In this document: one piece after another, positions 1 through 64,000 of the stretch
Layout of the letters: every line of letters begins with the position of its first letter
Position numbering within the stretch: the stretch's first letter is position 1
Source: Gammaproteobacteria bacterium
GTDB taxonomy: Bacteria; Pseudomonadota; Gammaproteobacteria; UBA4575
DNA length: 64,000 nucleotides
Reading direction: 5' to 3'
NCBI GenBank assembly: GCA_041576975.1
Contig: JBFGJY010000002.1
Coordinates: 32,187 to 96,186 of the forward strand
Notes under the pieces: generated by a model
Database searches by the model: none
What the model was told of the DNA's origin: nothing
Seen by the model: the letters and a program-made list of their open reading frames with translations, nothing else
Position numbers and translations under genes: made by a program

Positions 1-108
1 AGTTTTATTAACTGTAAAAGGTCGAGATCACTTAGCACGAATTATGCGTGCTATACGCAAGACACCAAATATATACAAAGTTAAACGTATTTAATTAAGG
101 ATAAAGAA

Positions 109-492
109 ATGGCGCGGGAGATAATCGCAACTGAACATGCACCTCAAGCTATAGGTACATATTCACAAGCCGTGAAAGTGGGCACAACTGTATATTTATC
201 CGGCCAAATCCCGCTCGAGCCAAAATCTATGCAAGTGGTTGCTGAAGATATACGTGAACAAATTCATCAAGTATTTAAAAACTTGCAGGCCGTTGCTCAA
301 GCCGCAGGCGGGTCATTGGATAAATTTGCAAAACTAAATATCTTTCTAACCGATCTTGGTCATTTTCCGTTAGTTAATGAAGTAATGTCTGAATATTTTG
401 CTCAACCATATCCTGCGCGTGCTGCAATAGGAGTTGCTTCTTTACCAAAAGAAGTAGGTGTGGAGATGGATGCCATCATGGAACTTGAGTGA
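109..492 (+). CDS. ridA: RidA/YjgF-family reactive-intermediate deaminase (127 aa)
   Basis: Full-length 127-aa ORF with a YjgF/RidA fold signature. AAGGA ribosome-binding site about 8 nt upstream of the ATG. Lies next to recG as in Pseudomonas. Confidence 0.85.
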
Positions 493-552
493 AAACGATC
501 TTAAAATTCATTTAATACGCAGATATTGCGTGACAGATCTATTACGATTGTG

Positions 553-774
553 GAAATCTTTTCTTTGGAAGCTCTTCGCCTTGTCTTATGTACAGGATGT
601 ACTATATGCCGGTTTTGCAGGAACAAAATCTGACTTACTATGCAAGAAGTATTAAATATAAGTCTTGTAGGAACAATATCGCTTTTGCTACGCAAGAAGT
701 ATTGAGTGTAAGTTTTGTAGGAATCAAAAAAACCGGTGAGCGCACTATCTACTATCTTGAGATATGTTTTAGTT
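553..774 (+). repeat. Dispersed intergenic repeat family 1, copy A, with an internal ~50-bp tandem triplication
   Basis: Shares the blocks ...cgccttgtcttatgtacagga...ggttttgcaggaacaaaa...aaaaaaccggtgagcgcactatctactatcttgagatatgtttt with copy B at 41499-41612. The three internal units (609-639, 639-688, 689-738) repeat tgcaagaagtatt..gt..ttgtaggaa. Sits immediately downstream of the ridA stop. Confidence 0.6.
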
Positions 775-804
775 TAGACTTGAGAAAACTTAACAAATTT
801 ACTA

Positions 805-2889
805 TTGAAAAATAAAACGTTTCCATCAGTAAATACTCTCAAAGGTGTTGGCCCGCGTATTGCCGAACGTTTAAAACGTTTACAGATCTACACAATACAA
901 GATCTTCTTTTTCATCTACCTATTCGCTATCAAGATCGAACACGCATTCGCTCGATTGCTGCCTTACGTCCTGGTGATGAATGTGTAGTCATTGGTACTG
1001 TAGAGCATAGTGAAGTAGCTTATCGAAAACGGCGTATGTTTTTGGTAAGTGTAGACGATGGAACAGGCAGGATGCTATTACGGTTTTTTTATTTTAATAA
1101 TGCCCAGCGTAACAATCTTTCACGTGGAGTCAGTGTTCGTTGCTTTGGAGAAATTAGGCAAGGTATAAAAGGACCTGAGATGGTCCATCCAGAGTATGAG
1201 GTTCAGCATCCGGATGAGCCAGCAAAAGTAGAAGATCATTTAACTCCGATATACTCAACAACTGAGGGACTACATCAACTAAGTTTGCGCCGCTTAACTT
1301 CACAGGCTTTACAGTACATAGGCAGTGAAGACATACCTGATCTTGATCTTCTACCATATCCACCAGTAATCGATGGACAGCAGGTATCCATCAAAGACGC
1401 TTTAAAATTTGTCCATCGCCCACCTCCTGATGCCGATACTGAGGCATTATCTTTAGGCAATCATGCAATGCAACGCCGACTAGCTTTTGAAGAATTGCTG
1501 GCGCAACAGTTAAGTCTCTCAAAATTAAGATTACAGATGCAAAAACAGTTTGCAATCGCCATTAAATCCGATGGGATACTCTATAAAAAACTCGTCAACA
1601 ATTTAGAGTTTGATCTTACAAGTGCCCAAAAGCGTGTTATCAAAACTGTATTTGCGGACTTAAAAAATGATTACCCCATGCTACGATTAGTTCAAGGCGA
1701 TGTAGGCAGTGGTAAGACAATAATTGCAATTGCTGCATGTTTACAAGTGATAGAGGCCGGTTATCAAGCGGTTATGATGGCGCCTACTGAGATATTAGCT
1801 GAACAGCATTTACGAAATTTTTCCAACTGGCTAGAGCCCATAGGGATTCGTCTTGCTTGGCTATCAGGGAAGCTGACTGTAAGCAAGAGTAATGAAATGA
1901 AGGAACTTATCGCAACAGGAACTGCAAATGCCATAATTGGTACACATGCATTATTTCAACAAGGTGTAAATTTTAAAAATTTAGCTCTGGTAATAGTTGA
2001 TGAACAACATCGTTTTGGTGTGCATCAACGTCTGGCTTTGCGGGGAAAAGGCATTCAAGCTGATGCGCACCCGCATCAGCTGATTATGACTGCTACGCCC
2101 ATACCTCGCACCTTAGCGATGACGGCCTACGCTGATCTTGATTATTCAGTAATTGATGAGTTACCTCCTGGCCGCAAACCAATTAGTACCATCGCGATAC
2201 CACAGGAAAGGCGTCAAGAAGTTGTTGAGCGTGTGGCCAATGCATGTCGCAATGGCCAACAAGCCTATTGGGTATGCACGTTGGTTGAAGAATCGGATGT
2301 GATGCAATGTCAGGCCGCTGAAGAAGTATATCGAGAGCTCAGCCAATTATTGCGTGGCGTAAATGTCGGACTTGTACATGGTCGTATGAAAGGCAAAAAA
2401 AAGGATGCAGTGATGCAAGCTTTTGCAAAACGCACAATTGATTTATTGGTCGCTACAACGGTAATAGAAGTTGGTGTTGATGTACAAAATGCAAGTTTAA
2501 TGATCATTGAAAATGCAGAACGCTTGGGACTTGCACAATTGCATCAATTACGTGGCCGTGTGGGCCGTGGATGTGAAGAAAGTAGTTGTGTACTCTTATT
2601 TAATGCACCTCTGACGAATAATGCCAAACTGCGTATTGATACTATGCGAAATACCAACGATGGATTTAAAATCGCTCAGGTTGATCTTGAAATTCGTGGT
2701 CCAGGAGAAGTTTTAGGTACGCGTCAAACCGGTATGCTAGAGCTAAGAATTGCAAATATTATGCGCGATCAAGACCTAATCCCTAAAGTTCAAGAAACTG
2801 CAAAATCATTATTATCAGAACACCCACAAAAAGTGGATGCATTGATTCACAGGTGGTTAGGAAAGTCGATTGAATTCGGACAAGTGTAA
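805..2889 (+). CDS. recG: ATP-dependent DNA helicase RecG
   Basis: 694 aa. Walker A GDVGSGKT, DEQH box VDEQHRFG, and a wedge-domain N-terminus aligned to E. coli RecG. The probable start is TTG at 805; no ATG is present upstream of the conserved N-terminus. Confidence 0.9.
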   Translation: MKNKTFPSVNTLKGVGPRIAERLKRLQIYTIQDLLFHLPIRYQDRTRIRSIAALRPGDECVVIGTVEHSEVAYRKRRMFLVSVDDGTGRMLLRFFYFNNAQRNNLSRGVSVRCFGEIRQGIKGPEMVHPEYEVQHPDEPAKVEDHLTPIYSTTEGLHQLSLRRLTSQALQYIGSEDIPDLDLLPYPPVIDGQQVSIKDALKFVHRPPPDADTEALSLGNHAMQRRLAFEELLAQQLSLSKLRLQMQKQFAIAIKSDGILYKKLVNNLEFDLTSAQKRVIKTVFADLKNDYPMLRLVQGDVGSGKTIIAIAACLQVIEAGYQAVMMAPTEILAEQHLRNFSNWLEPIGIRLAWLSGKLTVSKSNEMKELIATGTANAIIGTHALFQQGVNFKNLALVIVDEQHRFGVHQRLALRGKGIQADAHPHQLIMTATPIPRTLAMTAYADLDYSVIDELPPGRKPISTIAIPQERRQEVVERVANACRNGQQAYWVCTLVEESDVMQCQAAEEVYRELSQLLRGVNVGLVHGRMKGKKKDAVMQAFAKRTIDLLVATTVIEVGVDVQNASLMIIENAERLGLAQLHQLRGRVGRGCEESSCVLLFNAPLTNNAKLRIDTMRNTNDGFKIAQVDLEIRGPGEVLGTRQTGMLELRIANIMRDQDLIPKVQETAKSLLSEHPQKVDALIHRWLGKSIEFGQV

Positions 2890-2986
2890 ACCCGCATACT
2901 GCACCAGACTGCCTCTATATGTTAGCGAATGGTTAATTTAATTAAAGCTAGGTAATAATCAAAAAAAACTATTTGTATCAATATAC

Positions 2987-3186
2987 GGCTGCCCGGATTT
3001 TGACTGGATCTAACTTTGCCTAGCTTGCAGTTCCTGCAAGTATTGCACTTCTGCCTTCATTAATTCTGTACGGGTTGGTTCTTTGAAGCCATAGCTACAG
3101 CTATCTATGCCATTTGTCCAGAGCGGCGCCAAATATAGCGATCTCTCACCCAAAATCTCGGACTCAGGTACAACATGCAGGTTAAA
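2987..3186 (-). repeat. Diverged paralogous element family 2, copy 1 (candidate small-peptide gene or sRNA)
   Basis: About 70% nucleotide identity to 61191-61337 (+). Shared blocks are tttaacc..gagtccga..ttgggtgagagatcgct..gcgcc..ctatggctt.aa.gaa..cagtcaaaa(t)ccgggcagcc. The reading frame is conserved across indels (ESEILGERSLYLAP..YGFKE versus ESECLGERSLCIAP..YGLKE). Confidence 0.5.
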
Positions 3187-3203
3187 AATCTTAAAAGTAA
3201 TCC

Positions 3204-3497
3204 TTAGATACCGAAGGTGCCTATCAACATCGTAGTAATATAAATTCCACACAAGCCCACTAGTGCAAGCAAAGATAATGTTTTGACCCAACTCGAATTA
3301 CCAACTGAGATGCCACCAACACTAAAAAGTAAACCAATTATCGCAATTGCAAATGACATCCAAAACAATATGTTCACGCAGGTAGTTTGGCATATGCGCC
3401 CATCAAATGTCCCAGATAATAATTGTGTACCTAAAAAAATAGCTAAAGCCCAGCTTATTACGGCGCTAAAAAATGAAATGGATGTATTTAATGCCAT
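3204..3497 (-). CDS. Small hydrophobic membrane protein (97 aa, about 3 TM)
   Basis: Uniformly hydrophobic ORF 18 bp downstream of the BASS transporter gene on the same strand. No family recognised. Confidence 0.4.
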   Translation of the reverse strand: MALNTSISFFSAVISWALAIFLGTQLLSGTFDGRICQTTCVNILFWMSFAIAIIGLLFSVGGISVGNSSWVKTLSLLALVGLCGIYITTMLIGTFGI

Positions 3498-3515
3498 AAA
3501 AATCCCGTTGTAAGT

Positions 3516-4430
3516 TTAGCTTCTTTTTTCCTGTTTCGACCAAATCGCCGCTAATAAAGATCCTGATAGATTATGCCATATTGAAAAAACTGCACCAGGT
3601 AAAGCAGCAATAGGTTTGAAATATTCTGTGGCCAGTGCGACGGCTAAGCCAGAGTTTTGCATACCCACTTCAATTGCGATGGTTTTTCGTATTTTTTCAT
3701 TGTAGCCAAGCCAATAACTAAAAATATAGCCTATTACTAACCCCATTAAATTATGCAGAATAACTGCAATCATGACTATACTGACAATAGCATGAAGTTT
3801 TGGCTGATTGTTGGCAATAATTATAGCAATTATTATACATATGGCTAATACCGAGATACTAGGAAAAATGCGAATAATTAGTGCAAGTCGCTGACCAAAT
3901 GAATAATTAATTAATACTCCTAAACTCACAGGAAGCACAATAACTTTGAGCACTGTAGACATCATATTAAAGACAGGGACATCAATACTGTGGCCAAGGT
4001 AAATCCAAGTCAGTATAGGCGTGGCAACTACTGCTAATAATGTAGAGATACTTGTAAGCGCAATGGAAAGTGCGACATTACCGCGCGCTAAATAACAAAT
4101 TACATTAGATGCTGTACCTCCAGGACATGCACCTACAAGAACCATTCCTGTTAGCAACGGGATTGAAAGACTAAAAGACTTACTTATCAGCCATGCGACA
4201 AGAGGCATGATCGAATATTGTAAGATTAAACCAACAACAATGATTGATTTTAAATAAATAAGTTGGCTAAAGTCGGCAGGTTTGAGCGTTATTCCCATAC
4301 CCAGCATAACAATAGCTAATAGGTAAATGATGCTAGATTTCAATGAAATAAAAATTTGCGGAGCTAAATAAGCAATAATCGAAAGCAATACTGCCCATAA
4401 TGGGAATAAGAAATTAAAGCGTTCAAGCAT
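3516..4430 (-). CDS. Bile acid:sodium symporter (BASS/SBF) family transporter
   Basis: 304 aa with about 9-10 TM segments and SBF-like core repeats (GxxxGxxxP-rich helices). Confidence 0.7.
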   Translation of the reverse strand: MLERFNFLFPLWAVLLSIIAYLAPQIFISLKSSIIYLLAIVMLGMGITLKPADFSQLIYLKSIIVVGLILQYSIMPLVAWLISKSFSLSIPLLTGMVLVGACPGGTASNVICYLARGNVALSIALTSISTLLAVVATPILTWIYLGHSIDVPVFNMMSTVLKVIVLPVSLGVLINYSFGQRLALIIRIFPSISVLAICIIIAIIIANNQPKLHAIVSIVMIAVILHNLMGLVIGYIFSYWLGYNEKIRKTIAIEVGMQNSGLAVALATEYFKPIAALPGAVFSIWHNLSGSLLAAIWSKQEKRS

Positions 4431-4442
4431 GAAAAAAAGTAA

Positions 4443-4784
4443 TTAAATTAAAAGATAGATTTCATCATTTTTTATGACACATGGCAGTGCACGAAGGCTT
4501 TGTTTTTTACATGGACCGTAAACACATAGCCCATCTTCAATTTGAAATAGTGCGCCATGATTAGCACACATAATGTATTTATTGTCTTCGTCTAAAAAAC
4601 AATCGGGAGTCCAGTCTAAAGGCCCTAATGTATGTGGGCATGAATTTTCATAGATAAAAATTTGTTTATCTTTTTTGATAACAAAAAGGTTTAATTGTGT
4701 GTCGTTAATAGTGATAATCAGTCCTCTACTTCCAGGATCTTGTAATTCATCATAATTAAATAATTTTTTATGTATCGTGCTCAT
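4443..4784 (-). CDS. Rieske [2Fe-2S] domain protein
   Basis: 113 aa carrying the CPH...(16)...CANHGALF Rieske cluster-binding boxes. Confidence 0.75.
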   Translation of the reverse strand: MSTIHKKLFNYDELQDPGSRGLIITINDTQLNLFVIKKDKQIFIYENSCPHTLGPLDWTPDCFLDEDNKYIMCANHGALFQIEDGLCVYGPCKKQSLRALPCVIKNDEIYLLI

Positions 4785-4845
4785 AGTGTCTATATTACTT
4801 AAATGTACTTTATGTAATTAACTCCATAAAACGTACCATCCTACT

Positions 4846-5286
4846 ATGCAAAATTCTAATTGCTACTCCACATCTGAACAGGCTGAAGAGGCATTTTACT
4901 TAGCATTTCAACAAGGGGACATTGAAATGATGATGTCTGTTTGGTCAATTGATAAAGATACAACCTGTGTCCACCCAGGAGGACCTCGACTAGAAGGCAG
5001 GAAAGATATTCGTGAAAGTTGGGAGCAAATTTTTGCTCATGAGCGCGGTATTAAGTTTGAAATTAACCACAAAAGAGTTCTGGTAGAAAATGACATCGCA
5101 ATTCATCATGTAATTGAGGCTATTTCTGTGAATAACGAATTACAGTCCGAGATAGTTGCTACTAACGTCTATTGCAAGACTAAAAATGGTTGGCATATGA
5201 TTCTACATCATGCATCACCGGAACTACTTTCTAGTATCAATCAACCATATTTTGAAGATACAGATAACATACAGACTATACACTAG
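4846..5286 (+). CDS. SnoaL/NTF2-like (DUF4440-type) protein
   Basis: 146 aa with an NTF2-like fold pattern. Divergent from the Rieske/BASS genes. Confidence 0.55.
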   Translation: MQNSNCYSTSEQAEEAFYLAFQQGDIEMMMSVWSIDKDTTCVHPGGPRLEGRKDIRESWEQIFAHERGIKFEINHKRVLVENDIAIHHVIEAISVNNELQSEIVATNVYCKTKNGWHMILHHASPELLSSINQPYFEDTDNIQTIH

Positions 5287-5301
5287 CTCTTAAAATAAAC
5301 A

Positions 5302-6999
5302 TTAATCTAAATAATAAAAAATCAAATATGCACCAAGCAGGAAAGCGATCCACATCACCATGCTACCCGTTGGCCAAGTCTTTGATAGTATACCTTGTGG
5401 ACCATGATGTTGATGTAGACGTGATCCTGTAATAAACAAAACTTTTTTCAGAGCACTAAGTATATTTATTTCACCTGTTGCAATTAACATGGCGAACTGT
5501 TTTGCAAGATAAGCACCTGGTTTACGATAAAACCAATCAAAATCTAAATTCAGCGCAGGAATTTCCGCTGGATAGAGTTTGGCTCGATACAAAATTACAA
5601 ATGCTAATGCAGAAAACAACAGCAATTGTAATTGGGTTATTACATGTGTGTTTGTATAAGGAACAAACTCTACGGTGTAAGGTAATAGAGCATATAAAAA
5701 GTTAGGGTAAATACCAATAGCAATACACAGTGCGGCAGTAATGCCCATTGCTAACAACATGTTAAGCGGGGCTTCTCTACAACGTTTACCACTATCATGG
5801 GCAAAAAATGTGAAGAAAGGAATCTTAATACCCGAATGATCCAGCACACCAGCGGAAGCAAATAATAATATTAGCCAGATAAGCCAATGACCTTCAGCCG
5901 CAGTAGCGGTAAGTATCATCGACTTAGATACAAAACCACTAAATAATGGAAACGCGGAAATCGATAAGGAGCCTACAATACAAAATCCTGCCGTCCATGG
6001 CATGGATTTATATAAGCCACCAAGCTCTGATGCCTTAATTGTACCAACGCGATGTAAAACCGCCCCCATGCTCATGAATAGCAAAGCCTTATACAGAATA
6101 TGCGCGAAGGAATGTGCTGCAGTACCATTCAGTGCCAATTGAGTGCCCACACCTATCCCTACTACCATGAAACCAAGCTGATTATTTAAGCTATAGGACA
6201 ACACTCGACGCATGTCATTTTCGATAACTGCAAAAAAGATCGGGAAAGCTGTCATAATTGCGCCAATCCAGATCAGTATCTCGGTTCCCGCGTAACCACG
6301 GGCCAAGGCGTAGACAGCTAATTTCGTGGTATAGACCGATAAAGCTACTGTGCCAATCACACTGGCTTCAGGATATGCATCTTGTAGCCAGTTATGTAAT
6401 AGAGGGAAAGCACATTTAATTCCAAAGGCAATGAATATTAACCATCCGGCAAGCGTGTCTATCCCTAAATGATTAAAAACTAATGAACCTGTTTGCTGAA
6501 ATTGAATAATACTTCCGGCCAACAAAAATAAGCCCGAACTTACATGAATAATAAAATAACGCTGCCCGGCACGAATTGCGCGTTCTGTTTTGTTTGCCCA
6601 TATCAGCAAAGCGGATGAAATCGCAGTGATTTCCCAAAAGACAAATAACGTGATTAGATCGCCTGCCAGTACTGCACCACAGGCCGCTCCAGCATATATA
6701 AAGATACTAGAAAGTTGTAGTCGATCTTTTTCATGCCAGGCGTATAGTGCAACGATGAACAATGCGCATTGGAAAATTAGGGTAAATATAAAACTTAAAT
6801 CATCGAGCCTTAGCAAAGTAAGTTGATATGAAAAAACTTGCCAATGTCCATATTGGCCAGGCTCGATAGTCAGTAAGGCGCACACGCCCAGTAATGGTAT
6901 GATCAGGAGAAAGGCCTTGCGCAACGATGTTGGCAGGCAAGGCAATACCAGACCACCTAAAATCAATACGACAGCAGGATGCAATAGCATACTAATCAT
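5302..6999 (-). CDS. NuoL/MrpA N-terminal-like proton-translocating antiporter subunit (565 aa), lacking the MrpB-like C-terminal domain
   Basis: Multi-TM protein with Proton_antipo_M-type core (WEITAISSALL, GxxxF helices). Last gene of the Mrp-like operon. Confidence 0.8.
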   Translation of the reverse strand: MISMLLHPAVVLILGGLVLPCLPTSLRKAFLLIIPLLGVCALLTIEPGQYGHWQVFSYQLTLLRLDDLSFIFTLIFQCALFIVALYAWHEKDRLQLSSIFIYAGAACGAVLAGDLITLFVFWEITAISSALLIWANKTERAIRAGQRYFIIHVSSGLFLLAGSIIQFQQTGSLVFNHLGIDTLAGWLIFIAFGIKCAFPLLHNWLQDAYPEASVIGTVALSVYTTKLAVYALARGYAGTEILIWIGAIMTAFPIFFAVIENDMRRVLSYSLNNQLGFMVVGIGVGTQLALNGTAAHSFAHILYKALLFMSMGAVLHRVGTIKASELGGLYKSMPWTAGFCIVGSLSISAFPLFSGFVSKSMILTATAAEGHWLIWLILLFASAGVLDHSGIKIPFFTFFAHDSGKRCREAPLNMLLAMGITAALCIAIGIYPNFLYALLPYTVEFVPYTNTHVITQLQLLLFSALAFVILYRAKLYPAEIPALNLDFDWFYRKPGAYLAKQFAMLIATGEINILSALKKVLFITGSRLHQHHGPQGILSKTWPTGSMVMWIAFLLGAYLIFYYLD

Positions 7000-7243
7000 A
7001 GTAATTTTCTTGTCGTTTTATGATTTTGCGCAGTAGCTTTGCACTCATCACAATACTCATATAAGCAAGGAAGCCAAACCAAGCATAAAAACCAAACCAA
7101 TGCTCGAACTGGAAATAAGCATGTCTGTGATAAATAAAATCGAGCAGTAGTAAACCTACACAAGTCGCATATAAAACGTAGACAATTTTGTTAATGTTGC
7201 ATGGCTTATCTAGCCAATATTTTTTGTCTTTTTGTGGTGTCAT
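6992..7243 (-). CDS. Small 2-TM membrane protein within the Mrp-like operon (83 aa)
   Basis: Short hydrophobic ORF whose ends overlap both flanking antiporter-subunit genes by 4 nt, implying translational coupling. Confidence 0.5.
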   Translation of the reverse strand: MTPQKDKKYWLDKPCNINKIVYVLYATCVGLLLLDFIYHRHAYFQFEHWFGFYAWFGFLAYMSIVMSAKLLRKIIKRQENYYD

Positions 7244-8709
7244 GGATTAAATACCGGATACAGAAAATCATAAATAGGTTGCATATAAAAAAATAGCAGG
7301 AATGTGGCCAAAGCCGTAATACATAAAGGCATAACACATGCAATTGGGGCCTCTTGTATTCCTTTTGTTAAATTATCTGAGCGTGAGTCAAGTGGTTTAA
7401 AGAAAGCCCGCAAAGCAACCGGCAACAAATAAGCGCAATTAAGTAACGTACTTAGGGCGAAACCAAGTAGCACAATATAATTTTGTTTATTAAGACTTCC
7501 TTCAATTAAAAACCATTTGCTCCAGCTTCCAACTAAAGGCGGTAGTCCAATGACACTTAAGGTTGCAATTAAATAGGCTGTAAACGTAAACGGCATGCAG
7601 CGTCCTAATCCATTCAATTGACTAATTTGGGTAAACTTGGTTGCGGTATAGACCGCACCTGCACAAAAGAATAAGGTGATTTTTCCAACTGCGTGCGTGA
7701 AGATATGTATCGCACCGCCCAAAGCTGCAACTGGACTTGCCAATGCCGCACCAATAACAATGTAGGAAAGTTGACTGATCGTAGAATAGGCTAAACGGGC
7801 TTTGAAATTATCTTTTGTGAGGGCAATAACAGAGGCAGTGAGCATGGTTGCTACTGCGACCCATAAGATCCAATCTGCAGCATGTTGAGTCGCCATAAAA
7901 TCAATGCCAAAAATATAGACTGAAATCTTCAATACCGAAAATACACCTGCTTTGACCACAGCCACTGCATGTAGTAATGCACTAACTGGCGTAGGCGCGA
8001 CCATAGCAGCTGGCAACCAGCGGTGAAATGGCATCAGGGCAGCCTTGCCTAATCCGAACATATATAAGGTAAAAAGCAAAATGGCGCCAAAACGGTCCAA
8101 GTTGCCAATGAGAATTCCACCAGGTATGAAATTTAATGTACCTGCTTGAAACCAAGTAACCACTATAGCAGTTAGGAAAAATAATATGGATGTGCTGAGT
8201 AAGATGCCAAGATAGGTACGGCCTGCACTTTGGGCATCTGCAGTTTGCTTATGTGTAACCAGTGGAAATGTGCACAAAGTTAGCGACTCATAAAAGATAA
8301 ATAAGGTAATCAAGTTTGCTGCAAATGCGATGCCCATAGTGGATGCGATAGAAAAGGCGAAAAAAAGGTAAAATCGTGTTTGATTTTTTTCATTATTACC
8401 TCGCATATAGCCAATCGAATAAACCGTGGTAATAATCCAAAGGCTGGATGCGAGTAATGCAAACATAAGCCCCAGTGGTTCAATGTGAAAGGCTATGGAG
8501 AGACCTGGAGTGATGTTTAATAAAGTATGTGTTACAGATTCTTCATGGACAAATGTTAATAGTTGAGTGACATACAAAAACAAAATAACACCAAAAATTA
8601 TCGAACTCGCTTCTCGTAGCTGTGCATGATTATGAAATAGTAGAATTGGTAGCCCACCGAATAGAGGAATTAATACCGCAAGTTCATAATGCTGTAAGAA
8701 CTGAATCAT
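7240..8709 (-). CDS. MrpD/NuoN-like antiporter subunit, second paralogue (489 aa)
   Basis: Proton_antipo_M family. Overlaps the upstream gene by 4 nt. Confidence 0.8.
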   Translation of the reverse strand: MIQFLQHYELAVLIPLFGGLPILLFHNHAQLREASSIIFGVILFLYVTQLLTFVHEESVTHTLLNITPGLSIAFHIEPLGLMFALLASSLWIITTVYSIGYMRGNNEKNQTRFYLFFAFSIASTMGIAFAANLITLFIFYESLTLCTFPLVTHKQTADAQSAGRTYLGILLSTSILFFLTAIVVTWFQAGTLNFIPGGILIGNLDRFGAILLFTLYMFGLGKAALMPFHRWLPAAMVAPTPVSALLHAVAVVKAGVFSVLKISVYIFGIDFMATQHAADWILWVAVATMLTASVIALTKDNFKARLAYSTISQLSYIVIGAALASPVAALGGAIHIFTHAVGKITLFFCAGAVYTATKFTQISQLNGLGRCMPFTFTAYLIATLSVIGLPPLVGSWSKWFLIEGSLNKQNYIVLLGFALSTLLNCAYLLPVALRAFFKPLDSRSDNLTKGIQEAPIACVMPLCITALATFLLFFYMQPIYDFLYPVFNP

Positions 8710-8712
8710 TAT

Positions 8713-10197
8713 CTAGTGGAATAATGCATTGATAGCAGTATTTGCAAACCCAAAACTAAAAGAGGTTTCCAAACCAAAGTAAATGTTTGCGATGACCAAT
8801 ACCCAAAGTGGAATGAGCATTTGCAGGGGAGCTTCAAAAGTTACTTTTGTATCGTTATCAAAGCTATCTGCAGGACTTTTAAAGTAGGCGTATTCTACAA
8901 TTTTCCAGATGTAGACGATGGCGAGTAATGAACCGCCGACAATTATAATTGCGGCAAGCCAATGACTTTGTTCTATTGCGGCCGCTAATAAATACCATTT
9001 ACTAATGAATCCAGAGGTAAATGGAATACCTATAAGGCCAAGACCTAATAATACAATTGCAGCCATTGTCCATGGCATGCGTTTTCCTAGGCCGGCGAAA
9101 CTTTCCAATTGCACTGAGTGAATACGGAACACAATGCATGCCATCGCTAGAAACAATCCGCCTTTTATAATCGCGTGATTAAATAAATGCACCATGCCGG
9201 CAATGCTGCCACTTTTAGATGCAAGACCGATGCCTAATGTCATATAACCAATTTGTGCAACGCTTGAATAAGCAAACATACGTTTTATGTTGTCTTGAAA
9301 TATGGCAACAAAAGATGCTACGAAGATTGCAATTGCAGAAAGCGGTAATAGAATTTTTTCTAAATGAAAGTGTTGGAAAGAAATCTCATTTGAAAATAGT
9401 CCAAAAAAGAATCTAAATAACACATACAAGGAAACTTTTGTTGCTGTTGCAGATAGAAATACTGTTATCATCGATGGTGCATAAGCATAAGCATTGGGCA
9501 ACCAAAGATGTAATGGAAATAAAGCGAGTTTTAATGAAATCCCAACCGTGAAAAATGCAAATGCTGCATGTAATGCCCGTGAAGTAAGAAGCGCAGGTAT
9601 TTTTTGTTGTAGGTCAATAATATTTAATGTACCGGTTAGCATGTACAACAAGCCGACTCCTATTAATATGAAGGTAGCGCCAATAGTTCCCATGATTAAA
9701 TATTGATATGATGCAGTTAATGCCTTGCGATCTCGTCCCATCGCAATTAACACATAGGACGACAGTGAGCTAATTTCTAAAAATACGAAAAGATTAAACG
9801 CGTCACCTGTAGCAACAATGCCTAACAAGCCAGTTAGACAAAGTAAATATGCTGAGTAAAATAAACTAATTTTTTCTGGTGCAATTTCTTGTTCTATACT
9901 TTTGCGTGCAGCTAACATCGTTATACTGGCGGTTGCAGAAACGATGACTAAGACGTAGGAACTTAAGTGATCTATGCGATATTCAATTCCCCAAGGAGGT
10001 GCCCAGCCTCCAAGTTCATAAGACAGTACTCCATGTAAAGAAACTTCGCGTATTAGTAATAATGAAATGAAAAAAGTGAAAATACTTATAAAGGTTGCCA
10101 ATAACCAAGCCAGGCTGGCGCGTGTGAGCAACGAACAAAATGGCGCAGCGATTAAAGGGATGATCACTTGCATTACGGGGAGATGGAGAATGAACAC
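8713..10197 (-). CDS. MrpD/NuoM-like antiporter subunit (494 aa)
   Basis: Proton_antipo_M family membrane protein. Confidence 0.8.
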   Translation of the reverse strand: MFILHLPVMQVIIPLIAAPFCSLLTRASLAWLLATFISIFTFFISLLLIREVSLHGVLSYELGGWAPPWGIEYRIDHLSSYVLVIVSATASITMLAARKSIEQEIAPEKISLFYSAYLLCLTGLLGIVATGDAFNLFVFLEISSLSSYVLIAMGRDRKALTASYQYLIMGTIGATFILIGVGLLYMLTGTLNIIDLQQKIPALLTSRALHAAFAFFTVGISLKLALFPLHLWLPNAYAYAPSMITVFLSATATKVSLYVLFRFFFGLFSNEISFQHFHLEKILLPLSAIAIFVASFVAIFQDNIKRMFAYSSVAQIGYMTLGIGLASKSGSIAGMVHLFNHAIIKGGLFLAMACIVFRIHSVQLESFAGLGKRMPWTMAAIVLLGLGLIGIPFTSGFISKWYLLAAAIEQSHWLAAIIIVGGSLLAIVYIWKIVEYAYFKSPADSFDNDTKVTFEAPLQMLIPLWVLVIANIYFGLETSFSFGFANTAINALFH

Positions 10198-10559
10198 TAA
10201 GTTTCGTCCTGTTCTTCATCCTGCATGTGAATAATATTTTCATCCACTGTGCCGTATGCTCGATGAATCCTTGCAACGATTGCAAGGCCTAATGCAGTCG
10301 TGGCAACTCCAACCACAATAGCTGTCAAAATCAATACATGCGGTAAAGGATTAGAATAAATAGTAAAAGTATCCGTTAATATAGGTGCGGTTCCGTCATC
10401 TATTTTGCTCATAGAAATAAAGAAGATAAATACTGAAGTTTGAAAAATCGCTAAACCAATAATTTTTTTAATTAGATTTGAATCTGAAATGACGATATAA
10501 AAACCGATCATCATCAATATGATTGCTACCCAGTAATTGTAATAATCTGCAATCATCAA
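10197..10559 (-). CDS. MrpC/NuoK-like subunit (120 aa)
   Basis: Three TM helices with a NuoK-like pattern and an acidic C-terminal tail. Confidence 0.75.
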   Translation of the reverse strand: MMIADYYNYWVAIILMMIGFYIVISDSNLIKKIIGLAIFQTSVFIFFISMSKIDDGTAPILTDTFTIYSNPLPHVLILTAIVVGVATTALGLAIVARIHRAYGTVDENIIHMQDEEQDET

Positions 10560-10976
10560 TTACTCGGTGAATTCATCCAGCGTATAAAAAATCATGATCA
10601 TAACCGCGGCTACTGTAATGCCCACCCCCAACTCTATAAGGAAAATGCCAAGATGTTGTGCATGTTGATTTGTGTGTAGAAACACATTGTAGTCAAGGTA
10701 GTTTCCGCCCATTAGCATGGCAGCAACACCTACTCCCGCAAAAAGAAGCAAACCCAATGCAACGAATATGCGGATGACTGTCGATGGGAAAATTTGTTGA
10801 GCCTTGTCTCTACCGTATACTAATGCATAGAGTATTACTGCAGCTGCAAAGATTACCCCTGCTTGAAAACCTCCCCCTGGGCCGTAATCACCATGAAATT
10901 GTACATACAAGGCAAATAGCAGCACTGCAGGGATAATGAGCTTGCAAACCTCACGTAAAATCAAACTTCTTTTCAC
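10560..10976 (-). CDS. MrpB-like subunit (138 aa)
   Basis: Carries the GPGGGFQAG motif typical of MrpB. Confidence 0.7.
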   Translation of the reverse strand: MKRSLILREVCKLIIPAVLLFALYVQFHGDYGPGGGFQAGVIFAAAVILYALVYGRDKAQQIFPSTVIRIFVALGLLLFAGVGVAAMLMGGNYLDYNVFLHTNQHAQHLGIFLIELGVGITVAAVMIMIFYTLDEFTE

Positions 10977-11530
10977 GTTCTTTTATTTTTTTGACTACTT
11001 TTATCTTTAGGTTTGCCAATGAGTAATAACACACCTATTGCCGCGGTAAAGACGACGGTAACTTCGCCTAAGGTGTCGTAGCCACGATAGCTAGCTAACA
11101 CCGAGGTTACAACATTCGGGATACCAATTTCCTCACCGCTTTGCTTTAAGTAACGTGGTGCAACATGTGCATGGATAGGCGCGTCGGGATCGCCAAATAG
11201 TGGCATATCTAAAGTGCCATAAATTAATGCTGTTGCAGTGATGGATATGACGAGCAAGGGTAACAACTTGCCATGTCGACTTACACTTTGCTCTCTACCC
11301 GTGATTGCAATAGCACCAAGTAGTAGCACGGTTGTTAAGCCTGCACCTACAGCTGCCTCAGTAAAGGCAACATCTACAGCATCTAGGCTTACAAATAAGC
11401 CAGCTGATAATAAGCTATAAATCCCACTTAGCATTACTACTGCTAACAAGTTTTGTAGGCGCATCAATATGATTGCAGTAAGTGCTAATAATGTCAGTAA
11501 TGATATGTTGACGATAGTTTCTATATCCAT
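10973..11530 (-). CDS. MrpA C-terminal-like subunit (DUF4040 + MnhB domain, 185 aa)
   Basis: SVLASYRGYDTLGE, the signature of the MnhB domain. Confidence 0.7.
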   Translation of the reverse strand: MDIETIVNISLLTLLALTAIILMRLQNLLAVVMLSGIYSLLSAGLFVSLDAVDVAFTEAAVGAGLTTVLLLGAIAITGREQSVSRHGKLLPLLVISITATALIYGTLDMPLFGDPDAPIHAHVAPRYLKQSGEEIGIPNVVTSVLASYRGYDTLGEVTVVFTAAIGVLLLIGKPKDKSSQKNKRT

Positions 11531-11549
11531 AGGGCTGTAACCATCGTTG

Positions 11550-11852
11550 CTATTGATCAGTGTAATTTGAGCTTGTTATTTTTTCAGTGATTTTTGCCGC
11601 TCTAGCCAATGCATGTACTGCAGTTGGACCCGTTATCATCATAAAGAGCAAAATTAATAACAGTTTTATGATTACTAAAATTTCCTGAGTTTGTGTAATA
11701 AGGCCTAATAATATTAGGATCGCACCTAGGCTATCGATAATGCTTGCAGCGTGCACTCTAGAAAAAAATTCTGGCAAGCGCATTAAACCGAATGCACCGA
11801 CTAAACAAAAAGCGCTTCCAAACAGTAGCAGAATCCAGCCAATTATAATCAT
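11550..11852 (-). CDS. MrpG-like subunit (100 aa)
   Basis: GAFGLMRLPEFFSRVHAAS, the PhaG/MnhG signature. Confidence 0.7.
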   Translation of the reverse strand: MIIIGWILLLFGSAFCLVGAFGLMRLPEFFSRVHAASIIDSLGAILILLGLITQTQEILVIIKLLLILLFMMITGPTAVHALARAAKITEKITSSNYTDQ

Positions 11853-11861
11853 GTGTATACT

Positions 11862-12137
11862 TTAATCACGTTCATCTAAACTTTTGCCAAGACTGCCATA
11901 TCTAAATAGCTTTAATACTGCAATCGTCGAAATAAAATTTATCAGTACATATAGCAGGGCAATATCCATAAAGTCAGGGCGACTAGTTAAAAACCCAAAT
12001 AAAGCGATTAATAATACTGTTGCAGTCCCAAAAGTATTTATTGCCAGTATTCGATCAAATAGTGTTGGCCCGAGTGCAGCGCGTAGTAACAGAAAAAACA
12101 TTACTACTAAGATTGCAATGGTAGCGGCTATAAACAT
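11862..12137 (-). CDS. MrpF-like subunit (91 aa)
   Basis: ALGPTLFDRILA, an MrpF/PhaF motif. Confidence 0.7.
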   Translation of the reverse strand: MFIAATIAILVVMFFLLLRAALGPTLFDRILAINTFGTATVLLIALFGFLTSRPDFMDIALLYVLINFISTIAVLKLFRYGSLGKSLDERD

Positions 12138-12146
12138 CGAGTTATA

Positions 12147-12647
12147 TTAATCAATATTCGCTGGTTTTGTGGACTTGACTTCAAGGGCTAAAATTCGCTT
12201 ACTCATATCACCTTGTTGCAAATTATCTGCCAATTCTTTGGTAAGCGAGTGCACTTCAATAACATCAGTGTCTATATTCAAGCTATATGTACCAGGCGTT
12301 AAAGTGATGCAGTTTGCGTATACGGATTTACCCACATCACTATGCTGAGTAATGGGTACGGTGCTGATGTTTGGATCGATTGGTAATTTAGGTTGTAAAA
12401 TTCGCCAACTTACGTCAAGATTGGATTTAACTACTTCAATAAAAAACCAAGGCAAGAATCTTGGTAAATTGAGACTAAAGCGTAAGGTATGAGACTCAGG
12501 GTCAAGCAGAGCAAGCTTATGCGATAACCAAGCAACAAATAGACAACTTATTATTCCTAGGCAGAGCAACAAGCTGTCTAAATGGCCGGATAACAATAAC
12601 CAAGTGACAAATAATAGGAATGTTGTTATTAGTGCACGAATCAGCAT
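12147..12647 (-). CDS. MrpE-like subunit (166 aa), first gene of the operon
   Basis: ITLTPGT motif of MnhE. An AT-rich 200-bp putative promoter region lies upstream (12648-12846). Confidence 0.7.
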   Translation of the reverse strand: MLIRALITTFLLFVTWLLLSGHLDSLLLCLGIISCLFVAWLSHKLALLDPESHTLRFSLNLPRFLPWFFIEVVKSNLDVSWRILQPKLPIDPNISTVPITQHSDVGKSVYANCITLTPGTYSLNIDTDVIEVHSLTKELADNLQQGDMSKRILALEVKSTKPANID

Positions 12648-12846
12648 TGTTGGGCTGTCAGCTCGTCAGCAATTGGCGGCTAAAAATACTTAAGACTGAG
12701 ATATTATTCAAGCTGATAATACACACGTCAATATTGTTAATGTCATTATATTAACTCTATATATAAATATATTTATTGAGCTTGAATTGTTATTGAAATA
12801 TGTCAACTATACGTCATATTTAATTAAATCATTGCCTAAGGCAAAC

Positions 12847-14037
12847 TCACACTGTTTGTGTCGCAAGCTTAAGGCCTTTTTTTGCGCACCGATGTGCATC
12901 ATCGAGTTCATCTAGATGTTCATGTAATGCAGCTAGCTCGGCGTAGGTTTCTGGCAAAGGTTTACGGCTCAGACTAGATTCATAATAAGACTTGGCTTTG
13001 CCCCAGAGTTGTGCGCGCTTACATAATCGACCTAAAGTTAGAAACACGTTCGCATCATCGTCATGCTGTTGGGCCCATTGCTCAGCTTTATTAAGTGCAT
13101 GGTTAGGATCGTCTAGCTGTAATAATCCGTATTGATGAACAAGCTCAGTATTCCAGTTACTGTCTAAAGCATTAGCAATTAGAGTTTCTGCGGTTTGATG
13201 TTTTCCTTGGGCACGCAGCAACTCTATATAGGTAACAGCGAGTTCACTATTAGCAAGTATCACGTCTTTAAACTGTGAGCCGATATTTTCAACATTTTCT
13301 GAATTGCGCTTGTCTTTGCAAATGCGCAATAGACCACGCACTGTTTGTTTTTGTATTTCAGTTAGCACTTGCTTATTTAACCCTTTGTTCTTCTTCAAAT
13401 TTGGAATAATTTCAGATAATTTTTTCCAGTCATTTAATTGCACATACGCATTGACAAACAAATTAGCTATTTTTGAATTTGAGCGAATTTCATTGCTTTG
13501 TTGATTAAGGCATGCTAGAGCTCGCTCGGGTAAGCCTTGATCCAAAAAATGTTCTGCCTGTAAGACGTTGAGTGCTGAATGCGCTTCTGGAGTACACTTT
13601 TTTGCTATACCAAGGTAATGATCACGTGTTTCATATTCGCCGGCTTGATGTGCTGCGCGTGCGGCCCAAATATAGTTGATGCATGCAGTGTCTGTGTTGT
13701 CTGCTCCTCGTAACAAGAGTTTCTCAGATTGTTCCCAGTCACCGAGAATAAACTTTGTTAATCCTTCTTTTGTATCCCTTATCGCTTTATGTTGTTTACG
13801 ACGTAATGCTGCAACTTGAATACGTTTCGGCGCACTAAACAAATGGCTAATTACACGTAGCGATAAGTAAAAAACTACAAAAACAATAAATAGACCAATT
13901 GCAAATTTCACTAAAGGTAATTCAATAGTCAAATCACCATAATTAAAACTAGCGTAGCCGGGCGCTTGTATTAAAAATAATACAATACCCGCAAATACTA
14001 TAAGAAAAAATATAAAAATTAATAGTGTTCGTAGCAT
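12847..14037 (-). CDS. hemY: HemY-family protein (TPR; heme biosynthesis-associated)
   Basis: 396 aa with 2 N-terminal TM helices and C-terminal TPR repeats. Synteny hemC-hemD-hemX-hemY. Confidence 0.8.
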   Translation of the reverse strand: MLRTLLIFIFFLIVFAGIVLFLIQAPGYASFNYGDLTIELPLVKFAIGLFIVFVVFYLSLRVISHLFSAPKRIQVAALRRKQHKAIRDTKEGLTKFILGDWEQSEKLLLRGADNTDTACINYIWAARAAHQAGEYETRDHYLGIAKKCTPEAHSALNVLQAEHFLDQGLPERALACLNQQSNEIRSNSKIANLFVNAYVQLNDWKKLSEIIPNLKKNKGLNKQVLTEIQKQTVRGLLRICKDKRNSENVENIGSQFKDVILANSELAVTYIELLRAQGKHQTAETLIANALDSNWNTELVHQYGLLQLDDPNHALNKAEQWAQQHDDDANVFLTLGRLCKRAQLWGKAKSYYESSLSRKPLPETYAELAALHEHLDELDDAHRCAKKGLKLATQTV

Positions 14038-15183
14038 TTAACTATTCTCAATAGCTTCCATGGTCTCAAGTAGCAAAGTACTTGCTTCTGTGATATCCGG
14101 TAATTTCGGTTCAAGGTTGATGGTAGTTAACTCTCGAAGCTCATCAATTAGATCGCTGCTATTGTTAATTGAGTCGGTACTCTCAAGCCATGCAATAGCC
14201 GCTTCGAGTTCGCGATGGTAGCTTTCATCATCGCGGCTAGTTACCGCATATTTAGCACCTAGTAACTTCATACGCAAGAATTCATAAGCGCGCTGTTTTT
14301 CTTGTTGGCTAATGAATAGCTTTATTTTTTGTTCTTCACGAGTAATTTTGACAGAATTTCTTATTGAGTTTTTGATATTTTCCATAAGTTTTGTCCAGCC
14401 AGAATTTTGTTCATCATCATTAGCAGTATTAGTGTGATCTTTTTGTAGTTCATTGTGCTGGTGTTTTACATCTTTGATGAGTTTTTGTCTAAGCCCAGCA
14501 AGCACATTATCTAGCTGTAAACTAATTCCTACCCAGTCAGGATAGGGAAAGTTTTTTAGCTTTCCTACTTGTTTGGATATAGATTCGCGTACCGGCAATA
14601 GACGAGGATCATTGAGTTCATGCAAACGTAAACTTGCCGCATTTAATGCTGTGATTGCACCTGCGATATCGCGTTCAATATGCAAACGATGATTCGCCAT
14701 GCGCAGGACATGTTCAGCTTCTTTTACACCCCAGCCTAATCGACTGCGGTTTACATGGGCAAAAGTTTCTTGTGTTGATTCACTAATTCTTTCTAGCAAG
14801 TTTGCTTGTTGTTCAATTTTTTTCGATAGTTCAACCATTTGTTGGTCAATATTCTTAACATTTTCTTGCATTTGCTTTTTAAAACTTTGTAGCCTGGTGT
14901 TTTCGTCTATAGTTGCCACATCATGCGCAATAGATTGACGATCGACAGCGGCTTGATCAAGGCGTTTATTTAATTCAAGCCACGCGTAGTAACCTAAAGC
15001 AATGCCTGCAACGGCCATCAATAAGGCCAAAAATGCAATTAGGGCAATGAAAAAATGGCCACCACCAGCTTTCTTCTTGGTTTGTGCTGATTTTGGGGAA
15101 GGACTATTTTGATTATTCTTGTCATCCGGCATCGTTATATCTCTGCTTCTATATTTATTTGAACTACTTTTTAGCCCAGTCAT
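14038..15183 (-). CDS. hemX: HemX-family membrane protein
   Basis: 381 aa with an N-terminal charged region, one TM helix and a coiled-coil periplasmic domain. An alternative start at 15132 (MPDDKN) would avoid the 20-bp overlap with hemD. Confidence 0.75.
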   Translation of the reverse strand: MTGLKSSSNKYRSRDITMPDDKNNQNSPSPKSAQTKKKAGGGHFFIALIAFLALLMAVAGIALGYYAWLELNKRLDQAAVDRQSIAHDVATIDENTRLQSFKKQMQENVKNIDQQMVELSKKIEQQANLLERISESTQETFAHVNRSRLGWGVKEAEHVLRMANHRLHIERDIAGAITALNAASLRLHELNDPRLLPVRESISKQVGKLKNFPYPDWVGISLQLDNVLAGLRQKLIKDVKHQHNELQKDHTNTANDDEQNSGWTKLMENIKNSIRNSVKITREEQKIKLFISQQEKQRAYEFLRMKLLGAKYAVTSRDDESYHRELEAAIAWLESTDSINNSSDLIDELRELTTINLEPKLPDITEASTLLLETMEAIENS

Positions 15184-15940
15184 GTAAAGCTTTTAGCATA
15201 GCCTCGTCACTGGGATTTTCCGCTATTATAGGATTTTTTGCGAACCCAACCGAGCTTGCTTCTTTAGCAATGCGCTCACCTCCAACAATAAACGTTGCAT
15301 TAGTTAACCATTGTTGTTCATTTTTACTACAAAGTGACCATAAATTTTGTACAGACTCTACACTGTTAATCAAAATAGCAGTATCTTCCTTAGACAGTTC
15401 ACTGAGATCTTTCGTGTTACGTTGTACCGGAAGCCGTCGCTGGTAGACTTCAGCATAGCTTACCTCAGCGCCTCGCGACTCCAGTTCTTGACGTAAACGT
15501 TCACGTCCACCATGGCCACGAATGATCAGAATTTTTTGCCCCACTATTTTTTGCAAAGAATCATGATTGAGTAAGGCTTCACTGGTAAATCCAGTCATAG
15601 GAACAATGCTTACACTATGTCCATAACTCTCTAATGCCATTTTTGTTGCAGGACCCACTGCGGCTAATTGTTTATCCTTGAAGCTTAAGCTTAATTGTTG
15701 CACCAAATCCATTGCGTAATGTACGGCATTTGCGCTTATGAAAATTATTACGTCGTAAGTCCTTAGTTTTTTTAGAGCATTTTTGGCAGGCTTTATTTTT
15801 TTTACAGCCGTTATACTTATCACAGGGAAGTGCACAACAGTTGCTTGATTACGTTCCAATGACTCACACATATTTTTAGCTTGAGCAAGTGGACGTGTGA
15901 CGATAATCGTTTTACCGCTAAGTAGTTCGTGAGTATGCAT
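15164..15940 (-). CDS. hemD: Uroporphyrinogen-III synthase
   Basis: 258 aa, HemD family, between hemC and hemX. Confidence 0.8.
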   Translation of the reverse strand: MHTHELLSGKTIIVTRPLAQAKNMCESLERNQATVVHFPVISITAVKKIKPAKNALKKLRTYDVIIFISANAVHYAMDLVQQLSLSFKDKQLAAVGPATKMALESYGHSVSIVPMTGFTSEALLNHDSLQKIVGQKILIIRGHGGRERLRQELESRGAEVSYAEVYQRRLPVQRNTKDLSELSKEDTAILINSVESVQNLWSLCSKNEQQWLTNATFIVGGERIAKEASSVGFAKNPIIAENPSDEAMLKALHDWAKK

Positions 15941-15991
15941 TAATTAGATAGCGACTCGCGCCATATGAAGTAATTTATTAGTTAAATAAAC

Positions 15992-16906
15992 TTATGAGAT
16001 TGTGGCTAGAATTTTATCGGCACCTTGCGCTCTTAAATCTGCAGCTACAAATTGGCCTAATTGCAGAGGATTTTCTTTTGTGCCATGCTTTTCACTGCGA
16101 CATACTTTACTGCCATCAGGGTAACCAACTAGTGCTCGTAGCTTAAGTTGATCATTGTTTAACTCGGCAAATCCGGCAATAGGTAATTGGCAGCCTCCTT
16201 GTAGAGTTTGGCTTACTGCACGTTCCGCAGTTACACATATTTGGGTGTCAGCATGATTTAATGGCTGAATTAAAGACTCTATGACATCATCGTGTTGTCT
16301 ACATTCGATACCAATTGCACCTTGCCCAATTGCAGGAAGAGATTGTTCCGTAGTTAAATAGCAACGAATACGATTTTTGAAACCTAAACGCTTGAGCCCA
16401 GCGACTGCTAGGATAACTGCATCAAATTGTTCATCATCTAATTTCGCAAGACGCGTATTAACGTTACCACGTAACAATTTTATCTCTAACTGTGGATATG
16501 CAGCTTTAATTTGACATGCGCGACGTGAGCTAGATGTGCCTACTACTGCATGATCCGGAAGTGTATCAAGTCTATCATACCGATTAGAGACAAACGCATC
16601 ACATGGGTTCTCGCGCTCAAGAATTACGGGTAGGTGTAATGCAGCTGGTAATTCAATCGGTACATCTTTCATGGAGTGCACCGCAATGTCAGCTTGGTTT
16701 TCTAGTAAACCGCGTTCTAACTCTTTAACAAATAAGCCTTTGCCTCCATGTGTCGCGAGAGAATCTTGTAATAAACGATCACCAGTAGTGGTCATTTTGA
16801 TCAATTCAATAGATAAGTCACGGTGAATTTCTCGTAACAATCGAGATACTTCTTCAGCCTGCCACAAAGCCAGTGCACTTTTACGGGTGGCGATTTTTAT
16901 GTGCAC
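15992..16906 (-). CDS. hemC: Porphobilinogen deaminase (hydroxymethylbilane synthase)
   Basis: 304 aa. Cofactor-binding Cys in GGCQLPIA and a conserved N-terminal IATRKSALALWQA. Confidence 0.9.
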   Translation of the reverse strand: MHIKIATRKSALALWQAEEVSRLLREIHRDLSIELIKMTTTGDRLLQDSLATHGGKGLFVKELERGLLENQADIAVHSMKDVPIELPAALHLPVILERENPCDAFVSNRYDRLDTLPDHAVVGTSSSRRACQIKAAYPQLEIKLLRGNVNTRLAKLDDEQFDAVILAVAGLKRLGFKNRIRCYLTTEQSLPAIGQGAIGIECRQHDDVIESLIQPLNHADTQICVTAERAVSQTLQGGCQLPIAGFAELNNDQLKLRALVGYPDGSKVCRSEKHGTKENPLQLGQFVAADLRAQGADKILATIS

Positions 16907-16974
16907 AGAGTATTGTTGAATTTCCCCTTATTCTGAATAAAATAAGGGTGTAACACTCTTAAAACAAAATTGAT

Positions 16975-17706
16975 TTAGCGAGATTTTAAAAATTTACGCA
17001 CTTCCGCAACATGTCGGCGACTAATCTCTAGCCGGTCGTCGATTTCTCGGAAGGTAACTACAAAACGACCATCTTGGTTTTTTTCCATACCACTGATGTA
17101 GTGTGTACTAACTAAGGCATTGCGATGTATACGAATCAGTCTGCCTTCAAATTCATTTTCTAAATTTTTCAAAGCGTCTTCGATTAAAACTTCACCACCT
17201 AGGTGACGTACAGTGATGTATTTTTGGTCTGCTTGAAAATAAAGAACTTCATCGACCGGAATTAATTCAAGATTGCCGCGAATTCGCGCACAGATGTGGC
17301 TGCGTCCAGTGCTATCGGTTTCTTGATTGAGGGTGGCAATCTGCGCCTTAGTAAGTTTTTTGGCGCGTGCAATTGAATTTTCTAGCTTTTCTTGTCGCAC
17401 AGGTTTGACCAAATAGCCGACAGCTGAAGTATCAAATGCCTCCAACGCATGTTCGCTGTAAGCGGTTGTAAAAATGATCGCAGGTGGTTCATCCATTTCA
17501 GTGAGATGCCTTGCCGCCTCTAGGCCATCCATTCCTGGCATGCGTATATCCATTAGCACTACATCGGGGCGTGTGGATTGCACCATTTCCACGGCCTCAA
17601 TGCCATTGGTGGCCTCACCGGCATTTTGGATGTCATCAATGCTGCTTAGCATATGTGCTAGCCGGTCACGTGCTGGTGCTTCGTCATCTACGATTAATAC
17701 TTTCAT
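16975..17706 (-). CDS. algR: LytTR-family two-component response regulator (AlgR-like)
   Basis: REC domain (DDE..D phospho-acceptor region) plus a C-terminal LytTR DNA-binding domain. Sits between algZ and hemC as in Pseudomonas. Confidence 0.8.
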   Translation of the reverse strand: MKVLIVDDEAPARDRLAHMLSSIDDIQNAGEATNGIEAVEMVQSTRPDVVLMDIRMPGMDGLEAARHLTEMDEPPAIIFTTAYSEHALEAFDTSAVGYLVKPVRQEKLENSIARAKKLTKAQIATLNQETDSTGRSHICARIRGNLELIPVDEVLYFQADQKYITVRHLGGEVLIEDALKNLENEFEGRLIRIHRNALVSTHYISGMEKNQDGRFVVTFREIDDRLEISRRHVAEVRKFLKSR

Positions 17707-18788
17707 GTATCTGCCTCAATAGGAATATTAAATGATACCGTATAAAAGCCTTGTGCGTGGCGTATATCCATTTTACTGAAATCACCATAGGCCAATTGTA
17801 GTCGTTGCTTAATATTTTCTTGTGCCATTTTATTACCAGGACGCTTTTGGTCAATATTAATATCGCCGACTGGATTACTGATACTAAAGTGTAAATCGTG
17901 GGTTGTAGAGCTTATGTCAATATTTACCGTACCACCTTGTGTGAGAGGCTCTACCCCATGGTATATGGCATTTTCAACAATTGGTTGCAAGATTAACGCT
18001 GGCACCTTGGTGTTTAAGCTTATACCTTTTTCTATTTTTAATACAACATCAAGTCGTTTTCCGAGCCGTAGTCTCTCCATATTTATATAGCGGCGTGTGA
18101 AATTTAGCTCCTCTTGCAATGGCACCTGATCTTGGTGCCCAAGCGAGGCTCGAAATAAATCCGCTAAATCTTCCACTGCTTTTTCGGCCAATTCGGGATT
18201 CGAGTGAGTCAGGCTGGCAATGGTATTCATACTATTGAACAGGAAATGTGGCCGAATGCGTGCTTGTAGGGCCTGAATTCGAGACCGAGCCTCAACTTGA
18301 ATATTTGATTTCCACTGATGTTGGATATAAAAATAGCGTAGTGCGATCGCAGAGACTATAGCGCTGATTGTCATATTGCGAATTAAAAAATTGCTGCTTA
18401 GTAAAGCTGGTGACATTACGGGTTGTACATTTTCAGATGGTGTAAACCACATCGCAACTAGCGTCACAATTAAAGTCACGCTAAGACTAAGTGCATAATA
18501 ACTTATAGAAGCAATTGCTGGATGGAGATTCTTTAAAAAGCGGCGGCTCACACATAAGACTAAGATGTTGCCTAGTGCAATCCATTGTACAAATAAAGAA
18601 ACTAGAGATAGATATACCCAAAAATCTGTACGCAAAGTTCCGCCGGCTAGCGTTAAGATAAACGCCAGTAGTTGAGCAATCAGAATTACTAGTAAGATTA
18701 CACGCGTATTGCAGAAATCTGGCAAAAATGTTCGTTCAGTAGAAACAGATTCTGACTTAGTATTTTGATTGGGTTCAGTCTTGGCCAC
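17703..18788 (-). CDS. algZ: LytS/AlgZ(FimS)-type sensor histidine kinase
   Basis: Multi-TM N-terminus (5TMR-LYT-like), His_kinase domain and HATPase_c. Overlaps algR by 4 nt. Confidence 0.75.
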   Translation of the reverse strand: MAKTEPNQNTKSESVSTERTFLPDFCNTRVILLVILIAQLLAFILTLAGGTLRTDFWVYLSLVSLFVQWIALGNILVLCVSRRFLKNLHPAIASISYYALSLSVTLIVTLVAMWFTPSENVQPVMSPALLSSNFLIRNMTISAIVSAIALRYFYIQHQWKSNIQVEARSRIQALQARIRPHFLFNSMNTIASLTHSNPELAEKAVEDLADLFRASLGHQDQVPLQEELNFTRRYINMERLRLGKRLDVVLKIEKGISLNTKVPALILQPIVENAIYHGVEPLTQGGTVNIDISSTTHDLHFSISNPVGDINIDQKRPGNKMAQENIKQRLQLAYGDFSKMDIRHAQGFYTVSFNIPIEADT

Positions 18789-18872
18789 AATAGATAAATT
18801 AAAACAATATGTGTCGGTCGAGTCTGTTAAGCCTAATGTTATACTGTCGCTTTGTCTTGAGAAATTATTCCG

Positions 18873-20273
18873 ATGGAAGATAAAAGCTCAAAACTATGGG
18901 GTGGTCGGTTTACAGAAGCCACAGATGAATTTGTCGAACAATTTAACGCATCTGTAGGATTTGATAAACGACTTTATAAGCAAGATATCCTTGGTTCTAA
19001 AGTGCATGCTCAAATGCTTGCACGTATTGGCGTCCTCAATAGTAAGGATAGTGACAAATTACTAAAGGCTCTAGATTCAATTGAGGCAGAAATTGAAGCA
19101 GGTTCTTTCCGTTGGGATACCGGTTTAGAAGATGTGCATATGAATATTGAGGCGCGCCTTATCGAGTTGGTGGGCGATGCCGGTAAACGTATTCATACTG
19201 GACGTTCGCGCAATGATCAAGTGTCTACAGATGTGCGTCTGTATCTGCGCGATGCCATCGATGAAATAGATCAGCAACTAGAGAAATTACAGGCAGCAAT
19301 TTTATCGGTTGCTGAACAAGAAACCGATACCATCATGCCAGGTTTTACGCACTTGCAAGTCGCACAAGTCATCACCTTTGGACACCATATGTTGGCATGG
19401 TTTGAAATGATTCATCGCGACCGTGTGCGTTTACAACAATGTAGAGTGAGTGTAAATTTTTTACCTCTTGGTGCCGCTGCGCTCGCCGGTAGCAGTTTTG
19501 CATTAGATCGTGATTATGTCGCTAAGCAACTACAATTTACTGCACCCTGTCACAATAGCTTAGATGCAGTAAGTGATAGAGATTTTGCCATCGAATTTTG
19601 CGCTTTTGGGGCGATTTTATTTGCACATCTATCACGTATAGCAGAAGAAATCGTGCTGTGGACTTCTGCACAATTTAATTTTATCGAATTGCCGGATCGC
19701 TTCTGCACCGGTTCGTCCATCATGCCGCAAAAAAAGAATCCCGATGTGCCTGAACTGGTTCGTGGTAAGAGTGCACGGGTATATGCAAATTTATTTGCCT
19801 TGTTAACATTGATGAAAAGTCAGCCATTAGCCTACAACAAAGATAATCAAGAAGATAAAGAACCGTTATTTGATACCGTTGATACCGTGCACGACTGTGT
19901 TGTGGTATTTGCCAATATGCTGCCGCATATAAAAGTTAATCGTGAACGCTTGCTAGGGGCTGCTCAGCAAGGATATGCGACTGCAACCGATTTGGCCGAT
20001 TATTTAGTACAGAAGAAAGTACCGTTTCGAGATGCACATGAGGTGGTCGGCAAGACAGTGAAATATGCGATCGCCCAAAATAAGCAACTTGATGAGCTTA
20101 ATTTACATGAGCTGCGAAAATTTAGCCCATCCATCGGGGAAGATGTATTTGATATTCTTTCCTTAAAGGGTTCTGTATCCTCAAAGAATACCTATGGTGG
20201 TACGTCACCTGCACAAGTTACTATACAGCTTAAACTCGCACATCGCCGCTTGAAAGATTTCAAATCTAAATAA
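18873..20273 (+). CDS. argH: Argininosuccinate lyase
   Basis: 466 aa with the fumarate-lyase signature [12 protein letters not shown]. Confidence 0.92.
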
Positions 20274-20290
20274 CTAAGCTGAAAATGTTA

Positions 20291-20950
20291 TTACCAACAT
20301 TGGAGCAACCAGTTTCGAATGTCGGCGATTTCTTCTGAACAAACGGTGTGTGCACAAGGATATTCTTTCCAGTAAATGTTAAAGCCCTGTTGTTCAAGGA
20401 GTTCACGCGCAAGCTTCCCAAAAGCAAGCGGCACAATCTCATCATATGCACCATGTGCTAAATATATTGGCAAAGATTGATCGGCGTGCGCGGAATATTC
20501 ATGTAACTCTTGCCGTAATGGTAGGTAACAAGACATTGCTAGCAGTCCAGCAAGTCGACGAGAATAGCGTAAACCGGCGTAAAGCGTTAATGCGCCACCT
20601 TGTGAAAATCCCGCTAATACTATCCGTTGTGGTGCAATGCCTAGATTCACTTGTTGATCGATGAGTGCATTGATTTCTGATTTGATGCGCTTAATACCTT
20701 CGCAATCTTCTTTGCTATGCATATCAAGACCATAAATGTTATACCAGGCAGGCATGCGCATATCGTTATTGAGACTAACTGCTTGTACGGGCGCATGTGG
20801 AAATATAAAACGCGCTCGGATCGAGTTGGGTAGATTTAACTGTTCAACCATAGGCTCAAAGTCATGGCCATTTGCGCCAAGGCCATGTAACCAGATGATG
20901 GCGCAGTCAGGATCGCCCTGAGTGTCAATTTGGATTGTAGCTAGTGCCAA
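20291..20950 (-). CDS. Carboxylesterase/phospholipase family alpha/beta-hydrolase
   Basis: 219 aa. GFSQGG nucleophile elbow and an Asp/His catalytic-triad pattern. Convergent with argH. Confidence 0.8.
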   Translation of the reverse strand: MALATIQIDTQGDPDCAIIWLHGLGANGHDFEPMVEQLNLPNSIRARFIFPHAPVQAVSLNNDMRMPAWYNIYGLDMHSKEDCEGIKRIKSEINALIDQQVNLGIAPQRIVLAGFSQGGALTLYAGLRYSRRLAGLLAMSCYLPLRQELHEYSAHADQSLPIYLAHGAYDEIVPLAFGKLARELLEQQGFNIYWKEYPCAHTVCSEEIADIRNWLLQCW

Positions 20951-21019
20951 GGCTATGGTGGTTTCTTGTTAATTAAAGGGTCTATACAATGGCGCCGAAT
21001 AGAATCAAAGAGTACAACG

Positions 21020-21157
21020 ATGACGCAACTCAGACTATATTTTCTTGCTTTTATGATTTCTCTTATGGCTACGGTTCTAGGCTGCGGCCAGACTGGTGAT
21101 TTATATCTACCGGAAGATGATCCAAAACGAAAGTCTAAAGATCAATCCACTAGTTGA
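21020..21157 (+). CDS. lptM: LptM (YifL)-like small lipoprotein
   Basis: Signal peptide plus lipobox VLGCG, followed by the GDLYLP motif. Conserved position upstream of lysA/dapF. The ORF-track start at 20966 is probably too far upstream. Confidence 0.6.
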   Translation: MTQLRLYFLAFMISLMATVLGCGQTGDLYLPEDDPKRKSKDQSTS

Positions 21158-21223
21158 GCAAACTAATAATTTGTAAAAGTTAAGCACTTTGGCCTTATTT
21201 ATAGGCTCAATACTTTATCTACT

Positions 21224-22474
21224 ATGAATCCTTTCCAATACCGTGACAACAACCTGCTTCATGCAGAAGATGTAAATTTGCTAGAGCTAGCAAATGCCTA
21301 TGGCACGCCTTGCTATGTCTATTCCAAGTCGGCTATTCAAAATAATTACCAAGCCTTTGCCAATTCACTCCAAAATTGGCGAACGCGTATATGTTATGCG
21401 GTAAAAGCCAATTCAAATCTGGCTATATTAAACTTATTAGTCAAACTAGGCGCAGGCTTCGATATCGTCTCAATCGGTGAGCTTGAACGAGTTTTACATG
21501 CAGGAGGAGATGTTAACAAAGTAGTATTTTCTGGTGTAGCAAAGCGTACCGATGAAATACGTCGTGCGCTTGTTAAGGGGATACATTGTTTTAATATTGA
21601 GTCGACTGCAGAGCTAAAGCGTCTAGACGCCATTACGCGTGAAATGGATTTACATGCCAATGTGTCACTGCGTGTAAACCCTGATGTAGATTCTAGTACG
21701 CACCCATATATCTCTACGGGCTTAAAAGAAAATAAGTTTGGTGTTGATATCGAACAGTCTTTAGATATTTATCAGAAGATTGCAAAGTGTAGTCATCTAC
21801 ATGCTATTGGAGTAGATTGCCATATCGGTTCACAGCTTTTGGAATTGGCGCCATTTCAAACGTGCTTTGAGAAAATATTTGAATTAATAGATCGATTATG
21901 TGAATCCGGAATTCAACTTCGGCATGTCGATGTAGGGGGAGGTTTAGGCATCCCCTATGAAGAAAACGATAAAGCTCCAAGCCCTGCTGAATATGCGCAG
22001 GTATTAGCACCCTTTATGCAAGACAGAGAACTTGAATTGTTAATTGAGCCAGGTCGCGCAATCATAGGTAAAGCCGGAATTTTACTTACTCGTGTTGAAC
22101 ATATTAAACATACCCCTAAAAAAAACTTCGCATTAGTAGATGCCGCGATGAATGATTTCATTCGTCCATCTTTGTATTCAGCATGGCATGAAATATCTGC
22201 TGTACAAGCCAATAATATAGATGAGGCAATTTATGATGTAGTTGGTCCAGTGTGCGAGACCGGGGATTTTTTAGGTAAGGATCGACGCTTACGAATCCAA
22301 GAGGGCTGTGTATTGGCTATACACGCGGTTGGAGCTTACGGTTTTGTGATGGCCAGTAACTATAACTCACGTGTTCGAGCCGCAGAAGTGTTGGTTGATG
22401 GTGATCAGGCTTGGTTAATACGTCGACGCGAGACTATTGATCAATTGTTTGCCAATGAAATCATTCCAAGTTAA
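21224..22474 (+). CDS. lysA: Diaminopimelate decarboxylase
   Basis: 416 aa. PLP-lysine motif YAVKAN and an Orn/DAP/Arg decarboxylase fold. Confidence 0.92.
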   Translation: MNPFQYRDNNLLHAEDVNLLELANAYGTPCYVYSKSAIQNNYQAFANSLQNWRTRICYAVKANSNLAILNLLVKLGAGFDIVSIGELERVLHAGGDVNKVVFSGVAKRTDEIRRALVKGIHCFNIESTAELKRLDAITREMDLHANVSLRVNPDVDSSTHPYISTGLKENKFGVDIEQSLDIYQKIAKCSHLHAIGVDCHIGSQLLELAPFQTCFEKIFELIDRLCESGIQLRHVDVGGGLGIPYEENDKAPSPAEYAQVLAPFMQDRELELLIEPGRAIIGKAGILLTRVEHIKHTPKKNFALVDAAMNDFIRPSLYSAWHEISAVQANNIDEAIYDVVGPVCETGDFLGKDRRLRIQEGCVLAIHAVGAYGFVMASNYNSRVRAAEVLVDGDQAWLIRRRETIDQLFANEIIPS

Positions 22475-23139
22475 TGCAACGCTTGCTTGAATCAGAGTTA
22501 ATGGATGATGCTACACAGGCAGTTGCCTATGCGAATGCTGATTTTGAGGCTGCGCATAGCTCGATAGTAGGGCACTTTCGACGCGTATTCCCACATATTG
22601 AATCTCTGCATACTGTATTGGATCTTGGTTGTGGATCAGCTGATATCGCTATCCGATTCGCACGCTTGTATCCAGATTGCAAAATAGATGCTGTCGATGG
22701 TGCACAAGCGATGTTAAAGCAAGCGCAGCTTGTTATTGACCGTGAGTCCTTGGAGGATAGAATCGCTGTTCATCTATACCGCTTACCAAACTGTAAGTTA
22801 CCGAGTAAAAGTTACGATGCTATTGTGTCAAATAGCCTCTTACACCATCTACACGAGCCTCAGCATTTATGGTCAAGTCTACGTAAATTTGCCACAGCTA
22901 AAACCGCTATCTTTATTTGTGACCTACTTCGACCTGATTCATTGCTATCTGCAAGCCACCTCGTCGAACAGTACGCAAGTGGTGAGCCCGATATTTTACG
23001 CCGTGATTTTTATAACTCACTATTAGCTGCATTTACCCTCGATGAGGTGCATGACCAATTAAGTGCTGCAAATTTACATGGTTTACATGTGGAACAAATA
23101 AGTGATCGACATCTGCTTATTTATGGTCATCTGCAATGA
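22474..23139 (+). CDS. Class I SAM-dependent methyltransferase
   Basis: 221 aa with LDLGCGSADIA (SAM motif I). Inserted between lysA and dapF. Confidence 0.7.
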   Translation: MQRLLESELMDDATQAVAYANADFEAAHSSIVGHFRRVFPHIESLHTVLDLGCGSADIAIRFARLYPDCKIDAVDGAQAMLKQAQLVIDRESLEDRIAVHLYRLPNCKLPSKSYDAIVSNSLLHHLHEPQHLWSSLRKFATAKTAIFICDLLRPDSLLSASHLVEQYASGEPDILRRDFYNSLLAAFTLDEVHDQLSAANLHGLHVEQISDRHLLIYGHLQ

Positions 23140-23570
23140 ATACAAATCTAAACAATACATACGGTTTACCAAGTGACTCAGAGATTATTGATTTATTTAA
23201 GAGTATTCATAGTATTGCAGTGATAGGTTTATCCCCAAAGCCGAATAGACCAAGTCATCGAGTAGCCAAGAATATGCAAGAGTTTGGTTTCGATATTATT
23301 CCTGTGCGCCCCGCGGTAACAGAAATATTAGGGGAGAAGGCCTATAGTTCATTGCAAGAAATCCCATTTCTAGTTGATTTGGTTAATATATTTCGCGCAC
23401 CAAAGTATGTAGCAGATATTACTGATCAATGTATAGACAAAAAAATTAAAGCAATGTGGTTGCAAGAAGGTGTTGTAGATGTAGGAAGTGCAAGCAAAGC
23501 CTACAATGCAAATGTTTTCACGGTAATGGATAAGTGTGTTTACAAAGAGTATATGCGTTTAATGAAGTAG
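23136..23570 (+). CDS. CoA-binding domain protein (YccU/YneT-like)
   Basis: 144 aa with IAVIGLSPKPNRPSH, a CoA_binding_2 signature. Confidence 0.7.
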   Translation: MNTNLNNTYGLPSDSEIIDLFKSIHSIAVIGLSPKPNRPSHRVAKNMQEFGFDIIPVRPAVTEILGEKAYSSLQEIPFLVDLVNIFRAPKYVADITDQCIDKKIKAMWLQEGVVDVGSASKAYNANVFTVMDKCVYKEYMRLMK

Positions 23571-23650
23571 CATTTGCAGTGCTCTAATGAATATTCCTAA
23601 TCTAAAGGATTAATTTACACTTTGTAACTTTTCACAAGCTTATAATTGTT

Positions 23651-24481
23651 ATGCAATTACAATTTGCAAAAATGCACGGATTAGGTAATGATTTCGTTAT
23701 CTTTGATGCTGTTCATCAAGATGTGCAACTTTCTAAAGATCAGTTATGTTGGATTGCAGATCGAAGATTAGGTGTAGGATGTGATCAAATTTTAGTCGTT
23801 AGACCCGCAAACGATGTCGATGTCGACTTTAATTATCAGATCTTCAACAGCAATGGAGAGGAAGTTGAGCATTGTGGAAATGGTGCGCGTTGCATTGGTA
23901 AATTTCTATTGCTCAATGGATTAATAAGTAAGAGTTCAATCAATATTAAAACAATTAGTGGTGTATATAGTATCTATCTTCGTGATAACGGTCTTGTTAC
24001 TGTTGATATGGGTGCGCCTATATTTGAACCAAAAGAAATCCCGTTTACAGCTGCAACAACTTCACCAAGCTATACGCTTGATGTCGAAGGACAGCAGGTT
24101 GAAATAGGCGCAGTTTCTATGGGTAACCCACATGCAGTAATTCGAGTTGATGATATTAACAATGCACCCGTCACCACCTTAGGCCCCAAAATAGAAACAC
24201 ACTCAATGTTTCCTAATAAAACCAATGTTGGTTTTATGCAGATACTGGATTCGCAGCATATTTCTTTGCGCGTTTTCGAGCGGGATGTGGGCGAAACTAG
24301 CGCATGTGGTACTGGAGCATGTGCCGCTGTTGCAGTTGGACAGGCTCAGAACCTACTCGATGCTGAGGTAACCGTAAAGTTACCTGGCGGCAGCTTGCAA
24401 ATTGAGTGTAAACACTCAAGTGGATCAGTATTTATGACTGGTCCTGCGCAATTAAGTTTTGAGGGGAGCCTAACTCTATGA
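23651..24481 (+). CDS. dapF: Diaminopimelate epimerase
   Basis: 276 aa. Catalytic cysteines in NSNGEEVEHCGNGARC and SACGTGACA. Confidence 0.92.
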   Translation: MQLQFAKMHGLGNDFVIFDAVHQDVQLSKDQLCWIADRRLGVGCDQILVVRPANDVDVDFNYQIFNSNGEEVEHCGNGARCIGKFLLLNGLISKSSINIKTISGVYSIYLRDNGLVTVDMGAPIFEPKEIPFTAATTSPSYTLDVEGQQVEIGAVSMGNPHAVIRVDDINNAPVTTLGPKIETHSMFPNKTNVGFMQILDSQHISLRVFERDVGETSACGTGACAAVAVGQAQNLLDAEVTVKLPGGSLQIECKHSSGSVFMTGPAQLSFEGSLTL

Positions 24482-25209
24482 CCACACAGACGAAACCAGA
24501 TATAGCTGCACGTGATGACTTAACAGAATCTAAATCTAAGCTCAGTCGCGAAAATGTGGCCCGCTATTTACGCACACATAGTGACTTCTTTATGCATCAT
24601 TCTGAGCTAATTGAAACACTTGCTATTCCACACGAGACAGGTGAGGCCGTTTCCTTGGTTGAGCGTCAGGTGGAGTTACTTCGTAATAAAAATAAAGAAT
24701 TAGATCGTAAGCTGCACCAACTCATCACTGTAGCTAAAGATAATGAGCGAGTAAATCGTCGGTTACACACATTGGCATTAGCTATTGTCTCAGTTAAAGG
24801 ATTTGATGAAACATTAAATAGTATCCAGGAGTTACTGCATACCGATTTTCCAGGTACTAAAGTTCATATTCGCTTGTTTGATGTGTTACCTAGTACAAAT
24901 GCTCAAGAGTGTGTGCGTATCGAAACCTCTTTATTGAAAACCAAGTTAGTACAAGACCTGTTTTCGAGTCGTCGTCGAGGAGTGGCATTTTTAACTAAAC
25001 GCCAAATTGAAAATGTATTTATGCTGGAAGAAGGTAGGAAGCCAATACGATCTGCTGCGGCAGTAGCTCTAAAGAAACATCAACATCTCGGTGTGTTGTT
25101 ATTAGGTAGCACAGATGCAAATCGTTTTCAAAGTGGTATGGGTACATTATTCTTAGGAAACTTAGGCGAAATCATCGGCGCAAAGCTACAACAATTTACC
25201 ACTGCTTAG
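24478..25209 (+). CDS. DUF484 (YigA) family protein
   Basis: 243 aa. Overlaps the dapF stop by 4 nt and precedes xerC, as in the enterobacterial and Pseudomonas dapF-yigA-xerC arrangement. Confidence 0.75.
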   Translation: MTTQTKPDIAARDDLTESKSKLSRENVARYLRTHSDFFMHHSELIETLAIPHETGEAVSLVERQVELLRNKNKELDRKLHQLITVAKDNERVNRRLHTLALAIVSVKGFDETLNSIQELLHTDFPGTKVHIRLFDVLPSTNAQECVRIETSLLKTKLVQDLFSSRRRGVAFLTKRQIENVFMLEEGRKPIRSAAAVALKKHQHLGVLLLGSTDANRFQSGMGTLFLGNLGEIIGAKLQQFTTA

Positions 25210-25405
25210 TCCTATTTACGATCGTTGGTACACGTTGCAGCATTTCGTTACAACCAAAACCAAATAATAGTTCTTGGAATCAATCTATAGCAATTTATAA
25301 CCAGTTAGCCAGAATTACACTAGTATCATCATAATTACATATGTATACATTTCCATCTATAAGGAATTAATGTTAACGTAGTTATTATTCAATTCTCATA
25401 TAAGT

Positions 25406-26359
25406 GTGGTTATGGCAATCGTAATTAGCCCAACAAGCACTCAAGAACTCATCCACCGGTATTTACGCTATCTCCATGACGAGCGCAGATATTCCGCTGC
25501 GACTATAGAAAACTATCAGCGCGATATTCTTCAATTCATAGAGTTTATAAATGCTATTAATGTAACAGATTGTTGTGAAGTAGATAGTTTGCATGTACGA
25601 AACTTTGCTGGTTCGCGTCGACGCCGAGGCATTTCGGCGCGCAGTTTGCATCGCTCACTTAGTGCCATTAGAGGCTTTTATAATTTTTTGCAGCGCGAAC
25701 AGCTTATTGAAAATAATCCGGTTGCAGATGTGAGTGCGCCACGCATGGAGAAAAAACTACCTGATCTATTAGATGTAGACGAAATCAATCGCTTACTCAC
25801 CGAGGGTCCGCAAAATCCTCTTAGGCTACGAGACCATGCCATGATGGAGTTAATGTACTCATCAGGTTTACGACTGGCTGAATTAGTCAATCTAAATATC
25901 GGTGCTATTGACCTATCTCAAGGTCAAGTCCATGTGTTGGGGAAAGGTAATAAATCTCGGTACTTACCCATAGGCGCAGCAGCATGCAAAGTGCTTAGAC
26001 GTTGGTTAGATGCACGACCCAATATCGCTGCAGAAAATGAACTGGCCGTGTTTGTAAATAATCGTGGTAAGCGATTATCACCACGTGCCGTACAACAACG
26101 TTTGGCACAATTGGGTAGAGAACAAGGTCTGGATAAACATGTACATCCACACATGTTACGGCATTCATTTGCAAGTCACTTGCTAGAGTCCAGTGGCGAT
26201 CTTCGTGCTGTGCAAGAATTGTTGGGACATGCCGATATAAGCACTACGCAAATCTATACTCATTTAGACTTTCAGCATCTTGCACAAGTTTATGACCGCA
26301 CTCACCCGCGCGCCAAAAAGACACATCAAACTGAAGAATCAACGTCTCAAGATAAATAA
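25406..26359 (+). CDS. xerC: Tyrosine recombinase XerC
   Basis: 317 aa. Catalytic R..HxxR..Y residues (HMLRHSFASHLL, TQIYTHL). Housekeeping synteny with dapF, so not a phage integrase. Confidence 0.85.
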   Translation: MVMAIVISPTSTQELIHRYLRYLHDERRYSAATIENYQRDILQFIEFINAINVTDCCEVDSLHVRNFAGSRRRRGISARSLHRSLSAIRGFYNFLQREQLIENNPVADVSAPRMEKKLPDLLDVDEINRLLTEGPQNPLRLRDHAMMELMYSSGLRLAELVNLNIGAIDLSQGQVHVLGKGNKSRYLPIGAAACKVLRRWLDARPNIAAENELAVFVNNRGKRLSPRAVQQRLAQLGREQGLDKHVHPHMLRHSFASHLLESSGDLRAVQELLGHADISTTQIYTHLDFQHLAQVYDRTHPRAKKTHQTEESTSQDK

Positions 26360-26406
26360 GCCACACTTTTGATCTAGTATTTACTTTTAGTGATTTTTAA
26401 TCTGAC

Positions 26407-26436
26407 CTTGAAAAAGATCAGTCGTATCCTCATGTA
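26407..26436 (+). promoter_or_regulatory. Sigma-32 (RpoH) heat-shock promoter-like element upstream of hslVU
   Basis: CCTTGAAAA-N14-CCTCATGTA compared with the consensus CTTGAAA-N11-16-CCCCATnT. Positioned about 40 nt upstream of the hslV start. Confidence 0.45.
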
Positions 26437-26477
26437 CAATGTTCGCATTTAAATTTAACTAACTCACCACATAAAAC

Positions 26478-27011
26478 ATGGAACAATTCAAAGGTACTAC
26501 GATCATCTCTGTACGACGAGATGGCAAAGTGGCACTGGGTGGAGATGGCCAGGTTTCACTTGGCAACACCATCATGAAGGGCAATGCGTGTAAAATTCGT
26601 CGCCTTTATGAAAATAAAGTAATCGCAGGTTTTGCTGGTGGCACGGCAGATGCATTTACTTTATTTGAGCGATTTGAAGCTAAGCTTGAACAACATAATG
26701 GTCAACTTGCACGTGCTGCAGTAGAACTTGCCAAAGATTGGCGCACCGATCGCATGTTGCGCAGATTGGAAGCATTGCTGGCAGTAGCTAATGAATCGAC
26801 TTCGCTTATTATTTCAGGCAACGGCGACGTTATTGAACCCGAAGACGCCCTGGTTGCCATTGGCTCAGGCGGGCCTTACGCACAAGCTGCTGCAAGAGCC
26901 ATGTTGGAAAATACTGAATTAAGTGCCAAAGAGATTGTGGAAAAGGCTTTAATTATTGCAGCTAGCATCTGCATTTATACGAATACAAATATTGCAATCG
27001 AAGAATTATAG
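26478..27011 (+). CDS. hslV: ATP-dependent protease subunit HslV
   Basis: 177 aa with the [11 protein letters not shown] active-site region. Thr-Thr is preceded by the 6-aa extension MEQFKG. Confidence 0.9.
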
Positions 27012-27056
27012 TTCTCATATTTACAAAGCTGTTAACAGAAAAAGTAAAAATACCTC

Positions 27057-28385
27057 ATGTCAAACATGACCCCACGAGAAATCGTTCAGGAGCTCGATAA
27101 GCATATCGTTGGACAAGATGAAGCCAAACGCGCAGTAGCCATTGCATTGCGTAACCGATGGCGTCGCCAACAATTACCAGAAGAGCTACGTATGGAAGTT
27201 ACCCCAAAAAATATTTTAATGATGGGCCCTACGGGCGTCGGTAAAACTGAAATTGCACGCCGTTTGGCACGCCTTGCAAATGCACCTTTTATTAAAGTTG
27301 AAGCGACTAAATTTACTGAGGTTGGCTATGTAGGAAAAGAAGTCGATTCCATCATTCGGGATCTTGTGGATACTTCAGTCAAAATGACGCGTGAAATTGA
27401 AATGGATAAAGTGCGTTTTCGCGCGGAAGAAGCTGCAGAAGAGCGCATATTGGATGTGCTAGTGCCACCTAGAGTTGATCCCAATGCGGATAGGACACCC
27501 GAATTTGCTAGTGAAACACGGCAGAAGTTTCGCAAAAAATTACGTGAGGGTAATTTAAACGATACTGAAATAGAGATTGACGTGGCTGCAACTCCAGTGG
27601 GGGTAGAAATTATGACACCTCCAGGCATGGAGGAAATGGCGAGTCAACTGCAAGGTATGTTTCAAAATTTAAGTACTGGTAGAAAGAAGACGCGCAAAAT
27701 GCGCATCGAAGATGCCATGAAGGCGCTAACTGATGAAGAGGCGCATAAATTAATTAATGAAGAAGAACTAAAAGCAACGGCGCTAGAAAATGTTGAACAA
27801 AATGGTATCGTGTTTCTAGATGAAATCGATAAAGTTGCCAAACGCGGTGAAACCAGCGGCGCAGATGTCTCGCGTGAAGGTGTACAACGTGATTTATTGC
27901 CTTTAGTAGAAGGCTGTACCATCAATACTAAATACGGCATGGTGAAATCAGACCATATTTTGTTTATTGCTTCCGGTGCATTTAATGTAGCCAAACCATC
28001 CGATCTCATCCCAGAATTGCAAGGTCGTTTGCCGATCCGGGTAGAACTTAAAGCGCTGACTACGGATGATTTCGTGCGAATTTTGACTGAGCCGGATGCC
28101 TCATTGACTGAGCAATACTCAGCCTTATTGGCAACTGAAGGAGTGACACTAAATTTTGCTGAAGATGGCGTACGTAAAGTCGCGCAAATTGCACATGATG
28201 TGAACGAGTCTACTGAAAACATTGGTGCGCGAAGATTGCATACCGTTATGGAGCGATTATTAGAAAAAATTTCGTTTTCAGCACCCGATGAAAGCGGAGA
28301 AAAAGTAATTGTGGATGCAGAGTATGTGGATGAGAATATTGGCGAGTTAGTTAAGGATGTAGATCTGAGTAGATACATACTATAG
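27057..28385 (+). CDS. hslU: ATP-dependent protease ATPase subunit HslU
   Basis: 442 aa. Walker [16 protein letters not shown] and an AAA+ ClpX-like architecture. Confidence 0.93.
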
Positions 28386-28410
28386 ATAAAAATATAAAGG
28401 CTTTAATATT

Positions 28411-28779
28411 TTGGCAAAACAAAATCCAACCGAAATTCAATTACATCAAAAATCGCGCATATTAGAGATCACGTTTGATGACGGCAAACAGTTTAAGTTT
28501 CCTTGTGAGTACCTGCGCGTGTATTCGCCCTCTGCAGAAGTTGCAGGTCATGGTCCGGGTCAAGAAGTGTTACAAATAGGCAAAGAAGATGTGTCAATTA
28601 ATGCCATTGAGTCAGTGGGGAATTATGCCGTACAACTAGTATTTGACGATAATCATGATACTGGTATCTATACTTGGGATTATTTGTACGAGTTAGGCGT
28701 AAACCATGAAGATAAGTGGCAAAAATACCTAGATCGCCTCAAAGAAGCCGGCTACGAACGTAAAGCTAGCAGCGAATAA
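28411..28779 (+). CDS. DUF971 (gamma-butyrobetaine hydroxylase-like N-terminal domain) protein
   Basis: 122 aa small conserved protein of the type commonly found downstream of hslU in gammaproteobacteria. Confidence 0.6.
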   Translation: MAKQNPTEIQLHQKSRILEITFDDGKQFKFPCEYLRVYSPSAEVAGHGPGQEVLQIGKEDVSINAIESVGNYAVQLVFDDNHDTGIYTWDYLYELGVNHEDKWQKYLDRLKEAGYERKASSE

Positions 28780-28885
28780 ACCGCATCATCTTGTATTAGA
28801 ATCACTTAGAATAGTCTCTCTAAGCCAGCGCATTGATGAGCGCTAACACTATAAATCACAGTCTAGAATAGCAAACACGCACGCC

Positions 28886-29635
28886 ATGGAAGAAAAACGT
28901 ACCCATTTCGGTTATCAAGACGTTACACCTGAAGAAAAAACTCAAAAAGTCGATGCGGTGTTTGATTCTGTGGCAGGTAAATACGATGTCATGAATGATG
29001 TCATGTCATTCGGTCTACATCGTGTATGGAAGCGTTATTTTGTCCACATAGCAAATATACGCCCAGATCACCAAATTCTAGATTTAGCTGCCGGCACGGG
29101 GGACATCACCGCACTGCTTGCTCCAAAATTGAGCGGAAAAGGTGCAATCATCATGTGTGACGCAAATATAGCTATGTTAGAACATGGGCGTCAGCGTTTA
29201 ATTGATCGCGGCTTGTTTAAAAATATCCACTATATTCAAGCTAAAGCCGAAGACTTGCCTTTTATGGAAAATTATTTTGATCGTGTGACACTAGCCTTTG
29301 GATTGCGTAATTTTACTAATAAAGACCAAGCGCTGCGTTCAATGTTTAGTTTAGTAAAACCAGGTGGACAATTATTAATTTTAGAATTTTCTCAACCGCA
29401 ACAATGGATGCGTGGAATATACGACATATACTCGTTTAAATTTTTACCTCGTATAGGGCAAATTATTGCCAAGGATGCCAAAAGTTATCAGTACTTGGCT
29501 GAGTCAATACGTAAGCATCCCGATCAAAAAACGCTACAGTCCATGTTAGAAGCAGCTGGTTTTGAGCAATGTGATTTTCTCAATCTTAATGGGGGGATCG
29601 TTTGTATACATCGTGGTTATAAGCTTACGGCATAA
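28886..29635 (+). CDS. ubiE: Ubiquinone/menaquinone C-methyltransferase UbiE
   Basis: 249 aa. SAM motif LDLAAGTGD and a conserved N-terminal THFGYQ. Confidence 0.9.
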   Translation: MEEKRTHFGYQDVTPEEKTQKVDAVFDSVAGKYDVMNDVMSFGLHRVWKRYFVHIANIRPDHQILDLAAGTGDITALLAPKLSGKGAIIMCDANIAMLEHGRQRLIDRGLFKNIHYIQAKAEDLPFMENYFDRVTLAFGLRNFTNKDQALRSMFSLVKPGGQLLILEFSQPQQWMRGIYDIYSFKFLPRIGQIIAKDAKSYQYLAESIRKHPDQKTLQSMLEAAGFEQCDFLNLNGGIVCIHRGYKLTA

Positions 29636-29643
29636 ATTATAAT

Positions 29644-30255
29644 ATGCTACTTAAGTTCATTAACAATTCGATTAAAAAATACTTTGATAGTGATCCTGAA
29701 GTTTCTGCCCAGCTTCATGAGCTAGAAGGCCAACAATTATTGCTTGAAGTAACTGATCTAAAAAAAGAATTTCTTATTACTCCAGTAAACTCCTCAATCA
29801 TCGTAACGAATTATCAAGATGATGAAGCTGTAAAAGAGGTCGCCACAACTATTCATGCCAATGTAATTACACTGTTACGTTTAGCAATAGGCGCGGATTA
29901 TCAATCCATGTTGAATAATGACACATTAAAAATTGATGGCGATGTGGAATTAGCAAATCGGTTGCGCACAATTTTTATGAAGGTTGATATTGATTGGGAA
30001 GAAGTGGCTTCTAAATATGTTGGTGATGCGCTAGCGTATAAATTAGGTGTACTTGCGCGACGCACAAAAAGCTATAAGCAACGATCCATTGAAAATTTTC
30101 GTTTAGATGTAAGGGAGTACATGCAAGAAGAATCTCGTATTGTTCCCACAAGAATAGAAATCGAACGATTTCTAAATGATGTAGATGCGCTTGATGCAGA
30201 TATTGATCGTCTTGAAGCACGTCTGCGCCGCCTTGCCCAGGCGTGTAGCCAGTAA
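29644..30255 (+). CDS. ubiJ: Ubiquinone biosynthesis accessory factor UbiJ (SCP2 domain)
   Basis: 203 aa, between ubiE and ubiB. Confidence 0.7.
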   Translation: MLLKFINNSIKKYFDSDPEVSAQLHELEGQQLLLEVTDLKKEFLITPVNSSIIVTNYQDDEAVKEVATTIHANVITLLRLAIGADYQSMLNNDTLKIDGDVELANRLRTIFMKVDIDWEEVASKYVGDALAYKLGVLARRTKSYKQRSIENFRLDVREYMQEESRIVPTRIEIERFLNDVDALDADIDRLEARLRRLAQACSQ

Positions 30256-30261
30256 AAAGCT

Positions 30262-31824
30262 ATGCGCTATATACGGTTATTCTTTCGAATCTTACACATT
30301 AATGTCGTATTGGTTCGGCATGGTTTAGAAGAGGTGCTGTTGGCAGTACCTCTGTTTCGTCCCATCCGCTTTTTACTTTTTTTGTTGCCCTGGCACTGGT
30401 TTCGTAAAGTTGAGATCTCCCATGGTGCTCGCATACGTCGTGCCCTAGAAGACTTGGGGCCAATCTTCGTAAAGTTTGGTCAAGCTTTGTCCACGCGCCG
30501 CGATTTACTCTCTGAAGATATCGCGAATGAACTCGCCAAGCTACAAGATCAGGTGCCACCGTTTTCTGGTGAAGTGGCAAGAGAAATAGTAGAAAAAGCA
30601 CTTAAAGAACCTGTGCAAAAAACGTTTGCCGGTTTTAGTATAGAGCCTTTGGCATCAGCTTCGATAGCTCAAGTGCATGCTGCGAAACTTCATAATGGTA
30701 AGGAGGTGGTAGTTAAGGTCTTGCGTCCTGGAATCGAAAGGCAGGTGCGTAGAGATTTAGAGCTGATGCATGCACTTGCATCTATTGCGCATCGTTATTG
30801 GGAAGATGGGCGCAGGCTTCGACCCAAAGAAGTGGTACAAGAATACGAGCAAATTGTCATGGATGAATTGGATTTAATGCGCGAAGCAGCAAATGCTAGT
30901 CAGTTGCGCAGAAATTTTGAAAATTCTTCTGATCTCTATGTGCCAGAGGTTTATTTTGACTTATGCCGGCGTAATGTAATGGTACTTGAACGTATTCGAG
31001 GTATTCCAGTTAATGATATTGAAGCATTGCGTAAACATGGAATAAACCTTAAAAAATTATCAGATCGTGGTAGTCATATCTTTTTTACTCAAGTTTTTAG
31101 ACACAATTTTTTTCATGCAGATATGCATCCCGGCAACATTTTTGTTTCATATGAAAATCCAGAAGATCCAAAATATGTAGGTGTTGATTTTGGCATCATG
31201 GGCACTTTGTCACCATCGGATCAGCGCTATTTAGCAGAAAATCTTCTGGCTTTTTTAAATCGTGATTACCGTAGGGTCGCGGAACTGCATTTAGAATCAG
31301 GGTGGGTGCCATCGGATACACGTGTAGATCAATTTGAATCTGCTATTCGCACCGTATCTGAACCAATTTTCCAACGACCTTTAAGTGAAATTTCATTTGG
31401 AAATTTATTAGTGCGACTGTTTCAAACGGCACGACGTTTTAATATGGAAGTACAACCTCAATTAGTACTGCTACAAAAGACGCTCTTAAATATTGAGGGT
31501 TTGGGTAGACAATTAGATCCCGATCTGGATCTCTGGAAAACGGCTAAACCATTTCTTGATCGTTGGATGAGTGAGCAAGTGGGTGTTCGTGCACTGGCAG
31601 CAGGAATACGCAAACAGTTACCACGGATGGCAGAGCGATTACCCGAAATACCAGACTTGGTTTATTCAACCATGAAAAAGTTTGAACAAGGACAAGCAGA
31701 GCTAGAATGGCATAGTCAAGAGTTGGAATCTATTCGAAAAGAAATAAAAAAATCCAACCAAAATTTAATAGCGTTTTTGATCATTGTTCTTGTCACCCTG
31801 TTATTTGGTATGTGGTATTTCTGA
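30262..31824 (+). CDS. ubiB: Ubiquinone biosynthesis protein kinase-like UbiB
   Basis: 520 aa ABC1/ADCK atypical kinase-like protein with C-terminal TM helices. Confidence 0.9.
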   Translation: MRYIRLFFRILHINVVLVRHGLEEVLLAVPLFRPIRFLLFLLPWHWFRKVEISHGARIRRALEDLGPIFVKFGQALSTRRDLLSEDIANELAKLQDQVPPFSGEVAREIVEKALKEPVQKTFAGFSIEPLASASIAQVHAAKLHNGKEVVVKVLRPGIERQVRRDLELMHALASIAHRYWEDGRRLRPKEVVQEYEQIVMDELDLMREAANASQLRRNFENSSDLYVPEVYFDLCRRNVMVLERIRGIPVNDIEALRKHGINLKKLSDRGSHIFFTQVFRHNFFHADMHPGNIFVSYENPEDPKYVGVDFGIMGTLSPSDQRYLAENLLAFLNRDYRRVAELHLESGWVPSDTRVDQFESAIRTVSEPIFQRPLSEISFGNLLVRLFQTARRFNMEVQPQLVLLQKTLLNIEGLGRQLDPDLDLWKTAKPFLDRWMSEQVGVRALAAGIRKQLPRMAERLPEIPDLVYSTMKKFEQGQAELEWHSQELESIRKEIKKSNQNLIAFLIIVLVTLLFGMWYF

Positions 31825-31862
31825 TTTTTTCCCCAAGTGTTTCTAAAATTAATAATTGAAGT

Positions 31863-34031
31863 ATGGATGTCTCACCAATCTTAGACCCGTTAAATGAAGC
31901 TCAGCGTGAAGCTGTAACTTCTGAAATGTTGCCTGCATTGGTTATTGCTGGTGCTGGAAGCGGAAAGACGCGTGTACTAGTACATCGCATTGCTTGGTTG
32001 TGTGAAGTTGAATCTGTCTCACCATTTAGCATTCTTGCAGTTACTTTTACCAACAAAGCTGCCGCTGAGATGCGTGCACGTGTAGAAAGCTTATTGAAAT
32101 ATAGGCTTGGTGGTATGTGGGTAGGTACCTTTCATGGTATTTCACATCGGCTATTAAGATCACATTGGCAAGAGGCAGGCCTAAAGCAAAGCTTTCAAAT
32201 TCTCGATAGCGACGATCAGTTGCGCTTGGTGAAACGTGTGGTTCTTGGATTGGGTTTAGATGATTCTAGGTGGCCACCTAAGCATGCACGTTGGTACATT
32301 AACAATCGTAAAGAAGAGGGGCTGCGCCCGCAACATTTGCAGGATCATGGCGACACCACAGAGCGTCAGCTCATTCGTATTTACAGTACATACCAAGAGG
32401 CTTGTGAACAAACTGGTTTAGTAGATTTCGCTGAACTGTTATTGCGCAGTTTAGAGCTGTTACAGCAACAGCATGAAATTCTTGTTCACTATCAAGCCAA
32501 GTTTCGTCACATATTAGTGGATGAATTTCAAGACACCAATTCAATTCAATATCAATGGTTAAAAACTTTTGCAGGTGAAAAAAATCCTATCTTTGCTGTT
32601 GGAGATGATGATCAATCAATTTATGGATGGCGTGGTGCGCGCATAGAGAATATTCACAGTTTTGAAAATGATTATAAACAGACTCAAGTATATAGATTAG
32701 AGCAAAACTATCGCTCCACTAATAATATTTTGTCGGCTGCAAATTCATTAATAAACAATAATCAAAGTAGAATGGGGAAGAAGCTATGGACGGATGGTGA
32801 TGATGGCGAACCAATATACTTATATGCCTCATTTAATGAACAAGATGAGGCGCGTTTTGTTACAGATAAAATCAAACACTGGGTCGAAACCTGTAATGGT
32901 CGTCGTGATGAAGTCGCCATACTTTATCGATCTAATGCACAATCACGTATTTTTGAGGAAGTATTTATTTCCCAAAGTATTCCGTATCGCGTGTATGGGG
33001 GTTTGCGATTCTTCGAACGCGCAGAAATTAAAGATGCCTTAGCTTATTTGCGTTTAGCTAAGAATTCAGCTGATGATCCATCATTTGAGCGCATTGTAAA
33101 TGTGCCCCCGCGTGGTATTGGTCAACGCACGGTTGCCAAAGTGCGTGATTTTGCTAAGCAACATCAACTCACACTTTGGCAAGCAACTGAAAAAATACTT
33201 CAATCTAGCTTACTAGCTGCACGTGCGGCAAATGCACTGCAGGATTATTTACGTCTTATGCATAAACTTGGTAAAGATATAGAAGGCTTAGAGTTAGCAG
33301 AACAGGTCGAACACATCATTCAAGCATCAGGGTTAGTTAAGCACCATGGTCGTGAAGGCAGTGAGAAATCAAAATCACGAGTAGAAAACTTAGAAGAACT
33401 TGTGGTGGCAGCGAGAGGGTTTCACATGGATAACGAGTTATATGAAGGTATGCAACCACTCGAGGCCTTTTTGACTCATGCCGCTTTAGAGGCTGGTGAA
33501 GGTCAGGGTGCACAATGGGATGATTGTGTACAGCTTATGACTTTGCATGCAGCCAAAGGGTTAGAGTTTCCATTAGTATTTATCGTAGGTTTGGAAGAAG
33601 GGCTTTTCCCTTCTAGTATGTCTATGGAAGAGCCCGGGCGATTAGAGGAAGAGCGCCGTCTATGTTACGTTGGCATCACGCGTGCACGCCAACAATTAGT
33701 ACTCACTTATGCAGAATCAAGGCGCCAATACGGGTCGGATAGTTATAACCCTCCCTCACGATTTATTAGTGAAATACCGGTTGAATTAATAGCGGAGATA
33801 CGACCTCGTGCCATGATTACTCAACCCGTGCGCACGTTTTCGCAGAGCAATAGCTTAGAAGAAAACACGGGAATTAAAATTGGTGCACGTGTTACACATA
33901 TGAAATTTGGTGAGGGTGTGATATTAGATTGCGAAGGTAAAGGCAGTAGTGCACGTGTGCAAGTCCATTTTGAAGAGGTAGGAAGTAAGTGGCTCGTTTT
34001 GGCATATGCTAACTTAGATATACTGGCTTAA
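31863..34031 (+). CDS. uvrD: DNA helicase II (UvrD-type superfamily 1 helicase)
   Basis: 722 aa. Walker A AGAGSGKTRVL, DEFQDTN and a C-terminal Tudor-like tail. Confidence 0.85.
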   Translation: MDVSPILDPLNEAQREAVTSEMLPALVIAGAGSGKTRVLVHRIAWLCEVESVSPFSILAVTFTNKAAAEMRARVESLLKYRLGGMWVGTFHGISHRLLRSHWQEAGLKQSFQILDSDDQLRLVKRVVLGLGLDDSRWPPKHARWYINNRKEEGLRPQHLQDHGDTTERQLIRIYSTYQEACEQTGLVDFAELLLRSLELLQQQHEILVHYQAKFRHILVDEFQDTNSIQYQWLKTFAGEKNPIFAVGDDDQSIYGWRGARIENIHSFENDYKQTQVYRLEQNYRSTNNILSAANSLINNNQSRMGKKLWTDGDDGEPIYLYASFNEQDEARFVTDKIKHWVETCNGRRDEVAILYRSNAQSRIFEEVFISQSIPYRVYGGLRFFERAEIKDALAYLRLAKNSADDPSFERIVNVPPRGIGQRTVAKVRDFAKQHQLTLWQATEKILQSSLLAARAANALQDYLRLMHKLGKDIEGLELAEQVEHIIQASGLVKHHGREGSEKSKSRVENLEELVVAARGFHMDNELYEGMQPLEAFLTHAALEAGEGQGAQWDDCVQLMTLHAAKGLEFPLVFIVGLEEGLFPSSMSMEEPGRLEEERRLCYVGITRARQQLVLTYAESRRQYGSDSYNPPSRFISEIPVELIAEIRPRAMITQPVRTFSQSNSLEENTGIKIGARVTHMKFGEGVILDCEGKGSSARVQVHFEEVGSKWLVLAYANLDILA

Positions 34032-34092
34032 AAGACTAACAAGTAATTTTATAAATAACCCCTAACAAAGCTATGAATCGGTCAAAGTAATT

Positions 34093-35202
34093 ATGCAAAG
34101 AAGAAAGTTTTTACAGTATGCAGGGATAAGTGCAGCACTTGGTAGTGGTTTGTCAAATTGTAAGGGTGATAGTGAATCTGAATCGACACAATCCACCCCT
34201 GCTGCAACTAAAACATGGGAGTGGAAAATGGTCACTACTTGGCCGAAGAATTTTCCAGGCTTGGGAACTAGCGCGGAGTTTTTGGCAGATTTGATCAATA
34301 GCATGTCGAACGGACGAATCAAGGTAAAAGTATTTGGTGCCGGCGAACTCGTGCCTGCCTTTGAAATTTTTGATGCAGTAGTAAATGGTTCTGCACAAAT
34401 GGGCCATGGTTCGGCGTATTACTGGAAAGGAAAATACCCAGCCTTACAATTTTTCTCTACCACTCCATTTGGTATGACTGCGATGGAAATGAATAGTTGG
34501 ATATATCACGGTGGTGGCATCGAGTTGTGGCAAGAGGCCTATGGTCAATTTGGTTTAGTGCCAACGGCTGCCGGAAATACCGGCGTACAAATGGCAGGTT
34601 GGTTTAATAAGGAGATAAATACTTTAGAAGATTTAAAAGGGCTTAAAATGCGTATCCCTGGATTGGGTGGCGAAGTATTAAAGCGTGCGGGGGGAACACC
34701 CGTAAATTTACCAGGTGGTGAATTGTTTACTTCTTTGCAATCAGGAGCAATTGATGCTACTGAATGGGTGGGGCCTTATAATGATCTTGCCTTTGGTTTT
34801 CATAAGATCGCAAAATACTATTACTACCCAGGTTGGCATGAACCGGGTACGACATTGGAATGTTTTATTAATAGATCTGCCTTTGAGGAACTACCGAAAG
34901 AATTACAAAGTATTGTAATTAATGCCTGTCGGGTTGCGAATCAAGATATGCTTACTGAATACATTGCGCGTAATAAAGATGCTCTGGATACTCTGGTTAA
35001 TGAGCATAAGGTCGAGTTACGTGAACTCCCTGCAGAGGTGATCAAAAAGCTCGCCCAATTATCCGAAGAAGTCACGGCTGAATTGGGATATGCAGACCCG
35101 CTAACACGCAAAATATATGATTCTTATACCAATTTTTACAAAAAATCTCGTGCCTGGCTGGATATTTCTGAACGTGCATACTTGAACTTACGCATGGGAT
35201 AG
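34093..35202 (+). CDS. dctP: TRAP transporter substrate-binding protein (DctP family) with twin-arginine signal
   Basis: 369 aa. N-terminal RRKFLQ Tat-type motif and a DctP-type SBP fold. Confidence 0.8.
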   Translation: MQRRKFLQYAGISAALGSGLSNCKGDSESESTQSTPAATKTWEWKMVTTWPKNFPGLGTSAEFLADLINSMSNGRIKVKVFGAGELVPAFEIFDAVVNGSAQMGHGSAYYWKGKYPALQFFSTTPFGMTAMEMNSWIYHGGGIELWQEAYGQFGLVPTAAGNTGVQMAGWFNKEINTLEDLKGLKMRIPGLGGEVLKRAGGTPVNLPGGELFTSLQSGAIDATEWVGPYNDLAFGFHKIAKYYYYPGWHEPGTTLECFINRSAFEELPKELQSIVINACRVANQDMLTEYIARNKDALDTLVNEHKVELRELPAEVIKKLAQLSEEVTAELGYADPLTRKIYDSYTNFYKKSRAWLDISERAYLNLRMG

Positions 35203-35266
35203 AATACAACACCATATCAATCCGAGATAAATACCATAATAATAATCCAGGAAAGGAGGCAGTGTA

Positions 35267-35506
35267 GTGGAAGAACTCTTTGTTAAATGGCGCACCATGT
35301 GGGATGCTAAAGAATATACCACCCAGTTATTTTTTCTATTTAATTTAATTTTCGCGTTTTATATCACATGGCTTCCGTTTCGCGCATCTGGTAAAGACAT
35401 AACTGCGTTCAATCGAGGGATCATGATTGTATTTGGTATCGGTTATGCCCTTCTAACGATTGTTGCATATTTACAACTCGTTCCAACTTACTCTCCATAC
35501 GGATAA
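35267..35506 (+). CDS. Small 2-TM membrane protein (79 aa)
   Basis: GTG start 7 nt after a strong AGGAGG ribosome-binding site. Hydrophobic. Confidence 0.45.
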   Translation: MEELFVKWRTMWDAKEYTTQLFFLFNLIFAFYITWLPFRASGKDITAFNRGIMIVFGIGYALLTIVAYLQLVPTYSPYG

Positions 35507-35551
35507 GTTTAAGGCGCACAACCTCAATTTATAAGAAAACATTTTTATAAA

Positions 35552-35586
35552 GCAAAGCGGTATTAAACACCGCTTTGTTTATTTGT
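35552..35586. terminator. Rho-independent terminator between the small ORF and the dctM 3' end
   Basis: aaagcggt-attaaac-accgcttt hairpin (8-bp stem) followed by gtttattt. Confidence 0.6.
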
Positions 35587-35592
35587 CTATTA

Positions 35593-37014
35593 TTATGAGT
35601 AAATGATATCTGGAAGCCAGGTTGCCAATTCTGGAAAGTATGCGATTAATAGTAATGCAAAAACCTGTATTGCAATAAAGGGAGCAACACCACGATAGAT
35701 TTGTTTGGTTTGAATTTCCTGTGGCGCGACTCCACGTAGATAAAATAAGGCAAATCCAAAAGGTGGAGTTAAAAAGGAAGTTTGTAAATTGATTGCAATC
35801 ATTACACCAAGCCAAATTGGATCAACACCCAGACTTAATAATACTGGTCCTACAATAGGCACCACTACAAAGGTAATTTCAATAAAATCTAGAATAAACC
35901 CAAGTAAAAACATCAATAGCATTACAATTGAGATTGCAGCAACTGCGCCGCCTGGTAGTTGAGTCAGAAGTGCATGCACAGCAGCATCGCCTTCATAACC
36001 ACGAAACACCAAAGAGAAGATCGAGGCTCCAATAAAAATCATAAATACCATACAGGTAACACGTACTGATCTTTGCATTACTTCCCGCAAGCACTTGAGA
36101 TCAAGTCGACGATTAAGTAAGGCTAATAAAACTGCGCCGACTGCACCTACCGATGCTGCTTCAGTGGGAGTGGCGATGCCTTTAATGATAGATCCAAGAA
36201 CCGCGACAATAAGTACAATGGGTGGTACCAATGCACGTAGTATACGTTTGACCCATGCAGATATATCAATGTCAGCATGCTTATTCATAACAGGCATGGC
36301 CTCGGGTTTAGTCCATGCTATAAACACTAAATACATTAAATATAGAACTACCAACAACAAACCAGGAATAATTGCACCAACAAACAAATCACCTACTGAA
36401 ACTGTATCGGGTGAAAAAATGCCTTGACTGAGTTGTGCCTGTTGATAGGCAGATGACAGCACATCACCTAGCAACACCAATATGATTGACGGTGGAATGA
36501 TTTGGCCAAGTGTTCCAGAAGCACAAATCACCCCAGTAGAGATTTCCGCTTGATAGCCTTTTTTAAGCATTGTTGGTAGTGATAGCAAGCCCATGGTTAC
36601 TACCGTGGCACCTACAATACCTGTGCTGGCAGCAAGTAGCATGCCCACTAATACTACTGAAATTCCTAAACCGCCGTGCAAAGAACCGAATAAAGAGGCC
36701 ATCGTATCGAGTAACTCGTCAGCGATTTTTGAGCGCTCTAACATAACACCCATAAACACAAATAGAGGAACTGCAATCAGTGTTTCATTTGTCATAATGC
36801 CAAACAAACGACTGGGGAAGGCTTGTAATATGGCGGGATCAAACACACCTGTAGCTATTCCCGCTACAGCAAAAAGCAGTGAAACGCCAGCAAGAGTAAA
36901 TGCTACTGGGTAACCGAACAGCAATACAAAAATCACTGCAAGAAATAATAAAAACGCAATGATCGCCATAATTGTTATTCTGTTACTTACGCCATGATAA
37001 CCATGCATGTCCAC
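35593..37014 (-). CDS. dctM: TRAP transporter large permease DctM
   Basis: 473 aa, about 12 TM, DctM family. An alternative start at 36969 (MAIIAFLL) would remove the overlap with dctQ. Confidence 0.85.
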   Translation of the reverse strand: MDMHGYHGVSNRITIMAIIAFLLFLAVIFVLLFGYPVAFTLAGVSLLFAVAGIATGVFDPAILQAFPSRLFGIMTNETLIAVPLFVFMGVMLERSKIADELLDTMASLFGSLHGGLGISVVLVGMLLAASTGIVGATVVTMGLLSLPTMLKKGYQAEISTGVICASGTLGQIIPPSIILVLLGDVLSSAYQQAQLSQGIFSPDTVSVGDLFVGAIIPGLLLVVLYLMYLVFIAWTKPEAMPVMNKHADIDISAWVKRILRALVPPIVLIVAVLGSIIKGIATPTEAASVGAVGAVLLALLNRRLDLKCLREVMQRSVRVTCMVFMIFIGASIFSLVFRGYEGDAAVHALLTQLPGGAVAAISIVMLLMFLLGFILDFIEITFVVVPIVGPVLLSLGVDPIWLGVMIAINLQTSFLTPPFGFALFYLRGVAPQEIQTKQIYRGVAPFIAIQVFALLLIAYFPELATWLPDIIYS

Positions 37015-37489
37015 ATAGCGATAGGGCTTGCAGGAATAAAAGTATCGCCATGGCTGGCATAAGGGTTTTTAAGATATAAACGAGCGGTAAGCCGCCTGCT
37101 TCACGAGACTTTTCTAATAATCCCCAGGAATCCATTACGTAATCGAAACTGATCCATGCAATGAATCCTGCAAAAGGTAATAACAAAAATACACTACCAA
37201 AGAAATCAATTTTAGCTTTGTTCTGTAATGACATATCCTGGTAAAAGATATCAACGCGTACATGTTCATTATGTTTTAATGTATATGCACCTGCGATCAT
37301 AAACACAAAAGCATGTAAATAAGTAATCGATTCCTGTAAAGCAATGCGACCAAAATCGAAACCGTAACGCATGACCACAACTAAAAACGTTATTCCAACC
37401 ATAGCCAGCACAAGCCAAGCTGTAAATTGGCCGATACGCTCATTTATTGTATCGATGCCAGTGCATAATTTTTCTATATTAATTTTCAA
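36983..37489 (-). CDS. dctQ: TRAP transporter small permease DctQ
   Basis: 168 aa, 4 TM, DctQ family, upstream of dctM. Confidence 0.8.
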   Translation of the reverse strand: MKINIEKLCTGIDTINERIGQFTAWLVLAMVGITFLVVVMRYGFDFGRIALQESITYLHAFVFMIAGAYTLKHNEHVRVDIFYQDMSLQNKAKIDFFGSVFLLLPFAGFIAWISFDYVMDSWGLLEKSREAGGLPLVYILKTLMPAMAILLFLQALSLCGHAWLSWRK

Positions 37490-37509
37490 GTATTATTTTT
37501 GTGTTAATT

Positions 37510-38451
37510 TTAATGATCTAGGCTTGGTGTATTATTGATACGTGACTGCAAAATATTTTTAAATACATCAGGGTCTTTGATGTGAGTAATTTCTCCATCT
37601 TTTGGAAAGATTAGGTCTTGTAGGCGCGACAACCAAAATCTAAGTGCCGCTGCACGCAACATATATTCCCAGCTATTGAATTCTTGTTGCTGAAATTCGC
37701 GCTTTGTTCGGTAAGCATCAATAAGTACGTTATATAATTCAATATTTAGATCACCATTTTCGAGACTACACCAATCATTTACAGTTACTGCTAAGTCATA
37801 TAGTAGGTAATCGTTGCAGGCATAGTAAAAGTCGATAATGCCGGTGAGTGCATGGCCTTTAAACATTACATTGTCACGAAATAAATCAGCATGGATTACA
37901 CCATGAGGCAAATTCGAGGGTAATAGTTGCTTACGGTGATTTATTTCATGTTTGAGTAATTGTTGGTCACCTTTTGATAGTTGGTCCAGGACACGACCTG
38001 CAGTCTGTTCTGACCAAGCAATACCACGTGGGTTAGCTTGTACGCCATTAAATGATTCTCCAACAACATGCATCTGCGCTAAAGTATGCCCCACAGCAGC
38101 ACAATGGGTGGTGGTTGGAGTAAGCACATTATGCCCCTCTAAACGTCGTACTATTGCAGCGGGCTTATCTTTTAACATGCGAACATAGTCGCCGTGCAAG
38201 TCGGCTATTGGATGCGCTGTTGGCATGCCATGGTCTGACAAGTGTGCCATTAAGGTTAAATAATAGGGGAGTGCGTCAAATCCAAGCTCTTCGAAAATGG
38301 TTAACACAAATTCACCATTTTCAGTTGTCACAAAATAATTTGTGTTTTCAATACCCGCATTGATTCCTTCATAGCTTAATAAAGCACCTAAAGAATATTG
38401 CTTGAGAAAAACTTCAAGCTCTTGTTTCTCGATGTTTGTATAGACAGACAT
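37510..38451 (-). CDS. thrB: Homoserine kinase type II (ThrB, APH-fold)
   Basis: 313 aa. Phosphotransferase-fold motifs (HADLFRDNVMF) and the Pseudomonas-type thrB-polA linkage. Confidence 0.75.
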   Translation of the reverse strand: MSVYTNIEKQELEVFLKQYSLGALLSYEGINAGIENTNYFVTTENGEFVLTIFEELGFDALPYYLTLMAHLSDHGMPTAHPIADLHGDYVRMLKDKPAAIVRRLEGHNVLTPTTTHCAAVGHTLAQMHVVGESFNGVQANPRGIAWSEQTAGRVLDQLSKGDQQLLKHEINHRKQLLPSNLPHGVIHADLFRDNVMFKGHALTGIIDFYYACNDYLLYDLAVTVNDWCSLENGDLNIELYNVLIDAYRTKREFQQQEFNSWEYMLRAAALRFWLSRLQDLIFPKDGEITHIKDPDVFKNILQSRINNTPSLDH

Positions 38452-38692
38452 ATTGCGTGATTATTGTTCTTGTTATTTCTGTCGTAGTACTAAAAAGTTT
38501 AAAATCTCGGAATTAGCTATAATTAAATTTCGCATGCATGACTTATTAGTCCCATCATGAAATTAAGTGAATAATTGAGATACCTGATCTAAGGTGTGGG
38601 AGTTCTCTACTACAATCCATGATAAAAATAGGTGTAATGATAACGTTCTACCCTAGCAACCACTAGTAATAGCTCCAAGTTGATTAAGCGTC

Positions 38693-41422
38693 ATGCCTAA
38701 AAAAAATTCACCTCCACTCATTTTGGTCGATGGTTCTTCGTATTTATATCGAGCTTTCCATGTACGAAATTTACAAGAACTTGCTACTTCATCCGGACAA
38801 CCCACGGGTGTGGTATTTGGTGTCGTGAATATGCTCAAAAAGTTGCTCAGCGATGAGGCACCAAGTCATATCGCCGTAGTGTTTGATGCCAAAGGGAAGA
38901 CCTTTAGGCATGAGCTTTACAAAGAGTACAAGGCCAATCGCCCACCCATGCCAGATGAATTGCAGGCACAAATCGAGCCGTTACATAAAATCATTCGTGC
39001 CTTGGGGTTGCCACTTATATCAGAACCGGGAGTTGAGGCGGATGATGTAATCGGAACGTTGGCAAAACAAGCAGTTAAAAAAGGATATGAGGTGTTGGTA
39101 TCTACAAGCGATAAGGATATGGCGCAATTAGTCAATGATCACATTACTTTAGTCAATACCATGACCAATACAACTATGGATGAATCCGGGGTCAATAAGA
39201 AATTCGGCGTCGCACCTTATCAAATTATCGATTATTTAGCGTTGATGGGAGATAAATCAGACAACATCCCTGGAGTGCCTAGTGTAGGACCTAAGACCGC
39301 TGCAAAATGGTTAAATGAATACGGTTCATTAGATGGATTAGTTAAAAATGCAGATGCAATTAGAGGCAAGGTAGGTGAAAAGCTACGCGAGCACCTTGAA
39401 CAATTGCCTCTTGCCTCTGAGCTTACCACCATACGTTGTGATTTAAAACTTGATCACACCATCGATGATTTAAAAATTCTATCATCTGATCCACAGCAAT
39501 TAAAACAACTTTATACTGAGTTGGAATTTAAATCCTGGTTGAAAACACTTGATGTGGAAGAAGTCAAAGAGGAACAGAAAGAGTCTCTTGTAAGCACTAA
39601 TAAGATTGAAAAGAAAAGTAACTACGAAGCCATACTTACTAAAAAAGATTTTAATCGTTGGTTAAAACGGCTTCAGCAAACCGAGTTGGTAGCCTTTGAT
39701 ACCGAAACAGATAGTCTTGATTATATGCAGGCAAATGTTGTGGGGTTGTCATTTGCAGTCACACCAGGTGAAGCTGCGTATGTACCTTTTGCACATTGTT
39801 ATCCTGGTGCCCCAAAGCAATTAGATCGTGCTGAGATACTGGCGAAACTTGAACCAATATTGAATGCAAAACAGGCAAAGATTATTGGGCATAATTTAAA
39901 ATATGATCGCAGTGTCTTGTTAAATCACAATATTCACTTAGATGGCATACAGCATGACACCATGTTGCAATCCTATGTCTGCAACTCAGTAGCGAGTCGG
40001 CACGACCTTGATACCTTGTGTGAAAAATATTTGAACCATACCAATATACATTTTGAAGATGTTGCAGGTAAAGGCGCTAATCAAATTACCTTTGATCAAG
40101 TAGAGTTGGAAAAAGCCGTTGAATACGCTGCCGAAGACGCAGATATGGTGTTACGACTACACCAAATCTTTTGGGCTGAGTTAGAGCAAAAAGCCAAGCA
40201 AAAAGAATTATATTTAAGTATTGAGTTGCCAATGTTGAAAGTGCTTTCGAACATTGAACGCAATGGTGTATTGGTTGATGCCGAGCAATTAGGCAAACAA
40301 AGCAAGCAACTTAGTGAAAGAGTACGGGAGGTAGAAAAACAAGCATTTGAACTTGCCGGTGAGAGTTTTAATTTGGGTTCTCCCAAACAAATACAAGAAA
40401 TTTTATTTGAAAAACAAGGTTTACCAATAATCCGTAAAACACCAAAGGGCCAACCCTCAACCGCCGAAGATGTACTACAGGAATTAGCTGTAGATTACCC
40501 CCTGCCTAAATTGTTACTTGAACATCGCACGCTGAGTAAACTTAAATCAACCTATACGGATAAGCTGCCTACATTAATCAATACCAAAACCAAACGCATA
40601 CATACCTCCTATCATCAAGCGGTTGCTTCCACAGGGCGCTTGTCCTCTTCCGATCCAAATTTGCAAAATATTCCGATTCGCACAGATGAAGGTAGGCGTA
40701 TACGTCAGGCATTTGTTGCGCCAACAGGTTACCAAATACTAGCAGCAGATTATTCTCAAATTGAATTACGCATCATGGCGCACTTATCGCAAGATGAGAG
40801 ACTTTGTGATGCCTTTGCACAAGGTGAGGACATACATCGAGCCACGGCAGCAGAAGTCTTTGCTCTACAACTCGATAAAGTTGAAGCAGAGCAACGCCGT
40901 GCAGCAAAAGCTATAAACTTTGGTTTGATCTATGGCATGTCGGCATTTGGTTTGGCACGCCAGTTGGGGATCACACGTACCGAGGCACAACAGTATGTAA
41001 GTCTATACTTTGAACGCTATCCTGGTGTAAAAAAATATATGGATAGCATACGCGAACAAGCGCGCGCTCAAGGCTATGTCGAAACATTATTTGGTAGACG
41101 ACTTTATTTGCCAGATATTAATGATAAGAATGTACAACGTCGACAATATGCTGAGCGCACTGCGATTAATGCGCCCATGCAAGGTACTGCTGCCGATATT
41201 ATTAAACGCGCCATGATCCAAATAGATGATTGGATACAACCTGAACAACTGGATTGTAAAATGATTATGCAAGTCCATGATGAGCTAGTTTTTGAGGTGC
41301 GCAGTGACAGTGCCGATTTAATTAAGCAAGCGGTTATTCAACGCATGGTAGCCGCTGTAGAGTTGACTGTGCCATTGGTCGTCGATGCAGCGGTTGGCAG
41401 TAACTGGGATGAGGCTCATTAG
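38693..41422 (+). CDS. polA: DNA polymerase I
   Basis: 909 aa. 5'-3' exonuclease N-terminus, a 3'-5' exonuclease domain, Pol A motifs RRAAKAINFGLIYG and QVHDELVFE. Confidence 0.95.
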   Translation: MPKKNSPPLILVDGSSYLYRAFHVRNLQELATSSGQPTGVVFGVVNMLKKLLSDEAPSHIAVVFDAKGKTFRHELYKEYKANRPPMPDELQAQIEPLHKIIRALGLPLISEPGVEADDVIGTLAKQAVKKGYEVLVSTSDKDMAQLVNDHITLVNTMTNTTMDESGVNKKFGVAPYQIIDYLALMGDKSDNIPGVPSVGPKTAAKWLNEYGSLDGLVKNADAIRGKVGEKLREHLEQLPLASELTTIRCDLKLDHTIDDLKILSSDPQQLKQLYTELEFKSWLKTLDVEEVKEEQKESLVSTNKIEKKSNYEAILTKKDFNRWLKRLQQTELVAFDTETDSLDYMQANVVGLSFAVTPGEAAYVPFAHCYPGAPKQLDRAEILAKLEPILNAKQAKIIGHNLKYDRSVLLNHNIHLDGIQHDTMLQSYVCNSVASRHDLDTLCEKYLNHTNIHFEDVAGKGANQITFDQVELEKAVEYAAEDADMVLRLHQIFWAELEQKAKQKELYLSIELPMLKVLSNIERNGVLVDAEQLGKQSKQLSERVREVEKQAFELAGESFNLGSPKQIQEILFEKQGLPIIRKTPKGQPSTAEDVLQELAVDYPLPKLLLEHRTLSKLKSTYTDKLPTLINTKTKRIHTSYHQAVASTGRLSSSDPNLQNIPIRTDEGRRIRQAFVAPTGYQILAADYSQIELRIMAHLSQDERLCDAFAQGEDIHRATAAEVFALQLDKVEAEQRRAAKAINFGLIYGMSAFGLARQLGITRTEAQQYVSLYFERYPGVKKYMDSIREQARAQGYVETLFGRRLYLPDINDKNVQRRQYAERTAINAPMQGTAADIIKRAMIQIDDWIQPEQLDCKMIMQVHDELVFEVRSDSADLIKQAVIQRMVAAVELTVPLVVDAAVGSNWDEAH

Positions 41423-41498
41423 CACCTCTCCTAAATTGCATCTAGTGCGCTGATACTGTGTTGCTAACTTTTCTAAATGCTTATTTACTAACAAGTAA

Positions 41499-41612
41499 AC
41501 TTCCCTTCTCGGAAAGTCTGCGCCTGGTCTTATGTGCAGAATCTATTGTATATCGGTTTTGAGAAGCAAAAACCGGCGAGCGCACGATCTATTATTTCGA
41601 GATGTGTTCTAT
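41499..41612 (+). repeat. Dispersed intergenic repeat family 1, copy B
   Basis: cgcctggtcttatgtgcagaatctattgtatatcggttttgagaagcaaaaaccggcgagcgcacgatctattatttcgagatgtgttct matches copy A at 553-774. About 75 nt downstream of the polA stop. Confidence 0.6.
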
Positions 41613-41650
41613 TTCTCCCACTTATCTTTATAGTCAGGCCTTCTATCACG

Positions 41651-41732
41651 CCTCATGCGCATGAGGTAGTTGCATAAATATAATTGTTTATTGAGTTGGA
41701 ACATACAAGTTGGGCACATCTTGGACGTGCCC
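41651..41732. promoter_or_regulatory. Two inverted repeats upstream of a secreted-protein gene (candidate operator sites)
   Basis: Perfect 16-bp palindrome CCTCATGCGCATGAGG at 41651-41666, plus GGGCAC-N9-GTGCCC at 41712-41732. An AAGGGA ribosome-binding site and the ATG (41751) follow. Confidence 0.35.
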
Positions 41733-41750
41733 ACGATTTAAGGGATTAAA

Positions 41751-42119
41751 ATGATAAGGAATATCATTAAAGCGGTTCTGTTTTTTGCTGTTGTAGTTTC
41801 TGCGAGCTCAGTTGCACATGTAGCCACAGCATTGGATTTAAGCCTAGAAAACAATTCATCTGACGACCCCTATCACCCATTTGCATGGACACCAGAGACG
41901 GTGCAACAGCCAAGCCGTCAAAATTCTAGATCCATGATAATGCAGCGTAGTAAAGGAAATTCACAAATGTCAGATACCGCACAAAAAAAGTTCTCGCTAA
42001 AAGTATTCCAGGGCGACGGACTAGATGATTTACGTCGAAACCCAGATATCCACAATATGGTTATTTTGCCGGAAGAAGACACGGAAGCTTATGGGATATG
42101 GCTAAAACAGAGATTCTAA
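41751..42119 (+). CDS. Hypothetical secreted protein (122 aa, N-terminal signal peptide)
   Basis: Signal peptide MIRNIIKAVLFFAVVVSASSVAHVA. No recognisable domain. Confidence 0.5.
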   Translation: MIRNIIKAVLFFAVVVSASSVAHVATALDLSLENNSSDDPYHPFAWTPETVQQPSRQNSRSMIMQRSKGNSQMSDTAQKKFSLKVFQGDGLDDLRRNPDIHNMVILPEEDTEAYGIWLKQRF

Positions 42120-42165
42120 GCCTGCATAAAGTTAATTCATTTGAGCGAACTTTCAGGCTTTTTGG
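42119..42165 (+). terminator. Rho-independent terminator of the secreted-protein gene
   Basis: Nested stem agcctg/caggct enclosing aaagtt/aacttt, followed by ttttt. Confidence 0.55.
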
Positions 42166-42290
42166 TCATCTAATTATTAGCGCAACAGCGCTACCCGCTT
42201 CCCTCCCTTAGCGGGCATTTTTAGACTCGGGCTCCCCAACCGAGTCATTCTTAGCCCCGGTTTTTCCCATTTAACCGGGGCGCTTTTTTT
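42166..42290 (+). ncRNA. Candidate small RNA in the polA-engB spacer: three tandem GC-rich hairpins ending in a strong intrinsic terminator
   Basis: Hairpins cccgct/agcggg (+TTTTT), gactcgg/ccgagtc and ccccggtt/aaccgggg (+TTTTTTT). They are terminator-like only on the + strand. Confidence 0.3.
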
Positions 42291-42298
42291 GAACGCAA

Positions 42299-42913
42299 TC
42301 AATCATTCTCAATTAACGCTTCGGTTAGCCATGCAGATATCTTTTCTTGCGCCTGGGCAATACCAATTTGTTTGGTGCCTGAGAATACTTGGACACCACA
42401 ATTGAAGCCCTGTTGCTCTAAACTCGATGTCACTTTAGTTAGAGTCTTCACCATATTGTTTCTATTTACTTTATCGACCTTGGTTAACAAGATATAGAGG
42501 GGCAGCTGATAATGTTCACTCCAGCGAATCATCGTCCAGTCAATTTCTGTGAGTGGATGCCGAATATCCATTAATAAAATCAAACCACATAATGCATGGC
42601 GATGAATCAAATATGTTTCCATTAAGCTCTGCCATTGTTGCTGCACTTTGGCAGGGGCTTTGGCATAGCCATAGCCAGGCAAATCTACGAGGCGAGAGTC
42701 GCCATCAAGCTTAAAAAAATTAATCATCTGTGTGCGTCCTGGTGCCTTGCTGGTGCGCGCGAGATTTTTTTGTCGGCAAAGTGCGTTGATCGCACTTGAT
42801 TTGCCTGAATTTGAACGACCGCAAAAAGCTACTTCAGCACCACTGTCTGTAGGGAAGTCGATTACGGATGCGGCACTTTTTAAAAATCGCGCCTGTGAGA
42901 GTGAGATTTTCAT
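42299..42913 (-). CDS. engB: Ribosome biogenesis GTPase EngB/YihA
   Basis: 204 aa. G1 GRSNSGKSSAIN and a G3 DLPGYG motif. Confidence 0.9.
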   Translation of the reverse strand: MKISLSQARFLKSAASVIDFPTDSGAEVAFCGRSNSGKSSAINALCRQKNLARTSKAPGRTQMINFFKLDGDSRLVDLPGYGYAKAPAKVQQQWQSLMETYLIHRHALCGLILLMDIRHPLTEIDWTMIRWSEHYQLPLYILLTKVDKVNRNNMVKTLTKVTSSLEQQGFNCGVQVFSGTKQIGIAQAQEKISAWLTEALIEND

Positions 42914-43149
42914 TGAATAAATTGCAATTCACAGTAGGTAGATATTGCTGTAATAAAGTAGGTATTAATATATAAGCCTATACGCATTGATCAAACAATA
43001 CTCGCGATTATTATTTTATAGGCATGATCTTTTGCGACGGCATGGGCTTTGTGGTATACAAACAGCCCCTTTTGCTAGGCCATCACCGTATCGAAGCTAG
43101 GCTTTAATTATGTCGTATAAAACCTATTTTGTTGTAAGGAATTAGACGT

Positions 43150-43779
43150 ATGCTGAAACTGTGTAGTTGGTTAGTCGTTAGCTGTTTGTTAATTACTTGT
43201 GCTTACGCAGGCGGTGATCCGGAAGCTGGCAAACAGATATCTACTCCATGTGCGGCATGTCATGGTGCTGATGGAAACAGTGTTAATCCCGCCTGGCCAA
43301 AATTGGCAGGTCAGGGTGAGAAATATCTCGTCAATCAGCTGCAGTTGTTTAAAGAAAAAATTCGAGTAAATACACTGATGAACCCACAAGCGGTAAACTT
43401 ATCTGAGCAAGAAATGCAAGACTTGGCGGCATTTTATGCTAGCCAATCTCCTAGTATGGGTACTGCCGATCCTGAAAAAGAGTTTCAAGGCGAACAGTTA
43501 TATGTCATTGGGGAAAAAATTTATCGTGGCGGGAATTCTGCAACCGGTGTACCTGCCTGCATGTCTTGCCATGCTCCCAATGGTGTCGGTAATTCGGCAG
43601 CTAAATTTCCGCGTCTTGCAGGTCAGCATGCGATATATGTTGCAGCACAGTTGAGGGCATATCGCAGTGGAGCTAGATATCAAACCGATGATAATTTGAA
43701 CATGATGAAAGATATCGCAAGCTATATGACAGAGACTGAAATAGACGCTGTTGCGGAGTATATCGCTGGACTACATTAG
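43150..43779 (+). CDS. Cytochrome c4 (dihaem)
   Basis: 209 aa. Signal peptide and two CxxCH motifs (CAACHG, CMSCHA). Next to engB as in Pseudomonas. Confidence 0.85.
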   Translation: MLKLCSWLVVSCLLITCAYAGGDPEAGKQISTPCAACHGADGNSVNPAWPKLAGQGEKYLVNQLQLFKEKIRVNTLMNPQAVNLSEQEMQDLAAFYASQSPSMGTADPEKEFQGEQLYVIGEKIYRGGNSATGVPACMSCHAPNGVGNSAAKFPRLAGQHAIYVAAQLRAYRSGARYQTDDNLNMMKDIASYMTETEIDAVAEYIAGLH

Positions 43780-43888
43780 AATCAGAGCAATTTAGCCTGA
43801 TAAACGGCATCAGCACTTGATACACCTGGCAGAACCATAGATACCATCTCGGGTCTAATAATCCATCACAAAACTTCGTGCTTTAAAA

Positions 43889-44620
43889 ATGACAACTCAA
43901 AACCCAATTCGTGTTTTCACCATTTTAATATTTGCTTTGGCAGTTTCTGTCTATCTGGTTACAACCCGAGCTTATGGGGGTGAACATGATCACTCGCATG
44001 CAGGAGGTCATGACTCCACGATCGAATTTCAAGAGGGGCAGCACTATTACAGAATTTCACCAGCCGTGCCAACCGATGTTAAATCAGGCGATGTTGAAGT
44101 TTTGGAACTATTTTGGTACGGATGTCCGCATTGTTATGAGTTTGAGAAGTACTTAAAAAGCTGGGAACAAGAAAAACCAGCATATATCGAGTTTGCACGT
44201 ATGCCAGCAGTTTTGAATCGCGGTTGGATTCCACATGCCCGCGCCTACTATGCTTTAGAAACCATGGGAGAGCTTGAGAGGATACATCCAATATTCTTTG
44301 AGGGCATTCATGAGCAAGGTAGACGGCTTCGGGATATGGACTCTATGGCGCGCTTTTTAACTCAATACGGAATTGATGCCGATCAGTTTAAGAAAGCATA
44401 TGATTCATTTTATGTAGAGACAAAAATAAAACGCTCTAATCAATTAATACGTCAATATGGCTCAAGTTCAGTGCCTACTGTGATCATAAATGGTAAATTT
44501 CGAAGCACGGCACGTGATGCCGGTAGCTATGACCGATTATTGCAACTGGTGAATCAGTTAGCTCAACAAGAAGCTAATCTAATTGCACAGCCTGTTAGCG
44601 TAGAAGAAAAAACTAATTAG
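43889..44620 (+). CDS. dsbA: Thiol:disulfide interchange protein DsbA
   Basis: 243 aa. Signal peptide and the CPHC active site (WYGCPHCYEFE). Confidence 0.85.
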   Translation: MTTQNPIRVFTILIFALAVSVYLVTTRAYGGEHDHSHAGGHDSTIEFQEGQHYYRISPAVPTDVKSGDVEVLELFWYGCPHCYEFEKYLKSWEQEKPAYIEFARMPAVLNRGWIPHARAYYALETMGELERIHPIFFEGIHEQGRRLRDMDSMARFLTQYGIDADQFKKAYDSFYVETKIKRSNQLIRQYGSSSVPTVIINGKFRSTARDAGSYDRLLQLVNQLAQQEANLIAQPVSVEEKTN

Positions 44621-44939
44621 TTTTTTTTACTTGTAGAATTTTTGTTGCGGCTCGAATTTCTCTCATGAAATTCATTTAAGATTTGATCAACATTGACACG
44701 ATCAGTCTTTCTTGATCGCGTCTGTGATTGACGTTTTCTTAGATCTTCAAAAATTTTTCTCACAGCAAGCTTGACTTCCGTGTCCACTTTTCCCTCTTAC
44801 ATCCATGTTTTAGGGCATGTGTATCATAGGCGACATAAAATGACCCCTATGAGCAATCGCGATTAGCGGTTAGGAAAGAGGGACAAGCGGAGGCCGAGTT
44901 ATTGTTAAACTTGATGAACCTCAAAGATTAAATTAGCTA

Positions 44940-45449
44940 TCAGTATAAGCGTCCACCCCCAACTATACGAGTTTTCCAAAATGGATCGCTTAATTTATTG
45001 GTAGACACTTTTCTACCAGTATTCGGCGCATGCACGAATTGACCTTTGCCAATATATATACCTACATGAGAAATTTTTTTGTTGCCGAGGTTAAAGAACA
45101 CCACATCACCAGACTCAAGTTGAACGAGCCTAATAGGCCGTGCGATGCTGTATTGTTGATGTGAAGTGCGCGGAGTATGTATCCCTAGTTTTCCATGGGT
45201 GTAATACACCAAGCCACTACAATCAAAGCCTTTTGGTGAAGCACCACCATAAAGATAAGGGTTACCGACCTGCGATTTTGCAAGGTTTGCAATTTTTTTG
45301 CCTATATTTAAATGTTTATTGTCGAGGTTTTGTGCTGCAATACCTTTAACACTGGGTTGAGTGATAGTTTGTTGGCGTGTCTGAGAACATGCAGATAATA
45401 GTAATAGACCACAGCTGCAGACAATTAGAAATAGAATATCCTTATTCAT
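44940..45449 (-). CDS. NlpC/P60 (C40) family peptidoglycan endopeptidase lipoprotein
   Basis: 169 aa. Lipobox LLSAC, catalytic Cys in FDCSGLV and a His in the C-terminal region. Confidence 0.8.
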   Translation of the reverse strand: MNKDILFLIVCSCGLLLLSACSQTRQQTITQPSVKGIAAQNLDNKHLNIGKKIANLAKSQVGNPYLYGGASPKGFDCSGLVYYTHGKLGIHTPRTSHQQYSIARPIRLVQLESGDVVFFNLGNKKISHVGIYIGKGQFVHAPNTGRKVSTNKLSDPFWKTRIVGGGRLY

Positions 45450-45540
45450 AGCCTATATAGCTTTATCGTCAAAAGTTGATTGCGCTATATCAACTATAGT
45501 TGAAAGCATGACAGTAGGTCATGTATTACATACTGAATGC

Positions 45541-47370
45541 TTACAGATTATAGATGATTGGCAATAGCCATGAATAAGTTAACCACATAATAATAGTAAG
45601 CGGTGTTCCTACCTTCACAAAATCAATAAATTTATAACCTCCGGCATTCATAACTAATAGATTTGTTTTGTACGCCATCGGCGTTATGTAACTCATGTTT
45701 GCGCCGAATAACACAGCCAATATAAAAGGTGCAGCAGGTTGCGCCAATTGTTCGGCGATACTTACTGCAACTGGTGTTCCAATTACGGCGGCCGCATTAT
45801 TAGAAACCACATTAGTAAGTAAAGCCATCAACAACATTAAGCCACTTAATATGATAGGTGCATTGGCACCCGCGGTGAGATAAACAAATATACTAGCTAA
45901 GTATTCTGTACCACCGGTTATAACTAATGCCGAACCTATTGCAAGGCTCGCGACAACAATCAATATAATTGGTGCACTTAAAGCTTGAGTGGCATCGCGC
46001 CAATTTAAGCAATTACTGATAACCATTAACAGCACTCCGCAAACTGCACTAATCGCGATGGGTAAAATCCCTAAAGCCGCAATCAATACAATACCAATCA
46101 TGATCCACAGTGCTAGCGGTGCTTTAGACGTGTGTGGTAAGTCTTCTGTGGAATCTAATACTAATAATTCACCACCCCTTTTTAGTTCCGCGATAATGGT
46201 AGATTTGCCCTGTACTAAAATAATATCACCCGCACGTAGTCGAAGATCGCGTATCTCTGAATACAAATTTTCAATAGTTTTACCAGCGCGATGTAACGCA
46301 AGTGGAATTAAATGATAACGATCGTCGAACCGCGAACGTGAAAGAGATATATTTTCTATAGGTGAGCCTTGCGAAACAACAATTTCTGCGAGTTGCTGTT
46401 GTGACGTCGAGCGTAAATCTTGTTCACTGATTGGCTCATTGTTTGAATACAACGTAGCTTCTAAAACTTCTTCAAATTCTTTTAAGGATTTAGGAGTATC
46501 ACGAACAAATAATCGATCCCCAGCCCTGATTTCAACATCTGGTAACAATGATAAATAGGTATCTTCGCCTCGCTGAATGCGCTCTACTTTCATTGCTCCA
46601 CTGGTTGATTTAAGGAGTTCAGCAAGCGTTTTTCCAACAGAACGACTCTCCTCAGAAATGTATAACTGCGCTAGAAATAGTCGAGGCGAGGTATCCGCTA
46701 ATGGTGTTTCCCGTTCGGTAACTATACGTGGCGCGATCAGCCACAAATAGGTAATACCTACTATAGATGCAATACTTGCTGGCAATAAAAAGTCAAACAT
46801 TGAAAATTTTTGCACACCCAGATCTGCTGCCACAGACACTACCAATAAATTTGTGGAGGTGCCTATGGTCGTACACATGCCTCCAACTAAAGTTGCAAAT
46901 CCCATAGGCATAAGAACACCTGCGGGAGACCGATTGGTGCGCAGCGATACGCTAATTAAAATAGGTAACAGTAATACCACCACTGGGGTGTTATTAATAA
47001 ATGCACTAAGCGCTGCGCCTATAAGTAATGTAAATAATAGCGATATCAGTGGGCTAATGCGCCACAGCTTTGCTAACGAGCGACCAATGGGTTCTAGTGC
47101 CCCAGTACGCACAAGGCCTTGACCGGCAATCATTAACGCACAGACTGCGATTAATGCCTCGTGTCCAAAACCGGAAAAAAGTTCGATTGAATGTAATACA
47201 CGCCCATCGTAGTGATAAGGAAATAACTCAAAGCCAATTGTTAGTGCCGCAATAACAAATAAGCTAGATGTCTCTAAAGGGATACGCTCACGTGTAAAGA
47301 GAATTAAGGCAAGAATAGTAAGTATTAATATTGCTATTGCATGCTGGTCTGGCGCAGAGGGGAAAACCAT
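45541..47370 (-). CDS. SLC13/DASS-family permease with two central TrkA-C domains
   Basis: 609 aa. N- and C-terminal CitMHS/DASS-type TM bundles flank two RCK_C-like soluble domains. Confidence 0.75.
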   Translation of the reverse strand: MVFPSAPDQHAIAILILTILALILFTRERIPLETSSLFVIAALTIGFELFPYHYDGRVLHSIELFSGFGHEALIAVCALMIAGQGLVRTGALEPIGRSLAKLWRISPLISLLFTLLIGAALSAFINNTPVVVLLLPILISVSLRTNRSPAGVLMPMGFATLVGGMCTTIGTSTNLLVVSVAADLGVQKFSMFDFLLPASIASIVGITYLWLIAPRIVTERETPLADTSPRLFLAQLYISEESRSVGKTLAELLKSTSGAMKVERIQRGEDTYLSLLPDVEIRAGDRLFVRDTPKSLKEFEEVLEATLYSNNEPISEQDLRSTSQQQLAEIVVSQGSPIENISLSRSRFDDRYHLIPLALHRAGKTIENLYSEIRDLRLRAGDIILVQGKSTIIAELKRGGELLVLDSTEDLPHTSKAPLALWIMIGIVLIAALGILPIAISAVCGVLLMVISNCLNWRDATQALSAPIILIVVASLAIGSALVITGGTEYLASIFVYLTAGANAPIILSGLMLLMALLTNVVSNNAAAVIGTPVAVSIAEQLAQPAAPFILAVLFGANMSYITPMAYKTNLLVMNAGGYKFIDFVKVGTPLTIIMWLTYSWLLPIIYNL

Positions 47371-47527
47371 ACTTAATTGCTTATCCCTAGATTATGAAAA
47401 TCAATATTAAATCGTTTCACCAGAAAAGCTCTTAGACCACTACGTACGGGCTATTTGGTTTTGTATCGATCATTCACTATAATTCGCTGCGCGCATAAAG
47501 TTAAGTGAACAGGATATAGGAGTTTGT

Positions 47528-48028
47528 GTGAAGGACAATCAGTTTGCAACGCAATTGATGATCATAATTGGAATATTGGTGGGGCTTACAGTATTTATTT
47601 TAGCCCTTGCCAATGTACTCATTTCTGATGAGGATTTTTCTGAAGATACAGTAATTCAAGGAAACATAGAGGACCGTGTCAAACCAGTTGGTAATGTGAA
47701 TATAGCTGGCAGTACTACTGTCGCTGCTAAGACTGCAGAATCTTCGCCAATTGAGGCCGGTGATTCCACACAAGCTGCGGCGGACTCAGGTCTCTCCGCT
47801 GAGAAGATTTACGAAGCCTGTAGCGCATGTCATGCCAGCGGTGTACTGAATGCTCCGAAGTTTGCTGATAAGGCAAGTTGGGAGCCCCGTATTGCAAAAG
47901 GTGTTGAACAACTCTATGCAAGTGCCATTAATGGAATTGGTACGATGCCCCCAAAAGGTGGTCGAGTTGATTATTCAGATGATGACATCAAAAAAGCAGT
48001 TGATTACATGTTGGAGGCCGTCCAATAA
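47528..48028 (+). CDS. Cytochrome c5-type monohaem cytochrome
   Basis: 166 aa. N-terminal TM anchor and the CSACH haem-binding motif. GTG start after an AGGAG ribosome-binding site. Confidence 0.75.
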   Translation: MKDNQFATQLMIIIGILVGLTVFILALANVLISDEDFSEDTVIQGNIEDRVKPVGNVNIAGSTTVAAKTAESSPIEAGDSTQAAADSGLSAEKIYEACSACHASGVLNAPKFADKASWEPRIAKGVEQLYASAINGIGTMPPKGGRVDYSDDDIKKAVDYMLEAVQ

Positions 48029-48061
48029 ATAATCTTATCTTAAACTCATTAAGTTGATTCC

Positions 48062-49573
48062 CTAGCTCAGTAAACGATCGTAGTGTCGATAACTTATCGC
48101 TTCACTAAGATGTTTAATTTGGATCGTTTCTGAATGTTCTAAATCTGCGATAGTGCGCGCAAGTTTAAGGGTTCGATGATAGCCACGTGCGGATAGGCCA
48201 AGTTGCTCATAGGCGCTATCCATTAGTTTTTCACTCTCGTGATTGAGTAAACAAAATTGTTCAATTTCTTTATTGCTCATAAATGCGTTAGGTTTTTGCT
48301 GTCGATCTAGTTGACGCCGTCGAGCTTCACATACGCGCTGTTGCACATCATTACTTGTTTCAGTCTCGCTTGTCACTTGTTGACGTAACTGCTCTTTGGG
48401 CACACGTGGTACATCAATATGAATATCGATTCGATCTAATAATGGTGCAGAGATCCGCGTGCGATAACGTCTTATTTGTTCGGGTGTACAGGCGCAATTG
48501 CCATTGACATCGATATCGCAACCTTGCGGACAAGGATTCATTGCAGCAATGAGTTGAAAGCGCGCGGGGAATTGTACTTGCCGAGCCGCACGTGAAATTG
48601 CGATATGACCCGTTTCTAAAGGCTCGCGCAGTACTTCTAACACGCGACGGTCAAACTCCGTTAGTTCATCTAAAAATAACACTCCGTGATGCGCTAGTGA
48701 AATTTCGCCTGGCATCGGATACGAGCCACCCCCGACTAAGGCCACACCCGAAGCCGTATGATGCGGAGCACGAAATGGGCGAATACCCCATTGTTGATGA
48801 TCAAAGCCGCCATGGCTGATCGAATAGATCGTAGCAGATTCAATCGCTTCTTGTTCGCTGAGGGCTGGTAGTATGCTGGGCAGTCGGCTTGCGAGCATGG
48901 TTTTACCACTCCCAGGTGAACCTACCATTAGCATATTATGTCCGCCGGCGGCAGCAACCTCTAAAGCGCGTTTGCCACGACGCTGACCGCGCACATCGCT
49001 AAGGTCAAACATGTTAACGCAGTGATTAACTTCGATGGCATCGTTATAAGGTGCAATGGATTCTTGACCTGACAGATGTGTACAGATTTCTAATAGACTA
49101 TTCGATGCCAGTACCGTTGTTTGCTTGGCTAACAAGGCTTCACCACCATTATTGATGGGCACAACAATCGTGCGAGTATTCCTACCACTTGCTACCGCAG
49201 TGGGTAATACACCATGCACACTGCGTATTTGTCCGCTTAAACTAAGTTCACCAATGAATTCAAACTCATGCAGATGTTCTTGTGGTACTTGATTGGAGGC
49301 TGCCAAAATTCCTAGTGCAATTGGCAGATCAAATCTTCCACCTTCTTTAGGCAGATCAGCAGGAGCAAGATTTATTGTGATGCGACGTGTTGGAAATTGA
49401 TAGCCGGAATTTAGTAGAGCTGCGCGTACACGATCTTTACTTTCTTTTACCGCTGTTTCTGGTAGTCCAACAATCGATAAACCAGGTAAGCCATTCGAGA
49501 GATGCACTTCTACAGTAACTAAGGGTGCATCCATGCCTGTTTGTGCACGGGAAAAGACAGTAGCCAGATTCAT
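48062..49573 (-). CDS. comM: YifB/ComM-family Mg-chelatase-like AAA+ ATPase
   Basis: 503 aa. Lon-like N-terminal domain, Walker A GSPGSGKT and a ChlI-type C-terminal domain. Confidence 0.88.
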   Translation of the reverse strand: MNLATVFSRAQTGMDAPLVTVEVHLSNGLPGLSIVGLPETAVKESKDRVRAALLNSGYQFPTRRITINLAPADLPKEGGRFDLPIALGILAASNQVPQEHLHEFEFIGELSLSGQIRSVHGVLPTAVASGRNTRTIVVPINNGGEALLAKQTTVLASNSLLEICTHLSGQESIAPYNDAIEVNHCVNMFDLSDVRGQRRGKRALEVAAAGGHNMLMVGSPGSGKTMLASRLPSILPALSEQEAIESATIYSISHGGFDHQQWGIRPFRAPHHTASGVALVGGGSYPMPGEISLAHHGVLFLDELTEFDRRVLEVLREPLETGHIAISRAARQVQFPARFQLIAAMNPCPQGCDIDVNGNCACTPEQIRRYRTRISAPLLDRIDIHIDVPRVPKEQLRQQVTSETETSNDVQQRVCEARRRQLDRQQKPNAFMSNKEIEQFCLLNHESEKLMDSAYEQLGLSARGYHRTLKLARTIADLEHSETIQIKHLSEAISYRHYDRLLS

Positions 49574-49600
49574 GCAAACTTTATAGGACTTAATTAATTG

Positions 49601-49855
49601 TTATTTATTTAATATTTTTTGTTCAAGTTCTTGTATACGTTGTTCTAGTTTCTTCACCCGTTGTTGGCTTTCCGATAACATTTTAGCCTGCACATCAAAT
49701 TCTTCGCGAGTGACGAGATCAAGGCGCTGAAACACCCCTTCTGCAGCTACACGAACATTTTTTTCGAGATTTTGCTTGGCTGTTTTTAAATCATCGGGTA
49801 TTGCGGCACTAATTTTACGCACAATTTCATCAAGAGCTTGAGTATCAATTTTCAT
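49601..49855 (-). CDS. ubiK: UbiK/YqiC (BMFP) accessory factor
   Basis: About 85 aa coiled-coil protein. The likely start is MKIDTQ (49855) rather than the ORF-track start at 49870. Confidence 0.6.
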   Translation of the reverse strand: MKIDTQALDEIVRKISAAIPDDLKTAKQNLEKNVRVAAEGVFQRLDLVTREEFDVQAKMLSESQQRVKKLEQRIQELEQKILNK

Positions 49856-50024
49856 GTCATGGCACTCCATTGATTCTGAGTTCTAGTGTAACTGAATCGT
49901 TACAGATCACAGCGCACCAACTAAGCGCAGATACGGTTTAAATGAGTGCATTATTTTAGTGCAGGGAGCAATAGCGCCTCTGAAATATCTATAACACATT
50001 GTTTTTTTTATGACATAAAAGTAT

Positions 50025-50040
50025 TGGCATGCCCTGTGCA
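50025..50040 (+). promoter_or_regulatory. Sigma-54 (RpoN) promoter, -24/-12 element
   Basis: TGGCATGCCCTGTGCA compared with the consensus TGGCACG-N4-TTGCA. GG and GC are at the canonical 10-nt spacing. Lies about 50 nt upstream of the beta-barrel-glnK-amtB unit. Confidence 0.6.
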
Positions 50041-50109
50041 TTAATACAGTTTAAATATAAACAACGCGATTAATCAAGGGTGTATGTAATGAATAAGAAA
50101 CTATAGCAC

Positions 50110-50847
50110 TTGGCACTGATAATCATATTAATAGGCAGTAGTGCAGTGTTTACACAACAGGCATCAGCCTATGAGGCGACGCTTTCCGGCAATGCGGGAA
50201 TATTATCTGAATATGTTTTTAGAGGTATTACACAGGATACTGCTTCGGGTAATGGCGGTCTTGATTTAGAAGTCGGTGGCTTTTATTTGGGCAGCTGGGT
50301 TGCCGAAGTTGATACGGGTGTCGAATATGACGTCTATGCAGGTTATGTGCATGAATTTGCCAATGGATTTTACTTGGGTGCCGGTGCGACCACCTATCAA
50401 TTTTCAGATAGCTTTGCCAATGAATTCAACGAGGGCAACCTCTATGCGGGCTGGTCTAATGATATTTGGTCACTAGATTTGGAGTACACCATGGGTGACT
50501 ACAACGGAAAATTTCTGAGTGACACCCCAGATGGTATGGGGGGTTTCTTACCCGAGGGTGATGACTATACCTACTTTGCCGCTACTGGAGGTTGGAACGG
50601 TGTGTATCTAACCTATGGTGAATTCGGCGACGATGCTAAGGATGCGTTTGGTTGGCATGTTGAAGGTGGTTACACGTTCGAAGTTGGTGGATTTGAAATC
50701 ACAGGTGCCATATTACATACGGATTTAGATGATGATCCCCAAGTTTTACTGAGTGATGGTGGTTCAATATCTGATAATGATGAGACAACGGCTTATGTAA
50801 GCATTCACACCAGCTTCGACATCATGAAATGGGGAAGTGGTGGTTAA
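50110..50847 (+). CDS. Gcw_chp/TIGR02001-like outer-membrane beta-barrel protein
   Basis: Alternating aromatic/Gly beta-strand pattern with a C-terminal aromatic residue. The ATG at 50089, which has an AAGGG ribosome-binding site, is in frame but is followed by TAG at 50104-50106. The ORF as called starts at TTG 50110. Confidence 0.6.
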   Translation: MALIIILIGSSAVFTQQASAYEATLSGNAGILSEYVFRGITQDTASGNGGLDLEVGGFYLGSWVAEVDTGVEYDVYAGYVHEFANGFYLGAGATTYQFSDSFANEFNEGNLYAGWSNDIWSLDLEYTMGDYNGKFLSDTPDGMGGFLPEGDDYTYFAATGGWNGVYLTYGEFGDDAKDAFGWHVEGGYTFEVGGFEITGAILHTDLDDDPQVLLSDGGSISDNDETTAYVSIHTSFDIMKWGSGG

Positions 50848-50947
50848 TACCTAAAGCAAAAAACCATGCCAATTTATGTGGCACGGTCATTTCGCAACAT
50901 TAAATAAAATATGAGTTTAGAAAAATCAAACAGTTCTAATTTCATAA

Positions 50948-51328
<381 letters not shown>

Positions 51329-51360
51329 TAATAAATAAATTCCTTTAGGAGGGTAATAAA

Positions 51361-52608
51361 GTGGAATCGCAAGTTACAGAACTCGCCTACGCAGTTGATA
51401 CGTTTTACTTCTTAGTGATGGGCGCATTCGTCATGTGGATGGCTGCGGGATTTTCCATGCTAGAAGCTGGTTTAGTACGTTCAAAGAGTACAGTGGAAAT
51501 TTTAACCAAGAATATCGCTTTGTATTCTGTCGCCAGCATTATGTATATGCTTGTCGGTTACAACATCATGTATCCCGGTGTTGGCGTTAGTGCGTTTTGG
51601 CCAGGCATAAGTTTCTTTTTGGGAGGCGACAACACCGCTGAGGGTGTAATTGCCAGTGGTGGTGACACCTATTATTCGAATCTTTCAGATTTCTTTTTTC
51701 AGGTTGTATTCGTAGCTACTGCGATGTCCATTGTTTCTGGCGCAGTGGCTGAACGCATGAAATTGTGGTCATTCTTGCTGTTTGCAGTCGTAATGTGTGG
51801 CTTCATTTATCCCATGCAGGGCTATTGGAAATGGGGTGGTGGATTTTTGGATCAAAATGGATTCTTAGATTTCGCTGGGTCCGGGGTTGTGCACTTAACT
51901 GGTGCTTGCGCGGCAATTGCTGGAGTAATTTTACTTGGAGCACGCAAAGGGAAATATACGTCGGATGGAAAAGTGGTCGCAATTCCCGGAGCCAATTTAC
52001 CTTTGGCGACCTTGGGCACCTTCATTCTATGGTTAGGGTGGTTTGGCTTTAATGGTGGTTCCGAACTAAAAGTCTCCGATGTGGGAGAGGCCAATGCCGT
52101 GGCCATGATATTCGTCAATACCAATGCTGCAGCTGCAGGTGGTGTGATTGCAGCATTGATCGCCGCGCGTCTGGCATTCGGCAAAGCTGATTTGTCTATG
52201 GCATTAAATGGTGCAATCGCAGGCTTAGTGGCGATCACTGCTGAACCGCTTACCCCAACTCCAGGGTGGGCAACCATGATTGGTGCAGTCGGTGGTGTGC
52301 TGGTTGTATTTAGTGTTGTGTTGTTAGACAAGATGAAGATTGACGACCCAGTCGGTGCGATCTCTGCACATGGTACCGTCGGCATTTGGGGTCTTCTTGC
52401 CGTTTGCATCACAAATGAAGAAGCAGCCCTCACTGCACAATTACTTGGGATTGTAGTGATCTTTATGTGGGTGTTTGTGGTCAGTTTAATCGCCTGGGGA
52501 ATTATTAAAGTCATTATGGGAATCCGTATTAGTGAAGAAGATGAAGAATTGGGTGCGGATTATTCCGAGTGTGGCATGGAGGCTTATCCAGAGTTTGTGA
52601 TTAAGTAG
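51361..52608 (+). CDS. amtB: Ammonium transporter AmtB
   Basis: 415 aa, 11 TM, Amt family. GTG start after an AGGAGG ribosome-binding site. Confidence 0.9.
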   Translation: MESQVTELAYAVDTFYFLVMGAFVMWMAAGFSMLEAGLVRSKSTVEILTKNIALYSVASIMYMLVGYNIMYPGVGVSAFWPGISFFLGGDNTAEGVIASGGDTYYSNLSDFFFQVVFVATAMSIVSGAVAERMKLWSFLLFAVVMCGFIYPMQGYWKWGGGFLDQNGFLDFAGSGVVHLTGACAAIAGVILLGARKGKYTSDGKVVAIPGANLPLATLGTFILWLGWFGFNGGSELKVSDVGEANAVAMIFVNTNAAAAGGVIAALIAARLAFGKADLSMALNGAIAGLVAITAEPLTPTPGWATMIGAVGGVLVVFSVVLLDKMKIDDPVGAISAHGTVGIWGLLAVCITNEEAALTAQLLGIVVIFMWVFVVSLIAWGIIKVIMGIRISEEDEELGADYSECGMEAYPEFVIK

Positions 52609-52687
52609 ATATTCCTCCTCAACTCAATTTTGAGCATGCACGCGAATGCAAGTTTAAAATAAGGGTTATATACTTAACACAGTGCTT

Positions 52688-52718
52688 GAGCGCCTTCTTT
52701 GTGGAGGCGCTTTTTTTA
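52688..52718. terminator. Rho-independent terminator after amtB (shared with the convergent speE)
   Basis: agcgcc-ttctttgtgg-aggcgct hairpin followed by TTTTTTT. Confidence 0.65.
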
Positions 52719-52723
52719 TGCAA

Positions 52724-53569
52724 CTATTTTATAAATTGTGGTGTTGCAAAACTGGCCAGATGCATAGCATGGTTGTAATAACGTGTAGCAAACGTTAGTG
52801 GTTTAGCATCCTTTGCACGTGTAAATGATATTTGATTATCTTTACTAGCTATTGTTGCTGACCACCAACCCGTCGGATAACTTGGTTGCGGGAAAAAGAT
52901 GAGCTTAGCGCTTATAAACCCAGCCTCTCGCATACTTGCCTGCATAGGTTTTATGATACGGTCAAAGTGAACTAATGGAGATTCACTTTGCTGAACAAGT
53001 AAGCCATTCGACTTTAGTGCACGTAAACAGTTTTGATAAAAAGGTGTCGAAAATAAACCTTTGGCTGGACCAATTGGGTCTGTGCTATCTACAATAATGA
53101 CGTCAATTGAATCATTTTCAGCTTTGCACATCCACTCTATTGCATCTTCAAAAACCAATTCGACGCGCGGGTCATCATTGGCCTCACATAAAACTGGAAA
53201 ATATTTCTCTGCAAGCTTAGTTACACGCTCATCAATTTCTACCTGAGTAATTTTTTGCAAACATGTATGCTTCGCAACTTCACGGAGTGTGCCGCAGTCG
53301 CCGCCTCCTACAATGATTACATTGGAGGGGTTAGCATGGCTGAATAAGGCGGGGTGTGCCATCATTTCATGGTATATAAAGTTATCACGTTCCGTTAACA
53401 TCACAAATCCATCAATTACCATTAAGTTACCAAAGCCTTTAGTTGAGTAGATCTCTATTTTCTGAAAAAAGGTTTGTTCTTCGTGAAGTTTTTCGTAAAT
53501 TTCCATTGAGAATGCAGTTCCACATTCTGTACATTCTTCAGTAAACCATTTTTTATTTGTATTCAGCAT
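52724..53569 (-). CDS. speE: Spermidine synthase
   Basis: 281 aa. VIVGGGDCG motif and Asp-rich active-site region. Confidence 0.88.
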   Translation of the reverse strand: MLNTNKKWFTEECTECGTAFSMEIYEKLHEEQTFFQKIEIYSTKGFGNLMVIDGFVMLTERDNFIYHEMMAHPALFSHANPSNVIIVGGGDCGTLREVAKHTCLQKITQVEIDERVTKLAEKYFPVLCEANDDPRVELVFEDAIEWMCKAENDSIDVIIVDSTDPIGPAKGLFSTPFYQNCLRALKSNGLLVQQSESPLVHFDRIIKPMQASMREAGFISAKLIFFPQPSYPTGWWSATIASKDNQISFTRAKDAKPLTFATRYYNHAMHLASFATPQFIK

Positions 53570-53648
53570 TTCAATTCCTGTTAAATTGTCGATTCCATTG
53601 TGCGCCTGATAATTATTGTAAGTAAAAAAAGATTAAGAGAATAAGATT

Positions 53649-55562
53649 ATGAGTGCTCATAAGTCATGGAATATTGAATCAGCCAAATTGCATTATCGTA
53701 TCGCCAATTGGGGTATGGGTCTTTTTGATATCAATACTATGGGGCATATCACCGTAAAGGCAGGATTTGCCCAATTAGATTTATATGAGTTGTGGAAGCA
53801 GCTAAGGGGGCAAGGTATTGGATTGCCAGTATTAGTACGCTTTCCACATATTCTGCAACAGCTACTAAGTAATTTATACAACGCGTTTGAACAAGCAATT
53901 TTATCTTATAAATACGCAGGGGACTATATTGCTGCCTATCCTATAAAAGTTAATCAGCAAGCCTCTGTAATTCGACATTTTCATAATCAAACTCAATGGC
54001 CCATTGCATTTGAGGTTGGTAGTAAGGCCGAACTTATAGGCTGTCTCGGAATAGTACAAAAACAAAATCAAATCATAATTTGTAATGGTTATAAAGATGA
54101 AGCATATATTCGCTTGGCTTTTATTGGTGGTTTGTTGGGCCATGAAGTAGTTATTGTTTTAGAGAGCTTAGTTGAATTTCAACATGTCTTAAAGCTATCT
54201 GCTGAGCTCAATATTAACCCAACTCTTGGAATGCGTGTTCGCTTATCATCTATTGCGGATGGTAACTGGCAAAATACAGGTGGGAAGCGTTCAAAATTTG
54301 GATTGACCTCAGCTGAAGTATTACGACTACTCAAAGAGTTAAAAGACAATAATGCGATTGAATGGATGCGCATGCTACATTTTCATATGGGCTCACAAAT
54401 CCCTTCCTTGCAACATATTCGTGCCGGAGTTCAGGAAGGCATGCGATATTTCACAGAACTTACTAAGCTTGGGATTAAATTTTCTAAACTAAATATTGGT
54501 GGGGGTTTGGCAGTTGATTACGAAGGCAGCTACTCAAATTCATATTTCTCAATGAACTATTCAATTAATGATTACGCGAATACAATTATTAACGTTGTAA
54601 ATTCTATATGCCAAGAAAAAGGAATCCAGGCACCAACTATTTTGAGTGAAAATGGGCGTGCAATGACTGCTTATCATGCGGTTTTATTAACTAATGTAAT
54701 TGATGCTGAATACCAACAAGAAAATGCATTTATTAATGATACATGCACATCTCAAAATCGGAATTTTACTAATCCAAACTTAAAGTTGCTTGTTGATTTA
54801 AAGGCCCATATTGCGTTAGATACTCAGGATATAGAAAGTTATCTGGGCTGTTCGAAAAGTTATGACAAGTTGATAAAAATTATGCAAGAGATAGAAGAAA
54901 ATTTTTCTAGTGGTACCATTTCACTGGCTGATAAAGCGCATGCAGAAAAACTAACCAATATGATTTATAGGCAGCTGTTAAAATTTCACGACTATCTACC
55001 AGAGGAGTACCAACGCGAGCTTGAGGAGAAGTTTATAGATAAATATTTCTGTAATTTTTCATTATTTCAATCGACTCCAGATGTTTGGGGGTTGAATCAA
55101 ATTTTTCCAATTTTACCGTTGCATCGTTTAAAAGAAGACCCGCAGCGAAAGGTGCGGCTACATGACCTAACCTGCGACTCGGATGGGCGGATAGATACCT
55201 ATGTAGAAAATGGCTCTATTAAATCTTATCTGTCTTTACATGAATTTCGCCCCGATCAAGATTATATTTTAGGCCTGTTTCTAGTAGGGGCTTATCAAGA
55301 GATACTTGGTGATTTACATAACCTCTTTGGGGATACTCATGCGGTTAATATAGAGCTGAATTCCGATGGAGGCTATAAAATACGTGAGGAAGAGCCTGGC
55401 GATACCATCGAGGAAATACTATCTTATGTACACATTGATACCACTAACATGCGTCATATCTGGTTGGAAAGGCTTACTCAAATGAAAGCATCTGCTAGAA
55501 CTAAAAAGTTTGTGTTACAAGAACTGGAAGCTTCCTTGCAAGCAAACAGCTATTTAAACTAA
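53649..55562 (+). CDS. speA: Biosynthetic arginine decarboxylase
   Basis: 637 aa with SpeA-family architecture (PLP-dependent Orn/Arg decarboxylase fold and a C-terminal domain). Confidence 0.9.
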   Translation: MSAHKSWNIESAKLHYRIANWGMGLFDINTMGHITVKAGFAQLDLYELWKQLRGQGIGLPVLVRFPHILQQLLSNLYNAFEQAILSYKYAGDYIAAYPIKVNQQASVIRHFHNQTQWPIAFEVGSKAELIGCLGIVQKQNQIIICNGYKDEAYIRLAFIGGLLGHEVVIVLESLVEFQHVLKLSAELNINPTLGMRVRLSSIADGNWQNTGGKRSKFGLTSAEVLRLLKELKDNNAIEWMRMLHFHMGSQIPSLQHIRAGVQEGMRYFTELTKLGIKFSKLNIGGGLAVDYEGSYSNSYFSMNYSINDYANTIINVVNSICQEKGIQAPTILSENGRAMTAYHAVLLTNVIDAEYQQENAFINDTCTSQNRNFTNPNLKLLVDLKAHIALDTQDIESYLGCSKSYDKLIKIMQEIEENFSSGTISLADKAHAEKLTNMIYRQLLKFHDYLPEEYQRELEEKFIDKYFCNFSLFQSTPDVWGLNQIFPILPLHRLKEDPQRKVRLHDLTCDSDGRIDTYVENGSIKSYLSLHEFRPDQDYILGLFLVGAYQEILGDLHNLFGDTHAVNIELNSDGGYKIREEEPGDTIEEILSYVHIDTTNMRHIWLERLTQMKASARTKKFVLQELEASLQANSYLN

Positions 55563-55594
55563 TTTACACTTCAAGAATCCCAGAATCGATAAAA

Positions 55595-56452
55595 ATGCTA
55601 GCCCAAATTGTTTTAATACTTGCACTATTATTAATTTTAGTTGGCATGATCATGGTGTTGTTAGATGCCTTTTCGGAGAGTTTTATTTGGGGTTTATTGG
55701 TTTTATTGCTGGTGCCGATTTTTGGCCCAATATATTCTTTTGTTAAGTGGCATAAAGACCAAGCGCGCAATGGTTTTGCGATGAGTTTAGTAGGTGTCGT
55801 GTTGGTAGTTGCTGGTATCTATGGTGGTGGTGTACATAGTATACCTGGCTTAGGTAATCAAGAAATTGTAAAAAACCTGCCTAGCGCATTGCCACCCGCT
55901 GAACCGTTATCCAATGAAGAAGCTGCTGCAAAGATTGAAATAGAAGATGATGGTGAGTATGACCCTATTCTAAGTACTAACAAAGATAGATATTCGACTA
56001 AAGAAATTGAACCCTTAGCTCCAAAAGAAGATAAAACTGTAAAACACGCTGTTCGCACGAAGGTCCGCAAAATTCCATTGAGTATTGAAGATGTAGATTT
56101 ATCTATTGGTTCTAATGTTGAAGTTGTATTTGTAGATGGTGCAACAAAACGTGGGCGGTTAATTGCTAGCGCAGAGGATTCGATTTCGTTAGAGGAACAA
56201 AAAAGTGGAGGTATGGTTTCATTCGAACATAAATTTGAAAAAATAAAATCAATTGTATTACTAATCGACCCCAGTGCAGCCCCACCGCCACCAGTAGTTA
56301 AAAAACAAGATCCGGTGTCAAAGCCAGGCGCAAGTGTTGAAACTACTGTATCCAAAGAACTGGTTACACCCGAGCACGAGACTAGCCTTACTCCTCCGAC
56401 ACTTGAACAACAAGCACCGAATAAGCCTCGTTCTGAAACAAATTCTTATTAG
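55595..56452 (+). CDS. Hypothetical membrane protein (285 aa): 3 N-terminal TM, central beta-rich domain, Pro-rich C-terminus
   Basis: Starts 33 nt after the speA stop and is probably co-transcribed. No recognised family. Confidence 0.5.
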   Translation: MLAQIVLILALLLILVGMIMVLLDAFSESFIWGLLVLLLVPIFGPIYSFVKWHKDQARNGFAMSLVGVVLVVAGIYGGGVHSIPGLGNQEIVKNLPSALPPAEPLSNEEAAAKIEIEDDGEYDPILSTNKDRYSTKEIEPLAPKEDKTVKHAVRTKVRKIPLSIEDVDLSIGSNVEVVFVDGATKRGRLIASAEDSISLEEQKSGGMVSFEHKFEKIKSIVLLIDPSAAPPPPVVKKQDPVSKPGASVETTVSKELVTPEHETSLTPPTLEQQAPNKPRSETNSY

Positions 56453-56499
56453 TTAACATTGACTACATCCTAAGCTTCTATAGGTAATTTATAGAACAG

Positions 56500-56754
56500 G
56501 TGTTAGCAATGAAATGTTTTGTCTATAGAAGTTCAAAAAAAGTAGATACCTATATCTACTTAGATCAAAAGGATAACTTTGGGAAAATTCCAAATCAACT
56601 ATTAAAGCTTTTTGGTAAACCAAAGTTTGCATTAGAGTTTGATCTGACAGAAAATCGTAAACTTGCAATTGGGGATGCCAAACAAGTAATGGCCAAACTA
56701 AAAGAACAAGGCTATTTTTTACAAATGCCGCCAGAAAATAATTTGCCAGCCTAA
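56500..56754 (+). CDS. ycgL: YcgL-domain (DUF709) protein
   Basis: CFVYRSSKKVDTYIYLDQKDNF....QGYFLQMPP aligns with E. coli YcgL. The likely start is ATG at 56509. Confidence 0.8.
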   Translation: MLAMKCFVYRSSKKVDTYIYLDQKDNFGKIPNQLLKLFGKPKFALEFDLTENRKLAIGDAKQVMAKLKEQGYFLQMPPENNLPA

Positions 56755-56781
56755 GACTATTTTATTATTAATCATGGAACC

Positions 56782-57180
56782 ATGACGCAACGCTTCATAT
56801 TTCATATTATTCTTTGTATTTTCTTTGCCGCAATAGGTTGGTGGCTATTTTTACAATTAGGAAATAATGGAAATAAATTAATTACCTCTTTATCTGTAGC
56901 TAGTTACTGGTTTGTATTTTTAATTTTTGTATTTTTTAGCTGGATTTTCTACTGGTTTTTACATAAACGTTCAACTAAAGCATGGACTGTTGCGCAATTC
57001 ATTGCATTGTCAATTGCGATTGTCGCTACAGTCTCAATATTATTTATCTCTCATGAACATGAAAATCGACGTAAGGCAGAAGAGGAAGCTTTAATACAAA
57101 AACAGGAATCGAGTGGCTTGAAATCTGAAGATGATGATGAGGATTCATCAATATTAGAAGAAGATTTAGAGCCTCTGTAA
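56782..57180 (+). CDS. Hypothetical 4-TM membrane protein with an acidic C-terminal tail (132 aa)
   Basis: Hydrophobic core followed by EDDDEDSSILEEDLEPL. Confidence 0.5.
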   Translation: MTQRFIFHIILCIFFAAIGWWLFLQLGNNGNKLITSLSVASYWFVFLIFVFFSWIFYWFLHKRSTKAWTVAQFIALSIAIVATVSILFISHEHENRRKAEEEALIQKQESSGLKSEDDDEDSSILEEDLEPL

Positions 57181-57194
57181 TTAAATAGCAAACT

Positions 57195-58391
57195 CTAGAG
57201 TTTGAACATCGACTTACTAGCTCGTCGTAACTCAATTAGAATATCTTTTTGTAGTTGATCAAGTTCAGCAATTTTAGATTCAGCTGCACCACTTAACCAA
57301 GCTGTTGCAGTGTTTTTCTTCTTGGTAAAGTAATTTAAGATAAATTGTTCTGACATTAATACAAATTTAATAGCTTTTTCTGGATCGACTTGTATAAATG
57401 GATTTTGTGCAATTTGTAAAGCAGAAGCTTCTTGTGCTGCGCAGAACTTATTTAATAAATAGTATAGAGATATTCGAGCATGTCGTAATGAGTTGATAAC
57501 GCGTTGTTTTGATTCCTCATTTAAACTTGCTTCAACGATGGCATCAAGCCATAAGATTAGATCGTTCTCTGAAATAACTACTTCACTAGCTTTGATTTCA
57601 TTGACTAAATCATAAATTCGTTGTTGCACTTCTTTAGTTTCATCTTTAGTTTGCTTGCGCTTCATGGTGCGTTTCCACAACGTTTGCGCTTCTTGCAGAT
57701 CTGCTCGCAAAATATCAAGCTCTTGCTGTTTTTGTTGAATAGTTTCTTCACGTGTTTCAATAAGCTTGCGCTTTTGGTGAATGGCACGTGCTAATACTTT
57801 CAGGCGTAAAATATAATATTCAGATAAAATTTTACCTATAGAAGCCGTTTGTTTGCGCAGTAGCCCTATAGAGGTTTTAAATCGTTTAGTATCGTCGTCA
57901 TTTATAGGCTTGACATTTTCAAGATTCGCCAGGCTTTCATGTAGATGAATTGTTTCACTTCTCACATCTATTAATAAATTATTAATTGCATTGATGTGTT
58001 TAACAAACGTTGTATTTCCTACTTTTCTTGTTCCGCGCTGTGCGGATTGCAACATGTCTACTAGTAAAAGGATTTTGTTTTTAAAGACCCGTAAATTAGC
58101 TGATCCTGTGGTTGTTTTGGCTTTATCCAATGCAACAACAAGCTGATCGCCATAGGTATCTTGATCCCGCATGCGGCGTTTTAGATGAAAAGAGTTTGCC
58201 GCCATAATTAGATCATCGACTGCACTGCGTGAAGCCATCGGTATTTTTTCACTGATATCAGCAGGAATATTGTTAGGCAGTTGTTCAATAGGCAGTTCAG
58301 AGATGCGAGCAGGCGGAAGCGTCTGCAACAGTTTTAGAAACTGCTGCAACGATAATGGTGCTTGAATTTCCGTATTGGTTTGTGCATTCAT
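57195..58391 (-). CDS. Hypothetical coiled-coil protein (398 aa), no recognisable catalytic motif
   Basis: Long heptad-rich, charged, alpha-helical sequence. Convergent with the speA-linked operon. Confidence 0.55.
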   Translation of the reverse strand: MNAQTNTEIQAPLSLQQFLKLLQTLPPARISELPIEQLPNNIPADISEKIPMASRSAVDDLIMAANSFHLKRRMRDQDTYGDQLVVALDKAKTTTGSANLRVFKNKILLLVDMLQSAQRGTRKVGNTTFVKHINAINNLLIDVRSETIHLHESLANLENVKPINDDDTKRFKTSIGLLRKQTASIGKILSEYYILRLKVLARAIHQKRKLIETREETIQQKQQELDILRADLQEAQTLWKRTMKRKQTKDETKEVQQRIYDLVNEIKASEVVISENDLILWLDAIVEASLNEESKQRVINSLRHARISLYYLLNKFCAAQEASALQIAQNPFIQVDPEKAIKFVLMSEQFILNYFTKKKNTATAWLSGAAESKIAELDQLQKDILIELRRASKSMFKL

Positions 58392-58543
58392 AATTTTTTA
58401 TTCGGGCAGGTAAATATCAGCCCTGCCAGCCTTAGTCTCTGATCTTGCGTGAATTTAAGGTGAAAGTTTAGGGCGGAGTGCACAAATGGCACGAGAGGGC
58501 GACGAAACCAATGGTTCTCTCGTTTAAAGGGTATGTAATGGGT

Positions 58544-59593
58544 TTAATGGGCGACGAAATCTAGCATTCGGCTGGTCGATCGATAGGCCTTTTGGCGAAT
58601 ATCTTCATCAACAAAAATTTCGTTTTCACCTGACGCGAGTACCGCTTCTAGGTTGTGTAAGCCATTCATCGCCATCCATGGGCAGTGTGCACAACTTTTA
58701 CAAGTTGCGCCTTCCCCTGCTGTGGGAGCTTCGATAAAAATCTTATTTGGGGCCTCTTGTTTCATTTTGTAGAAAATACGGTTATCCGTCGCAACAATAA
58801 ATTTTTTATGAGGCAGTTCTTTTGCCGCTTTAATAAGTGTAGTCGTGGAGCCTACTACATCTGCAACGTCGATAACGGCAGCGGGGGATTCAGGATGTAC
58901 TAGAATACCGGCCTCAGGGTGTTGTTCCATTAATTCTCCTAGTGCACGCGCCTTAAATTCCTCATGTACAATACATGCGCCTTGCCATATAACCATATCC
59001 GCACCAGTTACTCTTTCAATATAATGACCCAGGTGTTTATCTGGAGCCCAAAGAATTTTCTTATCTTGATCCATCAGATGCGAAACAACTTTAACAGCAA
59101 TGCTAGATGTCACCACCCAATCAGCGCGGGCTTTAACTTCGGCGCTGGTATTGGCATAAACCACTACTTCATGATCTGGGTATCGATCGCAAAACTCACT
59201 AAATTCTTTTGCTGGACAGCCTAAATCAAGTGAACAAGTAGCTTCTAAAGTGGGCATGAGTACGCGTTTTTCTGGGTTTAATATCTTTGCGGTTTCACCC
59301 ATGAAACGAACTCCCGCGACGATAAGTGTAGTTGCAGGATGTCGATTGCCAAAACGTGCCATTTCTAATGAGTCGGATACATAGCCCCCTGTGTCTTCGG
59401 CGATCATTTGCAAATCTTCATTAGTGTAGTAATGAGCAACTAACACAGCATTTTCTTGCTTAAGTAATCGCTTTATGTTTGCAATTTTTTCTTCTCTTTG
59501 GTGCGATGTGTAAACAGGTAAATTTGATTGAATAACCGCAGTTTCAGGAATGCCTTTTAACGGCACCGCAAATTCGATTGATGTGTCTGACAT
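58544..59593 (-). CDS. nadA: Quinolinate synthase A
   Basis: 349 aa with conserved cluster-ligand cysteines (CxxC...C, NadA type I). Confidence 0.9.
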
Positions 59594-60121
59594 ACTAAAA
59601 GTCGCAGTAATACCTATGTTTTTTTATATATAAGGGCAGACAAGGTTTAAATCAACCCCCCAAACACGAGACTCAGTGTAATTTACTAGATATAGAATGA
59701 GTACTATAAATAAAAGTAATAGTAGAATTTGTTTTTATATGGACTAAGTTTGCTATGCATTGTTCACTTGCTTTAAATTAATAAAATGGATTAGATTGCT
59801 CCAGACAGTGCGCAAACTTTACCAGGTTTGATTAATCAGCGCGCTTCATGTTTATCTCTATCGGAAGCTTACGGCTATTATGATGATGAGAACCAAGTCT
59901 GCAGCAGAATAAGCTGGCAGCAATTTACATTTGAAGCGGCAAGGATTCAAGCAGTATTAAAAAAATGAGCAAATTTTAAATAGATGATTGAAAAAGAGTT
60001 GCTTGCACTGACATTAAAAATTAAATGAGCTAAACATTTAAAAATAATTTGTAAAAAAATATAGACACTATGTATCAATCTTTGCCAGTAGAAAAAAACC
60101 TAAATATCGTGACTAATAACT

Positions 60122-60611
60122 ATGTCAATAAAATTTAAACAATATTTATTACCAACTCTACTCTTGATACTTGTTGCTTGTGGTACAACTCATAGTCCTA
60201 CCTATGGGCCTATCAACGAAGACGTTTTTCAGGATGTGTTTTTAACGAGTATTGGAGATCAGCAACAGCAAATTTTGTTTTACAGTCGCGCAATCTGGTA
60301 TCCAAATAAAAACGGATTTAAATTTTTACCAGCAGGGAAAAAAATCACATAAAGGAATAATTGTGTGTACTGATCAAGGCGTTTATTTCACTGAATGGAA
60401 TACTAGTGGCAGTTATAGTACCGAATTTTTAGCAAAATATGATCAAATTGAAATGTTGCGACATGCAGCGAATAATCTTTTTGGGCGTGTGGTCATAAAA
60501 AAAGACCATTTTAATAGTTTTGAAATTCTAGGTATTGATGGAGCAGATTTACCAAATAAAGAACAAACGGAAATTGCTTATAAAATCATTCAACAACAAG
60601 CTGAAAGTTAA
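60122..60611 (+). pseudogene. Lipoprotein gene (about 163 aa) interrupted by a +1/-1 frameshift at an A7 tract (60338-60344)
   Basis: ORF 60122-60352 (signal peptide plus lipobox LVAC) and ORF 60252-60611 are in adjacent frames and fuse if one A is removed from the homopolymer. Confidence 0.5.
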
Positions 60612-60642
60612 TAACAGACGTAGCTCTTCGGTATTTACAGGA

Positions 60643-61185
60643 TTAATGTTTGGCCTGCATTAAAATTGTATCAATGTGATTTGTGCGCAAGCGATTGCGT
60701 AATTGCTCTAAAGTTTGCCGGTCATTTGAAGGCCCAATACGCACTCGATGCCATTTTGAGTTATTTACCACTACCGATTGAATGTGGGCTTCTACCCCTA
60801 GCAATGCTAAGCGCGCTTTTAGGCTGTCGGCTTCATTAAATTTTTGGAACGAACCAGCCTGTAACAAATACCCTCCTGTATGGGTTGTGCCTTCGATGCT
60901 GGTAGATTTCTGCTGTGGGGCACGCGTCTCATTATGTGGAATTACAATTTCTAGCTCTGGCAGTAGAGTGTAAAAGTCAAATTTACGTTTTGTAGATTGT
61001 TCAGTTGTTTGTGCATTTTGCTGGTGTTGAGTTGTTGTGTTTGTTTGAGTTTCATCCGCATAACGTCCATTAATACGTGTCAACATCGCAATACCAAGAC
61101 CTATGAGAATACCTAAAGTCAGCCAGATCCAAGCTGGTAAGATATTTAAAGATTGCGCCGAAGGGCGCCTTTTTCTACGAGCCAT
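60643..61185 (-). CDS. SPOR-domain cell-division protein (FtsN/DedD-like)
   Basis: 180 aa. N-terminal basic segment, one TM helix, a Gln-rich linker and a C-terminal SPOR domain. Confidence 0.7.
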   Translation of the reverse strand: MARRKRRPSAQSLNILPAWIWLTLGILIGLGIAMLTRINGRYADETQTNTTTQHQQNAQTTEQSTKRKFDFYTLLPELEIVIPHNETRAPQQKSTSIEGTTHTGGYLLQAGSFQKFNEADSLKARLALLGVEAHIQSVVVNNSKWHRVRIGPSNDRQTLEQLRNRLRTNHIDTILMQAKH

Positions 61186-61190
61186 ATTAT

Positions 61191-61351
61191 TTAACCCTCA
61201 AAGTGCATCAGAGTCCGAATGTTTGGGTGAGAGATCGCTTTGCATAGCGCCTGCTCAGACTGAATGGTATAGTCGCCACTATGGCTTGAAGGAAGAGCAA
61301 GCCATGCAAAGAGAGATTCAGTCAAAACCGGGCAGCCCAGGTCAAATATAA
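61191..61351 (+). repeat. Diverged paralogous element family 2, copy 2 (candidate small-peptide gene or sRNA)
   Basis: Homologous to 2987-3186 (-). The reading frame is kept to the TAA at 61349. The 5' part of ORF 61103-61351 is antisense to the start of the SPOR gene and is probably not translated. Confidence 0.45.
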
Positions 61352-61398
61352 AATGTATTTCTTGAAGTTTTGCATATTATTTATTTAATCAATCGTTA

Positions 61399-61415
61399 AC
61401 GTCCATTTATGGACG
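61399..61415 (-). terminator. Putative argS terminator hairpin
   Basis: cgtcca-ttta-tggacg stem-loop 25 nt after the argS stop, followed by a moderately T-rich tract on the minus strand. Confidence 0.35.
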
Positions 61416-61439
61416 GTCTGGTGCACTATAAGGGTTTAC

Positions 61440-63233
61440 TTACATATGTTGGGGTGCACTGACATCAAGTAGTGTTAGGCCATTTTTCAATACAATTTGA
61501 GTTGCACGAATTAATTTAAGTCGTGCATTTCGAAGGGCCAAATCATCGACTAAAACCTGATGAGCGTTATAAAAGCTATGGAAAGTATTTGCAAGATCGC
61601 GCAAATAATTAACCACGATATGTGGAGAAAATTGGTCAGCCGCTGATATGACTTTTTCAGGGAATTGATCCAAGATGTTTATTAATCCCTTTTCTTGTGT
61701 TTGGTCTAACAGCGATGAATCTGCATCGATAAGTTCATTATCTTCTAGCTGATTACCGGCTTGTTCAAAAATGCTACAAATCCTTGCATGTGCATATTGC
61801 ACATAGTAAACAGGATTATCTTGCGATTGAGAAGTAGCTAAATCCAAATCGAAGTCTAAATGTTGCTCACATTTTCGCATTACATAAAAAAAGCGAGCAG
61901 CATCTTTGCCTACCTGTTTACGTAATTGACGCAGGGTAACAAATTCACCTGAGCGTGTAGACATTGTCAGTTTCTTGCCGCCTTCGTAAAGGTTAGCAAA
62001 CTGTACTAGTAAAATTCTTAAACGCTCAGGATCTTGCCCAAGTGCCTCAATTGCCGCTTTCACTCGAGCGATATAGCCATGATGATCGGCACCCCAAATA
62101 TCTATCAATAGGTCATATTCACGTTCATACTTGTCTAGGTGATAGGCGACATCTGATGCAAAATAAGTGGGCTGACCATTCTCCCGCACCAATACCCGAT
62201 CTTTTTCATCACCAAAATCGGTGCTTCGAAACCAAATTGCACCGTCTTTTGTATAAGTATGACCATTGCTTGTTAGTGTATCGAGTGCGGTTTGAACTTT
62301 ATTACTTTTAACCAATGATTTTTCTGAATACCATTGATTGAAATGTACATCGAATTTTTCTAAATCATCTTTAATATCATTGAGAATCGTATTCAAAGCA
62401 CGATCAGCAAAGATTTCGTAGTCTTTATCTCCTAGCAATTCTTTGCTTTTATTTATAATGGCATCGATATGGATTTCTTTATCGCCACCATTAGGTTCGT
62501 CGGGGGGTATTGCCTGCATCCATAATTGAGTGGAATGATAAAATTGGTTTTCATATTCACGGTGCAGTGATGCGGCAATATCCCAAATGTAATCACCTTG
62601 ATAAGCATTACATGGAAAGTCAAAACTATCGCCACATAATTCCAAGTATCTCAACCATACGGATACGGTGAGGATATCCATCTGTCGACCGGCATCATTT
62701 ACATAATATTCACGATATACCTCGTAACCAACAGCTTCGAGTAAATTGGCAATAGTTGCACCATATGCAGCACCGCGCCCATGGCCCACATGCAATGGCC
62801 CAGTTGGGTTTGCGGAGACAAATTCAATTTTTACTTTTTTACCTGTGAATTTTTTTGAATGACCAAACAGGTTTTGTTTATCGAGTATTTGATTTAATAT
62901 TTCAGCCTGATGATCTGAGCGTAAATAGAAATTAAGGAATCCTGGGCCTGCGATTTCGATTCTAATTTTAGGATCAACTTCATGAATCTTGTCGACAAGC
63001 TTCTGTGCTAAGTCGCGCGGGTTTATTCCATAATCATTTCCGTATTGCAAGGCGAAGTTCGTAGACCAGTCCCCATGGTCTTTATTTTTTGGACGCTGGA
63101 ATTGTGGCTCGTCGAATAGTGGCTCGAATAGTGTAATCCAAGCACCTCCATGATTTAATACTCTTTCACCTTTCAGTTCTTCTGCTGCATTTATTAGGAG
63201 TTTCCGTGCATATTCACTCATAAGTTTTGCCAA
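61440..63233 (-). CDS. argS: Arginine--tRNA ligase
   Basis: 597 aa. HIGH motif HVGHGR and a DALR anticodon-binding C-terminus. The start may instead be the M at 63221. Confidence 0.93.
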   Translation of the reverse strand: MAKLMSEYARKLLINAAEELKGERVLNHGGAWITLFEPLFDEPQFQRPKNKDHGDWSTNFALQYGNDYGINPRDLAQKLVDKIHEVDPKIRIEIAGPGFLNFYLRSDHQAEILNQILDKQNLFGHSKKFTGKKVKIEFVSANPTGPLHVGHGRGAAYGATIANLLEAVGYEVYREYYVNDAGRQMDILTVSVWLRYLELCGDSFDFPCNAYQGDYIWDIAASLHREYENQFYHSTQLWMQAIPPDEPNGGDKEIHIDAIINKSKELLGDKDYEIFADRALNTILNDIKDDLEKFDVHFNQWYSEKSLVKSNKVQTALDTLTSNGHTYTKDGAIWFRSTDFGDEKDRVLVRENGQPTYFASDVAYHLDKYEREYDLLIDIWGADHHGYIARVKAAIEALGQDPERLRILLVQFANLYEGGKKLTMSTRSGEFVTLRQLRKQVGKDAARFFYVMRKCEQHLDFDLDLATSQSQDNPVYYVQYAHARICSIFEQAGNQLEDNELIDADSSLLDQTQEKGLINILDQFPEKVISAADQFSPHIVVNYLRDLANTFHSFYNAHQVLVDDLALRNARLKLIRATQIVLKNGLTLLDVSAPQHM

Positions 63234-63296
63234 TCGATATCAGGACAGCATTGTACTCAAATATTTAGTATCTGCATTAAATTTAGAAAAGTAATG

Positions 63297-64000
63297 TTAT
63301 TCCATCTCAAGTGGGTCTACTTCAATGTTCCAACGTACACGCTTCGCTAATGTCAATTGTTGAATTTTCTGTGTCCAATTATCTAGATATTTATGAATAG
63401 TTTTACGATTGCTAGAGATGATAATTAGCTGACTTTGATACATGCCAGCCTTGCGTTCTAACATAGCTGGAATTGGACCCATGACATTTAACTTGGATGA
63501 ATTTTTTATGATTACGTAAGTTTTAATGTCTTGTAAAAATTGCTGTGTTAAATATTGTTGCGGTGCACGTGCACGTACCAAGACCATGAAGGTATAGGGT
63601 GGTAGTGCACAGCTTTTGCGAATCTTAAGGGATTCTTTAGAAAAGGCTTCGTAACCACGAGCCAATAAACAGCTAAGTAGTGGATGCTGGGGTTGATAGG
63701 TTTGCAGCAGCACTTTCCCTGTATCTGTGCTGCGGCCGGCTCTACCAGAGACTTGCACAATTAATTGGGCAAGCCGTTCGGTGGCACGGAAATCCGTACT
63801 AAATAAACCGTGATCGACATTTAAAATGCCTACCAGAGCAACATTAGGAAAATCATGGCCCTTGGAAAGCATTTGAGTGCCAATGATTATCTGATACTTA
63901 CCATTACGAATATCATTCAACTTGGTTTGCAATGCGTTCTTTTTACGGGTGCTATCACGATCAATTCGAGTAATTGCTACCTTAGGAAATATCTCCAGGA
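63297..64000 (-). CDS. priA: Primosomal protein N' (PriA), C-terminal part; gene continues beyond the window end
   Basis: Helicase motif VI QVSGRAGR plus the PriA C-terminal domain. The reading frame is open to the window edge. Confidence 0.8.
   Translation of the reverse strand, partial: LEIFPKVAITRIDRDSTRKKNALQTKLNDIRNGKYQIIIGTQMLSKGHDFPNVALVGILNVDHGLFSTDFRATERLAQLIVQVSGRAGRSTDTGKVLLQTYQPQHPLLSCLLARGYEAFSKESLKIRKSCALPPYTFMVLVRARAPQQYLTQQFLQDIKTYVIIKNSSKLNVMGPIPAMLERKAGMYQSQLIIISSNRKTIHKYLDNWTQKIQQLTLAKRVRWNIEVDPLEME

Follow-up and report, generated by a model that had tools for sequence, protein, structure and literature searches.

Two segments of a 64-kb stretch of DNA from an uncultured gammaproteobacterium (the window, meaning the whole stretch that was analysed) resemble each other, and the locus raises the question of whether this similarity reflects a pair of small genes, a duplicated RNA, or DNA that moves. 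The original prediction described the segments, at 2987–3186 on the minus strand and 61191–61337 on the plus strand, as diverged paralogous copies of one element that are about 70% identical. Alignment and blastn bear this out. The segments share 167 of 240 positions (70%) in a MAFFT alignment and recount, and they match each other in blastn searches with E-values from 1e-6 to 1e-12. The identity of copies 1 and 2 is 67% in a refined alignment that includes a third copy from another contig. The whole-window repeat scan identified the two segments as the sole long repeat pair, and the 18-mer TTTGGGTGAGAGATCGCT that they have in common occurs exactly twice in the window, where 0.00 occurrences are expected. 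The terminal inverted repeats (TIRs), TAA flanks, and full extent of the segments indicate that they are copies of a small mobile element that lacks a transposase (MITE), inserted at TAA in tiny intergenic gaps. We assign this reading a probability of approximately 85%.

Extent and termini of the element

The homology between the two copies runs from ACC.. abutting a TTA to ..GGGT abutting another TTA, and the whole units are 293 and 242 bp long (Table 1). The extent of approximately 160–200 nt given by the original prediction was too narrow. An nhmmer profile made from three copies spans copy 1 from end to end, from 3182 to 2890. Beyond an AT-rich stretch, the homologous units contain a second conserved block, GGTCTGGTGCA.TAT..GGGT, which had been missed together with the TIRs and the TAA flanks.

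TIRs of approximately 19–20 bp with the consensus ACCCNYATANTGCAYCAGA are located at all ends of both window copies, and also at both ends of the related copies at the loci L115 and L032 described below. Read inward, the ends of copy 1 are ACCCGCATACTGCACCAGAC, preceded by TAA, on the side of recG, and ACCTGCATGTTGTACCTGAG, preceded by TTA, on the side of the gene for a 97-residue membrane protein. The corresponding ends of copy 2 are ACCCTTATAGTGCACCAGAC, preceded by TAA, on the side of argS, and ACCCTCAAAGTGCATCAGAG, preceded by TTA, on the side of the SPOR-domain gene. The degenerate pattern ACC[CT][GT][CT]A[AT][AG][CGT]TG[CT]A[CT]C[AT]GA fits all four termini without a mismatch. No other site in the 64 kb is within two mismatches of this pattern, and all others require three. 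An independent repeat search identified the arms of copy 2 at 61184–61212 and 61417–61445, with a length of 29 nt and 76% complementarity.

The interior of the element is also palindromic. Inside the element, pairing links the subterminal block GAGTCCGA..TTTGGGTGAG to CAGTCAAAA(T)CCGGGC. The block that the original prediction singled out as the most conserved, located past the stop codon of the open frame in copy 1, is real, and it constitutes one arm of this internal inverted repeat. The stem of the small central palindrome of copy 1 is replaced by compensatory changes in copy 2 (ATAGT-cgcc-ACTAT), and the stem in copy 3 (ATAGC-atta-GCTAT) is that of copy 1. Taken as a whole, the element forms a long imperfect palindrome, to which an AT-rich arm of approximately 80 nt is added beside one end, and both window copies fold with their ends paired. 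We infer that the conserved blocks in the interior belong to the arms of a long imperfect palindrome, as is typical of MITEs, and have no coding role.

Table 1 Coordinates of the two element copies, their parts, and the flanking genes in the window
Feature	Position	Strand	Description
Copy 1 of the element (probable MITE)	2890–3182	-	293 bp; flanked by the stop codons of recG and of the convergent 97-aa membrane ORF; delimited by homology limits and by the empty sites L116 and L117
Copy 2 of the element (probable MITE)	61194–61435	+	242 bp; separates the argS stop codon from the SPOR-domain gene start (both genes on the minus strand); delimited by homology, nhmmer, and empty sites
Segment in copy 1 alone	3041–3088	-	48 nt; copies 2 and 3 lack it
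TAA flanking repeat of copy 1, recG side	2887–2889	+	Doubles as the stop codon of recG
Second TAA flanking repeat of copy 1	3183–3185	+	Putative target-site duplication, with AAATCTT after it
TTA flanking repeat of copy 2, SPOR-gene side	61191–61193	+	TAA on the minus strand
TTA flanking repeat of copy 2, argS side	61436–61438	+	TAA on the minus strand
TIR of copy 1, 97-aa-ORF side	3164–3182	-	ACCTGCATGTTGTACCTGA
TIR of copy 1, recG side	2890–2908	+	ACCCGCATACTGCACCAGA
TIR of copy 2	61194–61212	+	ACCCTCAAAGTGCATCAGA
TIR of copy 2	61417–61435	-	ACCCTTATAGTGCACCAGA
Subterminal block of copy 1	3137–3163	-	GTCCGAGATTTTGGGTGAGAGATCGCT; pairs with the CAGTCAAAATCCGGGC block
Internal block of copy 1	2987–3006	-	CAGTCAAAATCCGGGCAGCC; inverted-repeat partner of the subterminal block; most conserved block of the original prediction
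Central small palindrome of copy 1	3087–3102	-	ATAGC-tgta-GCTAT
Segment of copy 2 bounded by GAGAGAT direct repeats (61229–61235 and 61311–61317)	61229–61317	+	One repeat plus the intervening DNA equals the 82 nt missing in L032
recG	805–2889	+	Flanks copy 1; Pfam RecG_wedge/DEAD/Helicase_C/RecG_dom3_C on the identical protein
97-aa membrane ORF	3204–3497	-	Flanks copy 1; stays beside recG in relatives
SPOR-domain (FtsN-like) gene	60643–61185	-	Start 8 nt from the end of copy 2
argS	61440–63233	-	Stop codon TAA at 61440–61442, 1 nt from the flanking repeat of copy 2

Flanking repeats and empty sites

When viewed on a common strand, both window copies are bracketed by the direct repeat TAA...TAA. 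The flanks on the element strand are TTA/TTA in copies 1 and 2 and CTA/(G)CTA in copy 3, and they fit a 2-bp TA duplication and a 3-bp YTA duplication alike; copy 3 is compatible with the 3-bp duplication only after the loss of one terminal base. Because the target duplication is just 2–3 bp long and always contains TA, it is weak evidence when considered alone. A stop codon abuts each of the three copies. At copy 1, the TAA stop codon of recG doubles as one half of the duplication, and the stop codon of the DUF3619 gene next to copy 3 consists of TA and the first A of the element.

Copy 1 is present at the recG junction in 10 of 10 same-species contigs, and copy 2 is present at the junction of argS and the SPOR gene in 10 of 10. 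Proteins identical to the flanking ones are encoded in NCBI assemblies made of short contigs (GCA_0415... and GCA_0416...). Among relatives with flanking proteins that are 87–95% identical in amino acid sequence, both filled and empty alleles occur. The recG site of the window reads ...GTG TAA (293 bp) TAA AAATCTTAAAAG, with AAATCTT following the second TAA. The empty site in L116, the RecG protein of which is 95% identical, reads ...CAGGTA TAA GTCTTAAAG and has a 35-nt spacer to the gene for the 97-residue protein. The empty site in L117 (RecG 87% identical) reads ...GTC TAG AAATCTTC CTA and has an 8-nt spacer; here, AAATCTT is located directly after the recG stop codon, as it is after the second TAA of copy 1. 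At the other site, the arrangement ATGTAA G TAA (242 bp) TAA ATAAT ATGG of the window corresponds to ATGTAG G TAA AATAACT ATGG, with a single TAA, in L112 (SPOR protein 89% identical) and to ATGTAG G CAA AATAACT ATGG in L119 (93% identical). The spacers between argS and the SPOR gene in L113, L114, and L033–L044, which include more distant relatives, are 3–40 nt long and empty. In close relatives, the point of insertion thus carries one TAA (or TAG/CAA) and is located in a spacer of 3–40 nt, and the excision of the element with one TAA from either window site gives the arrangement of the relatives. The limits of the paralogous similarity, the tips of the TIRs, and the breakpoints of the empty sites agree to the nucleotide.

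One relative, L032, with a SPOR protein that is 94% identical, keeps copy 2 but lacks 82 nt of its interior, a length not divisible by three. The remainder of this copy is 92.5% identical to that of the window, compared with 88.9% for third codon positions in the SPOR gene next to it, which indicates that the element evolves roughly neutrally.

Third copy and distribution of the family

The third copy, at L115:623–866 in another contig, is located in an ECF-sigma-type operon, where it separates a DUF3619 gene from the gene that comes next. It is flanked by CTA...CTA and is 67–69% identical to copies 1 and 2. The three insertion sites (recG/97-aa ORF, argS/SPOR gene, and DUF3619/next gene) are unrelated to one another. 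A peptide-profile search of 1.84 billion representative proteins resulted in two matches. The first, P0121, is an 86-residue called ORF that spans the third copy completely, both inverted repeats included; the second, P0122, is a repetitive protein, in which the match covers 15 profile positions only. A word-indexed search with P0121 returned P0121 alone.

The nhmmer profile of the element, applied to fetched loci that total approximately 550 kb and belong mostly to more distant relatives, found no copy other than those in the window, in L032, and in L115. A search for the shared 18-mer in 185,579 GTDB species representatives gave 11 matches in unrelated phyla, which is a number expected by chance, and none in relatives. 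The absence of the 18-mer from relatives among the representatives, together with the absence of further copies in the fetched loci, suggests that the element family is limited to a narrow lineage, as it appears from these searches. Blastn with both copies gave no match among the PLSDB plasmids, and a pattern combining the TIR and subterminal block gave 0 matches in IMG/VR. No autonomous insertion sequence with matching ends was found in the window or in the plasmid and viral collections, which counts against the reading as a MITE, as does the small number of known independent insertion sites (three).

The copies are 31–33% diverged from each other, and both window insertions are younger than the separation from relatives that differ at approximately 20–25% of third codon positions. 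Such divergence despite the young age of the insertions argues for sources that had diverged beforehand and against one recent burst. The copies probably derive from source elements that were already diverged.

Comparison with known mobile elements

Prokaryotic MITEs are derivatives of insertion sequences that carry inverted and direct repeats, contain no recognisable ORF, and are mobilised in trans (PMC3852290), and the element matches this description. It is 242–293 bp long and without recognisable coding, its TIRs are at its exact ends, its flanking duplication is single in the empty sites, and it is present at several unrelated loci. Bacterial MITEs in general, of which MITEAba12 of Acinetobacter (PMC6382973) and the approximately 240-bp MITE of Cardinium (PMC9769881) are examples, are like the present element in their size of 240–290 bp, in their lack of a transposase, and in having TIRs. 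The Cardinium MITE was linked to a parent of the IS982 family through common inverted repeats (PMC9769881). Bacterial MITEs likewise have a short flanking direct repeat, are intergenic, and differ in presence or absence among close relatives. The present element differs in that it had no sequence similarity to the plasmid and viral collections that were searched. MITEAba12 is shorter than the present element and has a longer duplication. The ends of IS982-family elements presumably begin with AC(C), as do those of the present element, which we take as a lead only.

Tourist-type/PIF-Harbinger and IS5-family elements produce 3-bp TWA/TNA duplications, and IS630/Tc1-mariner elements (Stowaway-type) produce a TA duplication. 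The flanks of the three present copies suit both the IS5/PIF-Harbinger-type 3-bp model and the IS630/Tc1-mariner-type 2-bp model. Read as a MITE, the element represents a new family within a well-known class of mobile DNA in an uncultured gammaproteobacterium.

Based on the termini and the insertion sites, a mechanism of mobilisation can be proposed. The element would be mobilised in trans by the DDE-type transposase of a full-length insertion sequence located elsewhere in the genome. The transposase would recognise the ACCC...CAGA ends and integrate the element at TA/TAA, giving rise to a 2- or 3-bp target duplication. Where a compact genome leaves very little space between genes, insertions at or near TAA stop codons may be tolerated, which would explain why all three copies are abutted by a stop codon.

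Alternative explanations

The element may be more than selfish DNA, either because of an open reading frame like that of the Rickettsia palindromic elements (RPEs), or because its hairpin has been co-opted at the RNA level and affects the neighbouring genes. We consider this unlikely. RPEs are inserted in frame inside protein-coding genes and translated with them. The present element is like RPEs in being a palindromic mobile repeat with one reading frame open; unlike them, its three copies are intergenic, abut stop codons, and have no sign of translation. In an RPE-like scenario, the frame would be kept open so that the element is tolerated or translated at gene ends, or it would encode a short peptide. 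The Correia elements of Neisseria (CREE/NEMIS) and the ERIC/IRU elements of enterobacteria are imperfect palindromic intergenic repeats with TIRs and a TA-containing duplication. The present element is similar to both in being palindromic, in its TIRs and TA-containing duplication, in its position beside gene ends, where those elements often occur too, and in its capacity to fold as a long RNA hairpin if co-transcribed. Correia elements (approximately 100–155 bp) and ERIC elements (approximately 127 bp) are, however, shorter and unrelated in sequence, and they are present in tens to hundreds of copies. Functional effects, which include promoters, IHF sites, and RNase processing, are a documented feature of those elements only. 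Copy 2 separates argS and the SPOR gene by 245 nt, compared with 3–40 nt in relatives. The outward-facing end of copy 2 contains a Shine-Dalgarno-like motif, GAGGG, located 9 nt upstream of the ATG of the SPOR gene, and this motif could serve as a ribosome-binding site.

It is very unlikely that the segments are paralogous sRNA genes or duplicated cis-regulatory RNAs, such as structures of 3'UTRs or 5'UTRs, in which the long hairpin would be a functional RNA. MITE-like repeats such as ERIC and Correia elements can act at the RNA level when they are co-transcribed with genes, and the consensus fold of the three copies contains 61 pairs, eight of which have compensatory changes, several of them within the TIRs. 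This proportion makes some constraint on the hairpin, as DNA or as RNA, possible. However, covariation of the inverted repeats is equally expected from shared transposase binding or from intrastrand repair in palindromes. Because transposon ends have to fit the same transposase, and palindromes can be homogenised by repair, the covariation of the arms does not discriminate between the readings. Copy 2 folds far better than its shuffles (z = -4.3), whereas the folding of copy 1 is no better than that of shuffles (z = -1.1). The original prediction of an sRNA or UTR element also found no backing in Rfam. A search of the whole window at gathering thresholds, and of both loci at E-values up to 10, gave matches at chance level only (E-values of at least 0.7), namely ssnA with 13.8 bits, Histone3, and STnc340. 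No convincing sigma-70-like promoter or intrinsic terminator common to the copies was found, and one weak terminator-like hairpin is present in copy 2 alone. The orientation relative to the flanking genes varies between the copies. Furthermore, very close relatives lack the element at these loci, and part of it is deleted in L032, both of which argue against the RNA reading.

A non-mobile intergenic repeat, of the REP/BIME or terminator type, could have been spread by recombination or gene conversion in place of transposition. The small number of known sites (three), the failure to find a transposase partner, and the very short flanking repeat are compatible with such an origin. Nevertheless, it is highly improbable, since the insertions are nucleotide-exact relative to the empty sites, each is bracketed by a duplicated TAA, and the flanks have no common homology to drive recombination. 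REPs are 20–40-nt palindromes, and not units of 240–290 bp with 19–20-bp TIRs.

The reading as a family of genes for small proteins of about 50–60 residues, with the peptide ...SES.ILGERSL...YGLKEEQA..., translated and under selection, is largely refuted, and we regard it as very unlikely. The signal on which it was founded exists. Each of the three full-length copies has the same frame open over 51 codons or more, with stop codons in the other five frames. In a neutral star-tree simulation, the frame was open in all three copies in approximately 1–3% of runs, and the probability of the open frame is approximately 0.015–0.03 under this simple neutral simulation, the lower value (approximately 0.015) being obtained with a 0.56 chance of some open ancestral frame. 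The ORF over copy 1 extends across 3010–3291 on the minus strand (93 residues), and that over copy 2 across 61103–61351 on the plus strand (82 residues). The original prediction held that the frame stays open across indels that net to a multiple of three. The frames are indeed open, but the indels within the supposed coding part are +1, -4, and -48, and the +1 and -4 indels shift the frame locally, over approximately 17 nt. The starts of the 93- and 82-residue ORFs are outside the element, inside or antisense to the neighbouring genes. As had been noted at the outset, there is no convincing start: no in-frame start codon is common to the three copies, and no ribosome-binding site was identified. 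Gene callers placed no gene at either site in 20 same-species contigs.

The substitutions give mixed indications on selection on the peptide, which the original prediction had suggested. Mismatches by codon position (10/38, 9/40, and 14/40) are nearly flat, without a clear excess at third positions, and are similarly flat in the other pairs of copies. The point estimates of dN/dS between the paralogues are below 1, at 0.45–0.72, with approximately 20 synonymous sites. The peptides are 42–52% identical in amino acid sequence, which we estimate is about what 70% nucleotide identity yields without selection. The 82-nt deletion in L032 breaks the frame and is followed by an in-frame stop codon; a frame-breaking indel in an orthologue is what the original prediction had named as grounds for refutation. 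Other close relatives, with flanking genes that are 87–95% identical at the amino acid level, lack the element. The peptide in the proposed frame has no match in Pfam, to a transposase or to any other family, and its sole real relative among the 1.84 billion representative proteins is P0121, the ORF that runs through the third copy including the inverted-repeat end. The open frame, most likely an incidental feature or a relic, constitutes a minor unexplained signal, which may be a relic of the coding region of the parent, an RPE-like tolerance feature, or a product of chance.

IS200/IS605-derived elements have no TIRs and no target duplication but subterminal hairpins, and REP palindromes are short, so IS200/IS605 PATEs and REP/RAYT systems are ruled out by the TIRs, flanking direct repeats, and 240–290-bp length of the present element. 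Inspection by eye revealed no resemblance to an integron attC site, or to a sigma-54 promoter in the GGTCTGGTGCA block, and Acinetobacter sRNA families, guessed from the base composition, were dropped; relatives of the flanking proteins, where named, usually have the label "MAG: Gammaproteobacteria bacterium".

Implications

The identification of the segments as copies of a probable MITE does not alter the present understanding of MITEs. The open frame and the covariation of the arms are the sole features that are perhaps worth revisiting once more copies are known. For annotation, the element accounts for what looked like paired paralogous conserved intergenic elements, and it is as by-products of a mobile repeat that the 82–93-residue ORFs across the copies and P0121, the 86-residue protein in the database, are best understood. 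The insertions point to recent transposon activity in an uncultured, small-genome lineage of marine gammaproteobacteria. Since they are polymorphic among relatives with 87–95% identical flanking proteins, they could serve as strain markers. The positions of the copies at or beside TAA stop codons, in tight gene junctions, illustrate how an element that targets TA(A) may survive in a compact genome.

Internal variation and distribution of the MITE copies

Copy 1 of the MITE contains an internal segment of 48 nt, which is missing in copies 2 and 3. The start of the segment (CTTCAAAGAAC) is similar to the sequence directly behind the segment (CTTGCAGGAAC); this similarity points to a tandem duplication within copy 1 that has since diverged. 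Copy 2 contains a terminator-like hairpin followed by a T-run (CTGGGCTGCCCGG TTTTGACTGA), pointing in the argS-to-SPOR direction; the promoter and terminator scans did not report such a hairpin with a T-run for copy 1. The orthologue of copy 2 in the relative L032 has 82 nt deleted between two 7-nt GAGAGAT direct repeats, and one of its flanking TAA repeats is now CAA. The empty site of the relative L119 also has CAA at the position matching the mutated flank.

An 18-mer common to copies 1 and 2 had no matches in the Gammaproteobacteria species representatives of GTDB r232, and its 11 chance matches among the species representatives were all in other phyla. Either the species has no representative in GTDB r232, or the representative lacks both loci or carries diverged copies.

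Coordinates of features in and around the MITE copies
Feature	Location	Strand
48-nt segment of copy 1	window 3041-3088	minus
Outward-facing end of copy 2 with the sequence upstream of the SPOR gene start	window 61186-61200	minus
SPOR gene start	window 61185	minus
Terminator-like hairpin of copy 2	window 61328-61340	minus
Copy 2 orthologue	L032:2831-2992	
Sequence after recG stop	L120:2273-2561	
Intergenic stretch	L117:13817-14050	
P0121	L115:610-870	
Gene called next to P0121	L115:860-1069	

Genes neighbouring the MITE sites

Directly after the recG stop codon TAA, the relative L120 (RecG 95% identical in amino acids) has neither the 97-aa gene nor the MITE. The stop is followed by at least 289 nt unrelated to both. 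Over 240 nt, this sequence shares 76% identity with an intergenic stretch of the relative L117 that lies without a gene call between the SnoaL and antiporter genes. The shared sequence represents either a second repeat family of the lineage or a deletion or rearrangement of the block from the 97-aa gene to SnoaL.

The public gene call P0121 (86 aa; cluster of six member sequences) is an open reading frame spanning all of copy 3, and the ATG start of the next called gene lies inside the terminal repeat of this copy. Both calls are probably annotation artefacts due to the MITE insertion.

The outward-facing end of copy 2 places a GAGGG motif 9 nt upstream of the SPOR gene ATG (...CACTTTGAGGGTTAAATAATATG). 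Copy 2 may now supply the ribosome-binding site of the SPOR gene. The spacer between the argS stop and the SPOR gene is just 3-40 nt in element-free relatives; argS-derived transcription must cross the 242-bp palindrome of copy 2.

Follow-up and report, generated by a model that had tools for sequence, protein, structure and literature searches.

A ten-gene Group 3 Mrp-type operon with three antiporter-like subunits, encoding a putative stand-alone cation/proton antiporter

The membrane arms of complex I, MBH and related pumps are considered to descend from Mrp. Two mechanistic questions stand open: the number of proton channels that drive one cation, and the way in which antiporters and redox enzymes exchange modules. 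In the window, the whole 64-kb stretch of DNA analyzed here, ten tightly spaced ORFs on the minus strand (12647-5302) bear on both: do they encode an antiporter that works alone, or the membrane module of a redox complex? The genes run E-F-G-Ac-B-C-D1-D2-x-D3, where Ac is a free MrpA C-terminal domain, D1, D2 and D3 are three antiporter-like proteins, and x is a small membrane protein.

The ORFs end exactly at the limits of the ten-gene module that a preliminary description of this DNA had proposed (Table 1). Pfam matches lay far above the gathering scores (MNHE, MrpF_PhaF, PhaG_MnhG_YufB, MbhD+MbhE, MnhB, Oxidored_q2 and three times Proton_antipo_M), and Pfam and NCBIfam together recovered every Mrp subunit domain (A-core, A-C-terminal, B, C, D, E, F and G) in all genes but x. 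In alignments to solved structures, the small subunits matched their counterparts in Mrp, MBH and MBS; for F, C, Ac and D1 the highest-scoring of these were Mbh or Mbs subunits, MbsG in the case of MrpC. The same description had linked the genes by 4-nt overlaps, which were found at two junctions only (Ac/B and D2/x); x/D3 overlaps by 8 nt and C/D1 by 1 nt, B/C abuts with a 0-nt gap, and the remaining gaps are 3, 9, 9 and 19 nt. The genes nevertheless stand as one compact operon, with a single strand, junctions of -8 to +19 nt, and an order kept over the 80 loci fetched for a neighborhood comparison, in most of which the mrpE gene is at the head. MrpC may also be read as a 119-aa protein starting from the ATG at 10556.

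Table 1. Features of the operon and its upstream region (all positions counted in the window).
Feature	Position	Strand	Product	Basis
Promoter-like site	12703..12731	-		TTGACG-17-AATAAT, 10/12 matches; consensus match only
E	12147..12647	-	MrpE-like, 166 aa; first gene	PF01899 MNHE, E 3.2e-32
F	11862..12137	-	MrpF-like, 91 aa	PF04066, E 5.3e-17
G	11550..11852	-	MrpG-like, 100 aa	PF03334, E 4.7e-25; TIGR01300 85.3 bits (cut-off 63.1)
Ac	10973..11530	-	MbhD+MbhE fusion, 185 aa	Pfam MbhD+MbhE; NCBIfam NF009159 DUF4040 199.9 bits (cut-off 141)
B	10560..10976	-	MrpB-like, 138 aa	PF04039 MnhB, E 9.2e-30; NCBIfam NF009162 179.7 bits (cut-off 120); 4-nt overlap with Ac
C	10197..10559	-	MrpC/NuoK-like, 120 aa	PF00420; NCBIfam NF005624 138.3 bits (cut-off 95)
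D1	8713..10197	-	MrpD/MbhH/MbsH/NuoN-type, 494 aa	Solved-structure matches (see text)
D2	7240..8709	-	NuoL/MrpA-type 14-helix core without lateral helix, 489 aa	Proton_antipo_N + Proton_antipo_M
x	6992..7243	-	Predicted two-helix membrane protein, 83 aa	4-nt overlap with D2, 8-nt overlap with D3
D3	5302..6999	-	Divergent antiporter-like, TM15 + lateral helix + TM16, 565 aa	NCBIfam NF009310 706 bits (cut-off 564)

The gene after mrpG had been taken for an MnhB-domain protein, which was wrong: it encodes the MrpA C-terminal domain, as its MbhD and MbhE matches and its NF009159 score indicate. Ac aligns with residues 636-795 of B. pseudofirmus MrpA and also with MbhD and MbhE, and on these alignments it is the NuoJ-like equivalent of MrpA TM17-21. 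The earlier view of a split MrpA therefore holds, the C-terminal domain having its own gene. In about nine loci, Ac is roughly 300-330 aa long and a separate B is not called, which suggests a putative Ac-B fusion; the 336-position model NF009161 is matched by Ac and then B in succession.

The assignment to the CPA3/Mrp family was confirmed, and the E-F-G-(MbhD/E)-B-C-D order is that of MBH, MBS and the stand-alone Pyrococcus Mrp (PMC8415708). A full-length mrpA is missing, the largest subunit has 565 aa and no MbhD, MbhE or MnhB domain, Ac is separate, and three proteins match PF00361. This organization is known in the literature as "Group 3 Mrp" (PMC5703873, PMC8415708, PMC7784846), a type in which mrpA is missing, the order is irregular and several mrpD genes are possible. 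The preliminary description had set the order apart from canonical Mrp operons and had named, as grounds for giving this up, the same order being common and annotated in related genomes; the comparison showed just that. The 80 loci come from Alpha-, Beta- and Gammaproteobacteria and Gemmatimonadota, and nearly all the complete ones have the identical order; four subunits are named by NCBIfam models above the cut-offs, and D3 relatives occur in at least 587 species. A haloarchaeal plasmid carries the same order with the small gene x missing, and the carriers are mostly MAGs from marine or saline habitats. Within this multi-subunit Na+/H+ antiporter type with three proton-channel subunits, which is widespread and was recognized before, the operon is unremarkable, and its occurrence as such is nothing new.

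The closest described systems are the Group 3 operons of Pyrococcus furiosus (mrpEFGBB'CD) and Aphanothece halophytica (mrpCD1D2EFGAB), which likewise have no full-length mrpA and no redox genes. With Group 3 Mrp our operon shares E-F-G followed by an MbhD+MbhE fusion, MnhB, C and D, and several mrpD-like genes. Where the operon here has three antiporter-like subunits and x, that of Pyrococcus has a single antiporter-like subunit; the Aphanothece cluster is a cyclic permutation. The coupling ion of the stand-alone P. furiosus Mrp is Na+ (PMC8415708), and the Aphanothece cluster gives Na+/H+ antiport in E. coli (summarized in PMC5703873). Ca. Nitrospira alkalitolerans has additional mrpA/D-like genes downstream of mrpD (PMC7784846), and a set of Ehrlichia genes (F, G, DUF4040, B, C, E and three D-like), likened to the present operon by annotation only, complemented Na+-sensitive E. 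coli (PMC8395091). In the literature, we found no case of the exact ten-gene type purified or assayed whole. Group 1/2 Mrp of Bacillus, Anoxybacillus and Dietzia (PDB 6z16, 7qru, 7d3u) has the same seven subunit types, the channel residues, and the lateral and anchor helices; its MrpA, whose TM17-21 corresponds to Ac, is here divided among D3 (or D2) and Ac, and one extra pump and x are added.

The presence of three antiporter-like subunits, as described earlier, was borne out, and none of the three lacks a channel residue: Glu in TM5, Lys in TM7, Lys or His in TM8 and Lys in TM12 are all present, with a conservation of 95% or more in D1, D2 and D3 (72-81 sequences). These are E141, K223, K254 and K400 in D1, E141, K222, H247, K253 and K398 in D2, and E123, K195, K226 and K359 in D3. 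The best solved matches of D1 were MbsH (233.6 bits), MrpD (195) and MbhH (192), and those of D2 were NuoL, MrpA and NdhF (about 129 bits each). For D3, the top Foldseek matches were MrpA, NdhF and NuoL over the full length (about 590-650 columns). The AF2 model of D3 (pLDDT 74, with several low-confidence segments) has 16 transmembrane helices and a 39-residue lateral helix: a helix at 450-472, the long helix at 494-532, and a terminal helix at 543-564, with the hydrophobic moment maximal at 504-521. The predicted layout is that of NuoL/MrpA-N, with a 14-helix core, TM15, an amphipathic lateral helix and TM16. A Pfam search detected no MbhD, MbhE or MnhB domain in D3; the protein therefore has no MrpB-like tail and no complete MrpA C-terminal domain, in agreement with the preliminary description. 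Its characterization there as NuoL-like is right for the fold, with the lateral and anchor helices, but not for the sequence, by which D2 is closest to the NuoL/MrpA cores.

The small protein x was said to have no obvious Mrp counterpart, and searches of Pfam, NCBIfam, PDB sequences and Foldseek indeed returned no match. Its AF2 model is a helical hairpin (H14-39 and H46-82, pLDDT 69). Clustering of the x family gave 1624 clusters at 50% identity and 1983 at 90%; few of these carry names, which read 'hypothetical protein' except for three with an odd JGI name. In 79 of the 80 loci, x sits between D2 and D3.

The same three genes occur in a different setting. D2, x and D3 are homologous, in the same order, to three genes between nuoK and nuoM on S. 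meliloti pSymA: D2 shares 46% identity with the first of the MrpD-family proteins in the nuoL slot, x is homologous to an 84-aa hypothetical protein of this nuo operon (hhalign probability 94.7%), and D3 is 48% identical to a 586-aa protein in the nuoL slot. Judged by this homology, D2-x-D3 is the two-MrpD cassette that rhizobia also use instead of NuoL in their variant, or green, complex I. In both settings, the gene of a small membrane protein is placed between those of a NuoL-like core that lacks the lateral helix and of a divergent pump that has one. On pSymA, the cassette is embedded in nuoJK...MNABCDEFG, whereas here it comes after mrpD in an antiporter operon and nuo genes are absent. 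Beyond the conserved LD.DWFYRK motif, D3 continues for 72 residues here and for 96 in the rhizobial protein, a difference of 24. We found no mention of the small protein of the rhizobial cassette in the green complex I papers. In two MAGs, D2-x-D3 stands alone, with the remainder of the operon not within 8-10 kb. As the cassette also occurs in a redox enzyme operon and alone, it is not intrinsically tied to the antiporter.

The proposed cation path differs from that of solved systems at two positions. In Anoxybacillus numbering, the proposed Mrp cation path includes MrpF Asp35, MrpC His37/His40, and MrpA-C Glu706 and Asp792 (PMC7419157). MrpF D35 of Anoxybacillus is the proposed Na+ entry point. 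In the alignments, MrpF here has Asn34 where all solved F subunits (MbhB, MbsB, and MrpF of Anoxybacillus and B. pseudofirmus) have Asp, and this Asn recurs in 65 of 66 orthologues and in the haloarchaeal one. All 71 MrpC orthologues compared have F39-Q40 (100%), in contrast to S-H-G-A-H in Bacillus-type Mrp; the positions of His37/His40 are Thr41/Phe44, with the invariant Gln40 in TM2 alongside. Gln, Thr and Ser stand where Bacillus-type Mrp has two His, also in the haloarchaeal orthologue. At two positions of the proposed Na+ path, the three-pump clade is thus unlike any solved Mrp or MBH structure, and the ion specificity or coupling may therefore differ from that of studied Mrp. Other cation-path residues are kept: E58 of Ac is the equivalent of Anoxybacillus MrpA E706 and MbhD E69, Ac D152/E156 retain the Asp792 region, and D28/R29 and D58 of F and H34 of G are present.

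From the sequence comparisons, we consider it probable that the operon encodes a stand-alone, proton-motive-force-driven cation/proton antiporter of the Group 3 Mrp type (CPA3). The products would assemble into one complex. As in the solved Mrp and MBH structures, its cation-translocating part would consist of MrpE, F, G, B and C together with Ac, and D1 would be the MrpD/NuoN-type proton channel beside MrpC. D2, as a NuoL/MrpA-like core without the lateral helix, and D3 would be two more proton channels, with x a presumed accessory two-helix subunit of the D2-D3 pair. Cation export would then be driven by three instead of two proton channels. This may give a higher H+ per cation ratio, with which Na+ could be extruded or the cytoplasm acidified where the pH gradient is low or inverted, as it is in seawater.

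Two other readings were weighed against this antiporter. That the operon is the membrane module of a redox complex with partners encoded elsewhere would agree with its gene order, which equals the membrane part of Thermococcales MBH/MBS (PDB 6cfw, 6u8y; PMC8415708), with the D2-x-D3 homologues between nuoK and nuoM and the two MAGs in which D2-x-D3 has no other operon genes within 8-10 kb, and with MrpD-like pairs in a bd-like oxidase cluster (PMC9040806). However, unlike MBH/MBS, the operon has no MbhM/NuoH-like subunit, MbhI or hydrogenase-like MbhJKLN module. Neither the operon, its flanks nor the 64-kb window contains NuoH/MbhM-like, NuoB/NuoD (NiFe-hydrogenase-like) or other redox genes, and the window holds no homologue of Nuo A, B, C, D, E, F or J. 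The absence of adjacent catalytic genes, noted in the preliminary description, extends to the comparison: no flanking gene family is conserved beside the 80 loci, the best cluster occurring in only 14 of 80 (either side, either strand). Furthermore, the MBH redox module sits on the MbhH side, where Mrp has the MrpA core (PMC7419157), and here this side is presumably filled by D2 and D3. On the 64 kb and the 80 loci covered, distant redox partners are very improbable for this operon, and of the two options offered earlier, the second applies to the D2-x-D3 part, which has such a role in rhizobial green complex I.

The second reading keeps the same machine with another job, namely K+ or Ca2+ exchange, or Na+ entry with H+ exit for pH homeostasis in a high-Na+ habitat. 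The MrpF Asp-to-Asn change and the loss of the MrpC His pair throughout the family, haloarchaeal orthologue included, point this way, as do the Thermomicrobium Mrp, which is a Ca2+/H+ antiporter, the link of Pha1 to K+ (PMC5703873), and the Na+ in, H+ out direction proposed for the stand-alone P. furiosus Mrp (PMC8415708). The retained cation-path residues of Ac, F and G argue against it, and Na+ extrusion is the expected need of carriers that are largely marine or saline MAGs. We regard another job as unlikely, though less so than distant redox partners, and a cation-exporting antiporter remains the preferred reading.

A broader proposal, which we put forward only tentatively, is that D2-x-D3 might be a portable, self-contained double-pump cassette, with x as an obligatory and undescribed part, docking onto an MrpD-/NuoM-type surface in Mrp, green complex I and possibly other enzymes. 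The neutralization of two cation-path positions in the three-pump clade, by Asn in place of Asp in MrpF and by loss of the His pair next to the invariant Gln in MrpC, might in addition mark a coupling chemistry unlike that of studied Mrp and MBH. The three-gene unit of NuoL-like core, two-helix protein and lateral-helix pump links rhizobial green complex I with a bacterial Mrp type that is very common, and this shared cassette and the two Na+-path differences are concrete targets for structural and mutational work in cultured carriers.

Upstream of the operon, the hemY-mrpE gap of 199 nt holds the promoter-like site of Table 1, in a region where the number of such sites is not above the shuffled expectation. 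A terminator-like hairpin (12844-12832) follows hemY.

The ten consecutive genes listed in the table below clearly form one operon with the order E-F-G-Ac-B-C-D1-D2-x-D3, where D1, D2 and D3 are antiporter-like subunits and x is a small two-helix membrane protein. Ac is a free-standing MrpA C-terminal domain. The genes overlap or abut at Ac/B (-4 nt), B/C (0), C/D1 (-1), D2/x (-4) and x/D3 (-8), and are spaced at D1/D2 (+3) and at the first three junctions of the operon (+9, +9 and +19). With measured junctions ranging from -8 to +19 nt, the 4-nt overlaps ascribed to these genes in the preliminary description apply only to Ac/B and D2/x, and the single operon is still clear. The longest ORF of MrpC opens with TTG, immediately followed by ATG (10556-10559); the public gene call is 119 aa, which makes the ATG at 10556 the probable start.

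Genes of the probable antiporter operon in the window, with the family evidence for each
Feature	Length	Coordinates	Strand	Evidence
Operon, ten consecutive ORFs		12647-5302	minus	Pfam and NCBIfam
MrpE	166 aa		minus	Pfam/NCBIfam
MrpF	91 aa	11862-12137	minus	Pfam/NCBIfam
MrpG	100 aa		minus	Pfam/NCBIfam
Ac, MbhD+MbhE fusion	185 aa		minus	NCBIfam NF009159 (DUF4040), 199.9 bits vs cut-off 141
MrpB	138 aa		minus	NF009162, 179.7 bits vs cut-off 120
MrpC/NuoK-like	120 aa (longest ORF)	10197-10559	minus	NF005624, 138.3 bits vs cut-off 95
D1, Proton_antipo_M	494 aa		minus	Pfam/NCBIfam
D2, Proton_antipo_M	489 aa		minus	Pfam/NCBIfam
x	83 aa	between D2 and D3	minus	no Pfam or NCBIfam match
D3, Proton_antipo_M	565 aa	5302 (end of operon)	minus	NF009310, 706 bits vs cut-off 564

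Upstream, the operon is flanked by hemC-hemD-hemX-hemY and a LytTR two-component pair. A promoter-like site (10 of 12 consensus matches, and a consensus match only) is present in the 199-nt gap after hemY; site counts in the promoter and terminator scan of the region were not above the shuffled expectation, and Rfam and repeat searches in the operon region gave nothing above chance. The downstream neighbours are a convergently oriented SnoaL-like gene, a small Rieske [2Fe-2S] protein of 113 aa and an SBF-family transporter of the bile acid:Na+ symporter type (3516-5286), and recG. The SnoaL-like and Rieske genes are kept downstream of the operon in the 10 closest loci only, so they look like lineage synteny outside the system.

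This operon typifies a large class that already has a name and automatic annotation. Relatives of D3 were found in at least 587 species, using two D3 peptide patterns and one genome per species; Sinimarinibacterium flocculans DSM 104150, Thermohalobaculum xanthum M0105 and Spectribacter spp. are carriers available in culture. In the best 80 loci, drawn from Alpha-, Beta- and Gammaproteobacteria and from Gemmatimonadota, the complete order recurs on every contig of sufficient length. In about 9 of the 80, Ac is ~300-330 aa and a separate B is absent, which suggests an Ac-B fusion. RefSeq labels the genes of this operon type as Na+/H+ antiporter subunits, and reviews define Group 3 Mrp by the lack of mrpA, many members having more than one mrpD gene (PMC5703873, PMC8415708). 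The gene order had been regarded as unusual; since it is common and functionally annotated in relatives, this view was abandoned. The stand-alone mrpEFGBB'CD of P. furiosus has the same order of E-F-G, MbhD/E fusion, MnhB, C and D (PMC8415708), Ca. Nitrospira alkalitolerans carries mrpD followed by two extra NuoM/NuoL-like genes (PMC7784846), and Ehrlichia has dispersed genes for subunit types that are alike by annotation alone (PMC8395091). A haloarchaeal operon on a Halomontanus rarus plasmid (NZ_CP119800.1, 2273-10623) reads E-F-G-DUF4040-MnhB-C-D-D-D with no separate x, and its subunits are one-to-one orthologues of those in the window (27-56% identity). Its D2 has 582 aa and a tail consisting of an acidic, His-rich linker and one hydrophobic C-terminal helix; the idea that x is hidden at this C-terminus was rejected (hhalign probability 0.2%).

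The three large subunits differ in their relationships. D1 matches MbsH best (233.6 bits), followed by MrpD (195), MbhH (192) and then NuoN, and by these matches is an MrpD/NuoN-type pump, as expected beside MrpC. D2 has a Proton_antipo_N domain, matches NuoL, MrpA and NdhF best at ~129 bits, and stops directly after the 14-helix core. D3 is roughly equidistant from MrpA, MbsH, MrpD and MbhH (~105-110 bits). Its AlphaFold model (27-sequence alignment, pLDDT 74) contains a complete core and, beyond it, three further helices: residues 450-472, residues 494-532 (39 residues long) and, at the terminus, residues 543-564. In Foldseek, MrpA, NdhF and NuoL led with ~590-650 columns aligned to this model, whereas M-, N- and D-type chains aligned over ~490 columns only. 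Based on these helices past the core and the full-length matches, D3 is predicted to carry the lateral helix and its anchor. This fits the preliminary description of the 565-aa protein as NuoL-like, and the Pfam scan agreed that it has no MrpB-like tail, but D2 is the more NuoL-like core by sequence. In all three subunits the channel residues (Glu in TM5, Lys in TM7, Lys or His in TM8, Lys in TM12) are conserved at 95% or more among 72-81 sequences.

The 83-aa protein x is a real, conserved gene, located between D2 and D3 in 79 of the 80 loci; the remaining locus is a truncated contig. It has 32 close clusters; an exhaustive profile search gave 1624 clusters at 50% identity, and 1983 clusters were counted at 90% identity. 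As noted previously, x has no obvious Mrp counterpart: searches of Pfam and NCBIfam and a Foldseek search with its AF2 model gave no matches, and the profile search against the PDB found no true relative, its sole match being a His-tag artefact (E 2.9). In its AF2 model x folds as a helical hairpin, and the basic residues present at either end suggest a cytoplasmic location for the two termini; the short loop has a conserved His and Glu (K/R40, H41, E47), and the C-terminus closes with a near-invariant R-x-E-D-Y-Y-D motif. Most clusters have no source name, and the named ones are called "hypothetical protein" except for three with an odd JGI name. That name, "purine-cytosine permease-like protein" (homologues P0005 and P0007), looks like a spurious transfer, because all other named clusters are hypothetical. 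The family was searched for members in which x is fused to D2 or D3, and the candidates were rejected; the longer members P0150, P0096, P0164, P0245, P0190 and P0262 have unrelated extensions, and long ORFs in high-GC loci are probably longest-ORF artefacts.

Homologues of D2, x and D3 also occur together outside Mrp operons. A tblastn search of plasmids with D3 as query returned 108 records, most of them megaplasmids of Sinorhizobium, Rhizobium and Ensifer. The second nuo operon of S. meliloti pSymA (NZ_CP021819.1, 6490-19473) reads nuoJ, nuoK, an MrpD-family protein (487 aa), a hypothetical protein (84 aa, WP_003526961.1), a 586-aa protein annotated "Na+/H+ antiporter subunit D", nuoM, nuoN and nuoA-G, so that homologues of D2, x and D3 fill the nuoL slot. 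Identities to the window proteins are 46% for D2 and 48% for D3, and the x pair, both ending in REDYYD, aligns with an hhalign probability of 94.7%. We take this operon to be the rhizobial "green complex I", with two MrpD-like subunits in place of NuoL. Ca. Manganitrophaceae has the same MrpD-like pair in its Complex_I_3, and a bd-like oxidase cluster is reported to include two MrpD-like subunits; the small protein is unmentioned in this literature on two-MrpD complexes (PMC9040806, PMC7415380). In two gammaproteobacterial MAGs (L016, at 8206-11698, and L019) D2-x-D3 occurs by itself, the surrounding 8-10 kb containing no further Mrp gene; among the neighbours there are an ion channel of the voltage-gated type, an MscS-like channel, a TRAP transporter and NifQ/ferredoxin genes. 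Because it is found both in the pSymA nuo operon and alone in these MAGs, D2-x-D3 appears to behave as a transferable unit, to which x would belong rather than to Mrp as such. On sequence comparison and one moderate-confidence model, x and its cassette, common to Mrp and green complex I, may be worth specialist attention.

The operon probably encodes a stand-alone, pmf-driven cation/proton antiporter, built like a canonical Mrp with three proton channels. In such a machine, D3 would act as the lateral-helix clamp, Ac as the NuoJ-like element and x as an accessory subunit of the D2-D3 pair; the three channels would give a higher H+ per cation ratio if, as modelled, antiporter-like units drive the Na+ module (PMC7419157). 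It is very improbable that these genes specify the membrane arm of a redox enzyme whose partners are encoded elsewhere: no Nuo-like gene (NuoH, NuoB and NuoD included) lies anywhere in the 64-kb window, and no conserved neighbour that could be a partner exists across the 80 loci, in line with the earlier remark that catalytic and peripheral-arm genes are not adjacent.

The same machine working with a different cation or in a different direction is unlikely, with some points in its favour, namely precedents in Thermomicrobium and Pyrococcus (PMC5703873, PMC8415708) and an Asn/Gln signature in the cation path. MrpF has Asn34 where the aligned solved F subunits (MbhB, MbsB, and MrpF of Anoxybacillus and B. 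pseudofirmus) have Asp; in Anoxybacillus MrpF this position is D35, where Na+ has been proposed to enter (PMC7419157), and Asn is kept in 65 of 66 orthologues and the haloarchaeal orthologue. The MrpC motif is F-Q-T-S-V-F, with Gln40 invariant across the family, compared with S-H-G-A-H (a His pair) in Bacillus-type Mrp, D-S-G-I-H in MBH and E-T-G-V-N in MBS. Other path residues are retained (Ac E58, D152 and E156; MrpF D28, R29 and D58; MrpG H34). The altered residues, seen by the same comparison and moderate-confidence modelling, may likewise interest specialists.

For the stand-alone antiporter, one possible spatial order has D3 beside D1 in the canonical MrpA position with D2 and x added distally; the other has D2 between D1 and D3. 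Past the conserved LD.DWFYRK motif, the window D3 has a tail of 72 residues and the rhizobial D3 one of 96, and that of Manganitrophaceae has a further 26 (PMC9040806). This series, one pump-width per added proximal pump, is compatible with both orders, and lateral-helix length was therefore rejected as an arbiter of the place of D3. Just ahead of the last helix (5302-5700), Mrp-type D3 carries a near-invariant HHGPQG-x-L-x-(K/R)-TWPTGS motif, which, being missing from the rhizobial complex-I-type D3, may serve for docking in the Mrp context specifically.

Follow-up and report, generated by a model that had tools for sequence, protein, structure and literature searches.

A candidate sigma-E-type small RNA gene in the polA-engB spacer of an uncultured gammaproteobacterial lineage, related to the anti-hemB family

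Background

Is the hairpin-rich spacer between polA and the convergent engB in an uncultured gammaproteobacterial lineage the site of a small RNA (sRNA) gene, and if so, to which family would it belong and what might it do? In the annotated record of Escherichia coli K-12, polA is followed by spf and, on the opposite strand, by yihA (engB), and the initial annotation of the 64 kb stretch of DNA analysed here (hereafter the window) was right in assigning the same placement to its spacer. Spot 42, the product of spf, is a regulator of carbon metabolism under repression by cAMP-CRP, and the E. coli gene also encodes the small protein SpfP according to the K-12 record. Another sRNA of this position is the AlgU/sigma-22-dependent ErsA of Pseudomonas aeruginosa, which is encoded in the polA-engB spacer.

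Two further sRNAs are of importance for the present analysis. The sX13 RNA of the Xanthomonadaceae is always located downstream of polA, forms three stable stem-loops with apical C-rich motifs and represses, by means of its loops, mRNAs bearing G-rich motifs near the start codon; it is Hfq-independent and constitutive, and no link to engB is reported for it. The sX13 paper points out that polA-adjacent sRNAs (Spot 42, alpha-r7, sX13) recur, often with C-rich loops. The ncS04 RNA of Burkholderia cenocepacia, anti-hemB in Rfam, is a transcript of 105 nt identified on Northern blots (PMC5688073), which is encoded between BCAL0264 and BCAL0265 in the orientation <- -> <-, co-purifies with Hfq and has a function that is not known. 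Its expression was unchanged under the conditions tested, envelope and heat stress not being among those listed, so that this studied relative gives no sign of stress induction.

Methods

The window was searched with Rfam, Pfam and consensus promoter and terminator scans. Close relatives were obtained by a search with EngB, taking one genome per species, which gave 74 loci, the best 20 of the 74 being retained. More distant homologues were collected by scanning metagenomes with the sequence pattern of the second hairpin of the RNA (HP2), which gave at least 120 stretches and at least 80 loci. Two covariance models were used, R1 for the clade of the window and R2 for the broad family; the E-values of these home-made models are rough. 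Distances to engB were counted at 68 loci with a convergent engB (the window, L006-L025 and L080-L159, the metagenome part being among the matches listed).

Results and discussion

Gene order at the locus

The ORF list and Pfam give the order polA (38693-41422, + strand; DNA_pol_A and exonuclease domains), which is the upstream anchor gene, an ORF of 122 amino acids (41751-42119, + strand), the RNA and engB (42299-42913, - strand), which encodes the YihA/YsxC GTPase (Pfam MMR_HSR1) and is the convergent partner of the sRNA. A cytochrome c4 gene and a DsbA-like gene lie beyond engB. The spacer from the 122-aa ORF to engB measures 179 nt, and 8 nt separate the 3' end of the sRNA from the engB stop codon. 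The local G+C content is about 37-48% and the host belongs to an uncultured gammaproteobacterial lineage, the exact EngB protein being found only on short contigs of five MAG assemblies.

Five MAG contigs have the 122-aa ORF annotated as a gene; its N-terminus resembles a signal peptide, and a Pfam search assigned it to no family. Its C-terminal motif EDTEAYG..KQRF is kept in L006, L018-L021, L023 and L024, and the gene is missing from the L007-type lineages. The gap between polA and this ORF carries a perfect 10-bp GC-rich hairpin (TGGGCACATCTTGGACGTGCCCA, 41711-41733), labelled terminator-like on the - strand by the scan; the weak Rfam matches to tp2 and Chlorobi-1 near it are probably due to chance.

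Hairpins and ends of the predicted RNA

The predicted transcript of about 110 nt (42179-42290, + strand), with a start placed 6-8 nt past the -10 box described below and an end at the U-tract, would fold into four hairpins. HP1 is a small 5' hairpin (UAGCGC-AACA-GCGCUA, 42178-42193, + strand). It is followed by HP2 (42194-42215, + strand), with the stem CCCGCU/AGCGGG and the loop UCCCUCCCU(U), which is the presumed seed and a mimic of the anti-Shine-Dalgarno sequence. A single-stranded, A/U-rich linker (CAUUUUUA, 42216-42223, + strand), unpaired in both the minimum-energy and the centroid folds and A/U-rich among the relatives too, may by analogy serve as a contact for Hfq. HP3 (42224-42246, + strand) has the stem GACUCGG/CCGAGUC and the second C-rich loop, GCUCCCCAA. 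HP4 (42254-42290, + strand) is the intrinsic terminator, in which a 9-bp GC-rich stem (GCCCCGGUU/AACCGGGGC, 42254-42281) with a 10-nt loop is followed by U7 at 42284-42290; a simple terminator scan missed it, its loop being longer than 8 nt. The RNA carries the apical C-rich loops UCCCUCCCU, GCUCCCCAA and UUUCCCAUUU with polA upstream, a combination of the sX13 type.

The three GC-rich hairpins reported in the initial annotation are all present as placed there, and the last of them is indeed an intrinsic terminator, its GC-rich stem running into T7 at 42284-42290; the fourth hairpin, the small 5' one at 42178-42193, had been overlooked. Likewise, the sRNA gene ends just before engB as described, but the proposed length of about 125 nt is to be reduced to a predicted 110 nt or so, since the predicted start at about 42179-42181 falls on the first bases of HP1, some 13 nt inside the earlier limit at 42166. 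With the R1 model, 42178-42290 scores 128 bits. The folding energy of the + strand is -49 kcal/mol, with a z-score of -6.35 and none of 200 shuffles equally good, and the z-score of the - strand is -3.6. A 41-aa ORF on the - strand (42177-42302) was rejected as coding, as the loops of HP1, HP3 and HP4 show, in the alignments, indels of lengths not divisible by three.

A sigma-E-type promoter motif

A promoter search around 42166-42190, as advised in the initial annotation, identified a -10 box TCTAA (42169-42173, + strand; invariant C.TCTAA) lying 16 nt past a -35 box GAACTT of the sigma-E (RpoE/AlgU) type (42147-42152, + strand; invariant G.GAACTTT). Promoters of this type have the consensus GGAACTT-N16-TCnnA, to which the motif GAACTT-N16-TCTAA of the window corresponds in both boxes and in the spacing. 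The motif (42147-42173) is invariant in the window and in all the 20 close relatives, with a spacing that is always 16 nt, while the sequence between the boxes and further upstream varies freely; its exact form has a single match in the 64 kb window. The promoter scan used does not model the sigma-E type and hence missed it, and a consensus scan of 42100-42180 detected no sigma-70-like site. We infer from the sequence that RpoE/AlgU, the sigma factor of envelope stress, would use the motif as a promoter. The presence of rpoE and hfq in the host is an assumption here; tblastn with E. coli RpoE and Hfq queries identified no homologue in the 64 kb window.

Among the matches listed, the sigma-E-type motif occurs 20-28 nt before HP2 in 47 of the 59 engB-linked metagenome homologues, as against none of 18 loci of a second subfamily (described below) and 2% of random windows, which amounts to an enrichment of about 40-fold over the background. 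A strict promoter regular expression returned almost nothing on the distant engB loci, for which a looser inspection was required.

The 122-aa ORF is followed by a hairpin with a T-run (42118-42160, + strand; -17.7 kcal/mol, z-score -3.0), left unflagged by the consensus terminator scan, whose 3' arm contains the -35 box GAACTT. The terminator of its own that had been ascribed to this gene (42119-42165) is present as a hairpin with a T-run, but it overlaps a sigma-E-type promoter that had escaped notice. In relatives like L018, a separate hairpin of the ORF with a T-run is located further upstream.

Conservation, covariation and strand

The 20 close relatives, all uncultured Gammaproteobacteria or 'Thiotrichales' MAGs, have EngB proteins 70-82% identical to that of the window. 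Conservation of the spacer in related genomes, which had been named beforehand as a check on the candidate, was clear: 20 of the 20 have related sequence just beyond the stop codon of engB, on the strand opposite to it, and the full four-hairpin RNA is recognised by the covariance model in 18 of the 20, at 99-120 bits. The full RNA lies directly past the stop codon in 17 of these 18 and about 140 nt beyond it in L009. The two other loci carry a three-hairpin variant (L010, 3691-3816, - strand; 41 bits, loop UUCCUCCCU, one hairpin missing, 82 nt from engB) and a promoter GAACTTT...TTCTAA that is kept before a short remnant of the RNA body (ACCUCCUUUAGC; L022, 3580-3700, - strand), which looks like a recent loss of the RNA.

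The stem and the loop core of HP2 are invariant in the window and in the 18 EngB-derived relatives, with one loop base different in L010; HP2 being the search pattern for the metagenome set, its invariance there holds by construction and is independent evidence in the EngB-derived set only. The HP3 loop CUCCCCA is semi-conserved. In a MAFFT alignment of 19 sequences, 92.9% of the helix cells are paired, compared with 25-47% when the partners are slid, and the close clade has six compensatory pairs, four in HP1 and two in HP4. Four of the six HP1 pairs change on both sides in this alignment (GC/AU and CG/UA), the HP3 stem is preserved despite C-to-U changes, which yield G-U pairs, and HP4 shows compensatory changes from G-C to A-U in L023 and L024. 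An alignment of 98 sequences, which was fitted to the model and is thus biased towards the structure, HP2 again being the search pattern for most of its rows, has 96.7% of the cells paired, 21 of 28 pairs compensatory and a covariation score of 0.507 against 0.161 for shuffles. Both sides change at all six pairs of HP1 and double changes occur at seven of seven pairs of HP3 in this larger set, and eight of the nine pairs of HP4 covary.

Cells with G-U exceed those with A-C by 128 to 10, and by 31 to 3 in the close clade, which indicates that the RNA is read from the + strand, the one bearing the T-run. The transcript had been assigned to the polA strand, and both this ratio of 128:10 and the position of U7 on the + strand back that assignment. 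The presence in the polA-engB spacer of a real, separate and conserved sRNA gene on the polA strand is supported by its conserved promoter and position, four compensatory helices, strand-specific G-U excess and intrinsic terminator.

Relation to the anti-hemB family

At the gathering level, Rfam gave no match in the whole window and none in 20 distant engB loci. Below that level, the Infernal/Rfam scan that had been proposed for the candidate gave anti-hemB (RF02837, Burkholderia RNA 7) as the best match of the window RNA, at 38.9 bits against a cut-off of 49.5, with E-values of 3.9e-8 on 161 nt and 4.4e-7 on 1.8 kb and the full model matched (positions 1-81). The first hairpin of the model is nearly identical to HP2 (CCCGCUU..CCUCCCU..AGCGGG). 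Both RNAs also measure about 105-110 nt, are laid out as four hairpins of which the 5' one is small, and end in an intrinsic terminator. They have in common, too, the orientation convergent with engB, which is apparent from the metagenome members that pass the cut-off and from the orientation published for ncS04, and, in most members, a sigma-E-type motif upstream. The window RNA differs in the sequence and the loops of HP3, in its upstream neighbours, which are polA and the 122-aa ORF and not hemB, and in its host, an uncultured gammaproteobacterial lineage and not Burkholderia.

The metagenome homologues connect the two. Among the matches listed, their layout is the same, HP2 and HP3 being flanked by a small hairpin on the 5' side and a terminator on the 3' side. 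A convergent engB follows the HP2 motif at a distance of about 85-330 nt in 56 of the 80 listed loci, with cytochrome c4 beyond engB in most of the 56 and polA detected upstream in 16. The R1 model finds the metagenome loci at 24-71 bits, the Rfam anti-hemB model places 15 of 20 tested loci above its cut-off, and recognition is reciprocal, as R1 scores 24-65 bits on the 15 loci to which Rfam gives 49.5-76.8. The loci that pass in Rfam include some with the polA-sRNA-engB arrangement (L084, L103, L111, L146). At those scoring highest, hemB (ALAD) takes the other side and is divergent from the RNA (hemB <- -> sRNA -> <- engB), an arrangement that agrees with the published orientation of B. cenocepacia ncS04. 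Judged by its Rfam match and by the continuum of metagenome homologues linking both, the window RNA is a divergent, sub-threshold member of the anti-hemB family. The initial annotation had offered the choice between a positional analogue of Spot 42 and a new sRNA; the RNA does occupy the Spot 42/ErsA position, but it is not free of relatives, anti-hemB being one below the threshold. The constant neighbour of the family is apparently engB, not hemB.

A second subfamily (L081, L085, L090, L095, L098, L101, L102, L107, L109, L115, L130, L132, L137, L139, L145, L151) has the same CCUCCCU hairpin followed by GCCUUGAUGUGUGACAGCAA, with engB not nearby and, in most loci, a sigma-70-like promoter upstream (TTGA.../TAAATT or TAGATT). 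Both of its members that were tested, L085 and L107, pass the Rfam anti-hemB cut-off, and the Rfam family seems to lump two groups of different location and regulation. Among the matches listed, L135 alone has the RNA downstream of engB and codirectional with it rather than convergent.

Other known sRNAs

With Spot 42 (spf, RF00021), the window RNA shares an identical arrangement (polA > sRNA > < engB/yihA), a similar size and an intrinsic terminator at the end. The sequences differ, as had been remarked earlier, with a score of 15.4 bits (E 0.8-9) against a cut-off of 80. The best match of R2 in the 5-kb polA-yihA region of E. coli K-12 is nevertheless spf, at 18.3 bits (L200, 3414-3509) with noise at 9-13 bits. 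ErsA, which the window RNA resembles, at the sequence level, in lying in the polA-engB spacer with a sigma-22/sigma-E-type promoter, has no CCUCCCU hairpin and uses a U-rich single-stranded domain for pairing, and the ErsA/Pseudomon-1 model (RF01719) did not match the window RNA at E <= 10 (161 nt). The sX13 RNA (RF02232) is likewise downstream of polA with C-rich apical loops, but its model gives the window RNA 15.5 bits against a cut-off of 50; it is the best-studied example of the C-rich-loop mechanism proposed below.

Further weak Rfam matches were LhrC (21.5 bits), alpha-r14 (20.7 bits) and the Betaproteobacteria toxic sRNA (RF02278; 13.9 bits). These RNAs and 6C resemble the window RNA, at 14-22 bits, in having hairpins with C-rich loops and differ from it in architecture and genomic position, with scores far under the cut-offs; what they share is a design and not a family. 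A Neisseria sigma-E sRNA was rejected as a relative, being a 74-nt RNA between NMB1826 and dnaE with no similarity outside Neisseria.

Proposed function and alternative explanations

The segment 42179-42290 (+ strand) is probably the gene of a trans-acting sRNA of about 110 nt, a divergent anti-hemB member that would be induced by sigma-E and would act by blocking ribosome-binding sites. Upon envelope damage, RpoE/AlgU would read GAACTT-N16-TCTAA and the sRNA would be made. The HP2 loop UCCCUCCCU, mimicking the anti-Shine-Dalgarno sequence of the 16S rRNA, would then pair with G-rich ribosome-binding sites and prevent translation, with the C-rich HP3 loop possibly assisting in the pairing. Hfq may be bound through the 3' U-tract and the A/U linker, in analogy with the co-purification of ncS04, and the targets may be mRNAs of envelope and outer-membrane proteins, as with MicA, RybB, MicL and ErsA. 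Target prediction by duplex folding against the candidate starts in the 64 kb gave no convincing target; such prediction is uninformative here as the CCUCC core fits any strong ribosome-binding site. Unusually G-rich ribosome-binding sites, complementary to the C-rich loops and too weak a ground for calling targets, precede a 243-aa ORF (GAGGGGAG, 24478) and a 415-aa ORF (UAGGAGGGUAA, 51361).

Alternatively, the RNA, being transcribed head-on towards and into the 3' end of engB, might act mainly in cis on this gene, either as a shared or bidirectional terminator or as an antisense RNA to the 3' end of the engB mRNA that tunes this ribosome-assembly GTPase, a trans role being compatible with both. 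Among the matches listed, 59 of the 68 loci have the 3' end of the sRNA no more than 30 nt from the stop codon of engB, and in 42 of the 68 it reaches into the engB coding region, by up to 57 nt; the linkage to engB persists though the other neighbour varies (polA, hemB or another gene), and the - strand provides no T-run terminator for engB itself. An interlock of this kind may be the reason for the lasting association of the sRNA with engB beside a changing neighbour on the other side. An action mainly in cis is nevertheless rather unlikely, as neither the invariant C-rich HP2 loop, about 85 nt from engB, nor a stress-type promoter would be needed for it, and a subfamily with the same HP2 exists away from engB. 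That there is no RNA gene at all, and that the hairpins are merely terminators or REP-like structural repeats, would fit with the common occurrence of GC-rich hairpins between convergent genes and with HP4 abutting engB, yet it is very improbable. With up to three mismatches allowed, the sequences of HP2, HP3 and HP4 still have no second copy in the 64 kb window, so that the REP-repeat objection, raised at the outset as what would refute the candidate, fails; the covariance model of the RNA has one match in the window and one per 6.6-kb locus among the relatives. The conservation of the promoter, that of the loops together with the stems, the covariation of the non-terminator helices and the experimental detection of related RNAs likewise argue against it.

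The regulation is a separate matter. An sRNA with C-rich loops could be constitutive or otherwise regulated, as sX13 is, the motif being read by another sigma factor or not being a promoter. The constitutive expression of sX13, with its three C-rich loops downstream of polA, the unchanged level of ncS04 in the conditions tested and the absence of the sigma-E-type motif from four loci that yet pass the Rfam cut-off (L088, L147, L085, L107) speak for it. It is considered unlikely, since the motif fits the RpoE/AlgU consensus in boxes and spacing, is invariant in the clade and enriched about 40-fold at a fixed distance (among the matches listed), and since the positional analogue ErsA is dependent on sigma-22 by experiment. 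A true Spot 42 orthologue, that is, a CRP-repressed regulator of carbon metabolism, would have the position and orientation of spf in E. coli K-12, and the R2 match to spf at 18.3 bits points the same way. This reading is hardly credible: it is largely refuted by the Rfam score of 15.4 bits against a cut-off of 80, the R2 noise reaches 9-13 bits and the consensus scan found no sigma-70-like promoter. Spot 42, moreover, pairs via single-stranded regions and not C-rich loops.

If the sigma-E-induced, trans-acting sRNA is accepted, a candidate envelope-stress sRNA, with promoter, ends and seed defined, is added to an uncultured marine lineage of the Gammaproteobacteria, and its annotation becomes possible in 20 or more related genomes. 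The anti-hemB family of Rfam would extend far beyond Burkholderia, with engB and not hemB as the common anchor and a sigma-E-type promoter in most of the engB-linked members. An uncharacterised Burkholderia sRNA would thereby be tied to the envelope-stress response, to ErsA and to Spot 42. The main interest lies in the link of the anti-hemB family, engB and a sigma-E-type promoter, which is unreported; within the set of papers searched, none connects anti-hemB to engB, ErsA or sigma-E. The current understanding of sRNA mechanisms is left unaltered, and the locus would provide material for studying how an sRNA gene can hold its position through changes of sequence and regulation.

Possible common origin of the engB-adjacent sRNAs

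Distant engB loci of Pseudomonadales MAGs carry the promoters GGAACTT-N16-TCTGA/TCCTAA followed by two-hairpin RNAs with C-rich loops, downstream of engB and in the same orientation as the window RNA, which give weak ErsA matches (30.7-46 bits, cut-off 50). The R2 model matches these ErsA-like RNAs weakly (E 5e-4 to 0.06). A common ancestry of the anti-hemB family and ErsA (and spf) is suggested at this level of similarity. It is possible, though on the whole doubtful, that the engB-adjacent sRNA slot is one ancient locus of the Beta- and Gammaproteobacteria, the ancestor of which was sigma-E-driven, had C-rich loops and lay tail-to-tail with engB. Its descendants would be anti-hemB, the window RNA, ErsA and perhaps Spot 42 and sX13, and the enterobacteria would have exchanged the sigma-E promoter for CRP control. 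The clade of the window would then be an intermediate, with HP1 and HP2 of the anti-hemB type and an HP3 resembling the first hairpin of the ErsA-like RNAs.

Two tandem ErsA-like RNAs, about 440-730 nt apart, were observed downstream of engB in L055 (about 3560-3700 and 4003-4114), L056, L057 and L061. In L055 and L057, the sequences of which were inspected, a GGAACT-type promoter precedes the engB-proximal copy.

Follow-up and report, generated by a model that had tools for sequence, protein, structure and literature searches.

A known system close to the locus studied here, which comes from an uncultured marine gammaproteobacterium, is the glnK-amtB operon of Escherichia coli, in which the glnK promoter strictly requires phosphorylated NtrC and sigma-54 (PMC3870243). 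Both loci contain the same gene pair and a -24/-12 promoter with GG-N10-GC spacing, and in both of them NtrC-type dyads lie upstream, about 100-130 bp from the start and roughly three helical turns apart (PMC3870243). In contrast to E. coli, however, the first cistron here is a porin gene of 252 codons, the sole sigma-54 motif is located upstream of this porin gene, a hairpin without a U-tract lies between porin and glnK, and AmtB belongs to the marine subtype TIGR03644. The porin itself is related to the TorF/Gcw_chp proteins (PF09694, TIGR02001), a group of putative porins of unknown function, with which it shares a predicted Sec-type N-terminal signal peptide and a length of about 230-250 amino acids. 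It differs from this family at large in representing a distinct subfamily that is bound to the gene order ubiK / porin-glnK-amtB. Compared with KdgM and NanC, which are small monomeric 12-stranded specific porins, the predicted likeness is one of fold only, since sequence identity amounts to only 6-15%; a match to the KdgM Pfam family was not obtained, and at E <= 0.001 no Pfam family other than PF09694 was reported. Acidic sugars are the substrates of KdgM and NanC, whereas the net charge of about -34 of the porin described here points to the opposite, cationic selectivity.

The porin gene of the present strain carries an early amber codon, for which two kinds of precedent exist. The translational restarts known from lacI and T4 rIIB share with it an early stop, an in-frame near-cognate start (TTG) within 3 nt and a functional Shine-Dalgarno sequence and ATG upstream. 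However, the stop found here is a natural allele present at about 50% rather than a laboratory mutation, and its restart product would have to act as a signal peptide without an n-region. Likewise, segregating losses of surface proteins, such as phage receptors, resemble this case in the single nonsense change, the exposed outer-membrane protein, the intermediate frequency and the background decoupled by recombination, but here the affected gene heads an operon with downstream genes that are expected to be polarity-sensitive, and the selective agent is only hypothetical. With modest confidence, we regard the locus as an NtrC/sigma-54-controlled porin-glnK-amtB operon that probably encodes an NH4+ porin and in which an amber allele segregates, with restart of translation giving a reduced amount of porin.

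Promoter, putative enhancer dyads and gene content of the proposed operon

A near-consensus sigma-54 promoter had been proposed in the preliminary description, and the corresponding element, TGGCATGCCCTGTGCA, is found at positions 50025-50040 of the forward strand of the window (the whole stretch of 64,000 nucleotides that was analysed), with GG at 50026-27 and GC at 50038-39 exactly 10 nt apart, according to the pattern TGGCAC-N5-TTGCW. Compared with TGGCACG-N4-TTGCW, it agrees at 10 of 12 specified positions and keeps both dinucleotides intact. When one mismatch was allowed, the 16-mer occurred 12 times in the window, which is not above the 8.5 +/- 2.9 matches expected by chance; nine of these matches were situated inside long ORFs and two more were intergenic with either GG or GC broken, so that the match at 50025 alone combines an intergenic position with the correct orientation and an unbroken GG and GC. 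The sigma-54 assignment is based on the conservation of the core across orthologues and not on the number of 16-mers in the window. In each of the 40 diverged loci with the ubiK / porin-glnK-amtB order, the motif TGGCA[CT]-N5-xTGC[AT] precedes the start codon by 55-98 nt, and it was missing at all five loci where a porin homologue occurs outside this order. Moreover, the core was invariant among 41 distinct orthologous sequences with porin identities as low as 38%, while the columns flanking it and those of its spacer diverge, carrying about 0.5 bit per column (flanks mean 0.49). This phylogenetic footprinting supports the interpretation of TGGCATGCCCTGTGCA as a real sigma-54 promoter, from which transcription of the porin operon would start at approximately position 50051.

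A search for NtrC enhancer sites, also suggested in the preliminary description for the region about 80-150 bp upstream, revealed two dyads similar to TGCACC-N5-GGTGCA. The distal dyad, CGCACCAACTAAGCGCA (49913-49929, forward strand), and the proximal dyad, TGCATTATTTTAGTGCA (49947-49963, forward strand), each agree with 9 of the 12 specified positions, are 34 bp apart and are centred at about -130 and -96, respectively, as counted from the putative transcription start. The proximal dyad is in addition the sole match in the window to TGCAYY-N5-RRTGCA with zero mismatches. These offsets are conserved in relatives, as most orthologous loci have a comparable dyad whose centre precedes the T of TGGCA by 89-105 nt, and about 10 closer relatives carry TGCATTATTTTGGTGCA, which is nearly the same as the proximal dyad, at a distance of 34 bp on the downstream side of the distal one. 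The dyads conform to a degenerate motif, and their sequence and placement suggest NtrC as the protein that binds them, with the porin-glnK-amtB operon probably depending on RpoN and NtrC. The rpoN and ntrBC genes were sought in the window and not found there.

The native porin gene extends from 50089 to 50847 on the forward strand and begins with a signal peptide (50089-50169) with a cleavage site between ASA and YEA. Membership in the TorF/Gcw_chp family is indicated by curated profile cut-offs, with a PF09694 score of 35.9 for the ORF of the window (cut-off 24) and a TIGR02001 score of 67.3 for the intact allele (cut-off 47.15). A structural model of the protein predicts a 12-stranded, KdgM/NanC-like barrel, and this predicted barrel together with the acidity would fit a cation (NH4+) channel. 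The earlier idea of a nitrogen-limitation porin is consistent with the synteny, the modelled KdgM/NanC-like fold and the extreme acidity. The subfamily with the ubiK / porin-glnK-amtB synteny was found in 40 species-level genomes, nearly all of them from uncultured marine Gammaproteobacteria, and among the homologues found in cultured strains the closest, from Aestuariibacter sp., has 43% identity and does not adjoin glnK-amtB. High acidity is common among marine proteins, which counts against reading channel properties from charge. No functional or regulatory studies of Gcw_chp, TorF or TIGR02001, or of a porin combined with glnK and amtB, were found in the literature.

Downstream of the porin gene, glnK (50990-51328, forward strand), encoding a P-II family signal protein of 112 amino acids (PF00543, E = 8e-33), directly precedes amtB (51361-52608, forward strand) with a gap of 32 nt. 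The latter encodes an ammonium transporter of 415 amino acids (PF00909, E = 1e-98), whose assignment to the marine subtype TIGR03644 is based on 667 bits at a cut-off of 514. The stem-loop without a U-tract (50863-50887, forward strand; -12.2 kcal/mol, z -2.8) follows directly 3' of the porin stop codon, and in many orthologous loci, most clearly those of the closer relatives, a predicted hairpin of 10-14 bp with another sequence lies right behind the porin stop. A terminator-like hairpin of 10 pairs, six of them G-C, followed by a T-run (52688-52722, forward strand) closes the operon before the convergent speE gene. The spacer between porin and glnK contained no sigma-54 motif in any locus examined and no sigma-70-like match in the window. 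A separate sigma-54 promoter for glnK was considered and rejected, as the TGGCAC at 50879-84 is part of the hairpin, and from its GG the next GC downstream is 12 nt away rather than 10. We propose that positions 50025-52722 form a three-gene nitrogen-limitation operon (TorF-family porin, glnK and amtB) transcribed from one sigma-54 promoter and activated from the two upstream NtrC-type enhancer sites, in which the acidic, putatively 12-stranded porin would most plausibly provide a selective outer-membrane route to AmtB for NH4+ or another cationic nitrogen compound.

The amber codon and its distribution among strains

All orthologues begin with MNKKLQ, with Gln at codon 6, and ATG 50089 is therefore the native start codon. 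In the window its Shine-Dalgarno sequence (50076-50082, forward strand) reads AAGGGTG, compared with AAGGGAG in all strains with the CAG allele. The remnant of the native start, ATG AAT AAG AAA CTA TAG (50089-50106, forward strand), encodes MNKKL followed by the amber codon at 50104-50106, which arose when the C at 50104 of the CAG codon was replaced by T (Q6*). The stop is followed by CAC and then by TTG (50110-50112, forward strand; Leu8 of the native protein), leaving a gap of 3 nt; the mechanical ORF call (50110-50847) starts at this candidate restart codon. This arrangement of ATG, ribosome-binding site, TAG and TTG, as well as the lack of a ribosome-binding site at the TTG, had been correctly recognized before: the best anti-Shine-Dalgarno duplex at TTG 50110 reaches only -1.5 kcal/mol, compared with -6.5 kcal/mol at ATG 50089 (-7.9 kcal/mol in the CAG haplotype). 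Orthologues that start at the TTG, named in the preliminary description as a refutation, were not encountered, and Q6* represents a disabling lesion relative to the MNKKLQ of all orthologues and to eight sequences of the same species. The annotated starts of the gene, giving products of 245 (TTG) and 233 (GTG) amino acids, both miss the native start codon and thereby hide the lesion. An identical NCBI product of 245 amino acids is listed in the cluster table (P0060).

In the window 27 of 50 ORFs end in TAA, 14 in TAG and nine in TGA. With TAG as the stop of 14 ORFs, amtB of the same operon among them, the standard code applies and a reassignment of TAG was rejected. Neither tRNA genes (ARAGORN) nor Rfam families were detected anywhere in the window, so that the window itself gives no grounds for proposing a suppressor or a riboswitch.

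The comparison of codon 6 in related strains, which had been recommended, yielded seven TAG sequences (window included) and eight CAG sequences from near-identical strains with 99.4-99.9% nucleotide identity; the cluster records comprise eight contigs for each allele. All related sequences are metagenome-assembled consensus sequences, and they carry labels such as 'Gammaproteobacteria bacterium' or 'uncultured Thiotrichales'. Because related assemblies share the same TAG, the codon, as judged from these assemblies, is a natural polymorphism of intermediate frequency (about 50% of the sampled genomes) and not a private lesion or a sequencing error. Of the three options initially left open, a genuine nonsense mutation is thus the one borne out, as the same TAG occurs in six other assemblies. 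A 34-nt stretch across the polymorphism (Y at 50104) had no match in JGI metagenome contigs.

Two further changes accompany the amber codon. Codon 11, located in the hydrophobic core of the signal peptide, is ATA (Ile; 50119-50121, forward strand) in the window and ACA (Thr) in all CAG-allele strains, and T11I is fully linked to TAG, being present in seven of seven TAG and none of eight CAG sequences, as is expected for sites only 16 bp apart. With this substitution, the highest Kyte-Doolittle mean over 9 residues in the restart peptide is 3.21 instead of 2.63; the residue varies among orthologues (A, V, T). The Shine-Dalgarno variant, T at 50081, was found in six of the seven TAG haplotypes and in none of the eight CAG haplotypes, the exception (L053) being a recombinant for this site. 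All four gametes were observed between TAG and sites 50013, 50417, 50505 and 50963, demonstrating that the allele has recombined with sites as near as 91 bp on the upstream and 313 bp on the downstream side. Within the sampled sequences, TAG shares a linkage block of less than about 400 bp with T11I and, in most cases, with the Shine-Dalgarno variant. Three linked SNPs within 40 bp are mildly unusual given about one segregating site per 80 bp, and this clustering was not treated as significant.

The remainder of the ORF is intact in all seven TAG haplotypes, with no further stops or frameshifts; however, the population diversity of about 0.3-0.5% is too low for dN/dS, so that this intactness would be expected of a recently arisen null as well as of a leaky allele. 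One TAG haplotype (L063) has a private F243C substitution at a residue that is invariant in 44 family members. The same glnK sequence was shared by 15 contigs of the species. The AmtB substitutions V64L and D74V in the window, shared only with L057, were dismissed, as both positions are freely variable among orthologues. In a second lineage (L042) the N-terminus of the porin is also disrupted, and the genome of this lineage contains a second homologue (L030), unlinked to glnK-amtB, which was matched over residues 1-246.

Possible consequences of the amber allele for porin synthesis

In the TAG strain the full-length precursor with its MNKK n-region would presumably be lost. According to our preferred interpretation, ribosomes would load at the retained Shine-Dalgarno sequence and ATG, synthesize MNKKL and terminate, and a fraction of them would restart at the TTG. 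The restart product, MALIIILIGSSAVFTQQASA followed by YEA..., would have a signal peptide without a charged n-region and with a more hydrophobic core, so that the supply of porin would be reduced and non-zero, and the reading frame would be kept occupied by ribosomes, sparing glnK-amtB from polarity. As reportedly found by Hikita and Mizushima in 1992, a longer or more hydrophobic core can offset the lost positive charge of the n-region in Sec signal peptides. Termination-reinitiation at TTG 50110 appears plausible from the geometry TAG CAC TTG, because the TTG lies only 3 nt beyond the stop and the upstream Shine-Dalgarno sequence and ATG are kept; in E. coli 30-95% of the efficiency of termination-reinitiation was retained at a gap of +2 nt, while 80-100% was lost at 38 nt (PMC10666635). 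The Shine-Dalgarno change slightly weakens the loading of ribosomes that restart would need. The F243C substitution in L063 may point to relaxed constraint, which would be expected of a null allele.

A true null allele, in which restart is negligible or the precursor lacking the n-region is not exported and the amber codon abolishes the porin, is nearly as likely as restart, and we consider it a possibility to be taken seriously, if short of probable. A null at intermediate frequency would imply either that the porin is dispensable and its loss neutral, or that loss of an exposed protein (a phage or predator receptor, or a determinant of host recognition) is sometimes favoured against poorer ammonium scavenging. 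Marine bacteria exposed to phage pressure commonly show loss-of-function polymorphisms in their surface proteins, and the position of the stop as early as codon 6, the TTG without a Shine-Dalgarno sequence and the linked change that weakens rather than strengthens initiation all agree with a null. The same applies to the frequency of about one half on a short linkage block in shuffled backgrounds, which fits balancing selection or a gene-specific sweep, to F243C at an invariant residue, and to the disrupted N-terminus in L042, whose genome keeps the second homologue. However, a null would leave about 740 nt of message upstream of glnK free of ribosomes, which in model bacteria favours Rho-dependent polarity and mRNA decay (PMC10666635); long untranslated transcripts are unstable in E. 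coli (PMC10666635). Such polarity would strike glnK-amtB, for which the spacer offers neither a sigma-54 motif of its own nor, in the window, a sigma-70-like match. The lack of added disabling lesions in all seven TAG haplotypes and a stop-to-TTG gap within the working range of reinitiation likewise argue against a null.

Decoding of UAG by a suppressor tRNA or a near-cognate tRNA-Gln, which would restore the wild-type Gln6 protein, is improbable. The ancestral codon was CAG, so that near-cognate insertion of Gln would give back the native protein sequence; no other part of the gene is damaged, and the stop is followed by C, TAG C being a relatively weak termination context in E. coli. Basal near-cognate readthrough is, however, normally well below 1%, and an efficient suppressor would be costly where TAG is the normal stop of 14 of 50 window ORFs, including amtB, in a window without a tRNA gene. 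The tolerated readthrough considered in the preliminary description is thus unlikely. Least credible of all, and effectively refuted, is an artefact, in which errors of sequencing or assembly would account for the TAG and/or chance for the sigma-54 match. Although the window contains no excess of the 16-mer (12 matches versus 8.5 expected) and all relatives found are metagenome-assembled consensus sequences, TAG and the linked T11I recur in six other independent assemblies with different accessions, one of them, L053, recombinant at the Shine-Dalgarno site, which excludes the sequencing error entertained earlier, and the promoter core is invariant in the 41 sequences while its surroundings are not.

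More speculatively, and with considerable doubt, the amber codon may represent a maintained 'low-porin' state rather than a dead gene, a balanced polymorphism that would tune the amount of the NH4+ channel, and thereby exposure to phage or host, through restart at the TTG, in which case T11I would compensate for the missing n-region in Sec export. If this were true, a first function could also be assigned to the TorF/Gcw_chp subfamily, namely that of a partner of AmtB in the outer membrane.

Implications for the TorF/Gcw_chp family

The regulation of this operon is ordinary, and its layout and polymorphism are modestly interesting. A family of unknown function, TorF/Gcw_chp (PF09694), gains a specific and testable role, for which the natural hypothesis is a cation (NH4+) channel feeding AmtB in seawater with nanomolar ammonium. 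The intact and amber alleles, each present in about half of the sampled genomes of one species on shuffled backgrounds, constitute a natural control, and metatranscriptomes and metaproteomes from the same samples could show whether the porin is important, whether the stop exerts polarity on glnK-amtB and whether translation restarts.

Native start and early amber codon of the porin gene

In the six-frame ORF list the porin ORF was called from TTG 50110 to 50847. As stated in the preliminary description, an ATG at 50089 lies upstream of this TTG behind an AAGGG ribosome-binding site (Shine-Dalgarno AAGGGTG, 50076-82) and is followed by AAT AAG AAA CTA, an in-frame amber codon at codon 6 (TAG, 50104-06), CAC and the TTG. 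A query with the read-through protein retrieved the 252-aa protein record P0001, which is 99% identical and starts with MNKKLQHLALTIILIGSS. Orthologues beginning at the TTG and lacking MNKKL would have refuted this start; instead, a MNKKLQ-like, lysine-bearing n-region was present at the N-terminus of all 44 aligned orthologues, and when the DNA of the other 37 syntenic loci was re-read, the N-terminus ran unbroken from the upstream ATG in all except L042. Since orthologues share this N-terminus uninterrupted from the upstream ATG, ATG 50089 is, judged from sequence, the native start and TTG 50110 merely Leu8.

In L042 (CBDHFH010000003.1, 4001-4140) the N-terminus of the glnK-linked porin is disrupted by an in-frame stop at 4074, and the ORF, with its first start at 4083, lacks a signal peptide. 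Elsewhere in that genome lies another homologue (L030), unlinked to glnK-amtB, which was matched over residues 1-246. This lesion may be a second independent inactivation, but a long-read indel error could also account for it. In the window, ATGTAATG at 50080-50091 additionally contains a two-codon start-stop, ATG TAA (50085-90), overlapping the porin ATG.

Two porin alleles in one species

Five MAG contigs encode P0001. Over 2-6.5 kb they match the window at 99.4-99.7% identity, and each has CAG at 50104. Further same-species contigs were reached via a look-up of identical GlnK and three more look-ups; on several of the GlnK-identical contigs the called porin has 233 aa and begins at a GTG within the signal peptide, because they carry the same TAG. 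The TAG was thus found in seven sequences, each with a different assembly accession (the window, L051, L052, L053, L057, L059 and L063), and CAG in eight (L001-L005, L058, L064 and L066), in agreement with the cluster record, where 252-aa products are listed on 5+3 contigs and truncated products on 3+3+1+1. This recurrence excludes sequencing or assembly error, the former among the causes envisaged in the preliminary description, and the TAG/CAG polymorphism is almost certainly real.

The TAG and a C-to-T change at 50120 (T11I) are in complete linkage; six of the seven TAG sequences also have T for A at 50081, within the Shine-Dalgarno sequence, a variant that makes an in-frame GTG at 50080 as well. 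Beyond these three linked sites, where the window differs from the CAG-allele contig L004 at a single site, TAG and CAG sequences do not form separate groups, and all four allele combinations are present for TAG versus sites 50013, 50417, 50505 and 50963. Both observations indicate, from the haplotypes compared, that the TAG allele is old relative to recombination; it occupies a block of less than about 400 bp and has a frequency of about 50%. In every TAG haplotype the porin gene is otherwise intact, and changes specific to this class are limited to one synonymous singleton and an F243C singleton in L063.

The F243C change (GCA_041575215.1) is a private T-to-G equivalent to window position 50816; F243, in the last beta-strand, is invariant in 44/44 aligned family members, and its replacement may be an early hint that constraint on the amber allele is relaxed. 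In amtB, codons 64 and 74 (51550 and 51581) encode Leu and Val in the window and L057 alone, and Val and Asp in the other strains; these V64L/D74V-type changes are probably neutral because both positions vary freely among orthologues.

A probable porin-first glnK-amtB operon

The motif TGGCATGCCCTGTGCA at 50025-50040 has GG at 50026-27 and GC at 50038-39, that is, the GG-N10-GC spacing of an RpoN promoter that had been claimed for it. The bare 16-mer is not special, with 12 one-mismatch matches in 64 kb versus 8.5 expected; on the ORF map, the match at 50025 alone lies between genes in the right orientation with both GG and GC preserved. When 45 loci encoding porin relatives were gathered from species-representative genomes and their neighbouring genes mapped, ubiK was found on the opposite strand directly upstream of the porin gene in 40, and glnK followed in 37 of these, then amtB wherever the contig was long enough (two of the other three end at the contig edge, and L018 has no glnK in the available 780 nt). 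TGGCA[CT]-N5-xTGC[AT] occurs 55-98 nt 5' of the start codon in 40/40 syntenic loci and upstream in none of the five loci without that synteny. Among 41 motif-anchored sequences, no two alike, there is no variation in the -24 and -12 elements, amid flanks and spacer carrying about 0.5 bit per column; this is a clear footprint.

The search for NtrC enhancer sites was likewise positive. A proximal dyad, TGCATTATTTTAGTGCA (49947-63), is the sole perfect TGCAYY-N5-RRTGCA match in the window, and a distal one, CGCACCAACTAAGCGCA (49913-29), lies 34 bp upstream of it. Taking an inferred start at about 50051, their centres are near -96 and -130, respectively, the same geometry as in E. coli glnAp2. Most relatives have similar dyads 89-105 nt 5' of the T of TGGCA, often with others at 55-82 nt. 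In E. coli, the glnK promoter depends strictly on NtrC~P and sigma-54 (PMC3870243). A sigma-54/NtrC operon is very likely here; rpoN and ntrBC are not present within the 64-kb window. Between the dyads and the promoter, a T-run at 50000-50010 is strain-variable (T8, T7 or TTGTTATTTT), and this A/T-rich region may act as a bend required for enhancer-promoter looping.

Downstream of the porin ORF lie the P-II gene glnK (50990-51328) and the Amt-family gene amtB (51361-52608), and upstream, on the opposite strand, a BMFP/UbiK-like gene scoring under the NCBIfam UbiK cut-off and a comM/yifB-like Mg-chelatase-family gene. Because no locus has a sigma-54 motif between porin gene and glnK, the hairpin in the spacer (50863-87; -12.2 kcal/mol, z -2.8) is without a U-tract, and a strong terminator-like site occurs only after amtB (52688-52712), co-transcription of the three genes would be the simplest reading. 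The regulation is like that of enterobacterial glnK-amtB, including E. coli, and is not novel; in layout this looks to be a variation on that operon, with a dedicated TorF-family porin gene in first place behind the sole sigma-54 promoter, an order kept in about 40 species and not found described in literature searches.

Many orthologous loci (including L006-L019) have a stem-loop of 10-14 bp directly 3' of the porin stop, clearest in closer relatives, which differs in sequence between loci, lacks a U-tract and might set the porin : GlnK/AmtB ratio by acting as a partial terminator or by stabilising the 3' end. In a distant clade (L028-L036, L042) the spacer is about 165-200 nt long, with two hairpins and a common CAGATTTTTATTGGTTTAAAAATTT element. 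L018 (CAXMUG010000076.1), with a shortened porin ORF (219 aa) and the sigma-54 motif, is probably mis-binned, since its ubiK and porin arrangement is gammaproteobacterial and its bin is labelled 'uncultured Mycobacterium sp.'. In L026 (OZ243969.1, 5160-6425) the amtB match is split into four pieces in different frames; either the gene is a frameshifted pseudogene or the assembly of this chromosome-level MAG contains indels. Two further window ORFs, 57195-58391 (-, 398 aa) and 55595-56452 (+, 285 aa; hydrophobic N-terminus, then a low-complexity proline-rich tail), match no Pfam family at E <= 1e-10.

The porin itself exceeds the cut-offs of Pfam PF09694 (Gcw_chp) and NCBIfam TIGR02001 ('TorF family putative porin'), and an AlphaFold2 model from a 44-sequence alignment (mean pLDDT 79, pTM 0.74) consists of an N-terminal helix (signal peptide) and an all-beta barrel. 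Its 225 mature residues include 38 Asp+Glu versus 4 Lys+Arg (net -34; -32 to -45 over 44 orthologues). Such an anionic barrel, co-regulated with AmtB, would most simply be a channel selective for cations, carrying NH4+ or a related nitrogen compound. In a profile search the glnK-linked subfamily was almost exclusively from uncultured marine Gammaproteobacteria; among cultured strains, the closest homologue found (43% identity, Aestuariibacter sp.) does not adjoin glnK-amtB.

Possible fates of the amber allele

The TAG haplotype retains a Shine-Dalgarno duplex (-6.5 versus -7.9 kcal/mol), and only 3 nt separate the stop from the in-frame TTG. In E. coli, termination-reinitiation is still 30-95% efficient with a gap of +2 nt and is largely lost by 38 nt, and long untranslated messages are unstable (PMC10666635). 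The predicted TTG product (MALIIILIGSSAVFTQQASA|YEA...) has no Lys or Arg, and I11 strengthens its hydrophobic core, with a 9-residue Kyte-Doolittle mean of 3.21 versus 2.63 with Thr. Loss of n-region charge slows Sec export without abolishing it, and a more hydrophobic signal-peptide core can offset this loss. Restart at the TTG would give a smaller supply of exportable porin with the 740-nt frame still occupied by ribosomes, which would explain the about 50% frequency of an allele otherwise expected to be polar on glnK-amtB.

That the amber allele is leaky through restart is our tentative reading, with a probability just short of even. A true null allele, whether neutral or selected for under pressure from phages or a host, is a plausible rival of somewhat lower probability. 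Readthrough as the main route is improbable: the TAG is a genuine stop here, since 14 of 50 long ORFs of the window end in TAG (27 in TAA, 9 in TGA), among them amtB of the same operon, and neither a tRNA gene nor an Rfam element was found in the window. An artefact is extremely improbable. Overall, the preliminary description made a sound observation and interpreted it correctly.

Restarts after early nonsense codons have precedents, and so do loss-of-function polymorphisms of surface proteins; if restart holds, the porin would be a natural example joining the two. Literature searches found no study of PF09694/TorF family function. Ordinary in mechanism, the case is of moderate interest as a pointer to what PF09694 does and, through the TAG/CAG pair, as a natural two-allele experiment.
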